Source: Vulcanimicrobiota bacterium
Lineage (GTDB): Bacteria; Vulcanimicrobiota; Vulcanimicrobiia; Eremiobacterales; Eremiobacteraceae
Assembly (NCBI GenBank): GCA_963812135.1
Contig: CAWETU010000001.1
Span: 1,088,001 to 1,152,000, forward strand
Direction: 5' to 3'
Length of the DNA: 64,000 bases
In this document: one piece after another, positions 1 to 64,000 of the stretch
Position numbering within the stretch: position 1 is the stretch's first letter
Layout of the letters: the number at the start of each line of letters is the position of its first letter
Notes under the pieces: model-generated
What the model was told of the DNA's origin: nothing
What the model saw: only the letters and a program-made list of their open reading frames with translations
Databases searched by the model: none
Position numbers and translations under genes: made by a program

Positions 1-435
1 CTGCAAGATCTCCAACAGCAGCTCGGTCTGACCTATCTGCTCATCGCGCACGATCTGTCGGTCGTGCGCCATATCTCCGACCGCGTCGCGGTGATGTACG
101 TCGGCAAGCTGGTCGAGGTCGCGGACCGCGACGAGCTGTACAAACGCCCGCTGCATCCATACACGCAGTCGCTGCTCTCGGCGATCCCGATCCCGGATCC
201 GCGCGTCGAGGCGCGCCGCAAGCGCATCATCCTCACGGGCGACATCCCCTCGCCGGTCAATCCCCCGAAGGCATGCCGTTTCAACACGCGCTGCCCGATC
301 GCGTACGAGCGCTGCTTCATCGAAGAGCCGCTCTTGAAAGAATACAACGGCCACGCGGTGGCATGTCACAAAGTCGAGGAACTGCACGGCGAGCAGCCCG
401 ACATCACCAAACGCACGGCCGAGGTTCATCGGTGA
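1..435 (+). CDS. Oligopeptide/dipeptide ABC transporter ATP-binding subunit (OppF/DppF-like), 5' truncated
   Basis: [34 protein letters not shown] and [21 protein letters not shown]-terminal motifs. Confidence 0.93.
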
Positions 436-815
436 TGGCGAGAACCGTCGCACTCATCTTCGGCGTCATCTACACCATCGTCGGCGTCGCCGGCTTTATC
501 AATCCGATCGGCGGCACGATCGGCATGGCTCCCAGCGTCCTGCTGGGCTTCGCATCCGTCAATCTCGTACACAACATCGTGCATCTGGTGCTCGGCTTTT
601 GGGGCCTGACCGCGGCGGGCGACGAGGCCCGCGCGGTGTCGTATTGCCAGATCGTCGGCGTCGTGCTCATCGTGTTGGCGTTGCTTGGATTCTTCGTCCC
701 CAACCCGTTCGGACTCGTGCCGATCGGCGGCAACGATCCGTGGATCCATCTCATATCTGGCGTGATTCTCGCGTTCGCGGGGTTCGCTCGCTCGGGTTCA
801 GCGGCGCGGACATAA
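435..815 (+). CDS. Small multi-TM membrane protein (DUF4383-like)
   Basis: ATG overlaps upstream [13 protein letters not shown]...VNLVHNIVHLVLG...DPWIHL pattern. Confidence 0.75.
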   Translation: MARTVALIFGVIYTIVGVAGFINPIGGTIGMAPSVLLGFASVNLVHNIVHLVLGFWGLTAAGDEARAVSYCQIVGVVLIVLALLGFFVPNPFGLVPIGGNDPWIHLISGVILAFAGFARSGSAART

Positions 816-841
816 CGCGCGCGAGAACGGTCGCTTTAGAG

Positions 842-870
842 GCCGGATGGTGCGTCATCCGGCTTTCTTT
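842..870 (+). terminator. Intrinsic terminator
   Basis: GCCGGATG/CATCCGGC 8-bp stem followed by TTTCTTT. Confidence 0.75.
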
Positions 871-895
871 ATGGCCTCATGATGGTGTCCCGCAT

Positions 896-925
896 TTGAC
901 GGGCCTTGACGCCGTGGTGTATAGT
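896..925 (+). promoter_or_regulatory. Putative sigma70 promoter of topA
   Basis: TTGACG (896-901), 18-nt spacer, TATAGT (920-925). Confidence 0.6.
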
Positions 926-1017
926 AGGGAACGTTTGAGCGACTGCGGGGGCTCGTCCCGCATCGCACAACGTGTAGAAGCGGGTTTTTTCGACCCGCGG
1001 ACACCAACGGAGAAGTA

Positions 1018-3201
1018 TTGTCAAAGTCCCTCATCATCGTCGAATCGCCGGCCAAGGCCCGCACTCTTAAGAAGTTCCTCGGTTCCCGCTATCAAGTCTT
1101 GCCCTCAGTCGGTCACGTGCGCGACCTGCCCAAGAGCAGGCTCGGCGTCGACGTCGATCTCGACTTCAAGCCGACCTACGTCACTATCAAGGGCAAGGGG
1201 CCGGTCATCAAAGACCTGCGCGCGGCGGTCAAAAAAGCCAACCATATCTACTTAGCAACCGACCCCGATCGCGAAGGCGAAGCCATCGCGTGGCACTTGG
1301 CAGAAGTGCTCAAACTGCCGGATCCGCGCCGCATCGAACTCCACGAAATCACCAAGAGCGCCGTTCAAGAGGCGCTCAAGCATTCCGGGCCTATCAATAT
1401 GGATCGCGTCGACGCGCAACAGGCGCGCCGCATCCTCGACCGGCTCGTCGGCTACAAGATCTCGCCCATGCTGTGGCGCAAGATCCAAGGCGGGTTGTCG
1501 GCCGGACGCGTGCAGTCGGTCGCGGTCAAGCTGATCGTCGACCGCGAGCGCGAGATCGAAGCATTCGTCGCGCGCGAGTACTGGACGGTCTCGGCGCGCT
1601 TGTGGCCGCACGGTCACCACGACTCCGAGCACACGCTCGTCGCGGACCTCGTCAGCGTCGACGGCAAGAAGCTCGAGAAGTTCGACATTCCGACCGAAGC
1701 CGAAGCAACGCGGTTGGCGAACCGCTTGCAGAAGGCGAAGTACACGGTCACCAGCGTCAAGACGCGCGAGGTGCGCCGCTCGCCGGCCGCGCCGTTCACC
1801 ACCAGCACGCTGCAGCAGGAAGCGTCGCGCCGCCTCAAGATGCGCGTGCGCCGCACGATGCAGATCGCGCAGGGGCTGTACGAAGGCGTCGACGTCGGTG
1901 AAGAGGGCACGACCGGTCTCATCACCTACATGCGCACCGATTCGACCAGGCTGTCGACGTTCGCCATGGATCAAGCGCGCGAGTTTATCAATCGCACGTT
2001 CGGCGAGGAATACCACAACGGCAAACAGTTCAAGGTTTCGGAAGACGCGCAAGACGCGCACGAAGCCATCCGGCCGACCGATGCGAATCGCACGCCCGAT
2101 AGCCTCAAGCCGTATCTCGATCCGTCGCAGCTGCGCGTCTACCGGCTGATCTGGGAGCGCTTCGTCGCGAGCCAGATGGCGCCGGCGGTCTACGACCAGA
2201 CGACGGTCGAGATCGACGCCGACAACTGCGCGCTGCGCGCTACGGGCACCGTGCTCAAGTTCGCCGGCTACACGAAGATCTACGAAGAGACGCCCGACGA
2301 AGATGCCACCGAAGAGGACGAGCGCAAGAAGCACTTGCCGCCCGTGGAAGAAGGCCAGGCGATGGATCTGCGCGGCATCATGAAGGCGCAGCATTGGACC
2401 GAACCGCCTCCGCGCTTCACCGAAGCGTCGCTCGTCAAGACGCTCGAAGAGAAGGGTGTCGGCCGGCCGAGCACTTATGCGACGATCGTCGACACGATCC
2501 AGCGCCATTACACCAAGCTCGAGCAGCGCCGCTTCACACCGACGCCGGTCGGCTTGATCGTCAACGACGTGCTGGTCGAGTTCTTCCCCGACATCTTCAA
2601 CGAGACGTTCACCTCGGAGATGGAGCAACGGCTCGATCGCGTCGAGGACAAGCACGACGATTGGCGCTCGCTGCTGCGCGATTTCTACGCGCCGTTCTCC
2701 AAAGATCTGGCGCGCGCCGAAGAGTTCTTCCCGAAGATCGAGATCGAAGAGGAAGAGATCGACGAGACCTGCCCCGCATGCGGACGTCCAATGAAGATCA
2801 AGAACGGGCGCTTCGGCAAGTTCATCGCGTGCACCGGATATCCGGAATGCAAGACGACCAAGCCTATCGTGAAAGATTCGGGCGTCGTCTGTCCGCGCGA
2901 TGGCGGCCGCATCCTCGAGCGCAAGAGCAAGAAAGGCCGCATCTTCTACGGATGCGAGCGCTATCCGGCGTGTGACTTCGTGGCGTGGGATCCGCCGATG
3001 GTCGGTTCCGCCTGCAAGGAATGCGGCGCGTTCTTGGTGCGCAAGTGGGGCCGCAACGGCGGGCGCATCGTATGCAGCGTCGACGCGCACCACGATCACG
3101 GTCAGGAGCAGCCGCACGAGGCGCCGACCAATGGCGTTGTGCACTCGGGCCGCGTGATCGAGCACATGGACGAGCACTTGGAAGAGAAGCGCTCCGCTTA
3201 G
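1018..3201 (+). CDS. topA: DNA topoisomerase I
   Basis: IVESPAKA, ATDPDREGE, SAGRVQS, ITYMRTDS and Zn-ribbon repeats; TTG start after GGAG. Confidence 0.98.
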   Translation: MSKSLIIVESPAKARTLKKFLGSRYQVLPSVGHVRDLPKSRLGVDVDLDFKPTYVTIKGKGPVIKDLRAAVKKANHIYLATDPDREGEAIAWHLAEVLKLPDPRRIELHEITKSAVQEALKHSGPINMDRVDAQQARRILDRLVGYKISPMLWRKIQGGLSAGRVQSVAVKLIVDREREIEAFVAREYWTVSARLWPHGHHDSEHTLVADLVSVDGKKLEKFDIPTEAEATRLANRLQKAKYTVTSVKTREVRRSPAAPFTTSTLQQEASRRLKMRVRRTMQIAQGLYEGVDVGEEGTTGLITYMRTDSTRLSTFAMDQAREFINRTFGEEYHNGKQFKVSEDAQDAHEAIRPTDANRTPDSLKPYLDPSQLRVYRLIWERFVASQMAPAVYDQTTVEIDADNCALRATGTVLKFAGYTKIYEETPDEDATEEDERKKHLPPVEEGQAMDLRGIMKAQHWTEPPPRFTEASLVKTLEEKGVGRPSTYATIVDTIQRHYTKLEQRRFTPTPVGLIVNDVLVEFFPDIFNETFTSEMEQRLDRVEDKHDDWRSLLRDFYAPFSKDLARAEEFFPKIEIEEEEIDETCPACGRPMKIKNGRFGKFIACTGYPECKTTKPIVKDSGVVCPRDGGRILERKSKKGRIFYGCERYPACDFVAWDPPMVGSACKECGAFLVRKWGRNGGRIVCSVDAHHDHGQEQPHEAPTNGVVHSGRVIEHMDEHLEEKRSA

Positions 3202-3255
3202 AACCGCATCCGACCCAAAGGCCACTCGCCGAGATGCTCCGAAGTAGGCACAACA

Positions 3256-4599
3256 ATGGATCGCGTGACGGTCATCGGCGGCGGGCTCGCCGGTTCCGAA
3301 GCGGCGTGGCAGCTCGCGCAGCGCGGTGTCCCCGTCGTTCTTTACGAGATGCGTCCGAACGTCCAGACCGGCGCGCACGTCAGCGGGCGGTTGGCGGAAC
3401 TCGTGTGCAGCAATTCGCTACGTGGCGTCTCGCTGGAAAACGCGGTCGGGCTTCTCAAAGAAGAGATGGCGCGGCTCGGTTCGCTGATCATCGAGGCGGC
3501 GCGCGCGAATGCGGTGCCCGCCGGCGGAGCGTTGGCGGTCAATCGCGAGCACTTCGCCGATCACATCGAGGAGCGTATCTCTGCCCACCCGCTCATCGAA
3601 CTGCGGCGCGAGGAATGCCGACGCATTCCGACCGACGGCATCGCGATCGTCGCCTGCGGACCGCTCGCATCCGCGGCGCTCGCCGAAGATCTCGCGCGAC
3701 TGTGCGGACCCCAGCTGCATTATTTCGACGCCGCCTCGCCGATCGTCGCCAGCGATTCGCTCGACCGATCGCAGCTGTTCGAGGCGTCGCGCTACGGCAA
3801 AGGCGACGGCGCAGATTACCTCAATATCGCGCTGGATAAAGAACAATACCGTCAGCTCGTGCGCGATCTGGTCGAAGGCGACAAGCACGAGCCTCATGGT
3901 TTCGAATCGGATGCCGCACGCGGCAAGGTTCCGTACTTCGAGGCGTGCCTACCGGTTGAAGAGATGGCTCGTCGTGGCGAAGACACTTTGCGCTTTGGCC
4001 CCCTCAAGCCGGTCGGACTTGACGATCCGCGCACCGGGCGTCGCCCCTATGCGGTCGTCCAACTTCGCCGCGAGAACGCGGCGGGTACCGCGTACAATTT
4101 GGTCGGCTTTCAGACCCGCCTCACATGGCCGGCACAGCGCGCGGCGCTCGGCAAGTTGCCAGGGCTCGAAAACGCGGAATGGCTGCGGCTCGGCGTCATG
4201 CATCGCAACACGTTCGTCGACGCCCCGCGGGTGCTGGCTGAAGACTTGAGCCTGCGCGTCGCTCCACAGGTGTTCCTCGCGGGTCAAGTGACGGGCTGTG
4301 AGGGGTATGTCGAGGCGGCCGCCAGCGGCATCGTCGCCGCCGTGAACGCCGCGCGCAGAGCCGCCGGCGACGAGCGCGCATTCTTCCCCTCGTCCCGGAC
4401 CGCCATCGGCGCGTTGCTCGCGTATCTGCGTGACGGCACGAGCCACGACTTCCAGCCGCAAAACGTCACCTTCGCGTATTTCGAGCCGCTCGAGACCCCG
4501 CGCCGCGACAAGCAGGCGCGGCGCCGCGCGCTCGCCGAACGCGCGCTCGCAGAGATCGATCAGATCGCACGCGAGTTCCACCCCATCGAGGTAGCATGA
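3256..4599 (+). CDS. trmFO: tRNA (U54)-methyltransferase TrmFO
   Basis: [27 protein letters not shown] and GVMHRNTF motifs. Confidence 0.97.
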
Positions 4600-5123
4600 T
4601 CCGTTCAACGACGATCGTCGCGGTGTTGCGCGACGGACATATCGCAGTCGGCGGCGATGGCCAGGTGACGCTCGACAAAGTCGTCATGAAACACCACGCC
4701 CGCAAAGTCCGCAAGGTCGGCGGCGGCAAGGTGCTGGCGGGTTTCGCGGGATCGGCCGCGGACGGCATCACGCTGCTTGACAAGTTCGAAACGAAACTGC
4801 AAGAGTTCCGCGGCAACATCACACGCGCCGCTGTCGAACTGGCCAAGGATTGGCGCCAAGACCGCTACCTGCGCCGGCTCGAGGCGCTGCTGATCGTCGG
4901 CGACACCGAGCATCTCTTCGTGCTTTCGGGCACGGGCGACGTCGTCGAGCCGGATGACAACATCGCGGCCATCGGCAGCGGCGGGCCGTACGCGCAAGCC
5001 GCGGCGCTCGCGCTCATCAAGAACACGCCGCTCGGCGCGGCGGAGATCGTGCAGGAGGCCTTGCAGGTCGCCGGCCGGATCGACATCTACACGAACGACG
5101 ATATCGCCATCGAAACCCTGTGA
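4596..5123 (+). CDS. hslV: HslUV protease peptidase subunit
   Basis: [27 protein letters not shown]. Confidence 0.97.
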
Positions 5124-5839
5124 GCGTGCCGCTCGGGCAAGCGGACTATCCGCGCCTCGGGCCGCTGCTCGCCACCGCGTTCGATCGCGCGGTCCGCGTG
5201 ACGCTGCGCTCGTGGGTCTGGATCATCGCCTTGATGCTCGCGTGCCTCGCATTCGCAGCGGTCGGCGCATCGCAGCGCGCGCTCGACGTATGCCTGTTTG
5301 TCTGGAGCTTCGCTGCTGCAGCGAACGCGATGCGCACGATCGACCCCACGTATCGCCTGGACTCGAGCAGCGTCGCCAGATTGTTCCTCGTCGGCGCTGG
5401 CGTCGGAATAGCATGCGTGTTCGGATTTGTCGCACTTGTGTGGCCCGCGGTGTGGCTCGGCACCAAATGGTCGATGGCTGAAGCGGCCGTTATCGCCGAT
5501 CGCCTTCCGGCTGAAGTCGCGATGCGCCGCTCCTGGGAGCTGACGACCGGACGCTTCTGGCGCACGCTGCTATTCGGGCTGGTGCTGCTGTTGGCGGTGG
5601 AGATCACGGCCGGCTTGCCGGCGCTCGTCATCGGCGGCATCGCCGGTGCGCTGGTCAACGTGAAGCTGGTCCCGGGCACGATCGACCAGGTGACGAACTA
5701 CGCCATCGCGCTCGCCGTGCCGATCGCGATGTACGCAAGCCAAGCGCAGTGGATCGCGGGTCTGTACTGGTACCGGTCGCTCAAGGCGATGCAAGAGGCC
5801 GAGCTTTCAGTGCTGGTCGCATCACCCACGACCGCGTGA
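5120..5839 (+). CDS. Hypothetical multi-TM membrane protein
   Basis: GTGA overlap with hslV; hydrophobic helices; [15 protein letters not shown] motif. Confidence 0.7.
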
Positions 5840-7095
5840 GGGTAGTACCGCTCCCGCCGTTCTGGCTTTTTCTTTCAAAGGCGTTTGATCGTGGCGTACT
5901 GATATCGGTGCGCCAATGGCCCTGGTTGATCGCCTGCGGGGCCGCGCTTGTCGCGATGGCAGATGACCGTGGGGTCATGGAGCTACATAGCGGTTTGGGA
6001 CGGTCTACCTCATCTGGTTCACTGCGGCGATGGTTGCGGCGCTTGCGGCTGACTCGACCGGGTTTCACGCCGACGCGCGCGTTTTACACGCGCATCGCTG
6101 GCGCGTTCATGGTCTACGAAATCGTCGTCACCGCCGGAATGCTACTGCTCGTCCTGCCTGGCCTGTATTTCGCATCTCGACTGTGGGTGACGACCGCCGC
6201 GGTCGGACTGGAAGACAAAGGAGTGGGACAGGCGCTCGCGCGTTCGTGGGATCTCACCCGCCGCGCATTTTGGCCGACTTTCGGACTCGTCGGGGTTATT
6301 TTTGTCGCCGACGTCGCATCAATCGCGATTTTTGGGTATATCGCGTTGAGAGAAATGTCCCTGTTGAGACTCGTGGAATCAAACAAAACGCTATTGCATT
6401 ATACGATTGTCGCCATGCGAGTCGGGCTGCGTCTCTACTTCGATGCGGTCGCAATCTCCGCCAAACTCCTTTGGTTACCAGTGCTCGCCGCGCTGCCTGC
6501 GCCGCCCGCGGCGATGCCGCTTCCTACACCCAGCTCAACGAATCCAGGCGCGTATCGGCGCCGTGCCTTGACACAACGCGATGAAGCGCCCATCGAAACG
6601 CCACGTCTGTGGCTTGAGCCGATTGTGCCCGAGCATGCCAAGACTCTGTACGCGCCGCTGCAGGACCCACTGTTGTATCGATACGTCAGCCAGCCGCCGC
6701 CCGAATCGGAATTCGCGCTTCGACGCCGCTTCGAACAGCTCGCGGCCGGCAGATCGCCGGATGGGTCGCAGATCTGGTTGAACTGGGCGGCGCGCGCCAA
6801 GACCGGCCCGTACGTAGGCCTGACCCAAGCGACGATCGAGGGCGATCACGCGCTGATCGGATACGACATCTTCGTGCCGTTCTGGCGCAACGGGTACGGC
6901 AAGGAAGCGTGTGGCGCAATGGTCGACGTGGCACTACGCGAATACGGTGTCACGTCGGTCACTGCGGTTGTCGACGCCGACAACGCCGCGTCGATCGCGC
7001 TGCTCGAGGTGATGGGCTTCTCTCGCGCGTGGACCGGACCGAGCGATGACATGCCCGGCCACACCGACCATCGCTATGAACGAGTTCTCGGCTAG
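5836..7095 (+). CDS. Membrane protein paralogous to the upstream gene, read in frame with a RimJ/RimL-type GNAT acetyltransferase (fusion may be an artefact)
   Basis: ALARSWDLTRRAFWPT matches upstream motif; C-terminal IETPRLWLEP, FWRNGYGKEA, NAASIALLEVMGF. Confidence 0.65.
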   Translation: MRVVPLPPFWLFLSKAFDRGVLISVRQWPWLIACGAALVAMADDRGVMELHSGLGRSTSSGSLRRWLRRLRLTRPGFTPTRAFYTRIAGAFMVYEIVVTAGMLLLVLPGLYFASRLWVTTAAVGLEDKGVGQALARSWDLTRRAFWPTFGLVGVIFVADVASIAIFGYIALREMSLLRLVESNKTLLHYTIVAMRVGLRLYFDAVAISAKLLWLPVLAALPAPPAAMPLPTPSSTNPGAYRRRALTQRDEAPIETPRLWLEPIVPEHAKTLYAPLQDPLLYRYVSQPPPESEFALRRRFEQLAAGRSPDGSQIWLNWAARAKTGPYVGLTQATIEGDHALIGYDIFVPFWRNGYGKEACGAMVDVALREYGVTSVTAVVDADNAASIALLEVMGFSRAWTGPSDDMPGHTDHRYERVLG

Positions 7096-7613
7096 TCGCC
7101 CTCGAGCAACGTGTGTTCGAGGTTTGCCTTGATCAGCCGGATGTCGTCTTCGCCATTCTGCCTGCTTAGCAACGCGAGCGCGGTGAAGCCGACGGGCAGG
7201 ATCCACGCTGCCTGGGCGACGCCCATAGGTTTGCCGATCGCCCAACTCGCGAGCAGTATCAGCGTGACGAGTAAAGAGCCCGCGCCGAATATACGCGTTG
7301 TCCAACCTGCGCCGAACCAACCGCTTAGTCGTGAGTGGTCGGCACCGCCGCTCAGCTGGCCGCGGAACACCGGACGTATCATCGTCAACAGATCGAAATG
7401 CGCCGGGGCATCGCCTCGAGGTTGGACCTCATAGAAGGCCTCGACGCGACCGTCGACGAGCGAGGCCGTCAAGTACGGCGTGTCGGATCTTACTAGCCGC
7501 GGTAGCATCAGCATGCCAAAGCGCTGCGACGCGACCTCAAACGATACAGGAACGTCAAACGTGTATGGCTGCGGTCCGATCGCAACGGCGTCGATAAAAC
7601 GCCAGAAATCCAA
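7092..7613 (-). CDS. Hypothetical protein with two C-terminal TM helices
   Basis: ORF abuts the pntB stop; two hydrophobic segments. Confidence 0.55.
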   Translation of the reverse strand: MDFWRFIDAVAIGPQPYTFDVPVSFEVASQRFGMLMLPRLVRSDTPYLTASLVDGRVEAFYEVQPRGDAPAHFDLLTMIRPVFRGQLSGGADHSRLSGWFGAGWTTRIFGAGSLLVTLILLASWAIGKPMGVAQAAWILPVGFTALALLSRQNGEDDIRLIKANLEHTLLEGD

Positions 7614-9017
7614 CTACGCGGCCGCGACGTCAGCGGCGAGCTTCTGCACCGAGTCCTTCGCGTCGCCGAACAGCATCATCGTCTTGGGGTTCTCGTAGAG
7701 CGGATTGTCGATGCCCGCGAAGCCTGGGTTCATGCTGCGCTTGAGCACGACGACGTTTTTCGCTTTGTCGACATCCAGGATCGGCATGCCGTAGATCGGG
7801 CTGTTCTGGACGTTGCGCGCTGCGGGGTTGGTGACGTCGTTCGCGCCGATGACCAGCGCGACGTCCGCGGCTTCGAACTGCGGATTGATCTCGTCCATCT
7901 CGTGCAGTTGATCGTAGGGCACGTTGGCTTCGGCGAGCAGCACGTTCATATGGCCGGGCATGCGGCCCGCTACCGGGTGGATCGCGAACTTGACGTCAAC
8001 GCCCCGTTTCTCAAGATTCGACGCGAGCTCGCGCACTGCGTGTTGCGCTTGTGCGACCGCCATGCCGTAGCCCGGCACGATGATCACCGAGCGCGAGTAC
8101 GCGAGCAGTGTAGCCACGTCCTCAGCGCTGGCGGAACGCACTGTGCCGCCGCCGGGCGCAGCCGCCGGACCGCCGGTGACCGCCTTGGGCGCCGCGCCGA
8201 ACGCGCCGAACAGCACGTTGCCGAGCGAGCGATTCATCGCGGTCGCCATCAGCGTGGTCAGCAGCGTACCGGATGCGCCGACCAGCGTGCCGCTGATGAT
8301 GAGCACCGTGCTGTCGAGCGCGAAGCCGGTGACCGCCACTGCGACGCCTGTGAACGAGTTGAGCAGCGAGATCACGACCGGCATGTCGGCGCCGCCGATC
8401 GGCAACACGCCGAGTACGCCGAGCAACAACGCAGCGACGATGATCCCGCCGAAAGCCGCTGCCGAGACGTGGCCCAGCAGCATGAACGCCGAGAGGCCGA
8501 CGACCGCCAGCAACACGAGCGCGTTGACGAATTGCTGGCCGGCATACGTGATCGGGCGGCCGGTCATGAGCTCTTGCAGTTTCGCGAACGCCACCAGGCT
8601 GCCCGAGAAGCTCACGGAGCCGATGATCGAGCTGAGGATGATCGGCAACAGCTGATCCCAGGTCGGCGTCGCGCCGCCTTGCGTGAGGCGGATGAACTCG
8701 CCCGCCGAGACCAGCGCTGCCGCGCCGCCGCCCGCGCCGTTGAAGAGCGCGACCATCTGCGGCATCGCAGTCATCTTGACAAGCCTGGCAGAGACCAAGC
8801 CGATCGGCACGCCGACGACGGCGCCGATGATGATGTCGGTCCACGACAGGATGCGAGAATCGAATCCGGTCGCCACGACCGCGATCGCCATGCCGATCAT
8901 GGCGAGGATGTTGCCCACGCGCGCCGTGCGCGGCGAGCTCAAGAACTTGAGACCGAGGATGAAGAGGACCGCGGTGACGAGATACGCGATCGAGAGCACG
9001 ATTTGTTCGATCGTCAT
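7614..9017 (-). CDS. pntB: NAD(P) transhydrogenase beta subunit
   Basis: MTAMPQMVALFNG, IGGADMPVVISLLNS, HPVAGRMPGHMNVLLAE; ATG at 9017. Confidence 0.97.
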   Translation of the reverse strand: MTIEQIVLSIAYLVTAVLFILGLKFLSSPRTARVGNILAMIGMAIAVVATGFDSRILSWTDIIIGAVVGVPIGLVSARLVKMTAMPQMVALFNGAGGGAAALVSAGEFIRLTQGGATPTWDQLLPIILSSIIGSVSFSGSLVAFAKLQELMTGRPITYAGQQFVNALVLLAVVGLSAFMLLGHVSAAAFGGIIVAALLLGVLGVLPIGGADMPVVISLLNSFTGVAVAVTGFALDSTVLIISGTLVGASGTLLTTLMATAMNRSLGNVLFGAFGAAPKAVTGGPAAAPGGGTVRSASAEDVATLLAYSRSVIIVPGYGMAVAQAQHAVRELASNLEKRGVDVKFAIHPVAGRMPGHMNVLLAEANVPYDQLHEMDEINPQFEAADVALVIGANDVTNPAARNVQNSPIYGMPILDVDKAKNVVVLKRSMNPGFAGIDNPLYENPKTMMLFGDAKDSVQKLAADVAAA

Positions 9018-9313
9018 CGCGGGCGGTTCTCCGTCCGCCCTTTGAACATCTCGAGCATGCGCTCGGTGACGGCAAAACCGCCGACGACGTTGATGGAGCC
9101 GAGCACCATCGCGGCGATGCCGATCGCGTGGCCGACCGCGCCGCCGATCGCGGCGCCCGCGATGAGCATCGCACCGACGACCACGATGCCGTGGATCGCG
9201 TTGGTCGCGGACATGAGCGGCGTATGGAGCATCGACGGCACTTTGGAGATCACTTCGAACCCGACGAACACCGCCAGGACGAATACCGTGAGCTGGATCA
9301 GGAAGTGTTCCAT
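9014..9313 (-). CDS. pntA: NAD(P) transhydrogenase alpha subunit, membrane part (split PntA2)
   Basis: KVPSMLHTPLMSATNAIHG and GGFAVTERMLEMF. Confidence 0.95.
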   Translation of the reverse strand: MEHFLIQLTVFVLAVFVGFEVISKVPSMLHTPLMSATNAIHGIVVVGAMLIAGAAIGGAVGHAIGIAAMVLGSINVVGGFAVTERMLEMFKGRTENRPR

Positions 9314-10459
9314 CAAGCACCGACTCCTTGCAGCCGCGAGCGAACCGCTTCGTTGACGATCTCGCCGTCGCGCGTGACGCATGCGCCGCGCACGATCTCG
9401 TCGTTCATGTCCAACGTCAGCGTGCCGTCCTTGACGAGCAGCGTCAACAATGCCAGCACGTTCTTGGCGTACAGCATGCTCGCGTGTTGGGGCATCGTGC
9501 TCGGAAGGTTGAGCGGACCTGCAATGGTGACGCCGTTTTTGACCACAGTCGATCCCGGTTCGCACAATTCGCAGTTGCCGCCGGCCTCGGCGGCAAGATC
9601 GACGATCACCGAACCCGGTCGCATGTTCTGCACGGCGGCGGCAGTGATGAGCAGCGGCGCCCGTCTGCCGGGGATGAGCGCGGTGGTGATGATAACGTCC
9701 ATGTTGGTCGCGGTCGAGGCGATCAGCTCTTGATCGCGCTTTTGCTGATCGGCGGCGAGCTCTTTGGCATACCCGCCCGCGCCTTCGGCATCTTGGGGCG
9801 GCGAGCCGAGAAACGTGGCGCCCAAGCTCTCGACTTGTTCTTTGACCACGGCGCGCACGTCGAAACCGGTCACGACGGCGCCGAGCCGCCGCGCGGTCGC
9901 GATCGCCTGCAGACCCGCGACGCCGGCGCCGAGCACGAGCACCTTGGCGGGCGGCACCGTGCCGGCCGCGGTCATGAGCATCGGGAAGAATTTTGGCAGC
10001 GAATCGGCGGCGAGCAGCGCCGCCTTATAGCCGGAGACCGTCGCTTGCGATGACAACGCGTCCATGCTCTGCGCGCGCGAGATGCGCGGGATCAACTCCA
10101 TTGAGAACCCGGTGACCTTGCGTTGCGCGAGCTTGGCAGCGTATTGCGGATCGGACAGCGGCTGCAAAAACGCGACGAGCGTCGCGCCTTCGGGCATGAG
10201 GCTCAATTCGTCGGGACCATCCGTCAAGCGGCCGCTGCACCTTGACCACCATCCCAGCGGCGCCATAGGTCTCCGCGGCCGACGCGCCGAGCGTCGCGCC
10301 CGCGCTCTGATAATCGGCATCGCGGAAGCCTGCGGCATCGCCGGCACCGTGCTCCACGATCACCGCGTTGCCCGCTTTCACCAGCCGCCCGGCGACGTCT
10401 GGTGTGAGCGCGACGCGGTGCTCTCCCGGCGCGATCTCCTTGGGTACGACAACGTTCAA
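9313..10459 (-). CDS. pntA: NAD(P) transhydrogenase alpha subunit, soluble part (PntA1); +1 frameshift near 10226, probably sequence error
   Basis: VPKEIAPGEHRVALTP in one frame and PRISRAQSMDALSSQ/GAGVAGLQ in the next; AGGAGA RBS before TTG at 10459. Confidence 0.9.
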
Positions 10460-10615
10460 AACGACGTCTCCTAAAAACGCGCGATGCAAGATCGCGCGGC
10501 TCGATGTGGCGGCGGATTAGATTCCCGTGAACGTGTGTTTCACCCTGTTCTCACCGCATCCCCAGACTTTTCGCGGCACTGCGACGATAGTATTATCGCG
10601 GAGGGTCTAAAGCCG

Positions 10616-11445
10616 ATGACAAAACCATTGCTCGCCGTTGCGATCGCCGCTGTGAGCGTGGCGTGTCTCGCGATCCAACCCGATGGCGCCCGCGCGGGTG
10701 GTCCGTGCGCCGACTCGTGCAATCTCGCCGATCATATGGCCACGCATCAGATGGTGGCCATGAACGACATGCCCGGTATGGGAGGGATGAGTACGGCCTC
10801 GCCTGCACCTGGCGGGTCAAAACAGCCCGACGACTGTGTCGACAGACCTGCATCAGACCGCGCATATGGCCATGACGATGCCTCGTCCGGTGACGCCTGC
10901 GGACCAGCAGCGCGCCGATCAGATCCTGGCGTCGCTGCGCAAGGCGATCGAGCCGTTCAAGGACTATCGAGCCGCGGAGGCAGCCGGCTACAAGCAGTTC
11001 CTGTCCAAAGGTGCCGCAAGAGATCTACCATTTCACGAACTGGAGCAACGCGTTCGCGAACGTGCTCTCGTTCGATCCTGCGCGGCCGACCTCGCTGATG
11101 TACAAGCGCGTGCCCGGCGGGTTCGAACTCGTCGGCGCGATGTACACCGCGCCCGAGCAGGCGACGCAGGACCAGCTCAACGAGCGCGTGCCGCTGAGCA
11201 TCGCCACCTGGCACCTGCACACGAACCTGTGCCTACCTCCGCCCGGTCAACAGGTCAAATGGGTAGGACCCGGCGCGCAGTTCGGTCTGGCAGGCTCGAT
11301 CACCACCGCGCAGGCGTGCGAAGCCGCCGGCGGCAGCTTCAAGCCCGTCATCTACAATTGGATGGTGCACGTCTGGCCGTTCGAAACCGATCCTTCGAAG
11401 ATCTGGGCGACCGAAGAGCATCCGGGTATCATGGACCATATGTAA
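10616..11445 (+). CDS. Hypothetical secreted His/Met-rich protein, interrupted by two +1 frameshifts (~10820, ~11008)
   Basis: GGAGG before ATG; signal peptide; reads continuously across three frames (HMAMTMPR...GYKQFL, PQEIYHFTN, WHLHTNLC, WMVHVWPFE). Confidence 0.7.
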
Positions 11446-11494
11446 GTAGCATCCCGGAGGGCGGTGGCCTCTGACGGCGAATTTTGAACTTTCC

Positions 11495-12907
<1,413 letters not shown>

Positions 12908-12913
12908 GTGAGC

Positions 12914-13441
12914 ATGGCGTACATAAGACGCATCATCTTCGAACCCGATCCGATCCTCCACAAGGTGGCGAAGAAAGTCACCAACCTCGAGCTCAAGCTG
13001 CCGCTCACCCAACAGCTCATCGACGACATGTTCGTGACGATGCATAACGCGCCGGGCATCGGCCTGGCCGCGCCGCAAGTGGGCATCGGCAAGCGCATCA
13101 TCGTCGTGCAGCTCGGCGGCGAGGACGACCCGGCCTACGCGGTCGTGAATCCGGTGCTCAGCGATTTCGAGGGCGAGGAAGAAGGCGTCGAAGGCTGCCT
13201 CTCTATCCCTGGCGTGATCGGCGATGTCAAACGCGCCGCCGCGTGCACCGTGACCGGGCTCGAGAGAGACGGCAAGAAATTCACATTGCGCGCCGAGGGC
13301 ATGCTCGCGCGCTGTTTCCAGCATGAAGTCGATCACCTCGACGGCGTGCTGATCACCGACAAAGCGACGAACATCCGCGATGCGATCCCCGCGGAACAAC
13401 CGGAGAAAGAAGAAGAGAACCTTCGCAACGTCGGCATCTGA
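12914..13441 (+). CDS. def: Peptide deformylase
   Basis: GIGLAAPQ, EGCLS, QHEVDHLDG. Confidence 0.97.
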   Translation: MAYIRRIIFEPDPILHKVAKKVTNLELKLPLTQQLIDDMFVTMHNAPGIGLAAPQVGIGKRIIVVQLGGEDDPAYAVVNPVLSDFEGEEEGVEGCLSIPGVIGDVKRAAACTVTGLERDGKKFTLRAEGMLARCFQHEVDHLDGVLITDKATNIRDAIPAEQPEKEEENLRNVGI

Positions 13442-13454
13442 ACCCGGGCGCCGT

Positions 13455-14348
13455 TTGCGCGCGATCTTTTTCGGAAGCTCGGCATTCGCGGTGCCAAGCC
13501 TGCTTCACCTCAACCGCGAACACGATATCCTCGGCGTCTACACGCAAGCCGACCGGCCCGCGGGGCGCGGTCTGAAGATGACGCCCACGCCGGTCAAGAC
13601 GGCCGCCGCCGCCGCCGGCTTGCCAGTGTTCACCCCCGATCGCTTGGACGGCGCGTTTTGCGAAGCGGTGGGCGCGCTCTCACCCGACGTGCTGGTCACC
13701 GTTTCGTACGGCAAGATATTGCCGGCACGGTTGTTGACGACGCCGAAACTGGGCGCCCTCAATGTCCATCCCAGCCTCTTGCCCGCGTATCGCGGCGCGA
13801 CGCCGATCCAGGCCGCGCTGCGCGACGGACTCGCGCGCACCGGCGTGAGCATCATCTGGATGTCGGAACGGATGGACGCCGGCGATATCGCGCTTGCCGA
13901 AGACGTCGAGATCTTGCCCGACGATGATTTTCAAACGCTGCACGACCGGCTCGCGCAGGTCAGCGCGCAGCTGCTCGCACGCGCGACGAATGAATTGGCC
14001 AAAGGCACCCTCGCTCGCGTCGCCCAGGATGAGGCGGCCGCTACGTACACGCGCCCGCTTTCACGAGAAGACGCGCGCTTGCGTCTCGACGATGCGCGCC
14101 GCAACGTCGACGTGATCCGTTCGCTGAGCCCCAAGCCGGGTGCGTGGCTCGAACTGCGCGGCAAACGCGTCAAGGTCTTACAAGCTCGAGCCGAAGGCGA
14201 TGCGCCTGGCCAGGCTGGCGCGCTGCTTTCGCTCGCCGGTGAGGGTCCGCTGATCGCATGCACAGCCGGAGCGTTGCGATTGCTGCGCGTCGTGCCCGAA
14301 GGCAAACCGCCGATGAGCGGCGTCGACTTCGCTCGATCGCTCGCGTGA
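13455..14348 (+). CDS. fmt: Methionyl-tRNA formyltransferase (start approximate)
   Basis: IFFGSSAFA, DRPAGRG, NVHPSLLPAYRGATPIQ, MDAGD. Confidence 0.95.
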   Translation: MRAIFFGSSAFAVPSLLHLNREHDILGVYTQADRPAGRGLKMTPTPVKTAAAAAGLPVFTPDRLDGAFCEAVGALSPDVLVTVSYGKILPARLLTTPKLGALNVHPSLLPAYRGATPIQAALRDGLARTGVSIIWMSERMDAGDIALAEDVEILPDDDFQTLHDRLAQVSAQLLARATNELAKGTLARVAQDEAAATYTRPLSREDARLRLDDARRNVDVIRSLSPKPGAWLELRGKRVKVLQARAEGDAPGQAGALLSLAGEGPLIACTAGALRLLRVVPEGKPPMSGVDFARSLA

Positions 14349-15682
14349 CTGCGCGCGAAGTCGCACTGCGCGCGCTGATGCTTGGCGGCGATGCGTCAGC
14401 GACGCTGGATCGCCTGCTCGATCGCGCGGGCCTTGACGGCCGCGACCGGGCGTTCGCCACCGAACTAGCGCATGGCACGCTCAAGCGACGGCGCACGCTC
14501 GCCTGGGCTTTGCAGCGCTGTTTGAACAAACCGTTCGAAAAACTCGACGTGCTGTTGCAATGGGTGCTCATGCTCGGCGCGTATCAGATCCTCTACCTCG
14601 AGCGCGTGCCGGTGCACAGCGCTGTGGACGAAAGCGTCGCGCTCGCGCGCCGGCTTGGCCATGCCGGCATCGCCGCGACGGCAAACGCCGTGTTGCGCCG
14701 CCTGAGCCGGGAGCGGCCGCAGCCGCCTGAGCCGACGCGCGAAGGCGGCGCGACGGCGCTTGGCCTTTTCGCGTCGTTGCCTGACTGGATCGCGCAAGCA
14801 TATATCGAGCGCTTTGGTTTCGACGAAGCCGTTCGCATCGCAGCCGGTCTCAATGCGCCGCCGCGCCGAGCCGTTCGTGTCAATACGGAGAAATGGTCGC
14901 CCGAGCAAGCGCGCGACGCGCTGCACGGCGCGGGTTTTGAGACGACGCCGGGTTCGCTGGACATTCCGGAATGCATCATCGTCGCCAATGCGTCGCGCGG
15001 CGACCGCCGCAAACTCGCCGCCTGGCTCGCCGACGGCCGGCTCACGCTGCAAAGCGAAGAAAGCCAATTCGCGGTGCAGCTGCTCGCGCCGCAGCCCGGC
15101 GAGACGATTCTCGACGTGTGTGCCGGCCGCGGCGTGAAGACCGGCGGCATCGCCGCGCGCATGGCAGGCCGCGGTCGCATCGTCGCCGTCGACGACGATG
15201 CGGTCAAACTCAAAGCGCTCCAGACATCCGCGGCGCATTTCGCGACGCCGGTCGTGGTCATCCGCGCCGATGCGCGCAGCGCGTACGCGGCAGGACCGGA
15301 CGGGGGTGTGGATGCTGCACTGATCGACGCGCCCTGCTCGGGACTCGGGATCATCGGCCGGCGCGCCGACGCGCGCTGGCGCAAAGACCCCAACGATCCG
15401 GCGCGCTTCGCTGCCGTGCAGCGCGACATCCTCGCGCGTGCGGCGTCACATGTAAAGCCGGGCGGCCGGCTGCTGTACGTGACGTGTTCGACCCACCCAC
15501 TGGAAGATGAAGAGGTCATCGCCGCGTTCTTGCGCAGTGACGGCCAGTGGCGCGCCCGCCCGCTCGCGCTGCCCGCACCTGCGTCGAGCATCACACCAGC
15601 CGGCGACGGTGTAATGAGTGAGCCAGGCATCAACGGTGCCGACGGATTCTTCTACGCCATGCTCGAACGCGCACCGCGATGA
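14345..15682 (+). CDS. rsmB: 16S rRNA m5C967 methyltransferase RsmB
   Basis: NusB-like N-terminus, LDVCAGRGVK, IDAPCSGLG, YVTCS; follows def-fmt. Confidence 0.92.
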   Translation: MTAREVALRALMLGGDASATLDRLLDRAGLDGRDRAFATELAHGTLKRRRTLAWALQRCLNKPFEKLDVLLQWVLMLGAYQILYLERVPVHSAVDESVALARRLGHAGIAATANAVLRRLSRERPQPPEPTREGGATALGLFASLPDWIAQAYIERFGFDEAVRIAAGLNAPPRRAVRVNTEKWSPEQARDALHGAGFETTPGSLDIPECIIVANASRGDRRKLAAWLADGRLTLQSEESQFAVQLLAPQPGETILDVCAGRGVKTGGIAARMAGRGRIVAVDDDAVKLKALQTSAAHFATPVVVIRADARSAYAAGPDGGVDAALIDAPCSGLGIIGRRADARWRKDPNDPARFAAVQRDILARAASHVKPGGRLLYVTCSTHPLEDEEVIAAFLRSDGQWRARPLALPAPASSITPAGDGVMSEPGINGADGFFYAMLERAPR

Positions 15683-16110
15683 TCGCGAATGCGCTCGCCG
15701 TTCGTTGGGAATCGCTCTTCATGGCGCTTGGTGCCTTGGCGCTCGCGCTGTGGGCGTTTCGATCGCCTTCGGGCCCGCCGCCAGCGGAGCAATCAGAGCC
15801 CGTTGGCGCCGCCAGACTGCGCGTGCAGCGTCCCGGCCAGACCGCTGATATCGTCGACGTTCGAGATGGCTGTCTGTTCGGCCGCGGCCGGGATTGTGAC
15901 ATCGCGTTCGACGATGCGAGCGTTTCGAAGCTGCACGCCCGCTTGCACCTGGCAGACGGCGCGGCGACTATCGAGGATCTCGACTCCACCAATGGCACGT
16001 TGCTGAACGGAAAGCGGCTCGAAGGCATGGCCGCGCTGCGCCGTGGGGACAGGATTGGTTTGGGAACCAACCAAATAGTCTTCCTCGGAGCGCCATCCCA
16101 GGACGTTTAG
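15679..16110 (+). CDS. Membrane-anchored FHA domain protein
   Basis: FGR...VSKLHA...DLDSTNGT FHA motifs after an N-terminal TM helix. Confidence 0.9.
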   Translation: MIANALAVRWESLFMALGALALALWAFRSPSGPPPAEQSEPVGAARLRVQRPGQTADIVDVRDGCLFGRGRDCDIAFDDASVSKLHARLHLADGAATIEDLDSTNGTLLNGKRLEGMAALRRGDRIGLGTNQIVFLGAPSQDV

Positions 16111-16134
16111 CGCGCTCAGTAGGAAGCGGATTCG

Positions 16135-17238
16135 ATGGAGGTCGGCGTAGCCACCGACGTCGGCGCGGGCCAACGATCGAACGAGGACGCATGGAGCGCA
16201 GAACAGCTCCATAAGAACGTCACGTTGCTTGCCGTCGCTGACGGATTCGGTCGCGCCCACGGCGTGCCCGCCGCCACCCTCGTGCTCGAGACCGTACGAG
16301 ATGCGGTGCGTCGCGAGCTTCGCCGAGCGACCTTTCCATCGCGCACCCTGAGCCCCACCGATGTCCGCCAGCTGCTGGTCAGCGCCTTCACCGAAGCCAA
16401 CGATCGCCTCTACCGCCTCGGCGGCGGCAGCGACGACTGCGTCACCACCGCTTCGACCTGCACCGCGGTGCTCATCATCAACGATCAGGCGTTCATCGGC
16501 CACATCGGCGACTCTCGCGCGTACCTGCTGCGCCGCAATGAGCTCGTCGCGCTGACCAACGACGAGTCCATCGTGCCCGAGCTGGTGCGCAGCGGCGGCC
16601 GCTCGCCACGCCTCGGCAAACAACGCCCGTTCCGGCCGCTGCTGATGCGCGCGCTCGGCGTCGAAGATGCGGTGGCGGTCTCACCCAAAGTCTCGCACTA
16701 CACCTTGCATGCGCGCGATGCGATTGCGCTGCTGACCGATGGCGCGCACCGCGCAGTGGCGCTAGCAGATCTGCAACCCGCGTTGACCAACCGCGACACC
16801 GCCGATGCGAGCGCGCAGCGCGTGGTCGCGCTCGCCCGCATCGCCGGCGGTTCGGATAATGCCACGGTGCTGTTGGCGCGCGACGTGACGTTGCACGGTA
16901 CGCCCGCGGATCGCGCGCGCGTACCCAAACGGCCGAGGATCGCCGGCGTCACACTGCTGGTCGCACTCGCGTTGTTCGTCATCGTGACCACCGGCATCAT
17001 CGCGTGGTGGATCAGCGACAGCCATCTTTACCTCGGCACAGATCCTTCGGGCAAAGTCGCGCTCTATGCGGGCACGCCGGCAAGCTTCTATGGCGTGCCG
17101 TTGCACGTGACGCGCAAGACCTATGACGTGGTCGCCGGTTCGCTCCCGTCGTCCGTGCAGCAAAACCTCGAGCGCGGCGTGATCGTCAACGATCCTAACG
17201 CCGCCGACGATTTCCTCCGGACCCAAGCGCGCCACTAA
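16135..17238 (+). CDS. PP2C-family Ser/Thr phosphatase with C-terminal TM (PstP/Stp-like)
   Basis: NED, VADG, HIGDSRAY, TDG, GGSDNAT. Confidence 0.9.
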   Translation: MEVGVATDVGAGQRSNEDAWSAEQLHKNVTLLAVADGFGRAHGVPAATLVLETVRDAVRRELRRATFPSRTLSPTDVRQLLVSAFTEANDRLYRLGGGSDDCVTTASTCTAVLIINDQAFIGHIGDSRAYLLRRNELVALTNDESIVPELVRSGGRSPRLGKQRPFRPLLMRALGVEDAVAVSPKVSHYTLHARDAIALLTDGAHRAVALADLQPALTNRDTADASAQRVVALARIAGGSDNATVLLARDVTLHGTPADRARVPKRPRIAGVTLLVALALFVIVTTGIIAWWISDSHLYLGTDPSGKVALYAGTPASFYGVPLHVTRKTYDVVAGSLPSSVQQNLERGVIVNDPNAADDFLRTQARH

Positions 17239-18549
17239 GTGGATGTGGTCGCGCGTTCGCTAAACGCGCCAAACGTCAAGCTTCGCGATCTCGCGCCGTT
17301 GCTGGTCGTCTTGACCGCGGCGGGGATCGGCATGGCGCTGCTGCTGCCGGTCAACGGCTGGTACCCGTGGTGGATGCTGCTCATCTCCGGCGCGCTGTTC
17401 GTCGTCTGGCAAGCCACGCCGCCGGACAACGTCGAGCACGATCGCACGATCATCCCCATCGTCGCCGCGATCTGCGCGCTCGGCATCCTGGAGATCAGCC
17501 GCATCGACCCATACTTGGGCCGGCACCAGACCGGCTCGCTTATCTTCGGGCTGGCGATCGTCGTGCTCGGCCAGCGCCTGTTCGTGCAGTACCGCAAGCT
17601 CGCGCACGTCACGTATCCCTGGGTCTTGATCTCGCTCGCGCTGTTCGTCGCGCTGCACTATTTCGGTCAAGAGATCAACGGCGCGCGGTTGTGGTTCCAC
17701 ATCGGGCCGTTCAATGCGCAGCCGGTGGAGGGCATCAAGCTCTTCATGGTGTTCTTCATGGCGGCGTATCTGGCGGATCGGGGCGACGCGATCGCCGCCG
17801 TGCGCTGGTCCGACATCGGCACCTACGCTCGGCTGATCGTGCCGCTCATCCTTGGCTGGGGCGTGTCGATCCTCACGCTCGTGCTACAACACGACGTGGG
17901 CATGGCCGCGCTCTTCTTGGGGATCTTCCTCGTGATGCTGTACGTCTCGTCGCGGCGGCTCGACATCGTCATCGCGTTCTTCGCGATCTTCGCGCTGGGC
18001 GCGTGGTTCGCGGCGCACAACTTCCCCTACGTGCAGACGCGCATCGGCGTCTGGCTCGATCCGTGGACCGACCCGCTGGGGCGCGGCTACCAGGCCGAGC
18101 AGGGTTTCTTCTCGCTGGCGGCCGGCGGACTGCTCGGCACCGGCTACCATCAAGGGCATCCGGGATTCATCCCGGATGCGGCCACCGACTACACCTTTGC
18201 GGCATGGGCGGAAGAATTCGGATTGCTCGGCGGACTTGCGCTGATCGCGTTGTATACCGTGCTCGTCGTGCGCGGGTTCAGCATCGCCTTTGCAGCAGCC
18301 GACCGCTTCACCGCGCTGCTGGCAACCGGCTTCGCGGCAACGCTCGGCATTCAAGTGTTCGTTATCATCGGCGGCGTCGTCGGCCTGTTGCCATTAACCG
18401 GCATTACGCTGCCGTTCTTCTCGTATGGCGGCTCCAGCATCGTCGCCAACCTCGTCATGCTCAACTTCCTATGGTTGTTCAGCCGTAAGTCGGGGGAAAT
18501 AGAAAAACAGACGCAGCCCCTCGCTCCAGAAGGCGCGGGCGGCTCGTAA
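17239..18549 (+). CDS. FtsW/RodA/SpoVE family SEDS protein
   Basis: INGARLW, QPVE, DYTFAAWAEEFG, PLTGITLPFFSYGGSS. Confidence 0.95.
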   Translation: MDVVARSLNAPNVKLRDLAPLLVVLTAAGIGMALLLPVNGWYPWWMLLISGALFVVWQATPPDNVEHDRTIIPIVAAICALGILEISRIDPYLGRHQTGSLIFGLAIVVLGQRLFVQYRKLAHVTYPWVLISLALFVALHYFGQEINGARLWFHIGPFNAQPVEGIKLFMVFFMAAYLADRGDAIAAVRWSDIGTYARLIVPLILGWGVSILTLVLQHDVGMAALFLGIFLVMLYVSSRRLDIVIAFFAIFALGAWFAAHNFPYVQTRIGVWLDPWTDPLGRGYQAEQGFFSLAAGGLLGTGYHQGHPGFIPDAATDYTFAAWAEEFGLLGGLALIALYTVLVVRGFSIAFAAADRFTALLATGFAATLGIQVFVIIGGVVGLLPLTGITLPFFSYGGSSIVANLVMLNFLWLFSRKSGEIEKQTQPLAPEGAGGS

Positions 18550-18567
18550 CCCTCCTTAGGGCCTACC

Positions 18568-19296
18568 ATGGAAGGAATCAACGTGACGAACAAGTCTCTT
18601 ATTTTCGCTTTTTGCACCGCGATGCTCGCGGCGGCCAGCGTCGGCTGTACCTCCTCGGGGTCGACCTCCGGACCGCAGCCACCCGGCCCGATCAACTCAT
18701 CGATAACGGACCCGACTGGCGACACGAATAGCATCGCAAACGGAGCGACGATCTACGACATCACCGGCGTGACATCGTCGCGCACAGGTCCCCCTGGGGG
18801 CACCTACACGACCATCACGGTCGCGGTGACGTTTGCTCAGCCGGTGGCATTACCACCACCCGGCGGAACTCCTGACGTCGCCGGAACGCAGCTCGCCGGC
18901 TATGTCGTCTTCGACACGGACGGCAACTTTGCCGACGGAACGAACTTCAATTTCTGCAGCACCGGCGGCGGCGGCACGTACAATGGAGCTGACTATCAGG
19001 TCTACCTATTCACGCGATTGGCCGATGGCAGCTATCCGATTCAGGGACCGCTGCCGACAGTGACGCAGACCGGCGAGGCCGCGGTCACGGTCAACGGCAA
19101 TACGATCGCGTTCACCATACCGATCGCCGCGATCGGCAACAATCCGGCGGGACCGTTCAACCTCGGCGTCGTGGCGGGCAACAATGGTAATCCGTCCGAC
19201 TGCGCGGCGAATTCCGGCTATACCGCTGCGAATTTCCTCGAGCATCCGATGAGCGGCAGTCCTCAACCAGGAAGAACGACTGTGTGGGGCCGGTAG
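18568..19296 (+). CDS. Hypothetical lipoprotein (beta-rich, possibly DOMON/CBM9-like)
   Basis: Lipobox-like SVGC; TDPTGD and FDTDGN motifs. Confidence 0.65.
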   Translation: MEGINVTNKSLIFAFCTAMLAAASVGCTSSGSTSGPQPPGPINSSITDPTGDTNSIANGATIYDITGVTSSRTGPPGGTYTTITVAVTFAQPVALPPPGGTPDVAGTQLAGYVVFDTDGNFADGTNFNFCSTGGGGTYNGADYQVYLFTRLADGSYPIQGPLPTVTQTGEAAVTVNGNTIAFTIPIAAIGNNPAGPFNLGVVAGNNGNPSDCAANSGYTAANFLEHPMSGSPQPGRTTVWGR

Positions 19297-19325
19297 AATA
19301 ACTGAGAAACGTCTGAGTATTCCAC

Positions 19326-19359
19326 GCGCGAAGGGACGAGCTTGCCCGTCCCTTCGCGC
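19326..19359. terminator. Strong intergenic hairpin
   Basis: GCGCGAAGGGACG / CGTCCCTTCGCGC perfect 13-bp inverted repeat; no U-tract. Confidence 0.5.
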
Positions 19360-19424
19360 ATGGTTCACGAACGCGCTTCGCGAAGCCGCACCTTTCGATG
19401 CCGCATCACGTTATTAGTAATGAC

Positions 19425-19985
19425 ATGAAGAAACGAGCAACCCTGGCCTGTGGCGCGATTGGCCTCTGCCTCGCGCTCGTCGGGTGCAACCCATTTCAAT
19501 CGGTCCAACTCGACCTCACGCCTAACCCGCTGATCGTCGGCCTTCTCGACACGCATGCGACGATCCATGCGCACGTGGTGACGCACGGCATCGGAACGGT
19601 GCCGTTCGACAACGTCCAGTTTGCAGTCTACAATGCGGACAATTCGCTCCTGCTGAGCACCAAAGAGAAGATCGACCAGAGCGGCCAGACGACGACGATG
19701 GATCGCGACTACACGATTCCCATCAACGGCGCGGCAGTCGCGCTGTCCGGCACGAAATACATCGAGGTGCGGATCTTCGATCCGAGCGGTAAGGAGCTCG
19801 CGGCCCGCAAGCTCGACCTCGTCGTCCACGTGCTCAACGGCGTCTCGATACCCGACATCCTGATGCCCAAGGGTTCGACGCCGGGCAACAGCCCTGCACC
19901 GGCGACGCCTCAACCAGCACCGGCGCCGACCGCTTCGCCGACACCCGCACCCGCGCAGAGCGCCGCACCAGCGCCAGGCCTCTAG
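19425..19985 (+). CDS. Hypothetical lipoprotein with Pro/Ala-rich tail
   Basis: MKKR...LALVGC lipobox. Confidence 0.7.
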   Translation: MKKRATLACGAIGLCLALVGCNPFQSVQLDLTPNPLIVGLLDTHATIHAHVVTHGIGTVPFDNVQFAVYNADNSLLLSTKEKIDQSGQTTTMDRDYTIPINGAAVALSGTKYIEVRIFDPSGKELAARKLDLVVHVLNGVSIPDILMPKGSTPGNSPAPATPQPAPAPTASPTPAPAQSAAPAPGL

Positions 19986-20031
19986 CCGATCACGAGGTCG
20001 CCCTAGGCCCGGCTGCGAACGTCCGTACGAT

Positions 20032-20970
20032 ATGGCAGTTCGACGCCGGCGGCCAAGGCGTCGCCCGCGCCCGCGCCCGTTTCCGTGGCTTCCAACCGTC
20101 ATCATCGTGTTGCTCGTCGCCGGGTTGTGGTGGAGCGTCGGCGCGCTTAAGCGGCAGATCGCCGGCTATTATGAGACCGGTCCGCATGGACACCGGACGC
20201 CACAACGTGTGGCCGTGCAGCCGCATACGACCACGTCGCAGCACGCCGTTCCGGCAGCCGTGGCGCAGCGCCCGCTCGTCTCAGCGACCGGCGCGCTCGC
20301 GCCGATCCATCCGCCCCGGGTCGCGATCATCATCGACGACTGCGGCAACAATCTACCTAAAGATGAACAGTTTCTCGGCCTCCAGGCGCCGCTGACGCTC
20401 GCGATCTTGCCGCTGTCCGCACACGGCCGCGACATCGCGCAAGAGGCGCAGGCCGCTGGTAAGTCGATCATATTGCACTTGCCGATGCAACCCGTGTCCG
20501 CAGAATTCAATCCGGGTCCTGGAGCCATCACGACGGCGATGACCGACCGGCAGATCATGGCGCAGGTCGAGCAAGACTTGGAGTCGTTGCCGCCGGTGCC
20601 CGGCGCGAACAACCACATGGGCAGTCTTGGCACCAGCGACCCGCGCGTGATGCACGACGTGCTCGAAGTGTTCAAATCGAAGCGGCTGTTCTTCATCGAC
20701 TCGGAGACGTCCAATGCGAGTCTCGGCGCGCAGATGGCGCGCGAGGTCGGCGTGCAGACGGCGGCGCGAGACGTCTTCTTGGACAACGATGTCAATGAGC
20801 CCGCGATCGAGGCGCAGTTGCGCGAAACGCTCAAGGTCGCGCTGGCGCATGGACAGGCGATCGCGATCGGTCATCCCAACGCCGAGACGGCGCAGGCGCT
20901 CGCGGTCATGATTCCGCAGATGCAGGCCGCCGGCATCGAGTTCGTCCCCGCCGAAACACTCGTCAAGTAA
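20032..20970 (+). CDS. Divergent polysaccharide deacetylase (YibQ family)
   Basis: IIIDDCG, LHLPMQP, NNHMGS, FFIDS, RDVFLD, IAIGHP. Confidence 0.93.
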   Translation: MAVRRRRPRRRPRPRPFPWLPTVIIVLLVAGLWWSVGALKRQIAGYYETGPHGHRTPQRVAVQPHTTTSQHAVPAAVAQRPLVSATGALAPIHPPRVAIIIDDCGNNLPKDEQFLGLQAPLTLAILPLSAHGRDIAQEAQAAGKSIILHLPMQPVSAEFNPGPGAITTAMTDRQIMAQVEQDLESLPPVPGANNHMGSLGTSDPRVMHDVLEVFKSKRLFFIDSETSNASLGAQMAREVGVQTAARDVFLDNDVNEPAIEAQLRETLKVALAHGQAIAIGHPNAETAQALAVMIPQMQAAGIEFVPAETLVK

Positions 20971-21021
20971 CGGCCACCTCTCGGCCACATCTCGCTCATA
21001 TGACTTCGGCACACTGCCGCA

Positions 21022-21912
21022 ATGGCTGCCGGCCGCGTCATCCTCGCAGACCTGGGCGCTCCGCCGGACACCGCGGCGTTGGTCGCGTGCGACGATGCCG
21101 AGACGGCGCTGGCGATCGAACGAGTGCGAGCGCGGCTGCTGCGCTCACGAAAACGTTTGTTGCGAGGTTCGGGAGAACGCGCGGCGCTCGATTCGACGAT
21201 CGGGCAGCTGCGGCGGCTTCAAAATCCGCAGTTGGGCGCATATCGCAGCGGTTCGGTCATCGTGTTGTCGGAGCCGTTCAATGGGATCGGCAGCCCGATT
21301 GTCCAGGCGCCGTTCGAGCGGGCGTGCGTTGCAGTCAGCAAGCTGCTGCGCGGTACGGCGCCAGCGATGCTTGTCCATGCCTTGGCGCCATATGGCGAGC
21401 TTGCGTTGACGCAGGCGGTGGCGGCAGGCGTCAGCATCGCGCTTGTTCCCGAGGGGCAAGCATTCGCGAGTTTCTCGTCATCGGTCGCACGTTGCGCGCC
21501 GGCGATCGACGAGTGGCCCTCGCCGCCATCAGGCCTGTTTGTCGTTGACGAACGCCGGATCTTGCTGCGCGCACGCTCGCTGCGGATGACCGCGGCGCAC
21601 GAGTTCGCGCACGCGCTCGACGCGCTGCTCGCGCGCAAAAAGCGGTCGTATTTCTCATACGAAAGCGAAGAACTGCGTTATTACTTCGCGACTGCTACAG
21701 GTTGGGTCAACGAATATGCGGCGAGCAGCCTCGACGAGTATTTCGCGGAGAGCGTGCGAGCATATGTGGAAGTCAACGATGAACGCTGCGCTTGGCTGCC
21801 GTTAACCCGCCAGGACCTCTACTTGCGTGACCCGCGCATGTTTGGGCTCATCGAGCGCCTTTTCAAAAGTGGCTTCAAGGCCGCCGAGCGGCGCACATTA
21901 CACCGGTCATAA
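21022..21912 (+). CDS. Zinc metallopeptidase, anthrax-lethal-factor/Pro-Pro endopeptidase-like
   Basis: HEFAHALD plus YAASSLDEYFAESV. Confidence 0.7.
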   Translation: MAAGRVILADLGAPPDTAALVACDDAETALAIERVRARLLRSRKRLLRGSGERAALDSTIGQLRRLQNPQLGAYRSGSVIVLSEPFNGIGSPIVQAPFERACVAVSKLLRGTAPAMLVHALAPYGELALTQAVAAGVSIALVPEGQAFASFSSSVARCAPAIDEWPSPPSGLFVVDERRILLRARSLRMTAAHEFAHALDALLARKKRSYFSYESEELRYYFATATGWVNEYAASSLDEYFAESVRAYVEVNDERCAWLPLTRQDLYLRDPRMFGLIERLFKSGFKAAERRTLHRS

Positions 21913-21978
21913 AGGAACGGCATCGGACGAAGGGACGGCGACCTGGATTCCCGTAACCAAGCCGGGCGTTTTGGAGGG

Positions 21979-22539
21979 ATGATGATGAGACTAACGGTCA
22001 TCGTTTGGATAATGTTGCTCGCCGGGGTCTGCACGGCGACTGCCGTGGCTGCCACTCCTCCGGCCGTGGCTCCAAAGCCGATGCTTCAACTCAAAGCATC
22101 GCCGACGCCGACACCCACCCCGGCGTTGTACCAGGTCTTGAGATTCCAGATCATGACCGGCAGAGATGATCTGCGCGGCGACAGCGATTCATCGGCTGAC
22201 ATCTGGTACCAAGATGGCGCCAAAGATCATTGCACGCTCAAAGCGCAAAGCGACGGCGGCTGGCCCGTGGGCTCGATGCACACCGTCGATTGCCATCTGG
22301 TTAGAGCGCGGACCGTTGACCAGCTGCGCAAATCGTGGATCTGGGTCAATCTGCAATCACATTCGAGCTTCGGCGAGAGCCCGGACAATTGGAACGTCAA
22401 CGGAATGGAACTGCACGCCGTTCAGATCGGCGGCTCTGCCTCTCCCGGCTGCGTCTACCGCGCGTCAGGAAATCCGTTGTTCCGACTGACCGGCAGCGTT
22501 CCAAAAGTGAACATCATGACATTCTATCACTATTGCTGA
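21979..22539 (+). CDS. Hypothetical secreted protein (possible PLAT-like beta sandwich)
   Basis: GGAGG RBS, signal peptide, PT linker, TGRDDLRG and DNWNV motifs. Confidence 0.65.
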   Translation: MMMRLTVIVWIMLLAGVCTATAVAATPPAVAPKPMLQLKASPTPTPTPALYQVLRFQIMTGRDDLRGDSDSSADIWYQDGAKDHCTLKAQSDGGWPVGSMHTVDCHLVRARTVDQLRKSWIWVNLQSHSSFGESPDNWNVNGMELHAVQIGGSASPGCVYRASGNPLFRLTGSVPKVNIMTFYHYC

Positions 22540-22557
22540 CGCCGAAGGAGCAGACAG

Positions 22558-23088
22558 ATGAAGAGCCTTAGGCTGCTCGCCGCGTTTCTTGTTGTGATCG
22601 CCGCCGCCTCGGTGATCGGATGCACGTCGTCGTCGCGCAATGCTCCGAGCACCTCGCCGAGCGTGGCGCCGGGCGCGACCGCTGCGCCGGCGGCGGTCAT
22701 CAGCGCATGCGATCTTTTCACACCGGCGATCGCGAAACAGTTCCTCGGGCCAAACGCGAAGCAGACCATCAACGCGCAGCCGAATAAGTACATGACGCAT
22801 TGCCAATACACCAGCGACCGAGGTTTTATCAGCGTGATGGTTGGCAGCCGTTGGGACATGATCAGCGTCGGCCAGGAGAACGTTCCGGGAGAAAAGCCGA
22901 TGGCGGGCCTCGGCGACGAGGCCCACATCAACCCGACGAATCTGCGCGTTCGAAAAGGAACGGTCGGAATGAGCATTACCGCGACTGGACCGGCGGGCGA
23001 ATATCAGGGAGCGGCCGCCGACGCGCAACTCGCGCAAGGCGAAGCGTTGTCGGTCAAGGTCGCAAAGGCGCTCCTGCCGCGCCTCTGA
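22558..23088 (+). CDS. Hypothetical lipoprotein (DUF3558-like)
   Basis: AGGAG RBS; VIGC lipobox; SACDLFT, CQY, GLGDEA. Confidence 0.7.
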   Translation: MKSLRLLAAFLVVIAAASVIGCTSSSRNAPSTSPSVAPGATAAPAAVISACDLFTPAIAKQFLGPNAKQTINAQPNKYMTHCQYTSDRGFISVMVGSRWDMISVGQENVPGEKPMAGLGDEAHINPTNLRVRKGTVGMSITATGPAGEYQGAAADAQLAQGEALSVKVAKALLPRL

Positions 23089-23092
23089 CGTC

Positions 23093-23497
23093 CTAGCCGG
23101 CTGAGGGTAACGCGCGCACGTCGGGTTCGACCCAGCGTGCGCGTGCGCGTTCGGAAAAGAGAACGCTTGCCGAGTAGAAGCGCAGCGGCAGATCTTTGTC
23201 CAGCAATCGAGCGTCAAGTTTGAGGAGCTCGTCGAACGTCGCCTCCACGTGACGGGTGGCGTGCGCTGCGACGAGCTTGACCCACAGGACGGTCAGCGTG
23301 TGGTGGAACTTCGACGCGTGGCCGTGCAGCGACGCAAAGTGCTGTATCGTCTCGAGCATCGCTCGCTCGGCGTCCGTCACGCCGCGTTGCCGCACGTAAA
23401 GCCACGCCGCCCTGAGATGATCGCGATGATGGAATGCGTGGTTCGGGATCGCACCCGTCTCGAGGGCATGCAAGAAACCGTCGTCGGAGTGGTCCAC
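23093..23497 (-). CDS. Conserved-looking hypothetical protein
   Basis: GAGG before GTG; FHHRDHLRAAW, FHHTLT, WVEPD motifs. Confidence 0.7.
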   Translation of the reverse strand: MDHSDDGFLHALETGAIPNHAFHHRDHLRAAWLYVRQRGVTDAERAMLETIQHFASLHGHASKFHHTLTVLWVKLVAAHATRHVEATFDELLKLDARLLDKDLPLRFYSASVLFSERARARWVEPDVRALPSAG

Positions 23498-23499
23498 GT

Positions 23500-23916
23500 T
23501 CAACCTCGCTTGGCTTGCCTTTTCGCGAAATGCCTGGCCATCGGTTTCCAATAGCTCGTATGCCAGCCGCTCCTGAATCCCTTGGCCAGCGATGCGGTCG
23601 GGATACCGGCGTGGATCATCGTCAGCTCAGTTCCCTTGCCTTTCGGCTTAAGGCGGATATCGAGGATCGATTCCGGGCGGCCTTTCGGCCACGTTTGGGA
23701 TTTCCACGTCTGGACGATGCGTTTTCCGGGCACCAACAGCAACATCACTCCCGATACATAGCCATTCCACGCGCTCATCTTGCCGCCACGCTTTTTCACG
23801 AGCTTCGCCTTGGCACCGGTGAACGCGGCGTGCTTTTTCGCATCGGCGTAGGCGCCATACACGACGCGCGGCGGAGCATCGAAGGTCACGGTCTGCTCGA
23901 TGGTCTTCGTTTTCAC
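23500..23916 (-). CDS. SRPBCC/AHSA1 domain protein
   Basis: GGAG before GTG; IEQTVTFDAPP, PGKRIVQTW, GTELTMIH, GWHTSYW. Confidence 0.85.
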   Translation of the reverse strand: MKTKTIEQTVTFDAPPRVVYGAYADAKKHAAFTGAKAKLVKKRGGKMSAWNGYVSGVMLLLVPGKRIVQTWKSQTWPKGRPESILDIRLKPKGKGTELTMIHAGIPTASLAKGFRSGWHTSYWKPMARHFAKRQAKRG

Positions 23917-23926
23917 GACGGTCTCC

Positions 23927-24325
23927 TCAGGCGAGAAAATGATATGCGATGAGCAACGCGAGTAAACTCCAGTTAACCACGTGACCGGTCCAACAGAACA
24001 GGCACGGCATGCGGGTGATGAAGAGCAAGCTGTACGCGAGGAATACGGAGAACGCAGCGGCGGCGATCGCCGCGGCCAGGGCGATGTCGTATACGAGGGG
24101 GGTGGCCAGCAGCCACGCCGCGATGCCGAGCAGCACGTAGTACGAGATGCCGAACGCGGAGTTCGGGATCCCAGCAACGGCGCGCGCTTGCGGGCGCGTG
24201 ACCACGCTCGGCTCGTCGAGTTCGCCGCGCGCGAAGCGATTGGCTTTGCTTTGCATGAACGACGCCGCATATAAACCGATGAGACATAGCACGTCGATGC
24301 TCAGCGGGAAGAGGAGCCGAGTCAC
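23927..24325 (-). CDS. Vitamin K epoxide reductase (VKOR) family protein
   Basis: Four TM segments, GIPNSAFG, CLFC redox motif. Confidence 0.85.
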   Translation of the reverse strand: MTRLLFPLSIDVLCLIGLYAASFMQSKANRFARGELDEPSVVTRPQARAVAGIPNSAFGISYYVLLGIAAWLLATPLVYDIALAAAIAAAAFSVFLAYSLLFITRMPCLFCWTGHVVNWSLLALLIAYHFLA

Positions 24326-25158
24326 ACGCCGACGTTGAAATCGCGCAGCGCGGCGTTGAGCGACGTTTTTTTGTCGGTCGATTCAGAACGCTCGCCGATG
24401 ATCAGCGCGCAGGGCGTGCCGAACAATCCACCCGGAAAGGTCTTGGATTGCATGCCGGGGATCACGACGGCTCGCTCGGGTACTTCGCCCTTGTACACTT
24501 TCGCCGGCTGTTGCATGACATCGATGATCGGCGTCGAGGCGGTGAGCACCGTGCCCGCGCCCAAGACCGCTTCCTTGCCGACGTACACGCCTTCGACCAC
24601 CACGCAGCGCGATCCGATGAAAGCGCCATCGTCGATGATCACCGGCCGCGCGCTCGGCGGTTCCAGCACGCCACCGATGCCGACGCCGCCCGACAAGTGC
24701 ACGTTCGTGCCGATCTGCGCGCAGCTACCGACGGTCGCCCACGTGTCGACCATCGTCCCTTCGCCCACATATGCGCCGATGTTGATAAACGACGGCATCA
24801 ACACGGTGTTTGCCGCGAGATACGCGCCGAAACGCACGGCTGCAGGCGGCACGATGCGGATGCTCGTGCGGTTCTCCCACATCGATTTGAGCGGGATCTT
24901 GTCGTAGAAGCGCATCGGCCCGGCTTCGCTCGGCTCGGCGTTGTGAGCCGCGAAATACAATTCGATGGCCTGCTTGACCCAGTCGTTGACCACCCATCCG
25001 TTGTCGGTGGGTTCGGCCGCGCGCAACCAGCCGTTGTCGAGCGCACCGACGGTTCTTTCGACGGCTTTACGCACCGGCGCCGTCGAGAGCAGCGCGCGAT
25101 CTTCGTACGCCGCATGAATAGTCGCCGCGAGTTGTTCGCGATCGAGATTGACTGCCAT
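24322..25158 (-). CDS. dapD: Tetrahydrodipicolinate N-succinyltransferase
   Basis: DKIPLK, MVDTWATVGSCAQIG, GGVLEP, KTSLNAALR. Confidence 0.96.
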   Translation of the reverse strand: MAVNLDREQLAATIHAAYEDRALLSTAPVRKAVERTVGALDNGWLRAAEPTDNGWVVNDWVKQAIELYFAAHNAEPSEAGPMRFYDKIPLKSMWENRTSIRIVPPAAVRFGAYLAANTVLMPSFINIGAYVGEGTMVDTWATVGSCAQIGTNVHLSGGVGIGGVLEPPSARPVIIDDGAFIGSRCVVVEGVYVGKEAVLGAGTVLTASTPIIDVMQQPAKVYKGEVPERAVVIPGMQSKTFPGGLFGTPCALIIGERSESTDKKTSLNAALRDFNVGV

Positions 25159-25207
25159 CGGATGAGAGGTTAGCGGCACACGCCCCCGGGGCCTCGTCCC
25201 GCGCTCG

Positions 25208-25237
25208 TTGACACCCCTCGCGAACGCATAGTATAAT
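25208..25237 (+). promoter_or_regulatory. Consensus sigma70 promoter of the tRNA operon
   Basis: TTGACA, 18-nt spacer, TATAAT; 16 nt before tRNA-Gln. Confidence 0.9.
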
Positions 25238-25253
25238 TTGTATTCGCGTTCGT

Positions 25254-25329
25254 TCCCGGGTGGTGTAACTGGTAACACGCCTGACTCTGAATCAGGAGAC
25301 TCGAGGTTCGAAACCTTGCCCGGGAGCCA
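25254..25329 (+). tRNA. tRNA-Gln(CTG)
   Basis: 76-nt cloverleaf: TCCCGGG/CCCGGGA acceptor, CCTGA-CTCTGAA-TCAGG anticodon arm, TTCGAAA T-loop, encoded CCA. Confidence 0.97.
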
Positions 25330-25371
25330 TCCTCCTCAGAACGCGTGGGTCGATTATTGTCGACCGCTCAT

Positions 25372-25447
25372 GGCCCCATCGTCTAGAGGCCTAGGACGCC
25401 GCCCTCTCAAGGCGGAGACAGGGATTCGAATTCCCTTGGGGCTACCA
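25372..25447 (+). tRNA. tRNA-Glu(CTC)
   Basis: 76-nt cloverleaf: GGCCCCA/TGGGGCT acceptor, CCGCC-CTCTCAA-GGCGG anticodon arm, encoded CCA. Confidence 0.97.
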
Positions 25448-25481
25448 CTTGCAGATAACGAATCGAATGGCGAAATAGAAC

Positions 25482-25781
25482 ATGCGCACTTTCGATTTAT
25501 TCCTCGCGGCTGTGCTTACCCTGGTCGTCGTCCTCACCGCGGTGAACTATTTCTATTATCAGCATGAGATAGAGATGATCAATCGGGCGATCATAGCACT
25601 CGATCCCACCCATCCGCCGACTCCAGCAGACGAGGCAATGCTCGAGAAGATGGTTCGGGAGCATAGGAATGTACCGGGCGAGTATCGTTGGCTCTTTGGG
25701 CGTGAGGCAATTATCGTTTTCCTGGCGCTTGGGGCTATCGCCCCTCGGGTCCGCCTGAAGCAGCGCACGGCTACTACCTAA
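25482..25781 (+). CDS. Hypothetical 2-TM protein (array unit 1)
   Basis: 99-aa ORF filling the space between tRNA-Glu and its first 3' repeat; AT-richer than flanks. Confidence 0.65.
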   Translation: MRTFDLFLAAVLTLVVVLTAVNYFYYQHEIEMINRAIIALDPTHPPTPADEAMLEKMVREHRNVPGEYRWLFGREAIIVFLALGAIAPRVRLKQRTATT

Positions 25782-25846
25782 ACTCTAGACATCTTATATA
25801 GAAGGGGTGGGACTCTTCGGAAAACGTCCCACCATGGGGCCGCCGA

Positions 25847-25893
25847 GCCCTCTCAAGGCGGAGACAGGGATTCGAATTTCCTTGGGGCTACCA
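25847..25893 (+). repeat. Direct repeat of the tRNA-Glu 3' half (att-like site 1)
   Basis: 46/47 identical to 25401-25447, ending in CCA. Confidence 0.95.
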
Positions 25894-25899
25894 ATCCGA

Positions 25900-26250
25900 A
25901 TGCCTGCTTCTCAGATTGCAGCGGTCAAGTGGACTCTGCGAGTCCTCGTTGCGGTTGCCGCGCCTATTTTAGCGTACTTCCTAACGTGGTATGTTGCAGG
26001 CTTTACGATCAGTCCGAATATGGCGCCTCCCGGTCAACCCGAGTTCAGGGAGGGCACACCCGCCACTATCTTTGTATACGCCACCCTCTTCCCGTTTACG
26101 TTGGTTGCCTTTCTCGTCTTTGGGCTTCAGGTGGTGAGCCGGAAACCGTGGACTCCGCAATCAATCTTGTTGAGCATTTTTCTCCCGTTCTGCGCGGTCG
26201 GATTTTTCTGGCTTTTCTTATACCTCGCGTACCACGCAAGAATGTTCTAG
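25900..26250 (+). CDS. Hypothetical 3-TM protein (array unit 2)
   Basis: ATG 6 nt after the repeat CCA; three hydrophobic helices. Confidence 0.65.
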   Translation: MPASQIAAVKWTLRVLVAVAAPILAYFLTWYVAGFTISPNMAPPGQPEFREGTPATIFVYATLFPFTLVAFLVFGLQVVSRKPWTPQSILLSIFLPFCAVGFFWLFLYLAYHARMF

Positions 26251-26321
26251 GTCCAAACCCCACCCAATAGGTAGAGTGGGGACAGGCTCTAAACCTTATG
26301 ATACGGAGCCCGCTTGGCACT

Positions 26322-26366
26322 TCTCAAGGCGGAGAACGGGGATTTCAATTCCCCTGGGGGCTACCA
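26322..26366 (+). repeat. Diverged direct repeat of a tRNA-Glu 3' half (att-like site 2)
   Basis: TCTCAAGGCGGAGA...GGGGCTACCA matches 25405-25447 with 4 substitutions and 2 single-base insertions. Confidence 0.88.
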
Positions 26367-26417
26367 ACTGCCAATTCCCGCCAGGGTTTTGGCTCTTTCT
26401 ATAGCGTAGATTTTCAA

Positions 26418-26942
26418 ATGGACAAAGCGAGTCGTTTAGAAGAACGCCGCAAACTGTTTGAGGAACACGGTCACCTTTCGTACTTGGCAGAAGTGCAAAA
26501 ACGCGAGGGCGGGTTCGGCGTGGTGGTGCGTGCGGTCTCGCAGGTTGAAGAATTACTCGACGTTGCTCTTAAGAAGCACGAGAAGTGGAGCGTTGTCAAA
26601 GACCTTGCCGAGGACGTAGATAGCAAGATTCGTTTGGCGCGGGCGTTGGACATAATTGACTCTGACATGTACGCAGTCATGCAAGCACTGAGGCGTCTTC
26701 GCAATGAAGTTTCACACGAATGGAATGCCGTCGTTGACGAAAAACGAGTAAACGAATTAATGAACGCTATTCCATCCCACGTAAGAGACAGCACTAAACA
26801 ATTAGTGGGAGTCCTCCAGCGGCTTCCTCTTAGTGAGGAGGATAAAAGGGAACTTTGGTTAGTCGAATTGATGATTGTTGTGGCGACGGCGGTCATGACC
26901 GTAAACGGGAAATGGCTCCCGCTGGGGCCTGCGGTCACTTAA
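26418..26942 (+). CDS. HEPN/MtlR-like domain protein (array unit 3)
   Basis: VEELL...SKIRLARALDIIDSDMY...LRRLRNEVSH, an R-x4-H motif in MtlR/HEPN-like context. Confidence 0.65.
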   Translation: MDKASRLEERRKLFEEHGHLSYLAEVQKREGGFGVVVRAVSQVEELLDVALKKHEKWSVVKDLAEDVDSKIRLARALDIIDSDMYAVMQALRRLRNEVSHEWNAVVDEKRVNELMNAIPSHVRDSTKQLVGVLQRLPLSEEDKRELWLVELMIVVATAVMTVNGKWLPLGPAVT

Positions 26943-26997
26943 AGATTGCAGAAGATGAAGCGAGAGGTGCCTGCTTGTACGTCGCCTCAGAATTGAG

Positions 26998-27213
26998 CTA
27001 GTAGCCTTCCGGCTCGTCTCCCTCTGGGTCGAGGTCGGCTTCGAGTGCATCGGGATTGTTCGCGTTCGGGTTCGCCGTTCGGCTCGAGGGCGAGCCCTGG
27101 CTTGGATTGACCCTGTCATACACGACGGACGCGGCGCTGCTCAGGACTCGAGCCGCACCCCAAGCCAACGCGATGATGATCGCGAAGAAGAGGAGACCCA
27201 TAAGTAGGCCCAT
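26998..27213 (-). CDS. Small hypothetical membrane protein
   Basis: One N-terminal TM and acidic tail; abuts the DUF1801 gene. Confidence 0.5.
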   Translation of the reverse strand: MGLLMGLLFFAIIIALAWGAARVLSSAASVVYDRVNPSQGSPSSRTANPNANNPDALEADLDPEGDEPEGY

Positions 27214-27214
27214 T

Positions 27215-27589
27215 TCATTTACGCGTGCGTTTTTCGTTCTGCGCGACGCGCGCCTTCACTAGCTTCTTCACAAGAGTGGCAGATAAGGGCTTGTCCACGG
27301 GAAAGCGGATCGTGCCCTTCGATGAGTCGAGGTTCTTGAGATCCTTCTTGAACTTTCTCATGACGGCCATGCTCATCGGGAAGAAACTGCAATGGTGCGT
27401 AAACGCGGCGAATGCCACCAGCCCCCCTTTGTATCGAAAGGTTGGGATCTGATAGCTGATAGTCTCCGTTGCTTCCTTTGGCGCGGCGGACCTGATCGCC
27501 ACACGAATCTTCTTTAGAGTGCCGCGGGCCGGTTCCGGAACCCCCGCGATGTACTGGTCGACTCCGGATTTCGTATTTTTCTTGCGCAT
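27215..27589 (-). CDS. DUF1801/YdhG-like protein
   Basis: VDQYIA, ETISYQIPTF, SKGTIRF, LVKARVAQN. Confidence 0.88.
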   Translation of the reverse strand: MRKKNTKSGVDQYIAGVPEPARGTLKKIRVAIRSAAPKEATETISYQIPTFRYKGGLVAFAAFTHHCSFFPMSMAVMRKFKKDLKNLDSSKGTIRFPVDKPLSATLVKKLVKARVAQNEKRTRK

Positions 27590-27711
27590 GACGCGGAGCG
27601 TTCCGCTCAACCCGAACAACCCCTTGGCGGCGGAGCCTGTCGGCGTAAAGCAGTATACGTTCGGGGCAAAGGCAAACTAGACAGGGTCTTACTCCATAAC
27701 TGAGGAGTTCT

Positions 27712-28758
27712 TTGCAAGCAGTCATACTCGTCGGCGGTGAGGGGACGCGGCTTCGGCCGCTGACCTACGCCTTGCCCAAACCCATGGCGCCGCTGCTCGG
27801 CCGGCCCTTCATCGGCTGGATCATCGAGCGCCTGCGCGTCGCCGGCGTGGACGACGTGATCCTGTCATGTTGCTACCTGCCCGAGGCGATCGAGTCGCAT
27901 TTCGGCGATGGCCGCTCGCATGGCGTTCGCTTGCATTACGTCCACGAAGAGCAGCCGCTCGGCACCGCCGGCGCCATCAAGAACGCGGTCGACCACATCG
28001 ATGGAACGATCTTCGTTTGCAACGGCGATATCCTCACGGGCGTCGACCTGCGCGCGTTGCTGACGGCGCACCGCAAGAACAACGCAGTGGCGACGATCCA
28101 CACGCGCCCGGTCGACGATCCAAGCCAGTTCGGCGTCGTCGAGACGGACGCGGATGGCAACGTGCGCCGTTTTGTCGAAAAGCCCAAGCCCGGCGAGACG
28201 TCCGCGCGCGACATCAACGCGGGGACATATGTGCTCGAGCCCGAGGCGATCGAAGCGATTCCGGCAGGACGGCCCGTCTCGATCGAACGCGAGACCTATC
28301 CGCTGCTCATCGACTCGACGCACCGCGTGTTCGCGGTCTCGACCAACGATTATTGGATCGACGTGGGGCGTCCGGACACGTACCGCCAAGCGCACCGAGA
28401 CATCCTCGACGGCCGCTACGCGCATCCGGTCGGCGTGGAACTCGCGCCCGGCATTTGGTCCGCTGACGGCGCGCCACTGCCGCGCGATGTCAGCGCGCGC
28501 GCTCCGCTGTATATCGGGGCGGGCGCCACCATCGGCGCGGGCGTGACGCTCGAACCGTATTCGGTGATCTACGACGGCGGCGCGATCGGCGACGGCGCAA
28601 CCATCGGCGACGCGATCCTGTGGCCGGGTTGCAGTGTCGGCGAACACGGCACCGTGCGCGGCGCGATTCTCGGACTGGACGTCGCAGTGGAACCGAAGGC
28701 TGCCGTGCCGGCGGGCTCGGTGCTCGGCCGCGGTGAGCGGGTGACCGCCGCCCGCTGA
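27712..28758 (+). CDS. Sugar-phosphate nucleotidyltransferase (mannose-1-P guanylyltransferase-like)
   Basis: ILVGGEGTRLRPLT, PLGTAGA, NGD, YWIDVG and LbH tail. Confidence 0.92.
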   Translation: MQAVILVGGEGTRLRPLTYALPKPMAPLLGRPFIGWIIERLRVAGVDDVILSCCYLPEAIESHFGDGRSHGVRLHYVHEEQPLGTAGAIKNAVDHIDGTIFVCNGDILTGVDLRALLTAHRKNNAVATIHTRPVDDPSQFGVVETDADGNVRRFVEKPKPGETSARDINAGTYVLEPEAIEAIPAGRPVSIERETYPLLIDSTHRVFAVSTNDYWIDVGRPDTYRQAHRDILDGRYAHPVGVELAPGIWSADGAPLPRDVSARAPLYIGAGATIGAGVTLEPYSVIYDGGAIGDGATIGDAILWPGCSVGEHGTVRGAILGLDVAVEPKAAVPAGSVLGRGERVTAAR

Positions 28759-30914
28759 TGGATCCGCTCGATCAGCTCAACGACGAGCAGCGCGCCGCCG
28801 CGGCTCACACCGATGGCGCTGTCCTCATCTTCGCCGGCGCGGGCTCGGGTAAGACGCGCGTCCTGACGCACCGCATCGCGTACCTCCTCGCAACCAACCG
28901 CGCGCCGGCGCACCGCATCCTCGCCGTCACCTTCACGAACAAGGCAGCGGGCGAACTGCGCACGCGCCTCCAGGCACTGGTCGGCGACGCGTCGCGGGGT
29001 CTGTGGGTCGGCACGTTTCATTCGATCGGCGTGCGCATGCTGCGCCGCGACGGTGCCGCGGTCGGCGTCGCTCCTAATTTCGTGATCTACGATGACGCGG
29101 ACCAGCGCACGCTCATCAAAGAGATCCTGCGCGACATGAACATCGACGAGCGCAACTATCATCCAGGCGCGGTGCTGCGGCACATCGGCCGCGCGAAGGA
29201 GCGCCTGCTCGATCCGCTCGCCTACGCCGACTCCGCCGACGGGCAGCTCTCGCCGGTGGTCGCTTCCTTATATAGCGAGTATCAGCGCCGGCTCAATCAG
29301 GCCAATGCGCTTGATTTCGACGACCTCATCATGCGGACGATCGGGCTGCTCGAGCGCCCGATGGAGGGCAAGCCCTGGCGCGAGCGCTTCCAGTACGTGC
29401 TCGTCGACGAGTATCAGGATGTCAACGAAGCGCAGTACCGCATGGTGCGCGGCCTGTCGCAAGGCAGCGGCAATATCGCGGTCGTTGGCGACGACGATCA
29501 GTCGATCTACGCGTTCCGAGGCGCCGATCACCGCATCATCTTGCGCTTCGAACGCGATTTCCACAACGCCTCGACCTATCGGCTCGAGCGCAACTACCGC
29601 TCGACATCGCCGGTCCTCTCGGCTGCCAACGCGTTGGTGTCGCACAACACGCAGCGCCATCGCAAGAAGCTGTGGACAAGCCGCGAGGGCGGCAAACCGG
29701 TGCGCGTGTACGCCGCCACCACCGAACGCGACGAAGCGCGTTTCGTCGTCGATACCATTCACGCAGGCGTGACCGATGAGGGTCGCAGCCTGAGCGATCA
29801 CGTCGTGTTGTATCGCACCAACGCCCAATCGCGCGCCTTTGAAGAGGCCATGTTGGTGGCCGGCACTCCGTATCGCGTGGTGGGCGGCGTCGGGTTCTAC
29901 GCGCGCGCCGAAGTCAAAGACGCGCTGGCGTATCTGCGCTACATCACCAATCGCGACGACGGCATCAGCTTGCGTCGTATCATCAACGCGCCACGGCGCG
30001 GCATCGGCCAGGCGACGCTCAACGCGATCGCCGACGAAGGGGCGCGCCGCGGGCTTTCATTCGCACGCGCCATGCTCGAAACTGAGGTCATCGCGGCGGT
30101 TGCTCCCAAAAAGGCCAAGGACCTTGCGGCGTTCTTCCGCGACATCGACGCGTTCGCGGTGATCGCCACCGATCAGGGCCCAGCCGCGGCGCTCGTCTCG
30201 GTCTTGGAAGACACCGGCTACGTCAAAGAGCTGCGCGACGAGGACACGGTCGAAACGCGCTCGCGTCTCGAGAATTTACAGGAGCTGATCGGCGTGGCCC
30301 GCGAGTACGAAGAGCGCGAGGGGCCGGACGTCGCCGGGTTCTTGGCGAACATCTCGTTGGTGTCGGATCTCGATGCGATGGACAAGGGCGGATCCGCAGT
30401 GACCCTGATGACGCTGCACATGGCCAAGGGCCTGGAGTTTCCTGTCGTGTTCCTCGCGGGTCTGGAAGAAGGCGTGTTCCCGCACAATCGCGCGCTCGTG
30501 GATCCGCATGAGATAGAAGAAGAACGAAGGCTGGCATACGTCGGCGTGACGCGCGCGATCGACGAGTTGTATCTCTCCTTTGCGAAGCGACGCACGACGT
30601 TCGGCAGCGCGTATCTGCATCCGCCGTCGCGCTTCCTCAACGAGATGACGGGTCTCGAGTTCCTCAATGCGCCGCCGCTCTCGCCGATCGGGTCGCTCGC
30701 GGGCACGTGGGAAGAGCTGGCCGCACCGGCGCCGATCGAGCGCGAGATCGAATTGGTCGTCGGTGACGCTGTCACACATCCGAAGTTCGGCGCGGGCAAG
30801 GTCCTTGAGGTGCGCGGTGCCGGCGGCGATGCGTTCGTAACCGTGGACTTCGGCGCAGTTGGGCGCAAGAGCATCATGCTCAACTACGCCAAGCTCGAGA
30901 AAGTCGCTCCGTAG
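28758..30914 (+). CDS. pcrA: ATP-dependent DNA helicase PcrA/UvrD
   Basis: AGAGSGKT, VDEYQD, VGDDDQSIY, NYRS, EERRLAYVG. Confidence 0.96.
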   Translation: MDPLDQLNDEQRAAAAHTDGAVLIFAGAGSGKTRVLTHRIAYLLATNRAPAHRILAVTFTNKAAGELRTRLQALVGDASRGLWVGTFHSIGVRMLRRDGAAVGVAPNFVIYDDADQRTLIKEILRDMNIDERNYHPGAVLRHIGRAKERLLDPLAYADSADGQLSPVVASLYSEYQRRLNQANALDFDDLIMRTIGLLERPMEGKPWRERFQYVLVDEYQDVNEAQYRMVRGLSQGSGNIAVVGDDDQSIYAFRGADHRIILRFERDFHNASTYRLERNYRSTSPVLSAANALVSHNTQRHRKKLWTSREGGKPVRVYAATTERDEARFVVDTIHAGVTDEGRSLSDHVVLYRTNAQSRAFEEAMLVAGTPYRVVGGVGFYARAEVKDALAYLRYITNRDDGISLRRIINAPRRGIGQATLNAIADEGARRGLSFARAMLETEVIAAVAPKKAKDLAAFFRDIDAFAVIATDQGPAAALVSVLEDTGYVKELRDEDTVETRSRLENLQELIGVAREYEEREGPDVAGFLANISLVSDLDAMDKGGSAVTLMTLHMAKGLEFPVVFLAGLEEGVFPHNRALVDPHEIEEERRLAYVGVTRAIDELYLSFAKRRTTFGSAYLHPPSRFLNEMTGLEFLNAPPLSPIGSLAGTWEELAAPAPIEREIELVVGDAVTHPKFGAGKVLEVRGAGGDAFVTVDFGAVGRKSIMLNYAKLEKVAP

Positions 30915-30943
30915 TAGGGCCATCTTGTCCCGCCCTTGAAACG

Positions 30944-31705
30944 ATGAAGCACATGATACGGGCCGGTGTTGCCGGAGCGAACGGCAAGATGGGGACGCTG
31001 ACCGCGAGCGCGCTCGACAACGCCGACGACATCGAATATGTCGGTGGACTCGTGCGTGCTGGATCAGCGAAGGGGCCGAAGCAATTCAGTGATATCGAGA
31101 CCTTTGTCAAGCAAGCCCATCCGGACGTGCTCGTCGACTTCTCCCTCTTCCCGGACTCGAAGCGCCTCGTGCTCGACGCGCTCGAGCGCGGCGTGCGCGT
31201 GGTCATCGGCACGTCCGGCTACGGCGCCGACGATCTTCAAGACGTTCGCCACGCGGTCGACCGCACCGGCGTCGGCGCGATCTTCGCACCCAACTGCGCA
31301 GTCGGCGCGGTGCTCATGATGAAGTTCGCCGAAACGGCGGCGCCGCATTTCGATGCGATCGAGATCGTCGAGACGCATGAGACCGGCAAAAAAGATGCGC
31401 CGTCGGGCACCGCGATGGCGACGGCGCGCAAACTCGCCGAGCACGGGACGTTCAAGCGCGCAGCGACCAAGGTCGTCAAAGCCGAAGGCGCGCGCGGCGC
31501 GGAGATCGGCGGCATCGGTGTGCATAGCCTGCGGATGCCCGGCATCGTCGCGCAGCAAGAAGTGGTTCTCGGCGGTCATGGCGAGATGCTGAGCATCCGT
31601 CATCAGTCCTTGTCTCGCGACTCGTTCATGCCGGGCGTGTTGCTGGCGGTTCGCGCGGCGGCAAAGCTCACGCGCTTCGTCGACGGATTGGGGGAGTTGC
31701 TGTGA
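30944..31705 (+). CDS. dapB: 4-hydroxy-tetrahydrodipicolinate reductase
   Basis: GANGKMG, ETHETGKKDAPSGTA. Confidence 0.95.
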   Translation: MKHMIRAGVAGANGKMGTLTASALDNADDIEYVGGLVRAGSAKGPKQFSDIETFVKQAHPDVLVDFSLFPDSKRLVLDALERGVRVVIGTSGYGADDLQDVRHAVDRTGVGAIFAPNCAVGAVLMMKFAETAAPHFDAIEIVETHETGKKDAPSGTAMATARKLAEHGTFKRAATKVVKAEGARGAEIGGIGVHSLRMPGIVAQQEVVLGGHGEMLSIRHQSLSRDSFMPGVLLAVRAAAKLTRFVDGLGELL

Positions 31706-32715
31706 CCCGGCCGGAGCGGCGCCTCAACGTGGCGATCGTGGGTGCGGCAGGTCTCGTCGGCGAGACGGTGGCGCGCATCTTAGAGGAGCGCAGCTTCCCA
31801 ATCGGGTCGTTGCGCGCGTTCGGCACGGGCCGCTCCGCTGGTATCCGCCTCGATGTGGCGGGCTGCGGCGCCGAGATCGAATCGCTCGATGCTACAACCG
31901 AGCCCTTCAAGAATATCGACGTCGCATTTTTCTCCGCAGGGGATGCGGTCAGTCAGCGATATGCTAAAGCTGCGGTGCAAGCCGGCGCCTTCGTCGTCGA
32001 CAAGTCAGGCGTCTACCGCCTCGATTCGCAAACGCCGCTCGTCGTGCCCGAAGCCAACGCCGACGACATCGGATCACATCGCCTCGTCGCCAATCCGAAT
32101 TGTTCGACGATTCCCTTGGCCGTCACGCTTGCGCCGATCGAGCGCGAATTCGGTTTAGCGTGGGTGAGCGTCGCGACATATCAGTCCGTCTCCGGGGCAG
32201 GCAAAAATGCACTGGCCGAATACGAAGCGCAGACGCGCGGCGGGCACGACGTGAAATTCTTGCCGCGGCAGATCGTCGGGAACGTCGTTCCCGAGAACGG
32301 CCCGTTCGACGGCTCCGGGTACGGTGAAGAAGAGCGCAAGATCGCCGCGGAGCTCAAGAAGATCCTCAGCCGAGCGGACCTGCCGGTGTCGGCGACATCG
32401 GTGCGCGTGCCGGTCGCAGTCGGCCACAGCGAAGCAGTTTCATTCGCCACGAAGCGCCCAGCAACACGTGAGCAGCTCGCGGAGCTGTGGCGCGGCGCGC
32501 CAAGCGTCCGCTACTACGACGGCACCGCATACGCGACACCGCTGGAGATCGCCGGTAAAGGCGACGACGTGCACATTGGCAGGTTGCGCGAAGACACCGC
32601 GCACGCCGGCGCCTTCCTGTGTTGGGTCGCGTGCGACAACTTGCGGAAGGGCGCGGCGACCAACGCGGTGCAGATCGTCGAGCATGCGCTCGCCACGACG
32701 AAGGTGGCAGCGTGA
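31702..32715 (+). CDS. asd: Aspartate-semialdehyde dehydrogenase
   Basis: ANPNCSTI, TYQSVSGAG, DNLRKGAATNAVQI. Confidence 0.96.
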   Translation: MTRPERRLNVAIVGAAGLVGETVARILEERSFPIGSLRAFGTGRSAGIRLDVAGCGAEIESLDATTEPFKNIDVAFFSAGDAVSQRYAKAAVQAGAFVVDKSGVYRLDSQTPLVVPEANADDIGSHRLVANPNCSTIPLAVTLAPIEREFGLAWVSVATYQSVSGAGKNALAEYEAQTRGGHDVKFLPRQIVGNVVPENGPFDGSGYGEEERKIAAELKKILSRADLPVSATSVRVPVAVGHSEAVSFATKRPATREQLAELWRGAPSVRYYDGTAYATPLEIAGKGDDVHIGRLREDTAHAGAFLCWVACDNLRKGAATNAVQIVEHALATTKVAA

Positions 32716-33947
32716 AGAACGCTGATTTCGGCCGAATGAATTCGGCCGCTACAGGGGCCGGCGAAGTCGTCGTCATGAAGTTCGGCGGCTCGTCGCTCGC
32801 GACCGAGGAATTGCGCAAGACGGCACTCGAGCGCGTGAAAGACGAGATGCGCAACGGCAAACGGCCGGTCATCGTCGTGTCGGCGATGGGCCGGCGGCCC
32901 GACCCCTATGCGACCGATACGCTGCTCGGGCTCGCTTCCGCAAAAGTAGGCGCCAATCGGGATCTCCTCGCGTCGGCCGGCGAGTCGATCAGCGCGGCGG
33001 TGTTCGCGACGCTGCTCGAAAAGAACGGCATCCAAGCGCGCGCCATGACCGGACCGCAAGCGGGCATCCACACCGACAAGCGCCATGGCGAAGCGCGCAT
33101 CGTGCGCGTGGACCCGAACCCGGTGCGCTCGCGGCTCGACGCGGGCCTCACGCCGGTTGTGGCGGGCTTCCAAGGACTCTCGCCGGATGGCTCCATCACG
33201 ACGCTCGGCCGCGGCGGCAGCGATCTGACCGCGGTCGCGCTCGCGCACGCGCTCGGTAACGCCCGCTGCGAGATCTTCACCGACGTCGACGGCGTCATGA
33301 CGGCCGATCCGAAACGCGTCGAGGGCGCGCACACCGTCGACGCGCTGACCTTTGAAGAAGTCGACGAACTCGCCGCCAACGGCGCGACGATCATGCACGA
33401 CCGCGCCGCGCAGCTCGCGCGCGAAGAGCAAACGCCGTATTCGGTGCGCGGCCTGCACTCGGGATCGGGGACCGACATCGATACGGAGCGTCCGATCGCG
33501 CCCGGCAAGCCCGTCACCGGCGTCGCGACCATCACGGGCTACGCGTTCCTGCACGCCGTGCCGGAAGCCGCCGGCATGCCCGGCGGGTGGGAGCTCGACG
33601 CGCTCGGGAAGCTCAAAGACGAGCAGATCAGCATCGACTGCGTCAACATCAACCGGGCGGGGCTGTTCTTCTGCGTGCGCGGCGACGATCTGCATCGCGC
33701 GCGTTTAGCGCTCGAAAAACTCCCGGTTTCGCTGGGCTTCAGGCGCGACTGCGCCAAGATCTCAATCGTCGGCGCCGGCATGCGCGGCACCCCAGGCGTC
33801 ATGTTCGCCGTGGTGCGCGCGCTGGTCGACGCCGGCGTGCCGATCATCCACAGCACGGACTCCAACATCACGATCTCGATCCTCGTGCCGGGTGCCGACG
33901 CTCCCACCGCCGAAACCGCGTTGCACAAGCACTTCGAACTAGGGTAG
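32712..33947 (+). CDS. dapG: Aspartate kinase (DapG-like)
   Basis: KFGGSS, VVSAMGRRPDPYATDTLL, TLGRGGSD and ACT domains. Confidence 0.9.
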   Translation: MKNADFGRMNSAATGAGEVVVMKFGGSSLATEELRKTALERVKDEMRNGKRPVIVVSAMGRRPDPYATDTLLGLASAKVGANRDLLASAGESISAAVFATLLEKNGIQARAMTGPQAGIHTDKRHGEARIVRVDPNPVRSRLDAGLTPVVAGFQGLSPDGSITTLGRGGSDLTAVALAHALGNARCEIFTDVDGVMTADPKRVEGAHTVDALTFEEVDELAANGATIMHDRAAQLAREEQTPYSVRGLHSGSGTDIDTERPIAPGKPVTGVATITGYAFLHAVPEAAGMPGGWELDALGKLKDEQISIDCVNINRAGLFFCVRGDDLHRARLALEKLPVSLGFRRDCAKISIVGAGMRGTPGVMFAVVRALVDAGVPIIHSTDSNITISILVPGADAPTAETALHKHFELG

Positions 33948-33953
33948 GTGGAT

Positions 33954-34850
33954 ATGGCTCGCTTTGGGCCCGTCGTCACCGCGATGATCACGCCGATGAA
34001 AGATGACGGCGCAGTCGACTTCGCCGAAGCACGGCGGCTCGCCGGCTGGTTGAGCGAACACGGCAGCACAGGGCTCGTGCTCGCCGGCACGACCGGCGAA
34101 GCGCCGACGCTCACCGACGCCGAGAAGACCAAGCTCTTCGGCGAAATCGTCGCAGAAGTGGGCGGCCGCACCAAAGTCATCGCCAACACCGGCACCAACG
34201 ACACGCATCATTCGATCGAGCTGAGCAAGCGGGCGCAGGCATCGGGCGTCGACGCGCTGCTGCTCGTCGGCCCATACTACAACAAACCGCCGCAAGCGGG
34301 GCTCATCGAGCATTTCACCGCGATCGCGGATGCTGCTGACGTCCCCATCATGATCTACAACATCCCGGGGCGCACCGCGGTGAACATCCTGCCTGAGACG
34401 ATCGCGACGCTGGCCGATCATCCGCGCATCAACGGCGTGAAAGAATCCAGCGGCGACCTCATGCAGATCGCCGAACTGATCGCCAAGGTGCCCAAGGACT
34501 TCGACGTCTATTCGGGCGACGATCACCTGACGTTGCCGATCATGGCGATCGGCGGTTGCGGCATCGTCAGCGTGGCGAGTCACGTCGCCGGCGACGACAT
34601 CGCTGACATGTGCGATTCATTCGCGAGCGGCGACATGCCGCGTGCCGCTCAGCTGCATCAAAATCTGCTGCCTCTCATCAAGGCGCTGTTCGCGGTGACT
34701 AGTCCGATCCCGGTGAAGGCGGCTATGCAGCGTTTTGGGTTTATGACCGGCCGGTGCCGCCCACCGCTGTGCGAGCTGACGCCGGAACAGGAGCACGCGC
34801 TCGATCACGCGTTGCAACCGTGGCGCGCTCGAGTGCACTCAGCCGTATGA
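33954..34850 (+). CDS. dapA: 4-hydroxy-tetrahydrodipicolinate synthase
   Basis: GTTGE, PYYNKP, YNIPGRT, GVKES. Confidence 0.96.
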   Translation: MARFGPVVTAMITPMKDDGAVDFAEARRLAGWLSEHGSTGLVLAGTTGEAPTLTDAEKTKLFGEIVAEVGGRTKVIANTGTNDTHHSIELSKRAQASGVDALLLVGPYYNKPPQAGLIEHFTAIADAADVPIMIYNIPGRTAVNILPETIATLADHPRINGVKESSGDLMQIAELIAKVPKDFDVYSGDDHLTLPIMAIGGCGIVSVASHVAGDDIADMCDSFASGDMPRAAQLHQNLLPLIKALFAVTSPIPVKAAMQRFGFMTGRCRPPLCELTPEQEHALDHALQPWRARVHSAV

Positions 34851-35635
34851 GCACGCCCGGGCTCCAGAGCCCGGGACCCAGCCCGTCCGCGCAGGTTCCA
34901 ATCGCGTCCGAATCCGTCTTGATCCTCGGCTGCCGCGTCGATCGCGTCGACGCGACGGGCGCGCAAACGCGGATCGCCGGCTACCTCGGCCGAGGCACGC
35001 CCGCGCATGTCGTGACCCTTGGCGCCGAGATGGCCAATCTCGCGTACGGCGACGAGCGTTATCGCGGCGTGATCAACGCGGCTGATCTCGTCGTGCCCGA
35101 CACCATCGGCATCGTGCTCGCATCGCGATGGCTTCGTGCGCCGCTGCCCGAGCGCGTCGCGGGCATCGATCTGCTCGAGCGCGTATGCGCCGATGCGGCC
35201 ACGCAAGGACACTCGGTCTATCTGCTCGGCGGAGTGGAGGGAGCCGCTGCAGCGGCGGCCGCCTCGCTCGCACAGCGCCACCCTGGTCTGCGCATCGCCG
35301 GCACGGAGCATGGCTACTTCGACGAAGCGCAAAACGCGGCGGTAATCGAACGCATCCGTTCGTCCGGCGCGCGCCTCGTCTTCGTCGGTCTGGGGTTTCC
35401 GCGCCAAGAGTTCTGGATCCACGACAACCTCGCGCGCCTCGGACCCGTTGTCTGCATCGGCGTCGGCGGATCATTCGATGTCTTATCCGGCCGGTTGCCG
35501 CGGGCGCCGTTGGCCGTCAGGCGCGCCGGGCTCGAATGGCTCTATCGACTCGCACGCGAACCGCGCCGGTTCCGCCGCCAGCTCGCGTTGCCGCTGTTCG
35601 CGGCGCGTGCGCTGCGTCAGTCTTTGCGCGGCTGA
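34847..35635 (+). CDS. WecB/TagA/CpsF family glycosyltransferase
   Basis: ERVAGIDL, GLGFPRQE, GVGGSFDV, GLEWLYRL. Confidence 0.93.
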   Translation: MSTPGLQSPGPSPSAQVPIASESVLILGCRVDRVDATGAQTRIAGYLGRGTPAHVVTLGAEMANLAYGDERYRGVINAADLVVPDTIGIVLASRWLRAPLPERVAGIDLLERVCADAATQGHSVYLLGGVEGAAAAAAASLAQRHPGLRIAGTEHGYFDEAQNAAVIERIRSSGARLVFVGLGFPRQEFWIHDNLARLGPVVCIGVGGSFDVLSGRLPRAPLAVRRAGLEWLYRLAREPRRFRRQLALPLFAARALRQSLRG

Positions 35636-35671
35636 GTAGGCGCAGCGCACGGCCGAGTCAAATAGCGGCGG

Positions 35672-38332
35672 ATGAGCCGCTTGCGTTTACCGGCTATTGG
35701 TTTTCTGTTGGCCATCCTATTGGCCGGCCTAGCGCAACGCGGTAGCGCCGACACAGGCGACGCGGTGACCGCGACGCTGGATAACGGCCTGCGCGTCGTC
35801 ATCGTACGCGACGCGCTCGCACCCGTCGTCACGACCGAAATGAGCTACCTCGTCGGGTCGGTCGACGAACCCGATGGCGCGCCCGGCCTCGCGCACGCCC
35901 AAGAGCACATGATGTTCCGTGACAGCAACGGCTTGACCGGCGATCAGATCGCGGTCATCAGCAGCGCGATGGGCGGCAAGATCAACGGCGACACGCAACA
36001 GACGGTGACGCAGTTCATCTTCACGGTCCCGTCGGAAGACGTCGACGTCGCGCTGCACGTCGAGGCGATGCGCATGCGTGGGGCGCTCGACCCAGACGAT
36101 CAATGGAACGCCGAGCGCGGTGCGATCGAACAAGAAGTCGCGATGCGCCGTTCAAGCGCGCTGTATCGCGCGCGCGCCGAAGCGCTGGCCAAAGTGTTCG
36201 AAGGGACTCCCTATGCGCACGACGCGCTCGGCACCGCAAGCTCGTTCGAGAACATCAACGGTCTGTCGCTGCGCACCTTCTACTCATTGTGGTATGCGCC
36301 GAACAACGCGATCCTCGTGATTACCGGCGATGTCGATCCGGCAAAGACCCTCGCGCAAGTGCATCAGCTGTTCGACCCGGTTCCGAAAGTCTCGCTGCCG
36401 CGCCACGGCGATTTCCGTTTGAGCCCGCTCGTCGCGTCGACGGTGACCGAGCCGAGCGATCTGCCGTTCTCGATGGCGTTCGTCGCATATCGGCTGCCCG
36501 GCGTCGAGGACAAAGATTATGCCGCCGGTCAGATCCTCGGCGACGCGCTCGCCAGCCGGCGCGCCGAGTTCGCTCAGCTCGAGCCGCGCGGCAAGGCGCT
36601 GACCGCGAGCTTCATCTACGAACCGCTGCCCAAGGCCAGTCTCGGGGTGGCGTTCGCGGCGATCGGCCCGAACGGGGATCTCAAAGCGACGGCCGATACG
36701 CTCCAGACCCTCGGCGACACGTATGCCCGCGACGGCGTGCCGGCCGAACTGGTGGACGCGGCGAAACGTCATGAGGTCTTGGACGCGCAATCCGCACGCA
36801 GCTCTATTCCCGGCCTCGCGCAAGTGTGGTCGCAAGCGCTCGCGGTCGAAGGCCGCAACTCGCCGGACGAGGACGCGATGGCGCTGCAAGCGGTCACCGT
36901 CGCCGACGTCAACCGCGTCGCCAAACAGTATCTCAATCGCACGAGCGCGGTCGTCGCCATGTTGCAGCGCGCCCAAGACGCCCAGCCGATGTCCGGTCAA
37001 GAAGGCGGCGGTCTGGCAGAATCGTTCTCGCGCACTCCAGGCGCGCGCGTCGCGATACCGTCGTGGGCGCAAAAGGTGCTCTCGTCGCTGACGCCGGGCG
37101 TGTCGTCCATCGATCCTCACGACGAACGGCTGCCGAACGGCGTGCGGCTCATCGTGCAGCGCGAATCCTCCGGCCCGATGGTCTACATCGTCGGTCAGGT
37201 GAAGACGAATGAGAGCCTTGAGGCGCCGCCCGGCAAAGAGGGCGTCTCGATGCTGCTTGATGAGATGTTCTCGAACGGCACCACGTCGATGGATGAGGTC
37301 GCGTTTCTCAAAGCGCTCGATGACGCGTCGGCCACGCTCGACAGCGGCGGCACCTTCTCCATGCAGCTGCCGGTGACGACGTTTGACCAAGGCATGGCGC
37401 TGCTGGCCGACTCGCTCGAACATCCTGCGTTGTCCGATCGCGCGTTCCAGCGCTTGCACAACGAGCTCATCGCCGTGTTCGGACCATATCTGCAGCGCCG
37501 CGGCCTCAACGGCCAGCAGATCCTCATGCAACATCTCTATCCTGCCGGCGACGCGATGCAACGTGTGCCGACGATGCAGTCGCTGGCCAGCATCACCGCC
37601 GCCGACGTCCACAGCTACTATCGCAAAGCGTTTAGGCCGGATGAGACGACGATCGTCGTAGTCGGCGACATCGCGCCTGAGACCGCGCGCGCGTCCGTCG
37701 ACAAATGGTTCGGCGGTTGGCGAGCGGACGGACCGAAGCCGCGCGTGGATGCCCCGCCCGTTCCCCCGAACAAGGGATTTCGCGGCGTGTACTACTCGAA
37801 TTCGCTGCAAGACCAGGTGCTTGAAGAAGAGACGATCGGGTTGAACCGTTCCAGCGGCGACTACTATCCGTTGGAGGTGGGCAACCAGGTGTTCGGGCGC
37901 GTGAGCTTCACCGCGCGTCTCTTCCAAGACTTGCGCGTCGACCGTGGACTCGTCTACTACGTCGACGGCGAACCGGTCTACAACGGTTCGCGCGCGACGT
38001 ATCGGCTGCGCTACGCGTGCGATCCATCGAACCTCGCCGCGAGCGAGGAGGTCGTGCGGCACGACATCGAGCTGATGCAGACCACGCTCGTCGGCCAGCA
38101 GGAGCTACGCGAAGCAAAAGCGCTGCTGGAGCGGGAGATTCCGCTCGCCGAGGCGTCGGAAGAAGACATCGCCGCCGCGCTCACGGCGCGCGCGATCGAC
38201 GGCGTCGCGTTGGACGAGCCGAGCCAGGCCGCGCAACGCTATCTGCGCGTGACTCCCGAAGACATCCGCGCGGCGTTCGCCAAGTGGCTGTCCGCCGATC
38301 GCATGGTCGAGCTGGTCAGGGCGCCGCGGTGA
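35672..38332 (+). CDS. Secreted M16 (pitrilysin) zinc peptidase
   Basis: Signal peptide, LDNGLRV, GLAHAQEHMMF (HxxEH), second LPNGVRL half. Confidence 0.92.
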   Translation: MSRLRLPAIGFLLAILLAGLAQRGSADTGDAVTATLDNGLRVVIVRDALAPVVTTEMSYLVGSVDEPDGAPGLAHAQEHMMFRDSNGLTGDQIAVISSAMGGKINGDTQQTVTQFIFTVPSEDVDVALHVEAMRMRGALDPDDQWNAERGAIEQEVAMRRSSALYRARAEALAKVFEGTPYAHDALGTASSFENINGLSLRTFYSLWYAPNNAILVITGDVDPAKTLAQVHQLFDPVPKVSLPRHGDFRLSPLVASTVTEPSDLPFSMAFVAYRLPGVEDKDYAAGQILGDALASRRAEFAQLEPRGKALTASFIYEPLPKASLGVAFAAIGPNGDLKATADTLQTLGDTYARDGVPAELVDAAKRHEVLDAQSARSSIPGLAQVWSQALAVEGRNSPDEDAMALQAVTVADVNRVAKQYLNRTSAVVAMLQRAQDAQPMSGQEGGGLAESFSRTPGARVAIPSWAQKVLSSLTPGVSSIDPHDERLPNGVRLIVQRESSGPMVYIVGQVKTNESLEAPPGKEGVSMLLDEMFSNGTTSMDEVAFLKALDDASATLDSGGTFSMQLPVTTFDQGMALLADSLEHPALSDRAFQRLHNELIAVFGPYLQRRGLNGQQILMQHLYPAGDAMQRVPTMQSLASITAADVHSYYRKAFRPDETTIVVVGDIAPETARASVDKWFGGWRADGPKPRVDAPPVPPNKGFRGVYYSNSLQDQVLEEETIGLNRSSGDYYPLEVGNQVFGRVSFTARLFQDLRVDRGLVYYVDGEPVYNGSRATYRLRYACDPSNLAASEEVVRHDIELMQTTLVGQQELREAKALLEREIPLAEASEEDIAAALTARAIDGVALDEPSQAAQRYLRVTPEDIRAAFAKWLSADRMVELVRAPR

Positions 38333-38336
38333 TCGC

Positions 38337-39323
38337 ATGCGAGGCATGATCCTGGCCGGCGGGCTGTCGACGCGACTGTACCCGCTGACCCTCAAGCTTC
38401 CCAAACCGCTGGTGCCTGTGCTCGATCGGCCGGTCGTCGCGCACGTGCTCGACTACCTGCGCCGCTTCGACGTGGACGACATCGCCATCAACATCCATTA
38501 TTTCTCGGACGCGGTGCGCCAGTTCGTCGGCGACGGCTCCGCGTGGGGCGCACAGGTCACGTATTTGCACGAGACCGAGCTCATGGGCAGCGCCGGCGCG
38601 GTCAAACAGCTCGCGGCGCGGTTCACCGAGACGTTCGCCGTGATCGGGTGCGACGACGTCACGACGCTTGATCTGCGCGCCGCGCTCGACTTCCACCGCG
38701 TGCGCAACGCCACCGCGACGATCGTGCTGGCGCGCGCCACGGATGTCAGCCAATACGGCGTCGTCGTCACTGACGACGATGGCCGCATCCGCAGCTTCCA
38801 AGAAAAGCCCGCGCCGGGCACCGAGCTAAGCAAGCTCGTGAACACCGGCGTCTACATCTTCGAACCGAGCGTGCTCGAGCACATCCCGGCGAACACGTTC
38901 TACGACTTCGGCAAACAGGTGTTTCCGCATCTGCTGCGCTCGCAAGAGCGTTTCTTCGGCATGGTCCAAGACGCGTACTGGTGCGACGTCGGCACGCCGG
39001 CAGAGTATCGCCGCGTGCATCGCGATGCGCTTGAGGGGCGGGTCAAGCTCACGCCGAGCGAAGGCGCGACGGTGAAGGACGGCGTGTTGATCGGGCACGG
39101 CGCGCGGGTCGATCCGAACGCGAACATCATCGCGCCGTCGTGCATCGGTCACGACGTGGCGATCGATGCCGGGGCGGTGGTCGACCGATCGATCGTGTGG
39201 AGCGGCGCCAAGATCGGTGCGGGAGCGCGCATCACGGACGCGGTGATCGGCAACGGCGTCAGCATCGAGCCCCGCGCGATTGTCGATGGCGGCGAACACG
39301 CGGCCGCGACACTGACCCGCTGA
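38337..39323 (+). CDS. Second sugar-phosphate nucleotidyltransferase
   Basis: ILAGGLSTRLYPLT, FQEKP, YWCDVG and LbH tail. Confidence 0.92.
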   Translation: MRGMILAGGLSTRLYPLTLKLPKPLVPVLDRPVVAHVLDYLRRFDVDDIAINIHYFSDAVRQFVGDGSAWGAQVTYLHETELMGSAGAVKQLAARFTETFAVIGCDDVTTLDLRAALDFHRVRNATATIVLARATDVSQYGVVVTDDDGRIRSFQEKPAPGTELSKLVNTGVYIFEPSVLEHIPANTFYDFGKQVFPHLLRSQERFFGMVQDAYWCDVGTPAEYRRVHRDALEGRVKLTPSEGATVKDGVLIGHGARVDPNANIIAPSCIGHDVAIDAGAVVDRSIVWSGAKIGAGARITDAVIGNGVSIEPRAIVDGGEHAAATLTR

Positions 39324-40063
39324 TGCGGCGTCGCGCAGTCGGTCCCGCGCTCTTGAGCGCGGGCATCGGCGCACTCTTGTTCCTTGGGGTTGCGCCGGCG
39401 CGCGCCGAGACGACGATCGGCGTGCAACTCTTGGTGGTCAACGGCAAGCACAGCGAGATCAGCGGCAGCGTGCCCCTTTCCGGCGTTGCGCCGTTGCTTG
39501 AATTGCGCCAGCGCTGGCGCTGGATCGATCTGACGGTCGAGGGGCTACCGGCGGTCGGCGGCCAGGGCTATCTCGTCGTGCCCAGCGGCTACGTGCACCC
39601 ACTTACCAACGTCAGCATCTTCACGGCACTGACGCACGTGAGCATCGGCAAGACCGGCCGCTATTGGGTGGGCGGCGGCATCACGGTGCTCAACCAGATC
39701 ACATCGCTTGGGTCGCCGCCGCTCGCGGCGGCTTCGCGGGTCACCGGTGGACGCTACGAAGCACTCGCATTCTTGCCGTTGGGCGCGCACGGCGAGGTCG
39801 ATCTGCGGGCTGCGTACATGCCGGCGCTGCACGGCAACATCAGCTACCAGACCGGCTATTTCGCGCCGCTGCCGCCCGACAGCGAGACGGCTGAAGCGAC
39901 CGACCTCACGGCAGAGTATCTGCTGCACGTACATTCGGTCGCGCTCGGGCTTGGCGCGCGATCGATCAACTATGGAGCACATTTCGTCATGCCAGCCACG
40001 CTGGCAGATCGCAACACATCCTTCGGCCCGATCGTCGAAGCGCGCTTCAGGATCGCGAAGTGA
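39323..40063 (+). CDS. Hypothetical exported protein, probable outer-membrane beta-barrel
   Basis: Signal peptide ending APARA; amphipathic strands; C-terminal VEARFRI. Confidence 0.6.
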   Translation: MRRRAVGPALLSAGIGALLFLGVAPARAETTIGVQLLVVNGKHSEISGSVPLSGVAPLLELRQRWRWIDLTVEGLPAVGGQGYLVVPSGYVHPLTNVSIFTALTHVSIGKTGRYWVGGGITVLNQITSLGSPPLAAASRVTGGRYEALAFLPLGAHGEVDLRAAYMPALHGNISYQTGYFAPLPPDSETAEATDLTAEYLLHVHSVALGLGARSINYGAHFVMPATLADRNTSFGPIVEARFRIAK

Positions 40064-40064
40064 T

Positions 40065-41549
40065 CTACAGCCCCAGCGAGCGTTCGAGTCGAGCGCGATC
40101 GGCGCGCAGCGTCGCTGCGAGCTCGTGTTGCACGATCTTGCCGTGCTCGAGCACGTAGACGCGGTCAGCGACCGCGAGCGCGAGATCGACGTTCTGCTCG
40201 GCGAGCAACACCGTCTGACGGTCGTCGCGCAAAGCGACGATCGCTCGCCGTAACTCCTCGACGAGCGCCGGGCTCAGGCCTTCGCTCGGTTCGTCCATCA
40301 TGAGCAGCACCGGATTGCGAGCGAGCGCCCGTCCGATGGCGACCATTTGCTGCTCCCCGCCGGAAAGCGTTTCGCTGCGCTCGCGATAGCGGCGCGCGAG
40401 TTGCGGGAACAGCTGCATCACACGTTCGCGACTCCAGGGTCCGAGTCGCGCGCCCAGACTAAGCTCCTCGGCGACGCTCAGGCCTGCTAGCATGCGACGT
40501 CCCTGCGGAACCAACGCGATGCCGGCGCGCGCGCGCGCCAGCGTCGCAGAGGCGGAGAGATCGACGGCGCCCAGCTCGATGCGACCCGATCGCAGCGGAA
40601 CGAAGCCCATCAGCGTGTTAAGCAGCGTGCTCTTGCCCATCCCATTTCGTCCGAGCACCGCTACGACTTCGCCGCCCGCGACTTCCAGGCTGATGCCATC
40701 GAGCACCAAACCGGCGCCGTAACCGGACGAGACGTCGGACGCGACCAACAGCGGGGTCGCAGTAGCCGAGAGCGGCGGGATCGCGCGTTCGTCGGCGGTT
40801 TCGCGCGCTCGACCGCTCCCGACGTAGACGGCCTGCACGTCTTTGTTCTCGCGCACCTCACGCGGCGTTCCCTCGGCGAGCACGCGCCCTTGATCGAGCA
40901 CCGTCATCCGGTGCGCGAAGGATTGCGCGAAGTCGAGATCGTGTTCGATGAGCAGCACGGTGATGTTCGGCGGAAGCGCGAGCAAAAGCGCCCCGATGCG
41001 CTCACGTTCTGCGCCCGCCAAGCCGGCGAGCGGTTCGTCGAGCAGCAGCAGCGTCGGCCGCTGCACCAAGGCGCACGCGATCTCCAGCTGGCGCAGCTCG
41101 CCGTGCGACAGCATCATCGCGGTCTCCAGTATCTTGCCGGCAAGCCCGACGGTGGCTAGCGCGTCGCGCGCGGCGGCTTCGGTGTCCGCAATCGCATCGA
41201 GCGGTTGCACGATGTTCCATGCGTGTCCGGTGGTCTGCAGCGCGCATGCCCTGAGGTTGTCGAGTAGGCTGAGTTCGGGCAACACGTTGCCGGTCTGGAA
41301 CGTGCGCGCCACACCCAGACGCGCGATGCGCTCCGGCGGCATGCCGGTCGTGCGGCGTTGCGCGATCTCCACGTGACCGCGCGTCGGCGCGAGCTCCCCG
41401 CCGATGACGGCGAAGAGCGTGCTCTTGCCGGCGCCGTTCGGGCCGATGATAGCGCGGTGTTCGGCGCGCTCCACGCGCAGGCTCACGCCGTCGAGCGCGA
41501 GGACGCCGCCGAAGCGCTTGGTCACCGATTCGACGAGCAGCTCAGGCAT
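40065..41549 (-). CDS. Fused LivG-LivF ABC ATP-binding protein
   Basis: Two ABC domains (GPNGAGKS...LSHGE; GRNGMGKS...LSGGEQQM). Confidence 0.93.
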   Translation of the reverse strand: MPELLVESVTKRFGGVLALDGVSLRVERAEHRAIIGPNGAGKSTLFAVIGGELAPTRGHVEIAQRRTTGMPPERIARLGVARTFQTGNVLPELSLLDNLRACALQTTGHAWNIVQPLDAIADTEAAARDALATVGLAGKILETAMMLSHGELRQLEIACALVQRPTLLLLDEPLAGLAGAERERIGALLLALPPNITVLLIEHDLDFAQSFAHRMTVLDQGRVLAEGTPREVRENKDVQAVYVGSGRARETADERAIPPLSATATPLLVASDVSSGYGAGLVLDGISLEVAGGEVVAVLGRNGMGKSTLLNTLMGFVPLRSGRIELGAVDLSASATLARARAGIALVPQGRRMLAGLSVAEELSLGARLGPWSRERVMQLFPQLARRYRERSETLSGGEQQMVAIGRALARNPVLLMMDEPSEGLSPALVEELRRAIVALRDDRQTVLLAEQNVDLALAVADRVYVLEHGKIVQHELAATLRADRARLERSLGL

Positions 41550-42450
41550 TGCGCGTCACCAAGCTCCAAAGGCCGCGGCGCGTGAACAGGACGATCGCGA
41601 TGAGCACCGCGCCGATGGCGAACATCTCCCACTTGTCGGTCTTGGAGCTGATCCACGCCTGCAGCAGCACGAAGACGGTCGCGCCGATCACACCGCCCCA
41701 GAGGCTGCGCACTCCGCCGAGCAGCACCATGACGAGCAAGACGACCGAGTTGGTCCAGTCGACGTCGGCGAGGCTGACGAAGTTGCGGTGGTGGGCGTGC
41801 AGCACGCCGGCCAGCCCGGTGATGCCGCCGGCGAGCACGAACGCCCAATACTTGTACCAAAACGCGGAGAGGCCCGACGCGCGAGCGCGCGTCTCGTTCT
41901 CGCGCACCGCTTCCAGCGCTAACCCGGCAGGCGAGCGCAACAGGCGTTGGAGCATGACGATCACGACGAGCAGCAGGCCGGCGGCAAGCAGATAGAACGC
42001 CGTGTCGCTCATCGGAAGCTTCGTCAGGGTCAAGCCGTCGCTGCCGCCTGACACCGCGTGCCATTTGTCGGCCGTCGCCCACACGAGCTGCGCAAACGCC
42101 AGCGTTATCATAAGGAAGAAGATGCCGGCGCTGCGCAGGGTCAGCGGCGCGGTGACCGCCGCGAACACCGCGGCCAGCGCAAAACCGGCCGCGAGCGTGA
42201 GCGCGATGTTCGGTCCGGCGTGCGAGCTCACAATAGCCGCCGCGTAGGCTCCGAGACCGAAGAACGCGGCTTGGCCGAGCGACACCAGACCAGCGTATCC
42301 GACGAGCAGATCGAGGGCCACCGCCGCGATCGCGTAGAGCACGACTTCGGTCGCGAGGTATAGGGCGTAGCCATGCAGCAGCGCCGGGGCGAGCGCCGCC
42401 AGCACGACGAGTGCGACGATGACAACCCGACGCGCGATCGGGCTAGCCAC
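41542..42450 (-). CDS. livM: Branched-chain amino acid-type ABC permease (LivM-like)
   Basis: GYAGLVSLGQAAFFGLGAY, AVRENETRA. Confidence 0.88.
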   Translation of the reverse strand: MASPIARRVVIVALVVLAALAPALLHGYALYLATEVVLYAIAAVALDLLVGYAGLVSLGQAAFFGLGAYAAAIVSSHAGPNIALTLAAGFALAAVFAAVTAPLTLRSAGIFFLMITLAFAQLVWATADKWHAVSGGSDGLTLTKLPMSDTAFYLLAAGLLLVVIVMLQRLLRSPAGLALEAVRENETRARASGLSAFWYKYWAFVLAGGITGLAGVLHAHHRNFVSLADVDWTNSVVLLVMVLLGGVRSLWGGVIGATVFVLLQAWISSKTDKWEMFAIGAVLIAIVLFTRRGLWSLVTRNA

Positions 42451-43303
42451 GCTTGCCGAGCAACCCCTGCGGACGGAAGCCGAGCACGACGACCATCAGC
42501 GCGAAGATGAGAAACGGCGCGTATTCCGGATAGAGCAGGGTGCCGAAGCCGTTGACAAAGGCGACGATGATCGCGCCGACGAGCGCGCCCGCGACGCTCC
42601 CCAGCCCACCGACGACGACGACGACGAGTGCGAGGAGCATCATCTGGAGATCGAGTCCGGGCGCCAACGCGATGATCGGACCGCCGACGGCGCCGCCGAA
42701 CGCCGCGAGCGCGACCGACGCGGCGAACGTGAGTGCGGCGACCGAATCGGTCGGCACGCCGAGCGATGCTGCCACCTGCGGATCGCTCGTGACGGCGCGG
42801 ACGCGCGCCCCGATGGGGCTGCGCAGCACGGCCTGCACGGCGACGAACGCGACCGCGCCAAGACAGATCACGAATAATTGGTACGCCGGGTACTGTATGC
42901 TGAAGAGCGACACGAGGCCGCTCAACGCAGCGGGCGGCGATGACGAGCGGATGTCGGCGCCCCAGATCGCGCGGATCACGTCGGCGAGGATGAACGCCAA
43001 ACCGACGGTGAGCAGCACCTGATCGAGCTCGCGCCCGCGGAGCCGGCGCAGCAGCAGGCGCTCGACCAGCCACCCGAGCGTGCCGCCCAACAGCGGCGCG
43101 ACCACGAGCGATAACCAGAAATTGCCGGTCCGCTGGACGACCGTATAGCCGACATAGGCGCCGAGCATGTAGAACGTGCCGTGCGCGAGATTCGCGATGC
43201 GCCCGACGCCGTAGATCAGCGAGAAGCCGGCCGCTAAAAGGAACAACAGCATGGCGAACGCCAGGCTGTTGAGCCCTTGGAATTCAAGAAGTTGCGTCGG
43301 CAC
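42443..43303 (-). CDS. livH: Branched-chain amino acid-type ABC permease (LivH-like)
   Basis: NLAHGTFYMLGAY, VVGGLGS, RPQGLLG. Confidence 0.88.
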   Translation of the reverse strand: MPTQLLEFQGLNSLAFAMLLFLLAAGFSLIYGVGRIANLAHGTFYMLGAYVGYTVVQRTGNFWLSLVVAPLLGGTLGWLVERLLLRRLRGRELDQVLLTVGLAFILADVIRAIWGADIRSSSPPAALSGLVSLFSIQYPAYQLFVICLGAVAFVAVQAVLRSPIGARVRAVTSDPQVAASLGVPTDSVAALTFAASVALAAFGGAVGGPIIALAPGLDLQMMLLALVVVVVGGLGSVAGALVGAIIVAFVNGFGTLLYPEYAPFLIFALMVVVLGFRPQGLLGKRG

Positions 43304-44488
43304 TCAGCCCGGGTCGCGGATGCGGCCGAGATCCGAGACGACTTTGTTGTGATCGCCCGTCGCCGTAAGCACGACCTCGCGCAGATAAACGTTTTGGATG
43401 ACGTTGTGCGTCACCGGGTCGAACTCGAACGCCCCGCGTGGGCTTGCGAAGCGCACGCTTTCGAACGCCTCGATGACCTTCTTCTTGTTGGACGTGTCGC
43501 CATCGAGCTTGTTGAGCGCTTCGACGATGGTTCGCGCGGTGTCGAAGCCGCGCATCGAATAGACGCTGGGATCCACGCCGAAACGGATCTGATAGTCCTG
43601 CACGAAGCGCTCGTTCTCCGGATTCTTCATGAGCAGCGCCCAATGCAGCGTGCTGTGCGCGCCTTCGGCCGCGTTGCCGATCGCGGCGAGCGTGTTCTCT
43701 TCGACCATGTCGCCGATGACCGCCAGCTTGATGGAGCGCGAGAGACCGAACTGTTGGAATTGGCGCAAGAAGATGGTGCCGTCGCTGCCGGCCAGGAAAC
43801 CGAACAGCACTTCGGGTTTCGCCGCCGCGATCTTCGCGATGTACGATGAGAAGTCTGGGCTGCCGAGCGGCGGATAGACCTCATCGATGACTTTGCCGCC
43901 CGCAGCAGTGAACGCGTCTTTGAATCCTGCCGCGCTTTCGCGGCCATACGCATAGTCGGCGGCGATCATGAACACTTGTTTGCTGAACTTGGTCGCGGTC
44001 CACGTGCCGAGCGGGTTAGCGAACTGCCACGCGGTGAAGCTCGTGCGGAAGATGTACGGGCTCTTGCGCGCGCGCGTCAGCGCGTTCCCGCCGGCGTTGG
44101 CGATGATGAGCGGCACCTGCGCATCGGTGACGAGATCGCGGATCGCGTATGCGGACGGCGTCGCGACGATGCCCGCGAGCAGGTCCACTTTGTCGGACTG
44201 GATGAGCTTGGTGGCTTTTGAGACTGCCACGCTTGGATCACTCGACTCGTTCTCGTTGATGATCACGATCTCGCGGCCGCCCGCCTTGTTGTGCACCTCG
44301 TCGAAATACAGCCGCATGCCTTTGCCGATCTGATCGCCCAGCTCTGCGTACACGCCGGACGACGGCAAGATCACGCCGATCTTCAGCGCATCTTTGGCGG
44401 CGGCCCTGGATGGAAAAGCTTGCGGCAGCAAGCTCAGGCCGCCGGCCGCGATGCCGGCCTTGATGAAATCGCGTCGCGTCGGGCTCAT
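43304..44488 (-). CDS. Tat-exported ABC substrate-binding protein (Liv/aromatic-acid type)
   Basis: TRRDFIK Tat motif; SGVYAELG, DYAYGRE. Confidence 0.9.
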   Translation of the reverse strand: MSPTRRDFIKAGIAAGGLSLLPQAFPSRAAAKDALKIGVILPSSGVYAELGDQIGKGMRLYFDEVHNKAGGREIVIINENESSDPSVAVSKATKLIQSDKVDLLAGIVATPSAYAIRDLVTDAQVPLIIANAGGNALTRARKSPYIFRTSFTAWQFANPLGTWTATKFSKQVFMIAADYAYGRESAAGFKDAFTAAGGKVIDEVYPPLGSPDFSSYIAKIAAAKPEVLFGFLAGSDGTIFLRQFQQFGLSRSIKLAVIGDMVEENTLAAIGNAAEGAHSTLHWALLMKNPENERFVQDYQIRFGVDPSVYSMRGFDTARTIVEALNKLDGDTSNKKKVIEAFESVRFASPRGAFEFDPVTHNVIQNVYLREVVLTATGDHNKVVSDLGRIRDPG

Positions 44489-44593
44489 GCGAGTGTACCT
44501 CTTCCAATGAAGGGCGAGTTGAGGCCGTTCGTCGCGCTGCGTCGCGGCCCTGCGGGTCTTGTCCGGCCGTCAGCAAAGCGGGATAGCGCCTGC

Positions 44594-45238
44594 ATGCTCG
44601 ACGCCGTGCTCGACGTGCTCGCTCCTGCGCGATGCGCTGCGTGCGACGCGTATGCGCGGGGGCTGTGCGGAGATTGTCGCACGGCGATCGGCCAATCGCA
44701 CCCGGTAATACGCCGCGATATCCCCGGCGTTGAGCGTGTCGTCGCGCTCGGCGCATATGAAGGCACATTGCGGCGCGCCGTGCTCGCGCTCAAGTACGCC
44801 AACCGGCGCGACGTCGCGGCGGAGATCGCCGAACTGTACGCGCGCGCGGTCGAACCATTCGGCGAGTTGCTGGTGGCCGTGCCGCTGCATCCCGCGCGCC
44901 GGTCGAGGCGCGGCTTCAACCAAGCGGACGTGCTGGCTATGGCGCTCGAAGAAGCGTGGCGAGCGAGCCATGTCGTGCGGCCGCCCGTCGCGATTCAGAG
45001 TTCGCTGATCCGGGTGAAGGTGACCGCGCCGCAGAGCGGTCTTGCCAGCCGCGCACGAGAGGACAACGTTGCGCTGGCGTTCTCCGCGGGCTCGAATGCG
45101 GCCGCGGTCGATGGCCGCGTGGTCATCTTGGTCGATGACGTCGCGACCACGGGCGCAACGCTGCGTGCGTGCGCCCGGGTTTTGCGCGAATGCGGCGCCG
45201 CGCGCATCGCCGCGGCATGTGCTGCGGTGAAGCTTTGA
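44594..45238 (+). CDS. comF: ComF family phosphoribosyltransferase-like protein
   Basis: CxxC pairs, VPLH, RGFNQA, LVDDVATTGAT. Confidence 0.9.
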   Translation: MLDAVLDVLAPARCAACDAYARGLCGDCRTAIGQSHPVIRRDIPGVERVVALGAYEGTLRRAVLALKYANRRDVAAEIAELYARAVEPFGELLVAVPLHPARRSRRGFNQADVLAMALEEAWRASHVVRPPVAIQSSLIRVKVTAPQSGLASRAREDNVALAFSAGSNAAAVDGRVVILVDDVATTGATLRACARVLRECGAARIAAACAAVKL

Positions 45239-45276
45239 GCACGGGTGAGGCTTGCCGACTTCGAGAAATGCGCAGT

Positions 45277-46497
45277 ATGTCTGATCCGGATGGTTCGCGG
45301 TTCATGCGGCGAGCGCTTACGCTCGCAGCGCGCGCGACCGGCGACACGAGTCCGAATCCACTCGTCGGTGCGGTCGTGGTGCGCGAGGGGCGCGTCGTCG
45401 GCGAGGGTTATCATCGACGCGCCGGCAGCGAACACGCGGAACGCGAAGCGCTGCGACGAGCGGGTTCGCGCGCGCGCGGCGCGACGCTCTATGTCACGCT
45501 CGAGCCGTGCGTCCATCGCGGTCGCACGCCGCCATGCGCCGACGCTATTGTCGTGGCTGGTATCGCGCGCGTCGTGGTCGCAATCGAAGATCCCGATGCG
45601 CGCGTTCGCGGACGCGGCATCCGCTTGCTGCAGCGAGCCGGCATCGACGTCGAAATCGGCGACGGCGCTGCGGCGGCGCGAGAGCAGAACCGCGCGTACA
45701 TCAAGCAGCGATCCACCGGATTGCCGTTCGTGACGCTGAAGATCGCGCAGTCGCTCGATGGTTTCGTGGCCGCGCGAAAAGGCGAACGCACGCCGATCAC
45801 CGGCGCCGCCGCTGCGCGTGAGACGCGACGCGAACGCATCGAAAACGATATCATCATGATCGGCGTCGATACCGCGATCGTCGACGATCCGCAGCTCACC
45901 GTGCGCCCGCCGCACGCGCGTGCCGTGCCCTATACCCGCGTCGTCGTCGATTCGCGCGGCAGAATCCCGTTGTCGTCGCGCCTCGTGTGCGATCAGCGCG
46001 TCGCTCGAACGATCGTCGCCACAACATCCGCGATGCCGCGCGCGGTGCGCGCCGCTCTCAAACGAAAGCGCGCGCAGGTCCTCGTCTGCAAAAACACGCG
46101 ACGCGGACGCGTCGATCTGCGCGATCTGCTCGCGAGGCTCGGAAGGCAAGGACACTTGAGCGTGCTCTGCGAAGCCGGGCCGACGCTCGCACGTGCGTTG
46201 CTCACCGCGCGCTGCGTCGACCGCATCCTTTGGTTCATCGCTCCCACGCGGCTTGACGGCACGAGGCCGGGATTCAAAGCGGTCGAGGCGCCGTCGGCTC
46301 CGCGCGCGCACATCGTCGGTGTGCGTCGCGTCGGACGCGACGTGCTCGTATCGGCGGTTCCGGAGGTGCAGCGATCTTCACCGGACTTATCTCGCACGAA
46401 GGCACGGTCGTCAGCGTCGGCTCGCAAGCAGGCGCGCGCCGGCTCGTCATCGAGAACGCGCATGTCAGCCAAAGCGAAACGCCGGGCGCAAGCATAA
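45277..46497 (+). CDS. ribD: Riboflavin biosynthesis deaminase/reductase RibD (homology ends near 46370)
   Basis: PNPLVGAV, HAE, TLEPC, SLDG, DDPQLTVR. Confidence 0.93.
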   Translation: MSDPDGSRFMRRALTLAARATGDTSPNPLVGAVVVREGRVVGEGYHRRAGSEHAEREALRRAGSRARGATLYVTLEPCVHRGRTPPCADAIVVAGIARVVVAIEDPDARVRGRGIRLLQRAGIDVEIGDGAAAAREQNRAYIKQRSTGLPFVTLKIAQSLDGFVAARKGERTPITGAAAARETRRERIENDIIMIGVDTAIVDDPQLTVRPPHARAVPYTRVVVDSRGRIPLSSRLVCDQRVARTIVATTSAMPRAVRAALKRKRAQVLVCKNTRRGRVDLRDLLARLGRQGHLSVLCEAGPTLARALLTARCVDRILWFIAPTRLDGTRPGFKAVEAPSAPRAHIVGVRRVGRDVLVSAVPEVQRSSPDLSRTKARSSASARKQARAGSSSRTRMSAKAKRRAQA

Positions 46498-46973
46498 ACG
46501 TGAACGGCGTGTGCCTCACCGTTGTCCGCTCGCATAGTGGGAAACTCGAATTCGACGTCGTGCCCGAGACGTTGTCGCGCACGAATCTCGGTTCGCTCGA
46601 GCCCGGCGACGTCGTCAACCTCGAGCCGAGCCTGCGCCTCGGCGATCCGTTGGGCGGGCACATCGTCTACGGGCACGTCGACACCACGACGACGATCGAG
46701 AAGAAACTGCCCGAAGGACCAGGTTTTCGCATGTGGTGCTCAGTCCCGGCGAGCGTGAGGCCGATGATTGTAGCAAAGGGCTATGTGGCGCTCGACGGAG
46801 TGAGCCTCACGGTTGCCGAACTGAATACGAACCGGACGTCGTTCGCCGTCGCTCTCATCCCGGAGACGCTTGTGCGGACCAGATTCGGCAGCGCAGCCGA
46901 AGGCGACGTGGTGAACCTCGAAGTCGATCCGGTCGCGCGCTACGTCGCTGCGCTCCTCTCAAGCAAAGGTTAG
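46374..46973 (+). CDS. ribE: Riboflavin synthase; no canonical start codon (ATC at 46374)
   Basis: In-frame IFTGLI...SINVNGVCLT, LGGHIVYGHVD, VNLEVD; GGAGGT 6 nt upstream. Confidence 0.88.
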   Translation: MFTGLISHEGTVVSVGSQAGARRLVIENAHVSQSETPGASINVNGVCLTVVRSHSGKLEFDVVPETLSRTNLGSLEPGDVVNLEPSLRLGDPLGGHIVYGHVDTTTTIEKKLPEGPGFRMWCSVPASVRPMIVAKGYVALDGVSLTVAELNTNRTSFAVALIPETLVRTRFGSAAEGDVVNLEVDPVARYVAALLSSKG

Positions 46974-46975
46974 AT

Positions 46976-48181
46976 ATGCCGCTCGCAAGCATCGAAGACG
47001 CCATCGCCGACATTCGCGCCGGCAAAATGATCGTCGTCATGGACGACGAGGATCGCGAGAACGAAGGCGACCTCACGATGGCGGCTCAGATGGTGACCGC
47101 CGATGCGATCAATTTCATGTCGAAACACGGCCGCGGTCTGATCTGCGTGCCGATCATCGGGCGGCGTCTTGACGAGTTGCACATCCCGATGATGGTGCAC
47201 GAGAACACGTCGCCGCTCGAGACCGCATTCACCGTCTCCGTCGAAGCAAAAGGCCGGACGACCACCGGCATCTCGGCACAGGACCGCGCCGCGACGATTT
47301 CGGCGCTGCTCGACCCGCGCTCCAAGCCGAGCGACTTCGTGTGTCCCGGCCACACCTTCCCGCTGCGCGCGCGCGAAGGCGGCGTGCTCGTGCGCGCCGG
47401 ACAGACCGAAGCCGGCGTCGATCTTGCGCAGCTCGCCGGTCTGTATCCCGCTGGCGTGGTGTGCGAGATCCTCGACGACGACGGGCGCATGATGCGCCGC
47501 CCGGCGCTCGAGCGTTTCTCGGCCGAACACGGGCTGAAGATGGTCACGGTGACCGACCTTATCGCCTATCGCATGCGCCACGAGAAGCTCGTGCAGCGCA
47601 TCGCGACTTTCAAAATGCCCACCCAGTTCGGCGATTTCACCGGCTACGCGTACGAATCGTCAGTCGACCACGCTTGTCACGTCGCGCTCGTCATGGGCGA
47701 GATCGGGGACGGCAAGGATGTGCCGGTGCGCGTGCACTCGGAATGCTTGACGGGCGATGCGCTCGGCAGCAAGCGGTGCGACTGCGCCGCGCAGCGCGAT
47801 GCCGCCCTTCAGATCATCGCCAAGTCTGGACGCGGCGTCTTCCTTTATCTTCACCAGGAAGGCCGAGGCATCGGGCTGGCCAACAAGCTGCGCGCCTATG
47901 AGCTCCAAGACAGCGGCGCGGATACGGTCGAGGCGAACCTCAAGCTGGGGCTGCCCGTCGACAGCCGCGAGTACGGCACCGGCTCGCAGATCCTGCACGA
48001 CCTCGGCGTGCGCGAGATGAAGATCATCACGAACAATCCGCGCAAGATCGTCGGGTTGGAAGGTTACGGCTTGAAGATGACCGGGCGCATACCGCTGATC
48101 ACCGACGGCGACGAGTACAACGCCGACTACTTGCGCGCCAAGAAAGAAAAACTCGGCCACCTCTTCGGGCCGCCCGCCTAA
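46976..48181 (+). CDS. ribBA: Bifunctional DHBP synthase / GTP cyclohydrolase II
   Basis: DDEDRENEGD, RVHSECLTGD, QEGRGIGL. Confidence 0.97.
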   Translation: MPLASIEDAIADIRAGKMIVVMDDEDRENEGDLTMAAQMVTADAINFMSKHGRGLICVPIIGRRLDELHIPMMVHENTSPLETAFTVSVEAKGRTTTGISAQDRAATISALLDPRSKPSDFVCPGHTFPLRAREGGVLVRAGQTEAGVDLAQLAGLYPAGVVCEILDDDGRMMRRPALERFSAEHGLKMVTVTDLIAYRMRHEKLVQRIATFKMPTQFGDFTGYAYESSVDHACHVALVMGEIGDGKDVPVRVHSECLTGDALGSKRCDCAAQRDAALQIIAKSGRGVFLYLHQEGRGIGLANKLRAYELQDSGADTVEANLKLGLPVDSREYGTGSQILHDLGVREMKIITNNPRKIVGLEGYGLKMTGRIPLITDGDEYNADYLRAKKEKLGHLFGPPA

Positions 48182-48193
48182 ACGCCGTCCGCT

Positions 48194-48677
48194 TTGCGAT
48201 TCGCCGTCGTCAGAAGCCTCTTCAACGCGCAGGTGACCCAAGCGCTGCTCGACGGCGCCAAGCGCGGCTTTGCCGACGCCAAGATCGAGCAGGATCTGGT
48301 GGACGCCTTCGACGTCCCCGGCGCATTCGAGCTGCCCCTTGCAGCGTTGTGGCTGGCGCAGACCAAAAAGTACAACGCAGTGGTATGCCTTGGCTGTGTG
48401 ATCCGTGGGCAGACGCCGCACTTCGAGTATGTCGCGGCTGCAAGCGGCGCGCGGCATTGCAGATGTGGCGCTGCGCACCGGCATTCCGGTGATCTTCGGC
48501 GTGCTGACGACCGATACGTTGGAACAGGCGCTCGCGCGTGCCGACACAAGCGCGGGCAGCAGCGGCGGGCACGGCGCGGACGAACGGTCGACTAAAGCCG
48601 AGCGCTACAACAAAGGGTACGAGGCCGCGCAAAGCGCGATCGCCATGGCGCAACTGCGAAGGAAGTTCGACATCTGA
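48194..48677 (+). CDS. ribH: Lumazine synthase; +1 frameshift near 48442, probably sequence error
   Basis: VPGAFELP and [14 protein letters not shown], then [10 protein letters not shown] and NKGYEAA in the next frame. Confidence 0.9.
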
Positions 48678-51600
48678 TGGACGCGATCGACGACGCGAAG
48701 CTGCAGGCGATCCTCGCAGGCACCGCGCTCCACCTGCCGGGCGAGGGCGCCGATGACGCGCGCATCGTGCGCGCGGAGTGGATCATCGAAGCGGTGCGTC
48801 TTGGGATCGCCGTCGACATCGACAACGCGATCATCGCGGGACCGCTCGATCTCGAGGGCCGTTACATCCCGGCGCCGTTCTCGATCACCCACTCGCGCCT
48901 CGCCGGCATCTCATTGCGCGAGACGCGCTTCCTACAGCCCGCGCGCTTCGACGGAAGTGCGTTCGAAGGACGCGCGGAACTTCAAGGGCTGCGGACTGAG
49001 AGCGATGTCTCGTTCGCAGGCGCGCGCTTCAACACCGATATCGATCTGACGGGCGTCGCGGTCGGCGGCGCGCTCACGCTGACGGGTGTCGCGATCGCGG
49101 GCTCGATGACCGGCGCCGGCGCGCGATTGGTCGGCTCACTGCTCGCGACCGAGCTGAGCGTGCGCGGCGGCATCGCGCTCGATGAGCTGCAGGTCGGCGC
49201 CGATCTGATGCTCGACGGCGCGCGCGTGGACGGCGCCGCGCGTTTCCGCGAATTGTCAGTCATCCGCCATCTGAGCGCGAAGAGCGCGACTTTCAAGGGC
49301 GACCTCAGCCTCGAACGCGCGCAGGTCGGCGGGCAGCTCGACATGAGCGAGGCGACCTGCCGTGGGCGCGTGGTGTTCGCGGCGGCGCGCATCGCCGACG
49401 CGATGCTTGCCGGCGCCGCGGTCTTCGATGGCGACGTGAACTTCGACGCGGCGCAGCTGGGCGAGCTGACGCTGTCCAATATCTCGTTCCGAGGAGCCGT
49501 CTCGCTAAGAGAAGCGCGCGTCGCGCGCCGGTTCGTATGCCTTCAGACGAGTTTCGAGCGCGACGCGACCTTCATCGGGTTCGGCGCCGGCGGCGACGTC
49601 GATCTCGAAGACGCGTCGTTCAAGGGCGCGGCGCAATTCCGCGGCGTCGACATCGGCGGCGCGGTCGGCTTCGAATCCGCGAGCTTCGAGCAAGGCGCCG
49701 ACTTCTCCGAGGCACGCGTGGCCAAAGCGGCCGACTACACGCACGCGGTGTTCCGCGGCCCGGCGCTGTTCTCGAGCGCGCGCATCGGCCGGCTCGATCT
49801 CACCCGCGCGGTTTTCGAGAACGATATCGAGCTCGCCAACGTGCAAGTCGAAGGGCCCGTGTGCTTCGCGTGGACAAATTTCCGCGGCGAAGCGCATTGC
49901 CAGGGTTTGCGAGGCGGTTCCATCGCTGCCGCGCACGCGACGTTCGCGGGCTGCGCCGATCTCTCGGGCGTCGAAAGCGCGGGCGACCTCGACCTCGTTG
50001 GTGTATCCTTCGAAGGGGAGGCGCAATGCGCCAACATGTCGGTAAAGGCCGACCTCATCGCCACCGAATCGCGCTTCGCATCGGATGCGACGTTTGCCGG
50101 CGCGAAGATCGGCGGCACCGCGCGGTTCGAGCGCGCGGCGCATGGCGGGCCGGCGGTGTTCCGAGCGGTGGTGACCGGCGGCGCCTTCAACGCGGCGGGC
50201 GCGACCTTCGCGCGAGGCGTCAATCTCGGCGTGGCGCGTGTCGGCGGAGCGCTCGACTTCAGCGGAGCGCACGTGGCGGGCGAGGCGCAGTTTGGAGCGC
50301 TCACCGTGGGTGCCTTCCTGAACTGCGCCAACGCGGGGTTCGACGGCATCGCGGATCTGCGCTCGGCGCGCGTCGGAGGGACGGCAGCGTTCGTCAAGGC
50401 GGCGTTCGCCGGCAACGCGCTGCTCGACGGGCTTGAGACGCGCGGCGCGCTGGACCTGAGCGGCGCCGCGTTCCACGGCGAGTTGCGGTGCAACGACGTG
50501 ACGATCGGCGGCGCGCTGGCGGCAAGCGCGGCGATGTTTGCCGGGCCGGCGCTGTTCCATCGCGTGAGCGCCTCGCGCCGTGCGACCTTCGAGGGCGCGC
50601 GCTTCTCGCGCGGCGCCGAATTCTCAGGCGCGATCTTCGGCGAGGTGCTCATCGGCGCCACCGCCGCGTTCGGCGAGCGTGCCGACTTCGAAGGGGTGAA
50701 CGTCCGCGCGGACGTGGAGTTCGCGAACGCGACGTTTGCCGGCGATGCCCGATTCGACGCGATGCACGCCGGCGGACATGCCGATCTGTCAGGCTGCTCG
50801 TTCGGGCAGCGCGCGATCTTCGACGGCGCCGACGTTGGCGCGGATCTCTCGTTCGAGCGCGCCGCTTTCGCGGCTGAAGCGCGGTTCGTCGGCGCGCGCG
50901 TCGGCGGGCAAGCGATTTTCAGCGACGCGACGTTCGGCGCGCCGGTGGACTTGCGATGGATGCATTTCCGGCGCCTTGAGCTCGGCGAGCGAGCGACCGA
51001 GGTCGCTCGCGCTCCCAAGCCCGTCGGCCGATCCAACGGCGAGCTGGCGCAGGCGCCTGCGGCCCCCCGGTCACGCGATCGTGGGATCACGCTCGACTTG
51101 CGCGGCGGACATTTCACCGTCTTGCAATCCGCGGCGCACGCGCCGGATGAGAACGCCTTCCCCGCTAAACGCCTGGACAAGCCGGCTCGCGGTCAGTCGC
51201 AATCCGGCCGCGCGAATTCGCGCATGAGCACCGATGCGTTCTATCTGCGCCGCACGCTCGAGGGCGACGCGATCGATCCGCGACGCTATCCCGTTTTGTC
51301 GGCCGCGTTCTGGGCCGAGCTGCTGCGTTTGGTGGGCGACCGCACGGCGCGCACGATCACCGGCTATGGCGTACGGCCATGGCGTATGGCGTGGTGGCTG
51401 GTCATGCCTATTCTGCTCGCGACGCTTTTCTTCGTGGCTATTCCAGGCATGACCGTAGCGCCGCCGTCGATGAATCCGACGCCAGGCGCGTGCGACGCGC
51501 GACCGCCGGCGCTTGACGCGGCGGCGTTGAGCCTCGCTGTGTTCGCCTCGCTCGATCCAGCGCCGCTCACGGCGTGGCGCGTGTCGGCGTGCTCGATCGG

Positions 51601-51724
51601 CGGTTCGCCGGTGACATCGTGGGATGTCGCCAACTCGGAGCACATCATCGGATGGTTCTTGATCCCGCTCGCGCTGTTGACGTTCACCGGCGTGCTGCGC
51701 CGGCTCCTCGGTTATCGTTCGTAG
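48677..51724 (+). CDS. Large pentapeptide-repeat protein with C-terminal membrane region
   Basis: About 700 aa of AxFxGxAxF-type repeats, then TGYGVRPWR, TM helix and terminal TM helix. Confidence 0.85.
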   Translation: MDAIDDAKLQAILAGTALHLPGEGADDARIVRAEWIIEAVRLGIAVDIDNAIIAGPLDLEGRYIPAPFSITHSRLAGISLRETRFLQPARFDGSAFEGRAELQGLRTESDVSFAGARFNTDIDLTGVAVGGALTLTGVAIAGSMTGAGARLVGSLLATELSVRGGIALDELQVGADLMLDGARVDGAARFRELSVIRHLSAKSATFKGDLSLERAQVGGQLDMSEATCRGRVVFAAARIADAMLAGAAVFDGDVNFDAAQLGELTLSNISFRGAVSLREARVARRFVCLQTSFERDATFIGFGAGGDVDLEDASFKGAAQFRGVDIGGAVGFESASFEQGADFSEARVAKAADYTHAVFRGPALFSSARIGRLDLTRAVFENDIELANVQVEGPVCFAWTNFRGEAHCQGLRGGSIAAAHATFAGCADLSGVESAGDLDLVGVSFEGEAQCANMSVKADLIATESRFASDATFAGAKIGGTARFERAAHGGPAVFRAVVTGGAFNAAGATFARGVNLGVARVGGALDFSGAHVAGEAQFGALTVGAFLNCANAGFDGIADLRSARVGGTAAFVKAAFAGNALLDGLETRGALDLSGAAFHGELRCNDVTIGGALAASAAMFAGPALFHRVSASRRATFEGARFSRGAEFSGAIFGEVLIGATAAFGERADFEGVNVRADVEFANATFAGDARFDAMHAGGHADLSGCSFGQRAIFDGADVGADLSFERAAFAAEARFVGARVGGQAIFSDATFGAPVDLRWMHFRRLELGERATEVARAPKPVGRSNGELAQAPAAPRSRDRGITLDLRGGHFTVLQSAAHAPDENAFPAKRLDKPARGQSQSGRANSRMSTDAFYLRRTLEGDAIDPRRYPVLSAAFWAELLRLVGDRTARTITGYGVRPWRMAWWLVMPILLATLFFVAIPGMTVAPPSMNPTPGACDARPPALDAAALSLAVFASLDPAPLTAWRVSACSIGGSPVTSWDVANSEHIIGWFLIPLALLTFTGVLRRLLGYRS

Positions 51725-51730
51725 CGCGTC

Positions 51731-52372
51731 TTAGATAAGGCCCCGGCGCAAGGCGATCACCGCGGCGTGGGTCCGATCCGACGCTGACAGTTTCTCCATA
51801 AGATCGCGGATGTGTCCCTTGACCGTGCCTAACCCGATGCCGAGCTGTTGCGCGATGTCGGCATTGCTCGTGCCGCCCGCGATCAGCTGGAGTATCTCGG
51901 TCTCTCGCGGCGACAGCGGCGAGCCGGCCGCCGATGCGGCCACTTCAGGGTGATTGAACGCGCGCAGCACGACGTGCGCGATGCCGGGATCGAAATACGC
52001 GCCGCCCGACGCGGCGGCTTTCACCGCATCGACGATGCGTTCCGGATCGGCCGACTTGAGGCAGTACGCGTCCGCGCCGGCCGCGAGCGTCGCGATGACC
52101 TCATCTTCCATATCGTGCATCGTGAGGATCAGCACTTTCGTCTTCGGCAGATCGCGCCGGATGCGGCGCGTCAGCTCGATGCCGTCGATGCCGGGCAGAC
52201 CGATGTCGACGACCGCCACATCGGGTTTGAGACGCAGCGCTTCTTCTAGTCCAGCTTCGCCGTCGCTCGCCTCGCCGACGACTTCGAGCGATGCGTTGCA
52301 ATCCAACGCGGTACGCAATCCCGTGCGCGTCAGCGCGTGGTCTTCGACGATGAGAACCTTGATCTTAGCCAT
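51731..52372 (-). CDS. NarL/FixJ family response regulator
   Basis: IVEDH, VDIGLPG receiver domain; LSPRETEIL LuxR HTH. Confidence 0.95.
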   Translation of the reverse strand: MAKIKVLIVEDHALTRTGLRTALDCNASLEVVGEASDGEAGLEEALRLKPDVAVVDIGLPGIDGIELTRRIRRDLPKTKVLILTMHDMEDEVIATLAAGADAYCLKSADPERIVDAVKAAASGGAYFDPGIAHVVLRAFNHPEVAASAAGSPLSPRETEILQLIAGGTSNADIAQQLGIGLGTVKGHIRDLMEKLSASDRTHAAVIALRRGLI

Positions 52373-53957
52373 GCGGCGCCTGCACGGGAGCGGCTGCGAG
52401 CGGCAGGCTCAGCGTGAACACGCTGCCACGTGGCGACGATGGCGCGTATGAGATCGAGCCGCCGTGACTCTCGGCGATGCGGCGCACGATGTACAGGCCA
52501 AGTCCCGTGCCGCCGCCGCGGCGCGCGGTACCGTCACCGTGAAAGCGTTGGAACAGCGTCGCGCGCTCGCTCTCCGGCACGCCGAAACCGTCGTCCTTGA
52601 CGGCGACGACCGCTTCGCCGGCTCGTTCCTCGACCTGCACGAGAATCGTGCCGCCCTCGGGCGTCCATGTGACGGCGTTGGCGATCAGGTTGATCAGCGC
52701 GCGGCGCACTTCGCTCTCGTCGACAAGGCCGAAGGCGCCTTCGCCCTCGACGCGGCACTCGATCTGCCGCGAGCGCCACAGCGACTCAAGTTCGGCCACG
52801 ACGGAGCGGGCGAGCTTGGCGAGATCCGTCGGCCGGCGCTGCTTCGATTCTTCGCGCGATTCGTAACGCGCGACGAGCAGCAACGTTTGCGCGAGCCGTT
52901 CGAGCTCTTCATTCGAGCCCAGCGAACGACGCAACACTTCGACGTACTCCGCCGGCAGGCGGCCGTAGGCGCCCGACAGTGCTTGGCGCATCGTCATGCC
53001 GGCTGCCATCAACGGCGTGCGCAAATCGTGCGAGAGCGCATAGACGATGTCGCGGATGACCTGATTGCGTTCCACGAGTTCGGCGTTGGCCGACTGCACT
53101 TGATCGTTGGTGGACGCGAGCGCCTCGACCAGCCGCGCTTGTTCGATCGCGCGCGCGCCTTGATCGGCAAAGGCCTGGACGAGCGTCTCCAGTTCGCGAT
53201 CGAATTCGCGATCGCGGTCGCGCCATTCGACGAGCAGCACTGCGACCGGCTCCGACCCGGAACCGAGCGGTGCGATAAGCGCCGCCTGCGCGCCGATGTT
53301 TCCGAGCGTGAAACGCGCCAGCGCGTCGGCTTGATTCAAGAACACGATATTGCGATCGTCGAACGCTTTCTGCAGCGCCGTCGACACACCAGGCCCCGGA
53401 CGCTCCGTGCGCGTCTCGACGTCGCCGGACCCACGCGTCACCGCGAACGACGCGCCCGTCAGGCGGCCGCCCTCGACCGGGAACAGCGTCGCAGCATCGC
53501 TGTCGAGCAGCGCGATCGCCTGGCGGACCACTTCACGCCACACCAGCTCGAGGCTGAGCGATTCGCGCATCCGCTCGCCCGCCCGGCGCAACGCGTTCGC
53601 GCGCTTGGCGATCTGGTCGCGCGTCGCCGACTCGCCGGCAAGGCGCGCCGCGCCTTGCGTCGCGACTGCCAGTCCGCCGACGAGCACCGTCGAAAGACCG
53701 GCGAGCACCCGGTCGAGCGTTGCGATCGGATCGTAGTGCCCTTCGTGCAGGCCGTTGTACCAGCCAGCGACAGCGTTAAGGACGAGGCACAGGCCGACCA
53801 TGCCCCACGTGAAGCGCCGGTTGAGCGCCAACGCCGTCAGCGCGACCGGTGCATCGAACAAGATCGCCGCCACGAAGAGCTGCGGCGTGAACAAGTCGAT
53901 GACAAAGGCTGCCAACACCAGCGCGAAACACGCATAAGGTATCCAAGAACGTGGCAC
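52365..53957 (-). CDS. Membrane sensor histidine kinase with GAF domain (start uncertain, up to 54083)
   Basis: N-terminal TMs, GAF-like region, SHDLRTPL, NLIANA, DDGFG, GTGLGL. Confidence 0.92.
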   Translation of the reverse strand: MPRSWIPYACFALVLAAFVIDLFTPQLFVAAILFDAPVALTALALNRRFTWGMVGLCLVLNAVAGWYNGLHEGHYDPIATLDRVLAGLSTVLVGGLAVATQGAARLAGESATRDQIAKRANALRRAGERMRESLSLELVWREVVRQAIALLDSDAATLFPVEGGRLTGASFAVTRGSGDVETRTERPGPGVSTALQKAFDDRNIVFLNQADALARFTLGNIGAQAALIAPLGSGSEPVAVLLVEWRDRDREFDRELETLVQAFADQGARAIEQARLVEALASTNDQVQSANAELVERNQVIRDIVYALSHDLRTPLMAAGMTMRQALSGAYGRLPAEYVEVLRRSLGSNEELERLAQTLLLVARYESREESKQRRPTDLAKLARSVVAELESLWRSRQIECRVEGEGAFGLVDESEVRRALINLIANAVTWTPEGGTILVQVEERAGEAVVAVKDDGFGVPESERATLFQRFHGDGTARRGGGTGLGLYIVRRIAESHGGSISYAPSSPRGSVFTLSLPLAAAPVQAPHG

Positions 53958-54030
53958 ATGCCCGGCTTCGGTGGAGGGCGGTTCGACCCATGCGCATGGA
54001 CGGCGTTTAGCGAGCGCGAACACGCCAAAC

Positions 54031-56154
54031 GTGGATGCCATAGACTCGCGCGCTAAAACCGCCGCCGCCCTCCTGTCCGACATCGGCGAAGGACCGCGCC
54101 TCCGGGTCTATCTCGGCATCGCACCGGGCGCCGGTAAGACGCGCCGGATGCTCGAGGACGCGCTCGCGTTGAAAAAGAGCGGGCGGCGCGTCTACATCGG
54201 GGCTCTTGAGACCAAGGGCCGGCCCGACCTCACCGAGCTCGCGGCGTCGCTGCCGCGCATCCCGCCGCGTCAAGTCAACATGTCCGGCTCGACGTTCGAA
54301 GAGTTCGATTTCGATGCAGCGCTCGCAGCGAAGCCGGACATCGTCGTGCTCGACGAGCTCGCGCATTCGAACCTTCCCGGATCGCGACACGCGAAGCGCT
54401 GGCAAGACGCTGCGACGCTGATCAAAAACGGCATCGGCGTGCTTGGGGCGGTCAACGTGCAGCACATCGAATCGGTTGCGCCGACCGCGGAGCGCATCAT
54501 CGGTTTCCCAGTCCGGGAAATCGTGCCGATGTCGTTCGTCAAAGACGTGGATCAACTGGTCGCCGTCGACGTATCTCCGGACCAGTTGCAAGCGCGGCTG
54601 CGTGAAGGCAAGATCGTGAGGAAGGAAGACATCGACCGAGCGCTCGCCGGACCATTCCGGCTTGCCGCCCTCACATCGATGCGCGAACTGATGCTGCGCC
54701 TGGTCGATGACTTCACGATTCCCGAAGTGGCTCCGACGCGCGTGTCAACCGTCGTCGCCTTGCTCACCGACGGCGTCGACGCGAATGCGTACTTGAGGCG
54801 CGTCGCAGCGATCGGTTCCGTTTTCGATCTGATCGTCGAGGTCGCGTGCGAACCGGACATGAACCGCGACGTCTGCGAAGCGGCGACTGCGAAATGCGGC
54901 GCAAAGAGCGTCGCGTGGCCCTCCGGTGGTGCGACGCCGCAGGTCGAGTCGCTCTCCGGCGCATTGATCGCGATGCCGCATGGCGATCTCGCCCGCACGC
55001 TGTTGAGCCGCGGCGTCGACCGCGACATCCTCGTCGCGAGCGATCGGCCGTTGGCGAACAGCGGCAGCGCGGCGAACGAGGCAGCGCCCAGCGCGCAACG
55101 CGGCGAGAACAAGTTGCGCAGTGCGTACGGCCGGCTCACGATCTATCTCGGATCTGCCGCGGGCAGCGGGAAGACCTACGCGATGCTCGATCGCGCCCAT
55201 CAGCTTAAAGACGCGGGCATCGACGTCGTGGTCGGCTACGTCGAGACGCACAAACGCGCCGAGACGGCGCGCAAGCTCGAAGGCCTCGAAGTGGTGCCGC
55301 GCAAGCTCAGCATCTTCAACGGCATCGAGTACGAAGAGATGGATCGGGCCGCGATCATCGCTCGCCATCCGCAGGTCGCGCTCGTCGACGAACTCGCGCA
55401 TACGAACGCGCCGGGCAGCATTTCCACGAAGCGCTATATGGACGTGTTCGCGCTGCAAGCGGCCGGCATCTCCGTGCTGACGACGCTCAACATCCAGCAT
55501 CTCGAAGGACTCGGCGATTCCGTGACTCGGCTGACGGGCGTCACGGTGCGCGAGACGGTGCCCGATTGGATCCTCGAGATGGCGGACGACCTCATCCTGA
55601 TCGACGTCTCACCGGAGATCCTGCGCGAGCGCCTTCGCGCCGGCTTCATCTATCCGACCAATCGCATCGAAGCGTCGTTGTCGAACTTCTTCCGGACGGA
55701 GAATCTCGCGGCGCTGCGCGAACTCGCCTTGCGCGAGACGCTGCGCACGCGGACATTGGAACCGAAACCGTCGCCGGTCGACGCGCTCGTGCTCGGGGTG
55801 GGGCCGCGCCAGCGCGACGTGAAGCTCATCTTACGCGGCGCGAAACTGCAGGCCCGGCTCGACGCGGAGTACACCGTTGTGCACATCCAGGAGAAGGGAC
55901 GAGTGACACCACCAGCCGTGCTGGCCGATCTCAAGGCCGCGGCGGAGGCGGTGCAGGCGCGTTGGATCTATGCGAGTGCGGCCGATGCCGCCAAAGCGAT
56001 CGTGCCGCTCGCCCGCGAGCGCAACGCACTGCTGGCCGTCGAAGGTGCGCGCGCCACGCCGCGCTGGCCGCGCGGCCCGACGTTTGCGCGGCGCGTGCTC
56101 GAAGCCGGAGCGCGTGAGCTGCTCGTGCTCGCGCCGCCGCCGAGCGCGTCTTAG
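54031..56154 (+). CDS. Soluble protein with two tandem KdpD N-terminal sensor domains, each followed by a USP-like region; no TM or kinase domain
   Basis: YLGIAPGAGKT...DELAHSN...NVQHIES and YLGSAAGSGKT...DELAHTN...NIQHLEG. Confidence 0.9.
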   Translation: MDAIDSRAKTAAALLSDIGEGPRLRVYLGIAPGAGKTRRMLEDALALKKSGRRVYIGALETKGRPDLTELAASLPRIPPRQVNMSGSTFEEFDFDAALAAKPDIVVLDELAHSNLPGSRHAKRWQDAATLIKNGIGVLGAVNVQHIESVAPTAERIIGFPVREIVPMSFVKDVDQLVAVDVSPDQLQARLREGKIVRKEDIDRALAGPFRLAALTSMRELMLRLVDDFTIPEVAPTRVSTVVALLTDGVDANAYLRRVAAIGSVFDLIVEVACEPDMNRDVCEAATAKCGAKSVAWPSGGATPQVESLSGALIAMPHGDLARTLLSRGVDRDILVASDRPLANSGSAANEAAPSAQRGENKLRSAYGRLTIYLGSAAGSGKTYAMLDRAHQLKDAGIDVVVGYVETHKRAETARKLEGLEVVPRKLSIFNGIEYEEMDRAAIIARHPQVALVDELAHTNAPGSISTKRYMDVFALQAAGISVLTTLNIQHLEGLGDSVTRLTGVTVRETVPDWILEMADDLILIDVSPEILRERLRAGFIYPTNRIEASLSNFFRTENLAALRELALRETLRTRTLEPKPSPVDALVLGVGPRQRDVKLILRGAKLQARLDAEYTVVHIQEKGRVTPPAVLADLKAAAEAVQARWIYASAADAAKAIVPLARERNALLAVEGARATPRWPRGPTFARRVLEAGARELLVLAPPPSAS

Positions 56155-57344
56155 AGCTGCACGCCGGCCTCGACAGCCGTGCGGAACTGGCTCGCGCTGG
56201 TGCCGAACGTCAGTCCAGGCGTGTAGTAGCCCGGCCACGCGTCCGAAAAGTCGACCCGCGCGAACACCGGTCCATTCTTCCATTCGGGCGTGAGCGTCAG
56301 CGTGTTGACGCCGCTGCCTGGACCGTAGCCGACGAGGTCAGCGTTCAGGCTGGTGGCACCTGGCATGCTCGAGTTGTGCAACGTCTCATAGCGCAGCGCC
56401 GTCGACCACTTGCTCGAAAAGCTCATCTGGGCGAGCAGCGCTGCGCCAAACGCACTTTCAGAGCTCGTATATCCGAGGCCCGGTGCTGCCGGGGAGTTGG
56501 CCCACAGGACATACGGCGCGATCTGCAGCTTCCCGAGCGTGCGCGTATAGACGAGATTGAATAGCTGCTTGTTCGCGACCGATGCGGTCGGGTTCGGTGG
56601 CGTCTGTGCGTTGGGCAGGAGCGCGACGAACAATAACGACTCGTTCGAATCGGGCACGTAGTTGAGCGCGCCCTCCGCCGCCACCCAGCTCCCCGAATAG
56701 AAGCCATCGTTCGCGCCGGCGGTCACGGTGAGTTTGCCAGTCGTGAAGTTCGCGCGCACGCCGCGGCTCACCGCGTTCTCGACATTCCACACGGCGCCGC
56801 GCTGAATGTTCCAGTCCTCGTACGTGAAGGTGGATTCCGCGCCGGTCAGCGTCGCGAGGACGCCGGCGCTGACGTTGAAGTTCGAGCTCGGCACGTACTC
56901 GAGATATGCCAGCGGTACCGGTCCGTACAGGCCGGTGTTCGCGTTGCTCGCGATCGTTTTATTACCCGCGAAGCCGACCACCGGAATGCTGTATGCGCCT
57001 GCCTGCAGCGCGTACTGCAGCGTCCCTTGGGTCTTCGTCAAGATGGCGAACGCATTGCTGACGTTGAAACGCGATGCGACGTCGGCACCGCTCGGCGTGT
57101 CGAAGCTGCCCGTCACGTTGACGCCGCTGGTGAAGATCTCCGTTGCGCTGAACACACCGTGCAGTTGGACGGCTGGAGAGGGTGATGGCGAAGGCGTAGG
57201 CGCGGGTGTGGGTGTGGGCGGCGGCGTTGCCGAGTAGTGGATCGGCGACGGGCTGGCGGCTGGGGCCGCCGGTTGGTCCGCAAGTGCGAGCGCCGGGAAG
57301 GCGGCGCCTGCGATGGTCGCTGCCAGGAGGGTCAGGATGCGCAT
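56151..57344 (-). CDS. Outer-membrane beta-barrel/porin encoded after kdpC
   Basis: Signal peptide, PT linker, amphipathic strands, TLTLTPEW, C-terminal AGVQL. Confidence 0.75.
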   Translation of the reverse strand: MRILTLLAATIAGAAFPALALADQPAAPAASPSPIHYSATPPPTPTPAPTPSPSPSPAVQLHGVFSATEIFTSGVNVTGSFDTPSGADVASRFNVSNAFAILTKTQGTLQYALQAGAYSIPVVGFAGNKTIASNANTGLYGPVPLAYLEYVPSSNFNVSAGVLATLTGAESTFTYEDWNIQRGAVWNVENAVSRGVRANFTTGKLTVTAGANDGFYSGSWVAAEGALNYVPDSNESLLFVALLPNAQTPPNPTASVANKQLFNLVYTRTLGKLQIAPYVLWANSPAAPGLGYTSSESAFGAALLAQMSFSSKWSTALRYETLHNSSMPGATSLNADLVGYGPGSGVNTLTLTPEWKNGPVFARVDFSDAWPGYYTPGLTFGTSASQFRTAVEAGVQL

Positions 57345-57352
57345 TATTCGAG

Positions 57353-57952
57353 CTATCGCTTTCCAGCGTCGAGCGCCAGGTTGAGTTCTAGGACGTTGAC
57401 GCGCGGCTCGCCCAGAAATCCGAGCGTGCGCGGCTGCACGTGCTGGTCGATGATGGCGCGGACTTGCGCCAGCGTCATGCCGCGCGCGGCCGCCACGCGC
57501 GGCGCTTCGTAATATGCCGCGTCTGGACTGATGTCCGGATCGATGCCGCTCGCGCTCGAGGTCACGAGGTCCATCGGGATCGGACCCGTGGCTTGAGGGT
57601 TCTCCTTGCGCAGCGCGACGATCGCCGCTCTAGTCGAATCGATGAGCTTCTTGGACGTCGGTGCGAGGTTGGTCGCGCCGGTCGACGTCGGGTCGTAGCC
57701 CTTGCCCGCAGCAGACGGTCGACCGTGGAAATATTGTGGTTTAGTCCACAGCTGCCCAATGATGGACGATGCGACCGGCTTGCCGTTGACGTACACAAAC
57801 GACCCGTTGGCTTGGTTGTGGAAGAGCAGCTGCGCGACGACCGTCATGACGAGAGGATACACGAGCCCGAGCAACACGACGCTGAGGGCCGTGTAGATCA
57901 AAGCGGTGAGCAGATGGCTCGCGGTGTTGTCTTTGATTTCTTGCGCGTTCAT
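57353..57952 (-). CDS. kdpC: K+-transporting ATPase subunit C
   Basis: QANGS, YFHGRPSA, DLVTSSASGIDPDIS, PRVNVLELNLALD. Confidence 0.97.
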   Translation of the reverse strand: MNAQEIKDNTASHLLTALIYTALSVVLLGLVYPLVMTVVAQLLFHNQANGSFVYVNGKPVASSIIGQLWTKPQYFHGRPSAAGKGYDPTSTGATNLAPTSKKLIDSTRAAIVALRKENPQATGPIPMDLVTSSASGIDPDISPDAAYYEAPRVAAARGMTLAQVRAIIDQHVQPRTLGFLGEPRVNVLELNLALDAGKR

Positions 57953-57965
57953 CGTCGTACGATCC

Positions 57966-60014
57966 TTACGTGAAGTGGAGCAGCGCGAGCAGCATGTCGA
58001 TCGCCTTGATGCCGATGAAGGGGACGATCACGCCACCGACGCCGTAGAGAAGAACATTGTTGCGCAGCACGATGTTCGCGCCGATCGGCCGGTACGCGAC
58101 GCCGCGCAGCGCGAGCGGGATCAACGCCACGATGATGAGGGCGTTGAAGATGACCGCTGAGAGGATCGCGCTCGACGGATTCAACCGCATAATGTTAAGC
58201 GCGTTGATCACCGGATACGCGACGCCGAACATGACGGGCAAGATCGCGAAGTATTTCGCCACGTCGTTGGCGATCGAGAACGTCGTCAGCGCGCCGCGCG
58301 TCATCAGCAGCTGTTTGCCGATCTCGACGATCTCGATGAGCTTGGTGGGATCGGAATCCAGATCCACCATGTTGGCCGCTTCTTTGGCCGCCTGCGTGCC
58401 CGAGTTCATCGCGACGCCGACGTCCGCTTGGGCGAGCGCGGGCGCGTCGTTCGTGCCGTCGCCGGTCATGGCGACGAGCCGGCCGCTCTCCTGCTCGCGC
58501 TTGATCAACGACATCTTGGTCTCGGGCGTGGCTTCAGCGAGGAAGTCGTCGACGCCTGACTCGCGCGCGATCGTGCCCGCGGTGAGCGGGTTGTCGCCCG
58601 TGATCATGATCGTGCGGATGCCCATGGCGCGCAGCCGGTCGAAGCGCTGCTGCATCGCGGGCTTGAGGATGTCTTTGAGCTGGATGACGGCCAGCACTTT
58701 GCCGTCTTGCGCCAGCAATAACGGAGTGCCGCCGGCGCGCGCGATGCGCTCGACGTCGGCGCCGAGCACGTCGCCGCTGTCGCCGCCGCGCTCGCGCGCC
58801 CACGCGCGGATCGCGTCGGGCGCGCCCTTGCGGATGGAGGGTCCGCCCGCGATGTCGACGCCGCTCATGCGCGTGTACGCGGAGAACGTCACGAACGTCG
58901 CCTCTTGCGGCTTGCCGGCGAGCGCCGCGCCGAACTGCTCCGCGAGCACGACGATCGAGCGGCCTTCCGGGGTCTCGTCCGACAGCGAGGAAAGGTACGC
59001 CGCGCGTGCGACGTCTTCAATGGCCACGCCGGGCGCCGGCAAGAACTCCGTGGCTTGCCGATTGCCGAGGGTGATCGTGCCGGTCTTGTCGAGCAACAGA
59101 GTGTCGACGTCGCCGGCGGCTTCCACTGCGCGGCCGCTCATCGCAAGCACGTTGCGCTGCAGCACGCGATCCATGCCGGCGATGCCAATGGCCGAGAGCA
59201 GACCGCCGATGGTGGTCGGGATCAAGCACACGAGCAGGGCGATCAGCACGGTGACCGATTGCGCCGTGCCGGCATAGAGGGAGAACGGCGACAGCGTCGC
59301 GACCGCGACGAGGAAGATGATCGTGAGGCCAGAGATCAGGATCGACAGCGCGATCTCGTTCGGCGTCTTCTGGCGCTTGGCGCCTTCGACCAACGCGATC
59401 ATGCGGTCGAGGAACGCCTCGCCGGGATTGGCGGTGACTTGTACCAGGATTGCATCCGAAAGCACTCGCGTGCCGCCCGTCACCGAACTGCGATCGCCGC
59501 CCGCTTCGCGGATGACGGGCGCAGACTCGCCGGTGATCGCCGATTCGTCGACCGTCGCCGCACCCTCGACCACGTCCCCGTCGGCCGCGATCAGTTCGCC
59601 CGCGACCACGCGGAACACGTCGCCTTTGTGCAGGTCGGTCGAGCTGACGGTCTCCTCGCGGCCGTCGACGATGCGCCGCGCCTTGGTGTCGGTCTTGGTG
59701 CGCCGCAAGAAGTCGGCCTGGGCCTTGCCGCGTCCTTCGGCGACGGCCTCGGCGAAGTTCGCGAACAAGACGGTGAACCACAGCCAGATCGAGATGGCGA
59801 AATCAAAGCCTGCCGGACCGTGCGTGCGCAGATCGCGGAAGAAGAACCCCAGCGTGACGAGCGCGCCGATCTCGCAGACGAACATGACCGGATTGCGGAA
59901 CTGCCAGCGCGGATCGAGCTTGCGGAACGAATCGACGACCGCGCGCGTCAGGATCGCGCGGTCGAAGAGCGAGCGCGCTTTGGGCCGGCGCTCGAGCCGT
60001 CGCTCCGAGATCAT
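57966..60014 (-). CDS. kdpB: K+-transporting ATPase subunit B
   Basis: [28 protein letters not shown]. Confidence 0.98.
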
Positions 60015-61715
60015 CTAAAACGTCTTTCCTTGCAGCATGAGGAGATGTTCCACGATCGGGCCGAGCGCGTCGGCTGGGAAGAACGTGAGCGCGCCGACGA
60101 TGACGATCACGCCGAGGAGCAGGCCGACGAAGATCGGCGAGTGCGTCTGGAACGTGCCGGTGGTCTCCGGCGTCCGCGGCTTGCCGGCGAGCGATCCCGC
60201 CAGCAGCACCGCCGGGATGAGGAACAAGAATCTGCCGCACAGCATCACGACGCCCATCACGATGTTGAAGTACAGGTTGCCGCCCAGACCGGCGAACGCG
60301 CTGCCGTTGTTCTCGGTGGTCGACGTGAAACCGTAGAGCAGCTCCGAGAACCCGTGCGCGCTCGCGTTTCCGAGCGTGGCAGTACCGGCCGGCACCAACA
60401 CCGAGATCGCGACCGGAATAAGCGCGAAGAACGGCAGCACGAGTGCTCCGAGGATCGCGAGCTGCACTTGGTTGCGCTCGATCTTCTTGCCGAGATACTC
60501 AGGCGTGCGCCCGACCATCAGTCCGGCGATGAACACCGTGAGCACGACGAAAAGGATCATGCCGTACAAGCCCGTGCCGACGCCGCCAAATACCACCTCG
60601 CCCAACTGCATGTTCACAAGCGGCACGAGGCCGCCGAGCGGCGTGAACGAGTCGTGCATCGAGTTGACCGCGCCGCACGACGTATCCGTGGTGACCGTCG
60701 CGAACAGCGAAGATGCGCCGATGCCGAAGCGGCACTCTTTGCCTTCCATGTTGCCGCCGGCGACACCGAGCGCGTGAACCGTCGGATTGCCCGCTGCTTC
60801 AGCGGCGTACGCGACCGCGAATCCGGCGGCGAACAGGATCGCCATCGCGACGAACAGCGCCCAGCCCTGGCGCTGATCCTTCGCGTAGCGGCCGTAGGTG
60901 TACGTCAGCCCCGCGCCGATCGCGAAGATGAGGAACATCTCGAACAGGTTGCTGAACGGCGTCGGGTTCTCGTTGGGCGACGCGGAGTTCGCGTTGACGA
61001 AGCCGCCGCCGTTGGTGCCGAGCTCCTTGATCACTTCTTGCGACGCCATCGGCCCGCCGGTCAGCGACTGCTTGAAGCCTTCGATCGAGGCGACGTCCTG
61101 ATAGGAATGGAAGTTCTGCGGCACGCCCTGCCACACGAGCAGCAGACAGCCCACCACGCTGATGGGCACTAAGATGTAGAGCGCCGCGCGCGTGACGTCC
61201 ACCCAGAAGTTGCCGACCGTCGTCTTATCCGTGCGGCACACGCCGCGGATGACCGCGATCGCGATCGTGATGCCGACCGCTGCGGATGCGAAGTTGTGCC
61301 AGGCGAGACCGGCCATCTGCGAGAGATAGCTCATCGTGCTCTCGCCCGAATAGAACTGCCAGTTCGTGTTCGTCGTGAAGCTGACCGCGACGTTCCAGGC
61401 GTTGTCTGGGGTGAGATTGTCGAAGTGTTGCGGATTGAGCGGCAGCCATTTCTGAGTGCGCAGCAGCGCGTACAGATATGCGAGGCCGACGAGGCTAAAC
61501 GCGAGCGTTGCGAGCAAATAGGATGCCGCCGACATCTCCTTGGCCGGGTCGACGCGACACATGCGATAGATGAGCCGCTCGACCGGCGCGAGCACAGGCG
61601 TCAGAAGGGTGCGCCCGCCCTCGAACACGCGCTCCATGTACGATCCAAGCACGGGCGTGACCAGCACGACGAGCGCGAAAAAGACGAGGGCCTGAAGCCA
61701 GCCGTAGACGCTCAT
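60015..61715 (-). CDS. kdpA: K+-transporting ATPase subunit A
   Basis: SFTTNTNWQ, LGTNGGG, GAVNSMHDS, NNGSAFAG. Confidence 0.98.
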   Translation of the reverse strand: MSVYGWLQALVFFALVVLVTPVLGSYMERVFEGGRTLLTPVLAPVERLIYRMCRVDPAKEMSAASYLLATLAFSLVGLAYLYALLRTQKWLPLNPQHFDNLTPDNAWNVAVSFTTNTNWQFYSGESTMSYLSQMAGLAWHNFASAAVGITIAIAVIRGVCRTDKTTVGNFWVDVTRAALYILVPISVVGCLLLVWQGVPQNFHSYQDVASIEGFKQSLTGGPMASQEVIKELGTNGGGFVNANSASPNENPTPFSNLFEMFLIFAIGAGLTYTYGRYAKDQRQGWALFVAMAILFAAGFAVAYAAEAAGNPTVHALGVAGGNMEGKECRFGIGASSLFATVTTDTSCGAVNSMHDSFTPLGGLVPLVNMQLGEVVFGGVGTGLYGMILFVVLTVFIAGLMVGRTPEYLGKKIERNQVQLAILGALVLPFFALIPVAISVLVPAGTATLGNASAHGFSELLYGFTSTTENNGSAFAGLGGNLYFNIVMGVVMLCGRFLFLIPAVLLAGSLAGKPRTPETTGTFQTHSPIFVGLLLGVIVIVGALTFFPADALGPIVEHLLMLQGKTF

Positions 61716-61725
61716 GCCGGCGCTC

Positions 61726-61812
61726 CTAGAACTTCTCGGGGCGCAGCATCGCGTACGCCAAGTACCACAAGCCGAGCAGCGTGAGCACGAGCCCGATGAT
61801 CTGGTCGACCAC
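61726..61812 (-). CDS. kdpF: K+-transporting ATPase subunit F (28 aa, absent from the ORF track)
   Basis: MVDQIIGLVLTLLGLWYLAYAMLRPEKF, with the YL..AML.PEKF signature. Confidence 0.92.
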   Translation of the reverse strand: MVDQIIGLVLTLLGLWYLAYAMLRPEKF

Positions 61813-61896
61813 TTAGAGCCGCTCCAAGCCGACCGTGTAGCGGTCGAACGCGTAGAAGATCACGACGGTGCACACGATGAGGATGAGGTCGAGCAT
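61813..61896 (-). CDS. 27-aa hydrophobic peptide upstream of kdpF
   Basis: MLDLILIVCTVVIFYAFDRYTVGLERL; stop abuts the kdpF start. Confidence 0.7.
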   Translation of the reverse strand: MLDLILIVCTVVIFYAFDRYTVGLERL

Positions 61897-61931
61897 GCTG
61901 AAAACCCCGGCGGAGAATTTTGTCCACACGC

Positions 61932-61940
61932 ATCCTACCA
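61932..61940 (-). promoter_or_regulatory. Possible extended -10 promoter of the kdp operon
   Basis: TGGTAGGAT (TGn-TAGGAT) on the minus strand, about 35 nt before the first ATG. Confidence 0.35.
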
Positions 61941-62055
61941 CGCGGCGTGCGGCGGGGCCATCCGCCGAACGGTTCATCCATTTGGACGCCTGCTGCAAGC
62001 GCACCGGATGGGACGCGGGGACAAGCCGTCGAGCGCGCAGAAATGGCCTCGCGTA

Positions 62056-63366
62056 ATGGCAAAAGTGACCAGCAAGAACGCGGCGCGCAAGGCCGCTTAT
62101 CTCATGGACTGCGCCAAGACCTACTATCCCGAGCCGATCACGCTCGTCTCGGGCGATGGCGCGTACGTCATCGACGACGAGGGCCGCCGTTACCTCGATT
62201 TCTTCGCGGGCATCGCAGTGCTGGTCGCCGGGCACAACCATCCGAAGGTCACCGCTGCGGTGCACGATCAGGTCGACAAGATCGTCCACACCTCGACGCT
62301 ATATCTGAACGAACCGATGCTCGACCTGGCCGAGAAGCTCTCCGAACTCTCGCCGCCTGGGTTGGACAAAGTGTTCGTCGGCAACTCAGGCACCGAGGCG
62401 AACGAGCTCGCCGCCGTGCTCGCCCGCCACTTCACGAAGAACTCCGAATTCATCGCGCTCGCGCACGCCTATCACGGGCGCTCGGCGTGGACCGTCGGCA
62501 TCACCGGGCTCTCGGCGTGGCGCAACTTCGGCGGCGAGCCTTCCAAGATCGTGTTCGCGCCGAACGCGTACTGCTATCGCTGCCCGCTGAACCTGACCTA
62601 TCCGTCGTGCGAGATCGCCTGCGCCAAAGCGATCGAAGTGATCATCAAGACCGAAACATCAGGGCGCGTCGCCGGTTACTTCGCGGAGACCATCCAAGGC
62701 GTCGGCGGCATCATCACGCCGCCGCCGGAGTACTACGGCGTCGTCAAAGAGATTTTGGACCGGCACGGCATCCTGTTCATCGCGGATGAGGTGCAAACGG
62801 CTTGGGGCCGTCTCGGACACAACCTCTTCGGCATCAGCGATTGGGGCGTGACGCCCGACATCGTCACCTCCGCCAAGGGCCTGGGCAACGGGCTGCCGAT
62901 CTCGGTGGTCATCGCGCGCCGCGAGATCGCGGATGCCTATCAGGGTCCGCATATCAACACGTTCGGCGGCAACCCGCTGTCGTCGCGCGCGGCGGCGGCC
63001 ACCCTCGACGTCATCGAAACAGAAGGATTGACGGAGAACGCGCGCAGGGTCGGCGACCGATTGATGTCGCGGCTGCGCGCGCTTGGAGAGAAGCACGCGA
63101 TCGTCGGCGAGGTCCGCGGCCGCGGTTTGATGCTCGGCGTCGAGCTCGTGCGGGACCGCAAGACCAAGGAACCTGCGGGCGACGCGGCCGAGCGCGTGCT
63201 CAACGTCTGCAAGGACAAGGGACTGTTGATCGGGCGCGGCGGGTTGTATTCGAGCACGCTGCGGATCCAGCCGCCGCTGATCGTCAGCGCCGAACAGGCG
63301 GACGAAGCGGCGCGCATCTTCGACGAGGCGCTCGGCATCGCGTCAAAAGAGTTCGCACGCGCGTGA
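62056..63366 (+). CDS. Class III PLP-dependent aminotransferase
   Basis: YLDFFAGI, NSGTEAN, AYHG, IADEVQT, SAKGLGNG, NTFGGNP. Confidence 0.94.
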   Translation: MAKVTSKNAARKAAYLMDCAKTYYPEPITLVSGDGAYVIDDEGRRYLDFFAGIAVLVAGHNHPKVTAAVHDQVDKIVHTSTLYLNEPMLDLAEKLSELSPPGLDKVFVGNSGTEANELAAVLARHFTKNSEFIALAHAYHGRSAWTVGITGLSAWRNFGGEPSKIVFAPNAYCYRCPLNLTYPSCEIACAKAIEVIIKTETSGRVAGYFAETIQGVGGIITPPPEYYGVVKEILDRHGILFIADEVQTAWGRLGHNLFGISDWGVTPDIVTSAKGLGNGLPISVVIARREIADAYQGPHINTFGGNPLSSRAAAATLDVIETEGLTENARRVGDRLMSRLRALGEKHAIVGEVRGRGLMLGVELVRDRKTKEPAGDAAERVLNVCKDKGLLIGRGGLYSSTLRIQPPLIVSAEQADEAARIFDEALGIASKEFARA

Positions 63367-64000
63367 GCGGTTCGCCCGCCGAGCGGCGCACGCCGCACAT
63401 CGCCTACGAGCGCGGCGTGCTGCGGATCGTCGATCAGACCAAGCTGCCCGAAAGCGTCGAGGTGCTCTCGCTCGACTCCGCTCCTGCGGTCGCTGAGGCG
63501 ATCCGCGCGATGCGCGTGCGCGGCGCGCCGGCGATCGGCATCGCGGCGGCGTACGGCTTGGCGATCGCGTCGCTGGACGCGGCGGCGAAAGCGGACAGCC
63601 CCGATCACTTCCTCGGGCTCCTCTCGGACGCGGCGCAGGTGCTTGCCACCGCGAGACCCACCGCGGTGAATCTCACGTGGGCGGTCAACGGGTTGCTCAA
63701 CGAGGCGAAACGAGAGATCAACGCCGGCAACGCGCCGGCCGCCGTCGCCGCTCGGCTCGAAAAACACGCGGTACTGCTGCACGAAGAGGACGTCGCCGCG
63801 TGCCGGCGGATCGGCGACGCCGGGGAGGCGTTGTTGCCGGACGGCGTGACCGTCCTGACGCACTGCAACACAGGCGACTACGCGACCGGCGGCTATGGTA
63901 CCGCGCTGGGCGTGATCCGCTCGGCGTGGCGCTCGCGCAAGCTGCGCGCAGTGTTCGTCAACGAGACGCGCCCGCAACTTCAAGGCGCGCGGCTCACCGC
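63363..64000 (+). CDS. mtnA: S-methyl-5-thioribose-1-phosphate isomerase, 3' truncated
   Basis: DQTKLP, MRVRGAPAIG, ARPTAVNL, LTHCNTG, ETRPQLQGARLT. Confidence 0.95.
   Translation, partial: MSGSPAERRTPHIAYERGVLRIVDQTKLPESVEVLSLDSAPAVAEAIRAMRVRGAPAIGIAAAYGLAIASLDAAAKADSPDHFLGLLSDAAQVLATARPTAVNLTWAVNGLLNEAKREINAGNAPAAVAARLEKHAVLLHEEDVAACRRIGDAGEALLPDGVTVLTHCNTGDYATGGYGTALGVIRSAWRSRKLRAVFVNETRPQLQGARLT

Follow-up and report, generated by a model that had tools for sequence, protein, structure and literature searches.

Downstream of its tRNA-Glu(CTC) gene, an uncultured soil bacterium of the Vulcanimicrobiota carries short, one-gene units set apart from one another by copies of the 3' half of that tRNA. 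We directly observed this tandem anatomy, the variability of the locus among congeners, an absence of recombinase genes, end motifs shared by units with different cargo, and, in sequence identities, the transfer of cassettes. The interpretation that we prefer, and to which we assign about an even chance, is that tRNA-Glu(CTC) is an insertion hotspot at which miniature integrative elements, none of them autonomous, have accreted in a short tandem array by anticodon-loop integration. The DNA analyzed, referred to here as the window, comprises 64,000 nt of contig CAWETU010000001.1 (GCA_963812135.1, positions 1,088,001-1,152,000), and it belongs to a genome that is 98% complete and has a G+C content of 0.641.

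Table 1. Features of the tRNA-Glu(CTC) array and its surroundings, in window coordinates
Feature	Position	Strand	Description
Sigma-70-type consensus promoter (TTGACA, 18 nt, TATAAT)	25208-25237	+	12/12 hexamer positions; precedes tRNA-Gln/tRNA-Glu
tRNA-Gln(CTG)	25254-25329	+	ARAGORN, Rfam
tRNA-Glu(CTC), intact	25372-25447	+	attL side of array; ARAGORN, Rfam
c1, cassette gene filling unit 1	25482-25781	+	ORF, 99 aa
Right-end arm of unit 1, type A	25806-25846	+	8-bp hairpin GGTGGGAC...GTCCCACC, then GCCGCCGA abutting the 5' side of the tRNA half
Copy 1 of tRNA-Glu 3' half	25847-25893	+	tRNA positions 30-76, 46/47 bases identical; ends in CCA
c2, cassette gene filling unit 2	25900-26250	+	ORF, 116 aa; starts 6 nt past CCA of copy 1
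Right-end arm of unit 2, type B	26258-26321	+	hairpin CCCCAC...GTGGGG, then ggctctaaacc...acggagcccgctt
Copy 2 of tRNA-Glu 3' half, decayed	26322-26366	+	tRNA positions 34-76; 4 mismatches and 2 one-base insertions
Terminator-like hairpin with T-rich tail	26380-26403	+	13 nt past copy 2; score 23, whereas 500 shuffles reach at most 14
c3, third gene	26418-26942	+	ORF, 174 aa; G+C 0.50

The features of the locus are collected in Table 1. ARAGORN found no tRNA in the window besides tRNA-Gln(CTG) and tRNA-Glu(CTC), and Rfam returned no other RNA family within 25100-27300. A preliminary description of this DNA had reported an intact tRNA-Glu with two 3'-half copies, the near one with one difference and the far one with six, and our alignments give the same counts. 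Measured from start to start, the repeats are spaced by 446 and 471-473 bp. A 14-mer from the repeat core occurs three times in the window against 0.53 expected, a number reached in 2 of 100 shuffles. When a profile of the core is run over the region 22001-31000, it returns three sites with E values of 1.7e-19, 5.6e-19 and 9e-9, corresponding to the tRNA and both copies, and no decayed third half-copy beyond the third ORF. In the whole genome, the same profile returns six sites, which are the two tRNA-Glu genes and four fragments. There are two bounded units, unit 1 (25448-25846, 399 nt) and unit 2 (25894-26321, 428 nt), and one co-oriented ORF nearly fills each of them. Of the three genes that had been described for the array, c3 lies behind the terminator-like hairpin with a left boundary and no right-hand tRNA copy and thus is not a bounded cassette. 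The claim that the units are AT-richer than their surroundings was borne out, with a G+C content of 0.54, 0.54 and 0.50 in the three units versus 0.64-0.68 in the flanking genes.

The promoter upstream of the two tRNA genes matches the sigma-70 consensus, and no second promoter-like site was found on the + strand within 25150-27300. In a congener, G001, a hairpin homologous to the one beyond copy 2 (29/34) starts 20 nt after an intact tRNA-Glu(CTC). Because this homologue follows an intact tRNA, the hairpin at 26380-26403 is probably the native terminator of tRNA-Glu(CTC), pushed outward by the inserts. Copy 2 probably represents the 3' end that the tRNA-Glu(CTC) gene had before the insertions. 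The genes c1 and c2 would then lie between a strong tRNA promoter and its displaced terminator, where read-through transcription is probable.

Short motifs to the left of the tRNA half are common to units with unrelated cargo. In the type A arm that ends unit 1, GCCGCCGA is present at four of five aligned sites (in the source genome, at both tRNA-Glu loci of G006, and in G001), and the aligned site of G011, a genome of another genus, has the variant GCCGCCAA instead. The type B arm that ends unit 2 is homologous to the arm preceding copy 2 in G003, at 77% over 120 nt including the core. Arm types B and C were each found in two genomes. Pairs of type A arms share 20-28 of their last 45 nt versus 7-18 of 45 for pairs of different types. 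Conservation of the arms is modest, at about 45-60% over 45 nt, and the left ends of the units show no conservation at all. We ruled out that the arm hairpin is a genome-wide REP-like repeat, since four regex variants of it gave 4, 5, 4 and 1 matches, no more than control hairpins. Folded attC-like structures at the boundaries were ruled out as well, as these fold no better than shuffled sequences (z of -0.27 and -0.38).

The three genes have few relatives. The c1 protein has hydrophobic stretches at its N- and C-terminus and matches no family in Pfam, NCBIfam or PADLOC. Its sole homologue, P0004, encoded on a JGI contig of 1289 nt, is 78% identical, and the reading frame of P0004 takes in a tRNA-Glu 3' half together with the leader found at c1. 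The residues preceding the half-tRNA in P0004 are not those of an intact tRNA, which places P0004 behind a fragment and thus at a different position of an array. The c2 product is predicted from its sequence to be a small multi-pass membrane protein; it has one homologue of 91% identity and distant relatives of 77-97 aa, all from outside the 40 related genomes that we compared. The c3 protein contains an R-x4-H motif (RNEVSH) and shows a weak match to DUF4145 (E 1.4e-4, 22.3 bits) that falls under the cut-off of 23.1 bits. No match below E 0.008 came up when 15 cassette proteins were compared with PADLOC defence models. None of the three genes has a homologue among the 40 related genomes, and c3 is strain-specific; the preliminary description had considered that relatives might carry these genes inside large integrase-bearing islands, and no such islands were found with them.

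We compared the locus across seven genomes of the genus, the source and six congeners, within a wider set of 40-41 related genomes of the phylum Vulcanimicrobiota/Eremiobacterota. Arrays of the same anatomy are present at tRNA-Glu(CTC) in four of the six congeners (G001, G003, G005 and G006) and in G011, and at tRNA-Glu(TTC) in G000, G001 and G006. The arrays differ in unit number and content, and the locus is different in every congener examined, as expected of a hotspot and not of the invariant locus that had been considered beforehand. Altogether, 13 bounded units were found; they measure 318-859 nt and have a G+C content of 0.51-0.61, versus 0.641 for the genome. In 12 of them the longest ORF runs in the direction of the tRNA, and in several units the ORF starts 6-35 nt past the CCA. 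The minimal one-gene unit of the preliminary description is therefore a recurrent form, and none of the 13 contains an integrase or a remnant of an integrase or transfer gene. A parent element was not found in these genomes. Some of the boundaries in relatives are partly lost, as seen in a truncated fragment in G005 and in two cassettes of G001 that are fused without a fragment between them.

Cargo moves between positions and genomes. A DUF4760 cassette in the first position of G006 is 93% identical over 551 nt to one in the third or a later position of G001, with flanks at 74%, and a cassette with a small gene is 90% identical between G001 and G011, with flanks at about 74%. These identities demonstrate, at the level of sequence, transfer of cassettes between genomes and between array positions. 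Conversely, constant ends enclose different cargo at one and the same position in unit 1 of G000 versus G006 and in TTC unit 1 of three genomes. DUF4760 is not an obligate partner of tRNA sites, given that a tRNA is found within 700 nt of only 4 of its 24 copies in G000 and, phylum-wide, within 2.5 kb at only 11 of 79 loci. An RNA-mediated origin from mature tRNA halves is ruled out because the copy at the TTC locus does not stop at CCA but extends into a duplicate of the tRNA's genomic terminator, with 87% identity over 83 nt.

Scans of public collections for the type A junction yielded no further case. Exact matches numbered zero in public genome contigs and two in metagenome contigs, one of these in a contig 99.9% identical to G006 and the other a chance match. 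A mismatch-tolerant scan of 32 genomes of the family gave four sites, all in the genus. At three or fewer mismatches, the pattern matched in 32 of 385 genomes of the class, a scan in which a reversed control also matched many, and matches at tRNA-Glu loci were limited to the genus and one in G011. The tRNA half had no match in viral contigs.

As had been stated beforehand, the window contains no integrase gene, with no match to PF00589, PF00239 or PF07508. The source genome has a single PF00589 match, an Xer-like gene located about 375 kb past the end of the window and about 413 kb from the array, and no match to the five other recombinase/transposase families searched. The Xer-like protein passes the NCBIfam cut-off for "site-specific tyrosine recombinase/integron integrase" (231.7 versus 220 bits) but is far under the integron-integrase cut-offs (128.6 versus 265 and 86.1 versus 435 bits). 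No tRNA-Glu array in the seven genomes of the genus has a PF00589 match, and the array-bearing G000, G001 and G003 have the Xer-like recombinase only, with G001 being just 81% complete. Pfam searches of the window ORFs and of 43 island ORFs revealed neither recombinase hallmark genes nor replication or packaging hallmark genes. Among 41 related genomes, the only integrases adjoining tRNA-Glu are those of G030 and G034, which leave repeats of 20-23 nt starting at tRNA positions 51-54 and thus use a different sublocation; an integrase specific for the anticodon-arm site of tRNA-Glu was not found in this set. A sublocation scheme for tRNA-integrating elements was reportedly set out by Williams in 2002. 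The recombinase acting in trans that the preliminary description proposed was likewise not found. Fragmentary Logan contigs from four public soil runs, which, over 24900-27700, reproduce only 26138-26442 and the flanks, contained neither a circular junction nor an excision joint and showed no presence/absence polymorphism.

The genome has a single Xer-like gene among six recombinase/transposase families, yet at least seven of its tRNAs have half-copies that bound acquired DNA, including integrase-less islands of 2-7 kb at other tRNAs. A possible model for such sites is tRNA-Asp. In G005, an apparent single integrase gene split over two frames (PF00589 model positions 2-124 and 120-169) lies directly behind this tRNA, and in G006 an integrase-less unit of 1.6 kb lies between tRNA-Asp and an integrase element like that of G005. 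The third Asp copy of G000 has the same arm (80-84% over about 200 nt) and no integrase. Between them, G005 and G006 have integrases next to tRNA-Asp or tRNA-Thr. By analogy, an integrase-less unit and an integrase element sharing an arm may illustrate how the tRNA-Glu units are served.

Under the interpretation of accreted miniature elements, each unit would enter as a small circle that would carry, as its attachment site, a short arm followed by a copy of the part of tRNA-Glu between the anticodon arm and CCA. Crossover by a tyrosine-type integrase would fall in the anticodon stem-loop, and integration would rebuild the tRNA from the element's copy and push the former 3' half outward, leaving the 3' half of the present tRNA-Glu(CTC) as a derivative of the latest insert. 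Because new units would rebuild the tRNA and displace the old half, the oldest copy should be farthest out and most decayed. The order of decay in the two copies fits such polarised entry at the tRNA, which the preliminary description had put forward. Since the units have no recombinase gene, a helper-borne integrase would have been needed; it may have been supplied in trans by a helper element that is now absent from the genome.

The same arrangement might instead consist of scars, with the units as distal leftovers of successive kilobase-sized integrase islands that lost their integrase ends by deletion, never having been mobile themselves. We regard this as possible, though doubtful. Decay is visible in the six differences of copy 2, the truncated fragment of G005, the fused cassettes of G001 and the missing right boundary of c3, and there is the apparent split integrase gene at tRNA-Asp in G005. 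The 2-7-kb integrase-less islands at other tRNAs agree with this too, as such islands are read as decayed elements in the available parts of PMC5704250. Random deletion, however, predicts a broad range of sizes, truncated genes and integrase remnants, none of which was found: all 13 units fall within their narrow size range with one ORF each, mostly intact and co-oriented and often starting close to the CCA. The occurrence of the same cargo at different array positions, far more similar than its flanks, also weighs against scars. Constant ends with different cargo at one position would be expected if an old array, founded by an integrase, now exchanges cargo with relatives by RecA-dependent recombination, with the tRNA, half-copies and arms as anchors, and no site-specific recombinase turned up among the families searched, the Xer-like gene aside. 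The anchors are short, though, consisting of 47 nt and a poorly conserved arm, and exchange leaves unexplained the uniform one-gene size, the orientation bias and the differing number of half-copies between genomes, so that we consider it quite unlikely.

An unlikely alternative is a dedicated integron-like platform made of different parts, in which promoterless one-gene cassettes would be captured singly at tRNA-Glu. Its attachment site of about 100 nt would consist of the short arm and the tRNA-Glu half, capture would take place in the anticodon arm of both the CTC and TTC genes, and the tRNA promoter would express the cassettes up to the displaced tRNA terminator. The recombinase would be encoded elsewhere, by a rare circulating helper or, more boldly, as the host Xer-like enzyme. 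XerCD acts on IMEX elements at dif and has been proposed to act likewise on pdif modules of Acinetobacter plasmids. Insertion and excision of the units by the single Xer-like recombinase would be in keeping with its being the sole tyrosine recombinase in G000 to G004, with the NCBIfam cut-off that it passes, and with units that lack a recombinase and stack in tandem, as in IMEX elements. At the tRNA-Glu array, however, the flanks are tRNA halves by direct reading, and the core is a G+C-rich anticodon arm unlike the dif sites known to us. A crude scan of the genome found no canonical dif-like palindrome (ATAA-N6-TTAT), the genus has at tRNA-Asp elements that carry an integrase and have a site of the array's kind, and we are aware of no case in which Xer acts on a tRNA. 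We therefore hold a role of the host enzyme to be very improbable. Least credible of all is that the array is an artefact of misassembled repeats or of fortuitous similarity. No independent contig crosses the copy 1 junction, which lay outside the contig cover from public runs; but the repeat scores are far beyond chance, the architecture recurs in one metagenome contig and in five assemblies besides that of the source, and a contig of public run X1, which may be the source sample, spans 26138-26442 without a difference and thereby reproduces the copy 2 junction.

The Eremiobacterota/Vulcanimicrobiota abound in soil and are uncultured. Provided that the one-gene units move as such, they would be, to our knowledge, the smallest site-specific integrative elements known, and a search of literature titles and abstracts for such arrays found none describing one-gene units. 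Integron-like cassette stacking could then arise on ordinary tRNA integration chemistry, and their attachment site, very small at about 100 nt, would lend itself to testing as a tool. Should the units be mere scars, the locus would still document the turnover of a tRNA hotspot in a lineage poor in mobile elements.

Integron arrays consist of small, mostly one-ORF, promoterless and co-oriented cassettes of unknown function, with a fixed promoter to which the newest cassette lies nearest and a recombinase that is not part of the cassette. The tRNA-Glu array resembles them in its small, one-ORF, co-oriented units stacked downstream of a fixed promoter, with the recombinase outside the unit. It differs in having no adjoining intI, attI or attC, and, as read from sequence and folding, its boundary is a tRNA half. 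Classical islands and prophages of the anticodon-loop kind are kilobases long and carry an integrase beside the tRNA. With these, the array shares a repeat that extends from the anticodon arm to the tRNA 3' end and a tRNA restored by the element's copy, whereas it has no integrase gene and its units are sub-kilobase.

Closer parallels come from tandem islands. As far as the accessible sections of PMC3146451 describe them, Dehalococcoides ssrA islands stand in tandem behind a tRNA-like gene, the 3' end of that gene is repeated directly at the end of each island, with an extra conserved motif just upstream, and 15 of them lack an integration module and were suggested to be cis-mobilizable. Those islands use the T-loop of tmRNA, a 20-bp repeat and a serine recombinase and hold many genes, in contrast to the anticodon arm, the 43-47-nt repeat and the one gene per unit seen here. 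CIMEs, defined for ICESt1/ICESt3-related elements, are presented in the available parts of PMC5704250 as decayed, kilobase-size ICEs or IMEs that are mobilised in cis with a neighbouring ICE. Like CIMEs, units 1 and 2 lie between repeats that resemble attL and attR and copy the 3' end of the target gene, lack integration and transfer genes, and follow a tandem order in which new elements would integrate at the reconstituted site. Unlike CIMEs, they belong to units of 0.3-0.9 kb with one, mostly co-oriented gene, in a genome without an ICE, IME, relaxase or integrase, and unit 3, which holds c3, has a left site only.

Tycheposons of Prochlorococcus carry their own integrase and replication modules and have kilobase length, according to the portions of the preprint at hand (bioRxiv 10.1101/2020.12.28.424599). 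The likeness lies in a host almost free of classical mobile elements, in tRNA-adjoining islands, and in tandem elements separated by partial tRNAs alone; moreover, most Prochlorococcus islands are described there as having no active element, with scattered partial tRNAs as remnants. No tycheposon hallmark gene is present at the tRNA-Glu array, and those portions of the preprint do not mention one-gene units with shared arms. CIMEs, Dehalococcoides ssrA islands and tycheposon islands thus already provide described cases of tandem accretion of decayed or non-autonomous elements, and the dedicated integron-like system of the preliminary description is not set apart by our data from the small end of such ordinary accretion. 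By analogy, the units at tRNA-Glu(CTC) may be viewed as CIMEs, or as tycheposon remnants lacking an integrase, on a miniature scale.

The window contains two tRNA genes by ARAGORN and Rfam, and behind the second, tRNA-Glu(CTC), two copies of its 3' half bound units of 399 and 428 nt. This arrangement, reported in the preliminary description, is borne out by both programs, a repeat finder, alignment and a profile of the core (the repeated part of the tRNA), which detects only the tRNA and copies 1 and 2 within 22001-31000 and six sites in the whole genome. The proposed three-gene array stands as to its ORFs of 99, 116 and 174 aa (c1, c2 and c3), but the third gene lacks a right-hand boundary. 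The three ORF-bearing segments are AT-richer, as had been suggested for the two bounded ones, with G+C contents of 0.54, 0.54 and 0.50 versus 0.641 for the genome. Two 9-mers, TGCCTGCTT and AGATTGCAG, found where c2 begins (window 25901-25922) recur in swapped order right after the c3 stop codon (26943-26977); this may reflect coincidence or a past rearrangement.

Features of tRNA arrays in the window's genome (G000), its congeners (G001-G006) and another genus (G011); positions are those of the window unless a contig is named
Feature	Position or extent	Strand	Detail
tRNA-Gln(CTG)	25254-25329		ARAGORN, Rfam
tRNA-Glu(CTC)	25372-25447		ARAGORN, Rfam
Copy 1, tRNA-Glu 3' half, tRNA positions 30-76	25847-25893		46/47 bases match (repeat finder, global alignment)
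Copy 2, tRNA-Glu 3' half, positions 34-76	26322-26366		4 mismatches, 2 one-base insertions (repeat finder, global alignment)
c1, 99-aa ORF		+	3' of tRNA-Glu(CTC)
c2, 116-aa ORF		+	3' of copy 1
c3, 174-aa ORF	26418-26942	+	3' of copy 2
Terminator-like hairpin	26380-26403		3' of copy 2
G000 tRNA-Ala(CGC) 3' half	6.7 kb behind the tRNA		Self-comparison
G000 tRNA-Val(GAC) 3' half	2.9 kb behind the tRNA		Self-comparison
G000 tRNA-Pro(GGG) 3' half	7 kb behind the tRNA		Self-comparison
G000 tRNA-Asp(GTC) array (L035)	C1:1291033-1307265, outside window		Four 3' half-copies over 16 kb; tRNA-Asn 3' half within array
G000 tRNA-Glu(TTC)	530 and 859 nt		Two copies, two units
G000 tRNA-Thr(CGT) 5' half			Present
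G006, 3' of tRNA-Glu(CTC)	700 nt		One unit
G005, 3' of tRNA-Glu(CTC)	728 nt		One unit, truncated half-copy, then more genes
G001, 3' of tRNA-Glu(CTC)	827 and 532 nt		Two units, then further genes
G003, 3' of tRNA-Glu(CTC)	318 and 753 nt		Two units
G011, 3' of tRNA-Glu(CTC)	641 nt		One unit
G002, 3' of tRNA-Glu(CTC)			Half-copy absent

A single plus-strand promoter-like site was found in 25150-27300; it lies 5' of tRNA-Gln, and all 12 of its hexamer positions agree with the consensus. The hairpin 3' of copy 2 is homologous (29/34) to one that begins 20 nt past the intact tRNA in the congener G001. In the simplest reading of these signals, the inserts parted the tRNA from its own terminator, which would place c1 and c2 inside the tRNA transcription unit; c3 lies beyond the terminator.

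Related loci were collected by a DNA search of 41 genomes followed by extraction of regions for inspection; tallies over related genomes take in G010, G013 and G016, on which no specific statement depends. The order dapD-like gene, tRNA-Gln, tRNA-Glu, DUF1801 gene is conserved, and, in the comparison across relatives proposed in the preliminary description, what fills it differs in every congener. Units of 530-859 nt also follow tRNA-Glu(TTC) in G000, G006 and G001, with none in G005. These unit-bearing TTC genes (C1:107705-107777 and relatives; loci L027, L028, L029 and L031) encode no CCA and are followed by a terminator hairpin that the unit supplies; CCA is encoded in the uninterrupted G005 gene and in the displaced half-copies. 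An RNA-mediated origin of the half-copies is unlikely because the TTC-locus copy runs on into a genomic terminator copy.

Altogether, 13 bounded units span 318-859 nt. The longest ORF is co-oriented with the tRNA in 12 of them (P = 0.0017 for at least 12/13 at even odds, for units that are not fully independent and ORFs called mechanically), and ORFs often start 6-35 nt past CCA. Four of these units' ORFs have a Pfam match above the family cut-off (DUF4760 in three, cupin in one). The arms, short sequences directly left of the half-copies, group into types, each shared by units whose cargoes are unrelated. Type A consists of a hairpin and then GCCGCCGA (GCCGCCAA in G011); it is seen at copy 1 of G000, in G006 at tRNA-Glu(CTC) as well as tRNA-Glu(TTC), and in G001 and G011. 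Type B is seen at G000 copy 2 and in G003, and type C in G005 and G001. Conservation is modest, with 20-28 of the last 45 nt agreeing within type A versus 7-18 between types. G006 and G001 have a DUF4760 cassette in common, as the first unit of the former and the third or a later one of the latter; the two versions share 93% identity over 551 nt, versus 74% for the flanking DNA. G001 and G011 likewise share a cassette with a 76-88-aa gene, at 90% identity. Uniform size and content, ORF starts, arm types and cargo identity are signs of cassettes rather than random leftovers.

The genes c1, c2 and c3 were found in none of the 40 related genomes searched, whether in large integrase islands, a location that had been considered, or elsewhere. 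A search of 5.8 billion proteins gave one homologue of c1, P0004 (78% identity), whose N-terminal extension corresponds exactly to a translated tRNA-Glu 3' half followed by the window's leader (LSRRRQGFEFPWGYHLQIT). The preceding residues are MGLPPT, which would fit a type A junction, whereas an intact tRNA would give a stop and then DAA. By back-translation of P0004, a c1 cassette therefore probably lies behind a tRNA fragment in another organism. A 91% homologue exists for c2, a member of a small-membrane-protein family; the sole relative found for c3 is an identical copy. The c3 product has a weak DUF4145 match, a hydrophobic C-terminal stretch and the sequence RNEVSH, an R-x4-H motif of the type that marks HEPN RNases, and may be toxin or defence-type cargo.

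The DUF4760 family (PF15956) consists of small proteins whose N terminus forms a membrane helix, and it is matched 24 times in the 2.8-Mb G000 versus never in 14 control genomes. The matches include sites outside the window (e.g., C1:106617-107027 and C1:1913086-1917425), and four copies share one 4-kb cluster. The family accounts for 7 of 24 ORFs scanned in relatives' tRNA-Glu arrays and has no PADLOC match. At L126, a locus of a Vulcanimicrobiota MAG (2348-3179), tRNA-Ala(GGC) and a T-arm-plus-CCA-like sequence on the tRNA's strand enclose a DUF4760 gene. The arrangement resembles a one-gene unit of ~730 nt at a different tRNA and in a different genome, with its gene oriented oppositely.

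In G000, whose assembly is 2.79 Mb long and 98% complete and holds the window at C1:1088001-1152000, self-comparison of all 47 tRNAs revealed 12 partial copies outside tRNA genes, and the 3' halves behind Ala(CGC), Val(GAC), Pro(GGG) and Glu(CTC) start at tRNA positions 30-48. Each half-copy of the tRNA-Asp(GTC) array has its own terminator hairpin; among the genes it carries are a LuxR-STAND regulator, VIT1, MgtC/DUF4010, an AI-2E transporter and MarR, but no integrase. Nor did Pfam detect an integrase among 43 ORFs of the other G000 islands, which comprise regulators, transporters and unknowns.

The reported lack of an integrase in the window is confirmed, and the only PF00589 match of the whole genome is a 315-aa Xer-like protein (288 bits against the XerC model, below the equivalog cut-off; 231.7 bits against an archaeal-XerA-type model, above the cut-off of 220). 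Its gene (L032, 1123-2070; C1:1527056-1527571) stands singly instead of a XerC/XerD pair, and a crude motif scan found no canonical dif-like palindrome. Across the seven genomes of the genus, five likewise have a lone PF00589 match, Xer-like; the other two also have integrase-type matches. Resolvase, large serine recombinase, rve, Y1 and IS110 transposase matches are all absent from G000.

Directly 3' of tRNA-Asp in G005, PF00589 matches in two reading frames cover model positions 2-124 and 120-169, apparently as the parts of a single interrupted integrase gene. This 3.9-kb element terminates in a ~200-nt arm and a tRNA half. In G006, a 1.6-kb integrase-less unit with the same arm lies between tRNA-Asp and that element, and the arm recurs at 80-84% identity, without an integrase, at the third Asp copy of G000. 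These common arms indicate that integrase-bearing and integrase-less units coexist in the genus. No helper element for tRNA-Glu was found among the related genomes searched; integrases adjoining tRNA-Glu in the further relatives G030 and G034 have repeats of 20-23 nt that start at positions 51-54.

The preliminary description envisaged integron-like cassettes added one by one. We give about an even chance to a related reading, in which miniature non-autonomous elements would enter serially at the anticodon arm of tRNA-Glu, with the integrase supplied in trans. No circle or excision joint was seen in fragmentary public-run contigs over the array. Decay of ordinary islands would account for the several decayed boundaries in relatives, but the uniform size and content of the units and the lack of integrase remnants in the tRNA-Glu arrays of all seven congeneric genomes argue against such scars, which we consider unlikely while still deserving some weight. 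Homologous exchange anchored on the repeats seems to us distinctly improbable, movement of the units by the host Xer-like enzyme very improbable, and an artefact scarcely credible.

The general concept of att-flanked tandem units without recombinase genes is already published. Descriptions exist of CIMEs and accretion, with such units in tandem (PMC5704250); Dehalococcoides ssrA islands, whose repeat is preceded by a conserved motif and 15 of which lack an integration module (PMC3146451); and Prochlorococcus islands with partial tRNAs and remnants (10.1101/2020.12.28.424599). A full-text literature search, whose coverage leaves out most subscription journals, returned no title or abstract describing arrays of one-gene units. 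In contrast to these three systems as described, the host here has one Xer-like gene and otherwise none of the searched recombinase or transposase families, the units are regular, mostly co-oriented, 0.3-0.9 kb long and carry one ORF, and the arrays occupy both tRNA-Glu isoacceptors.
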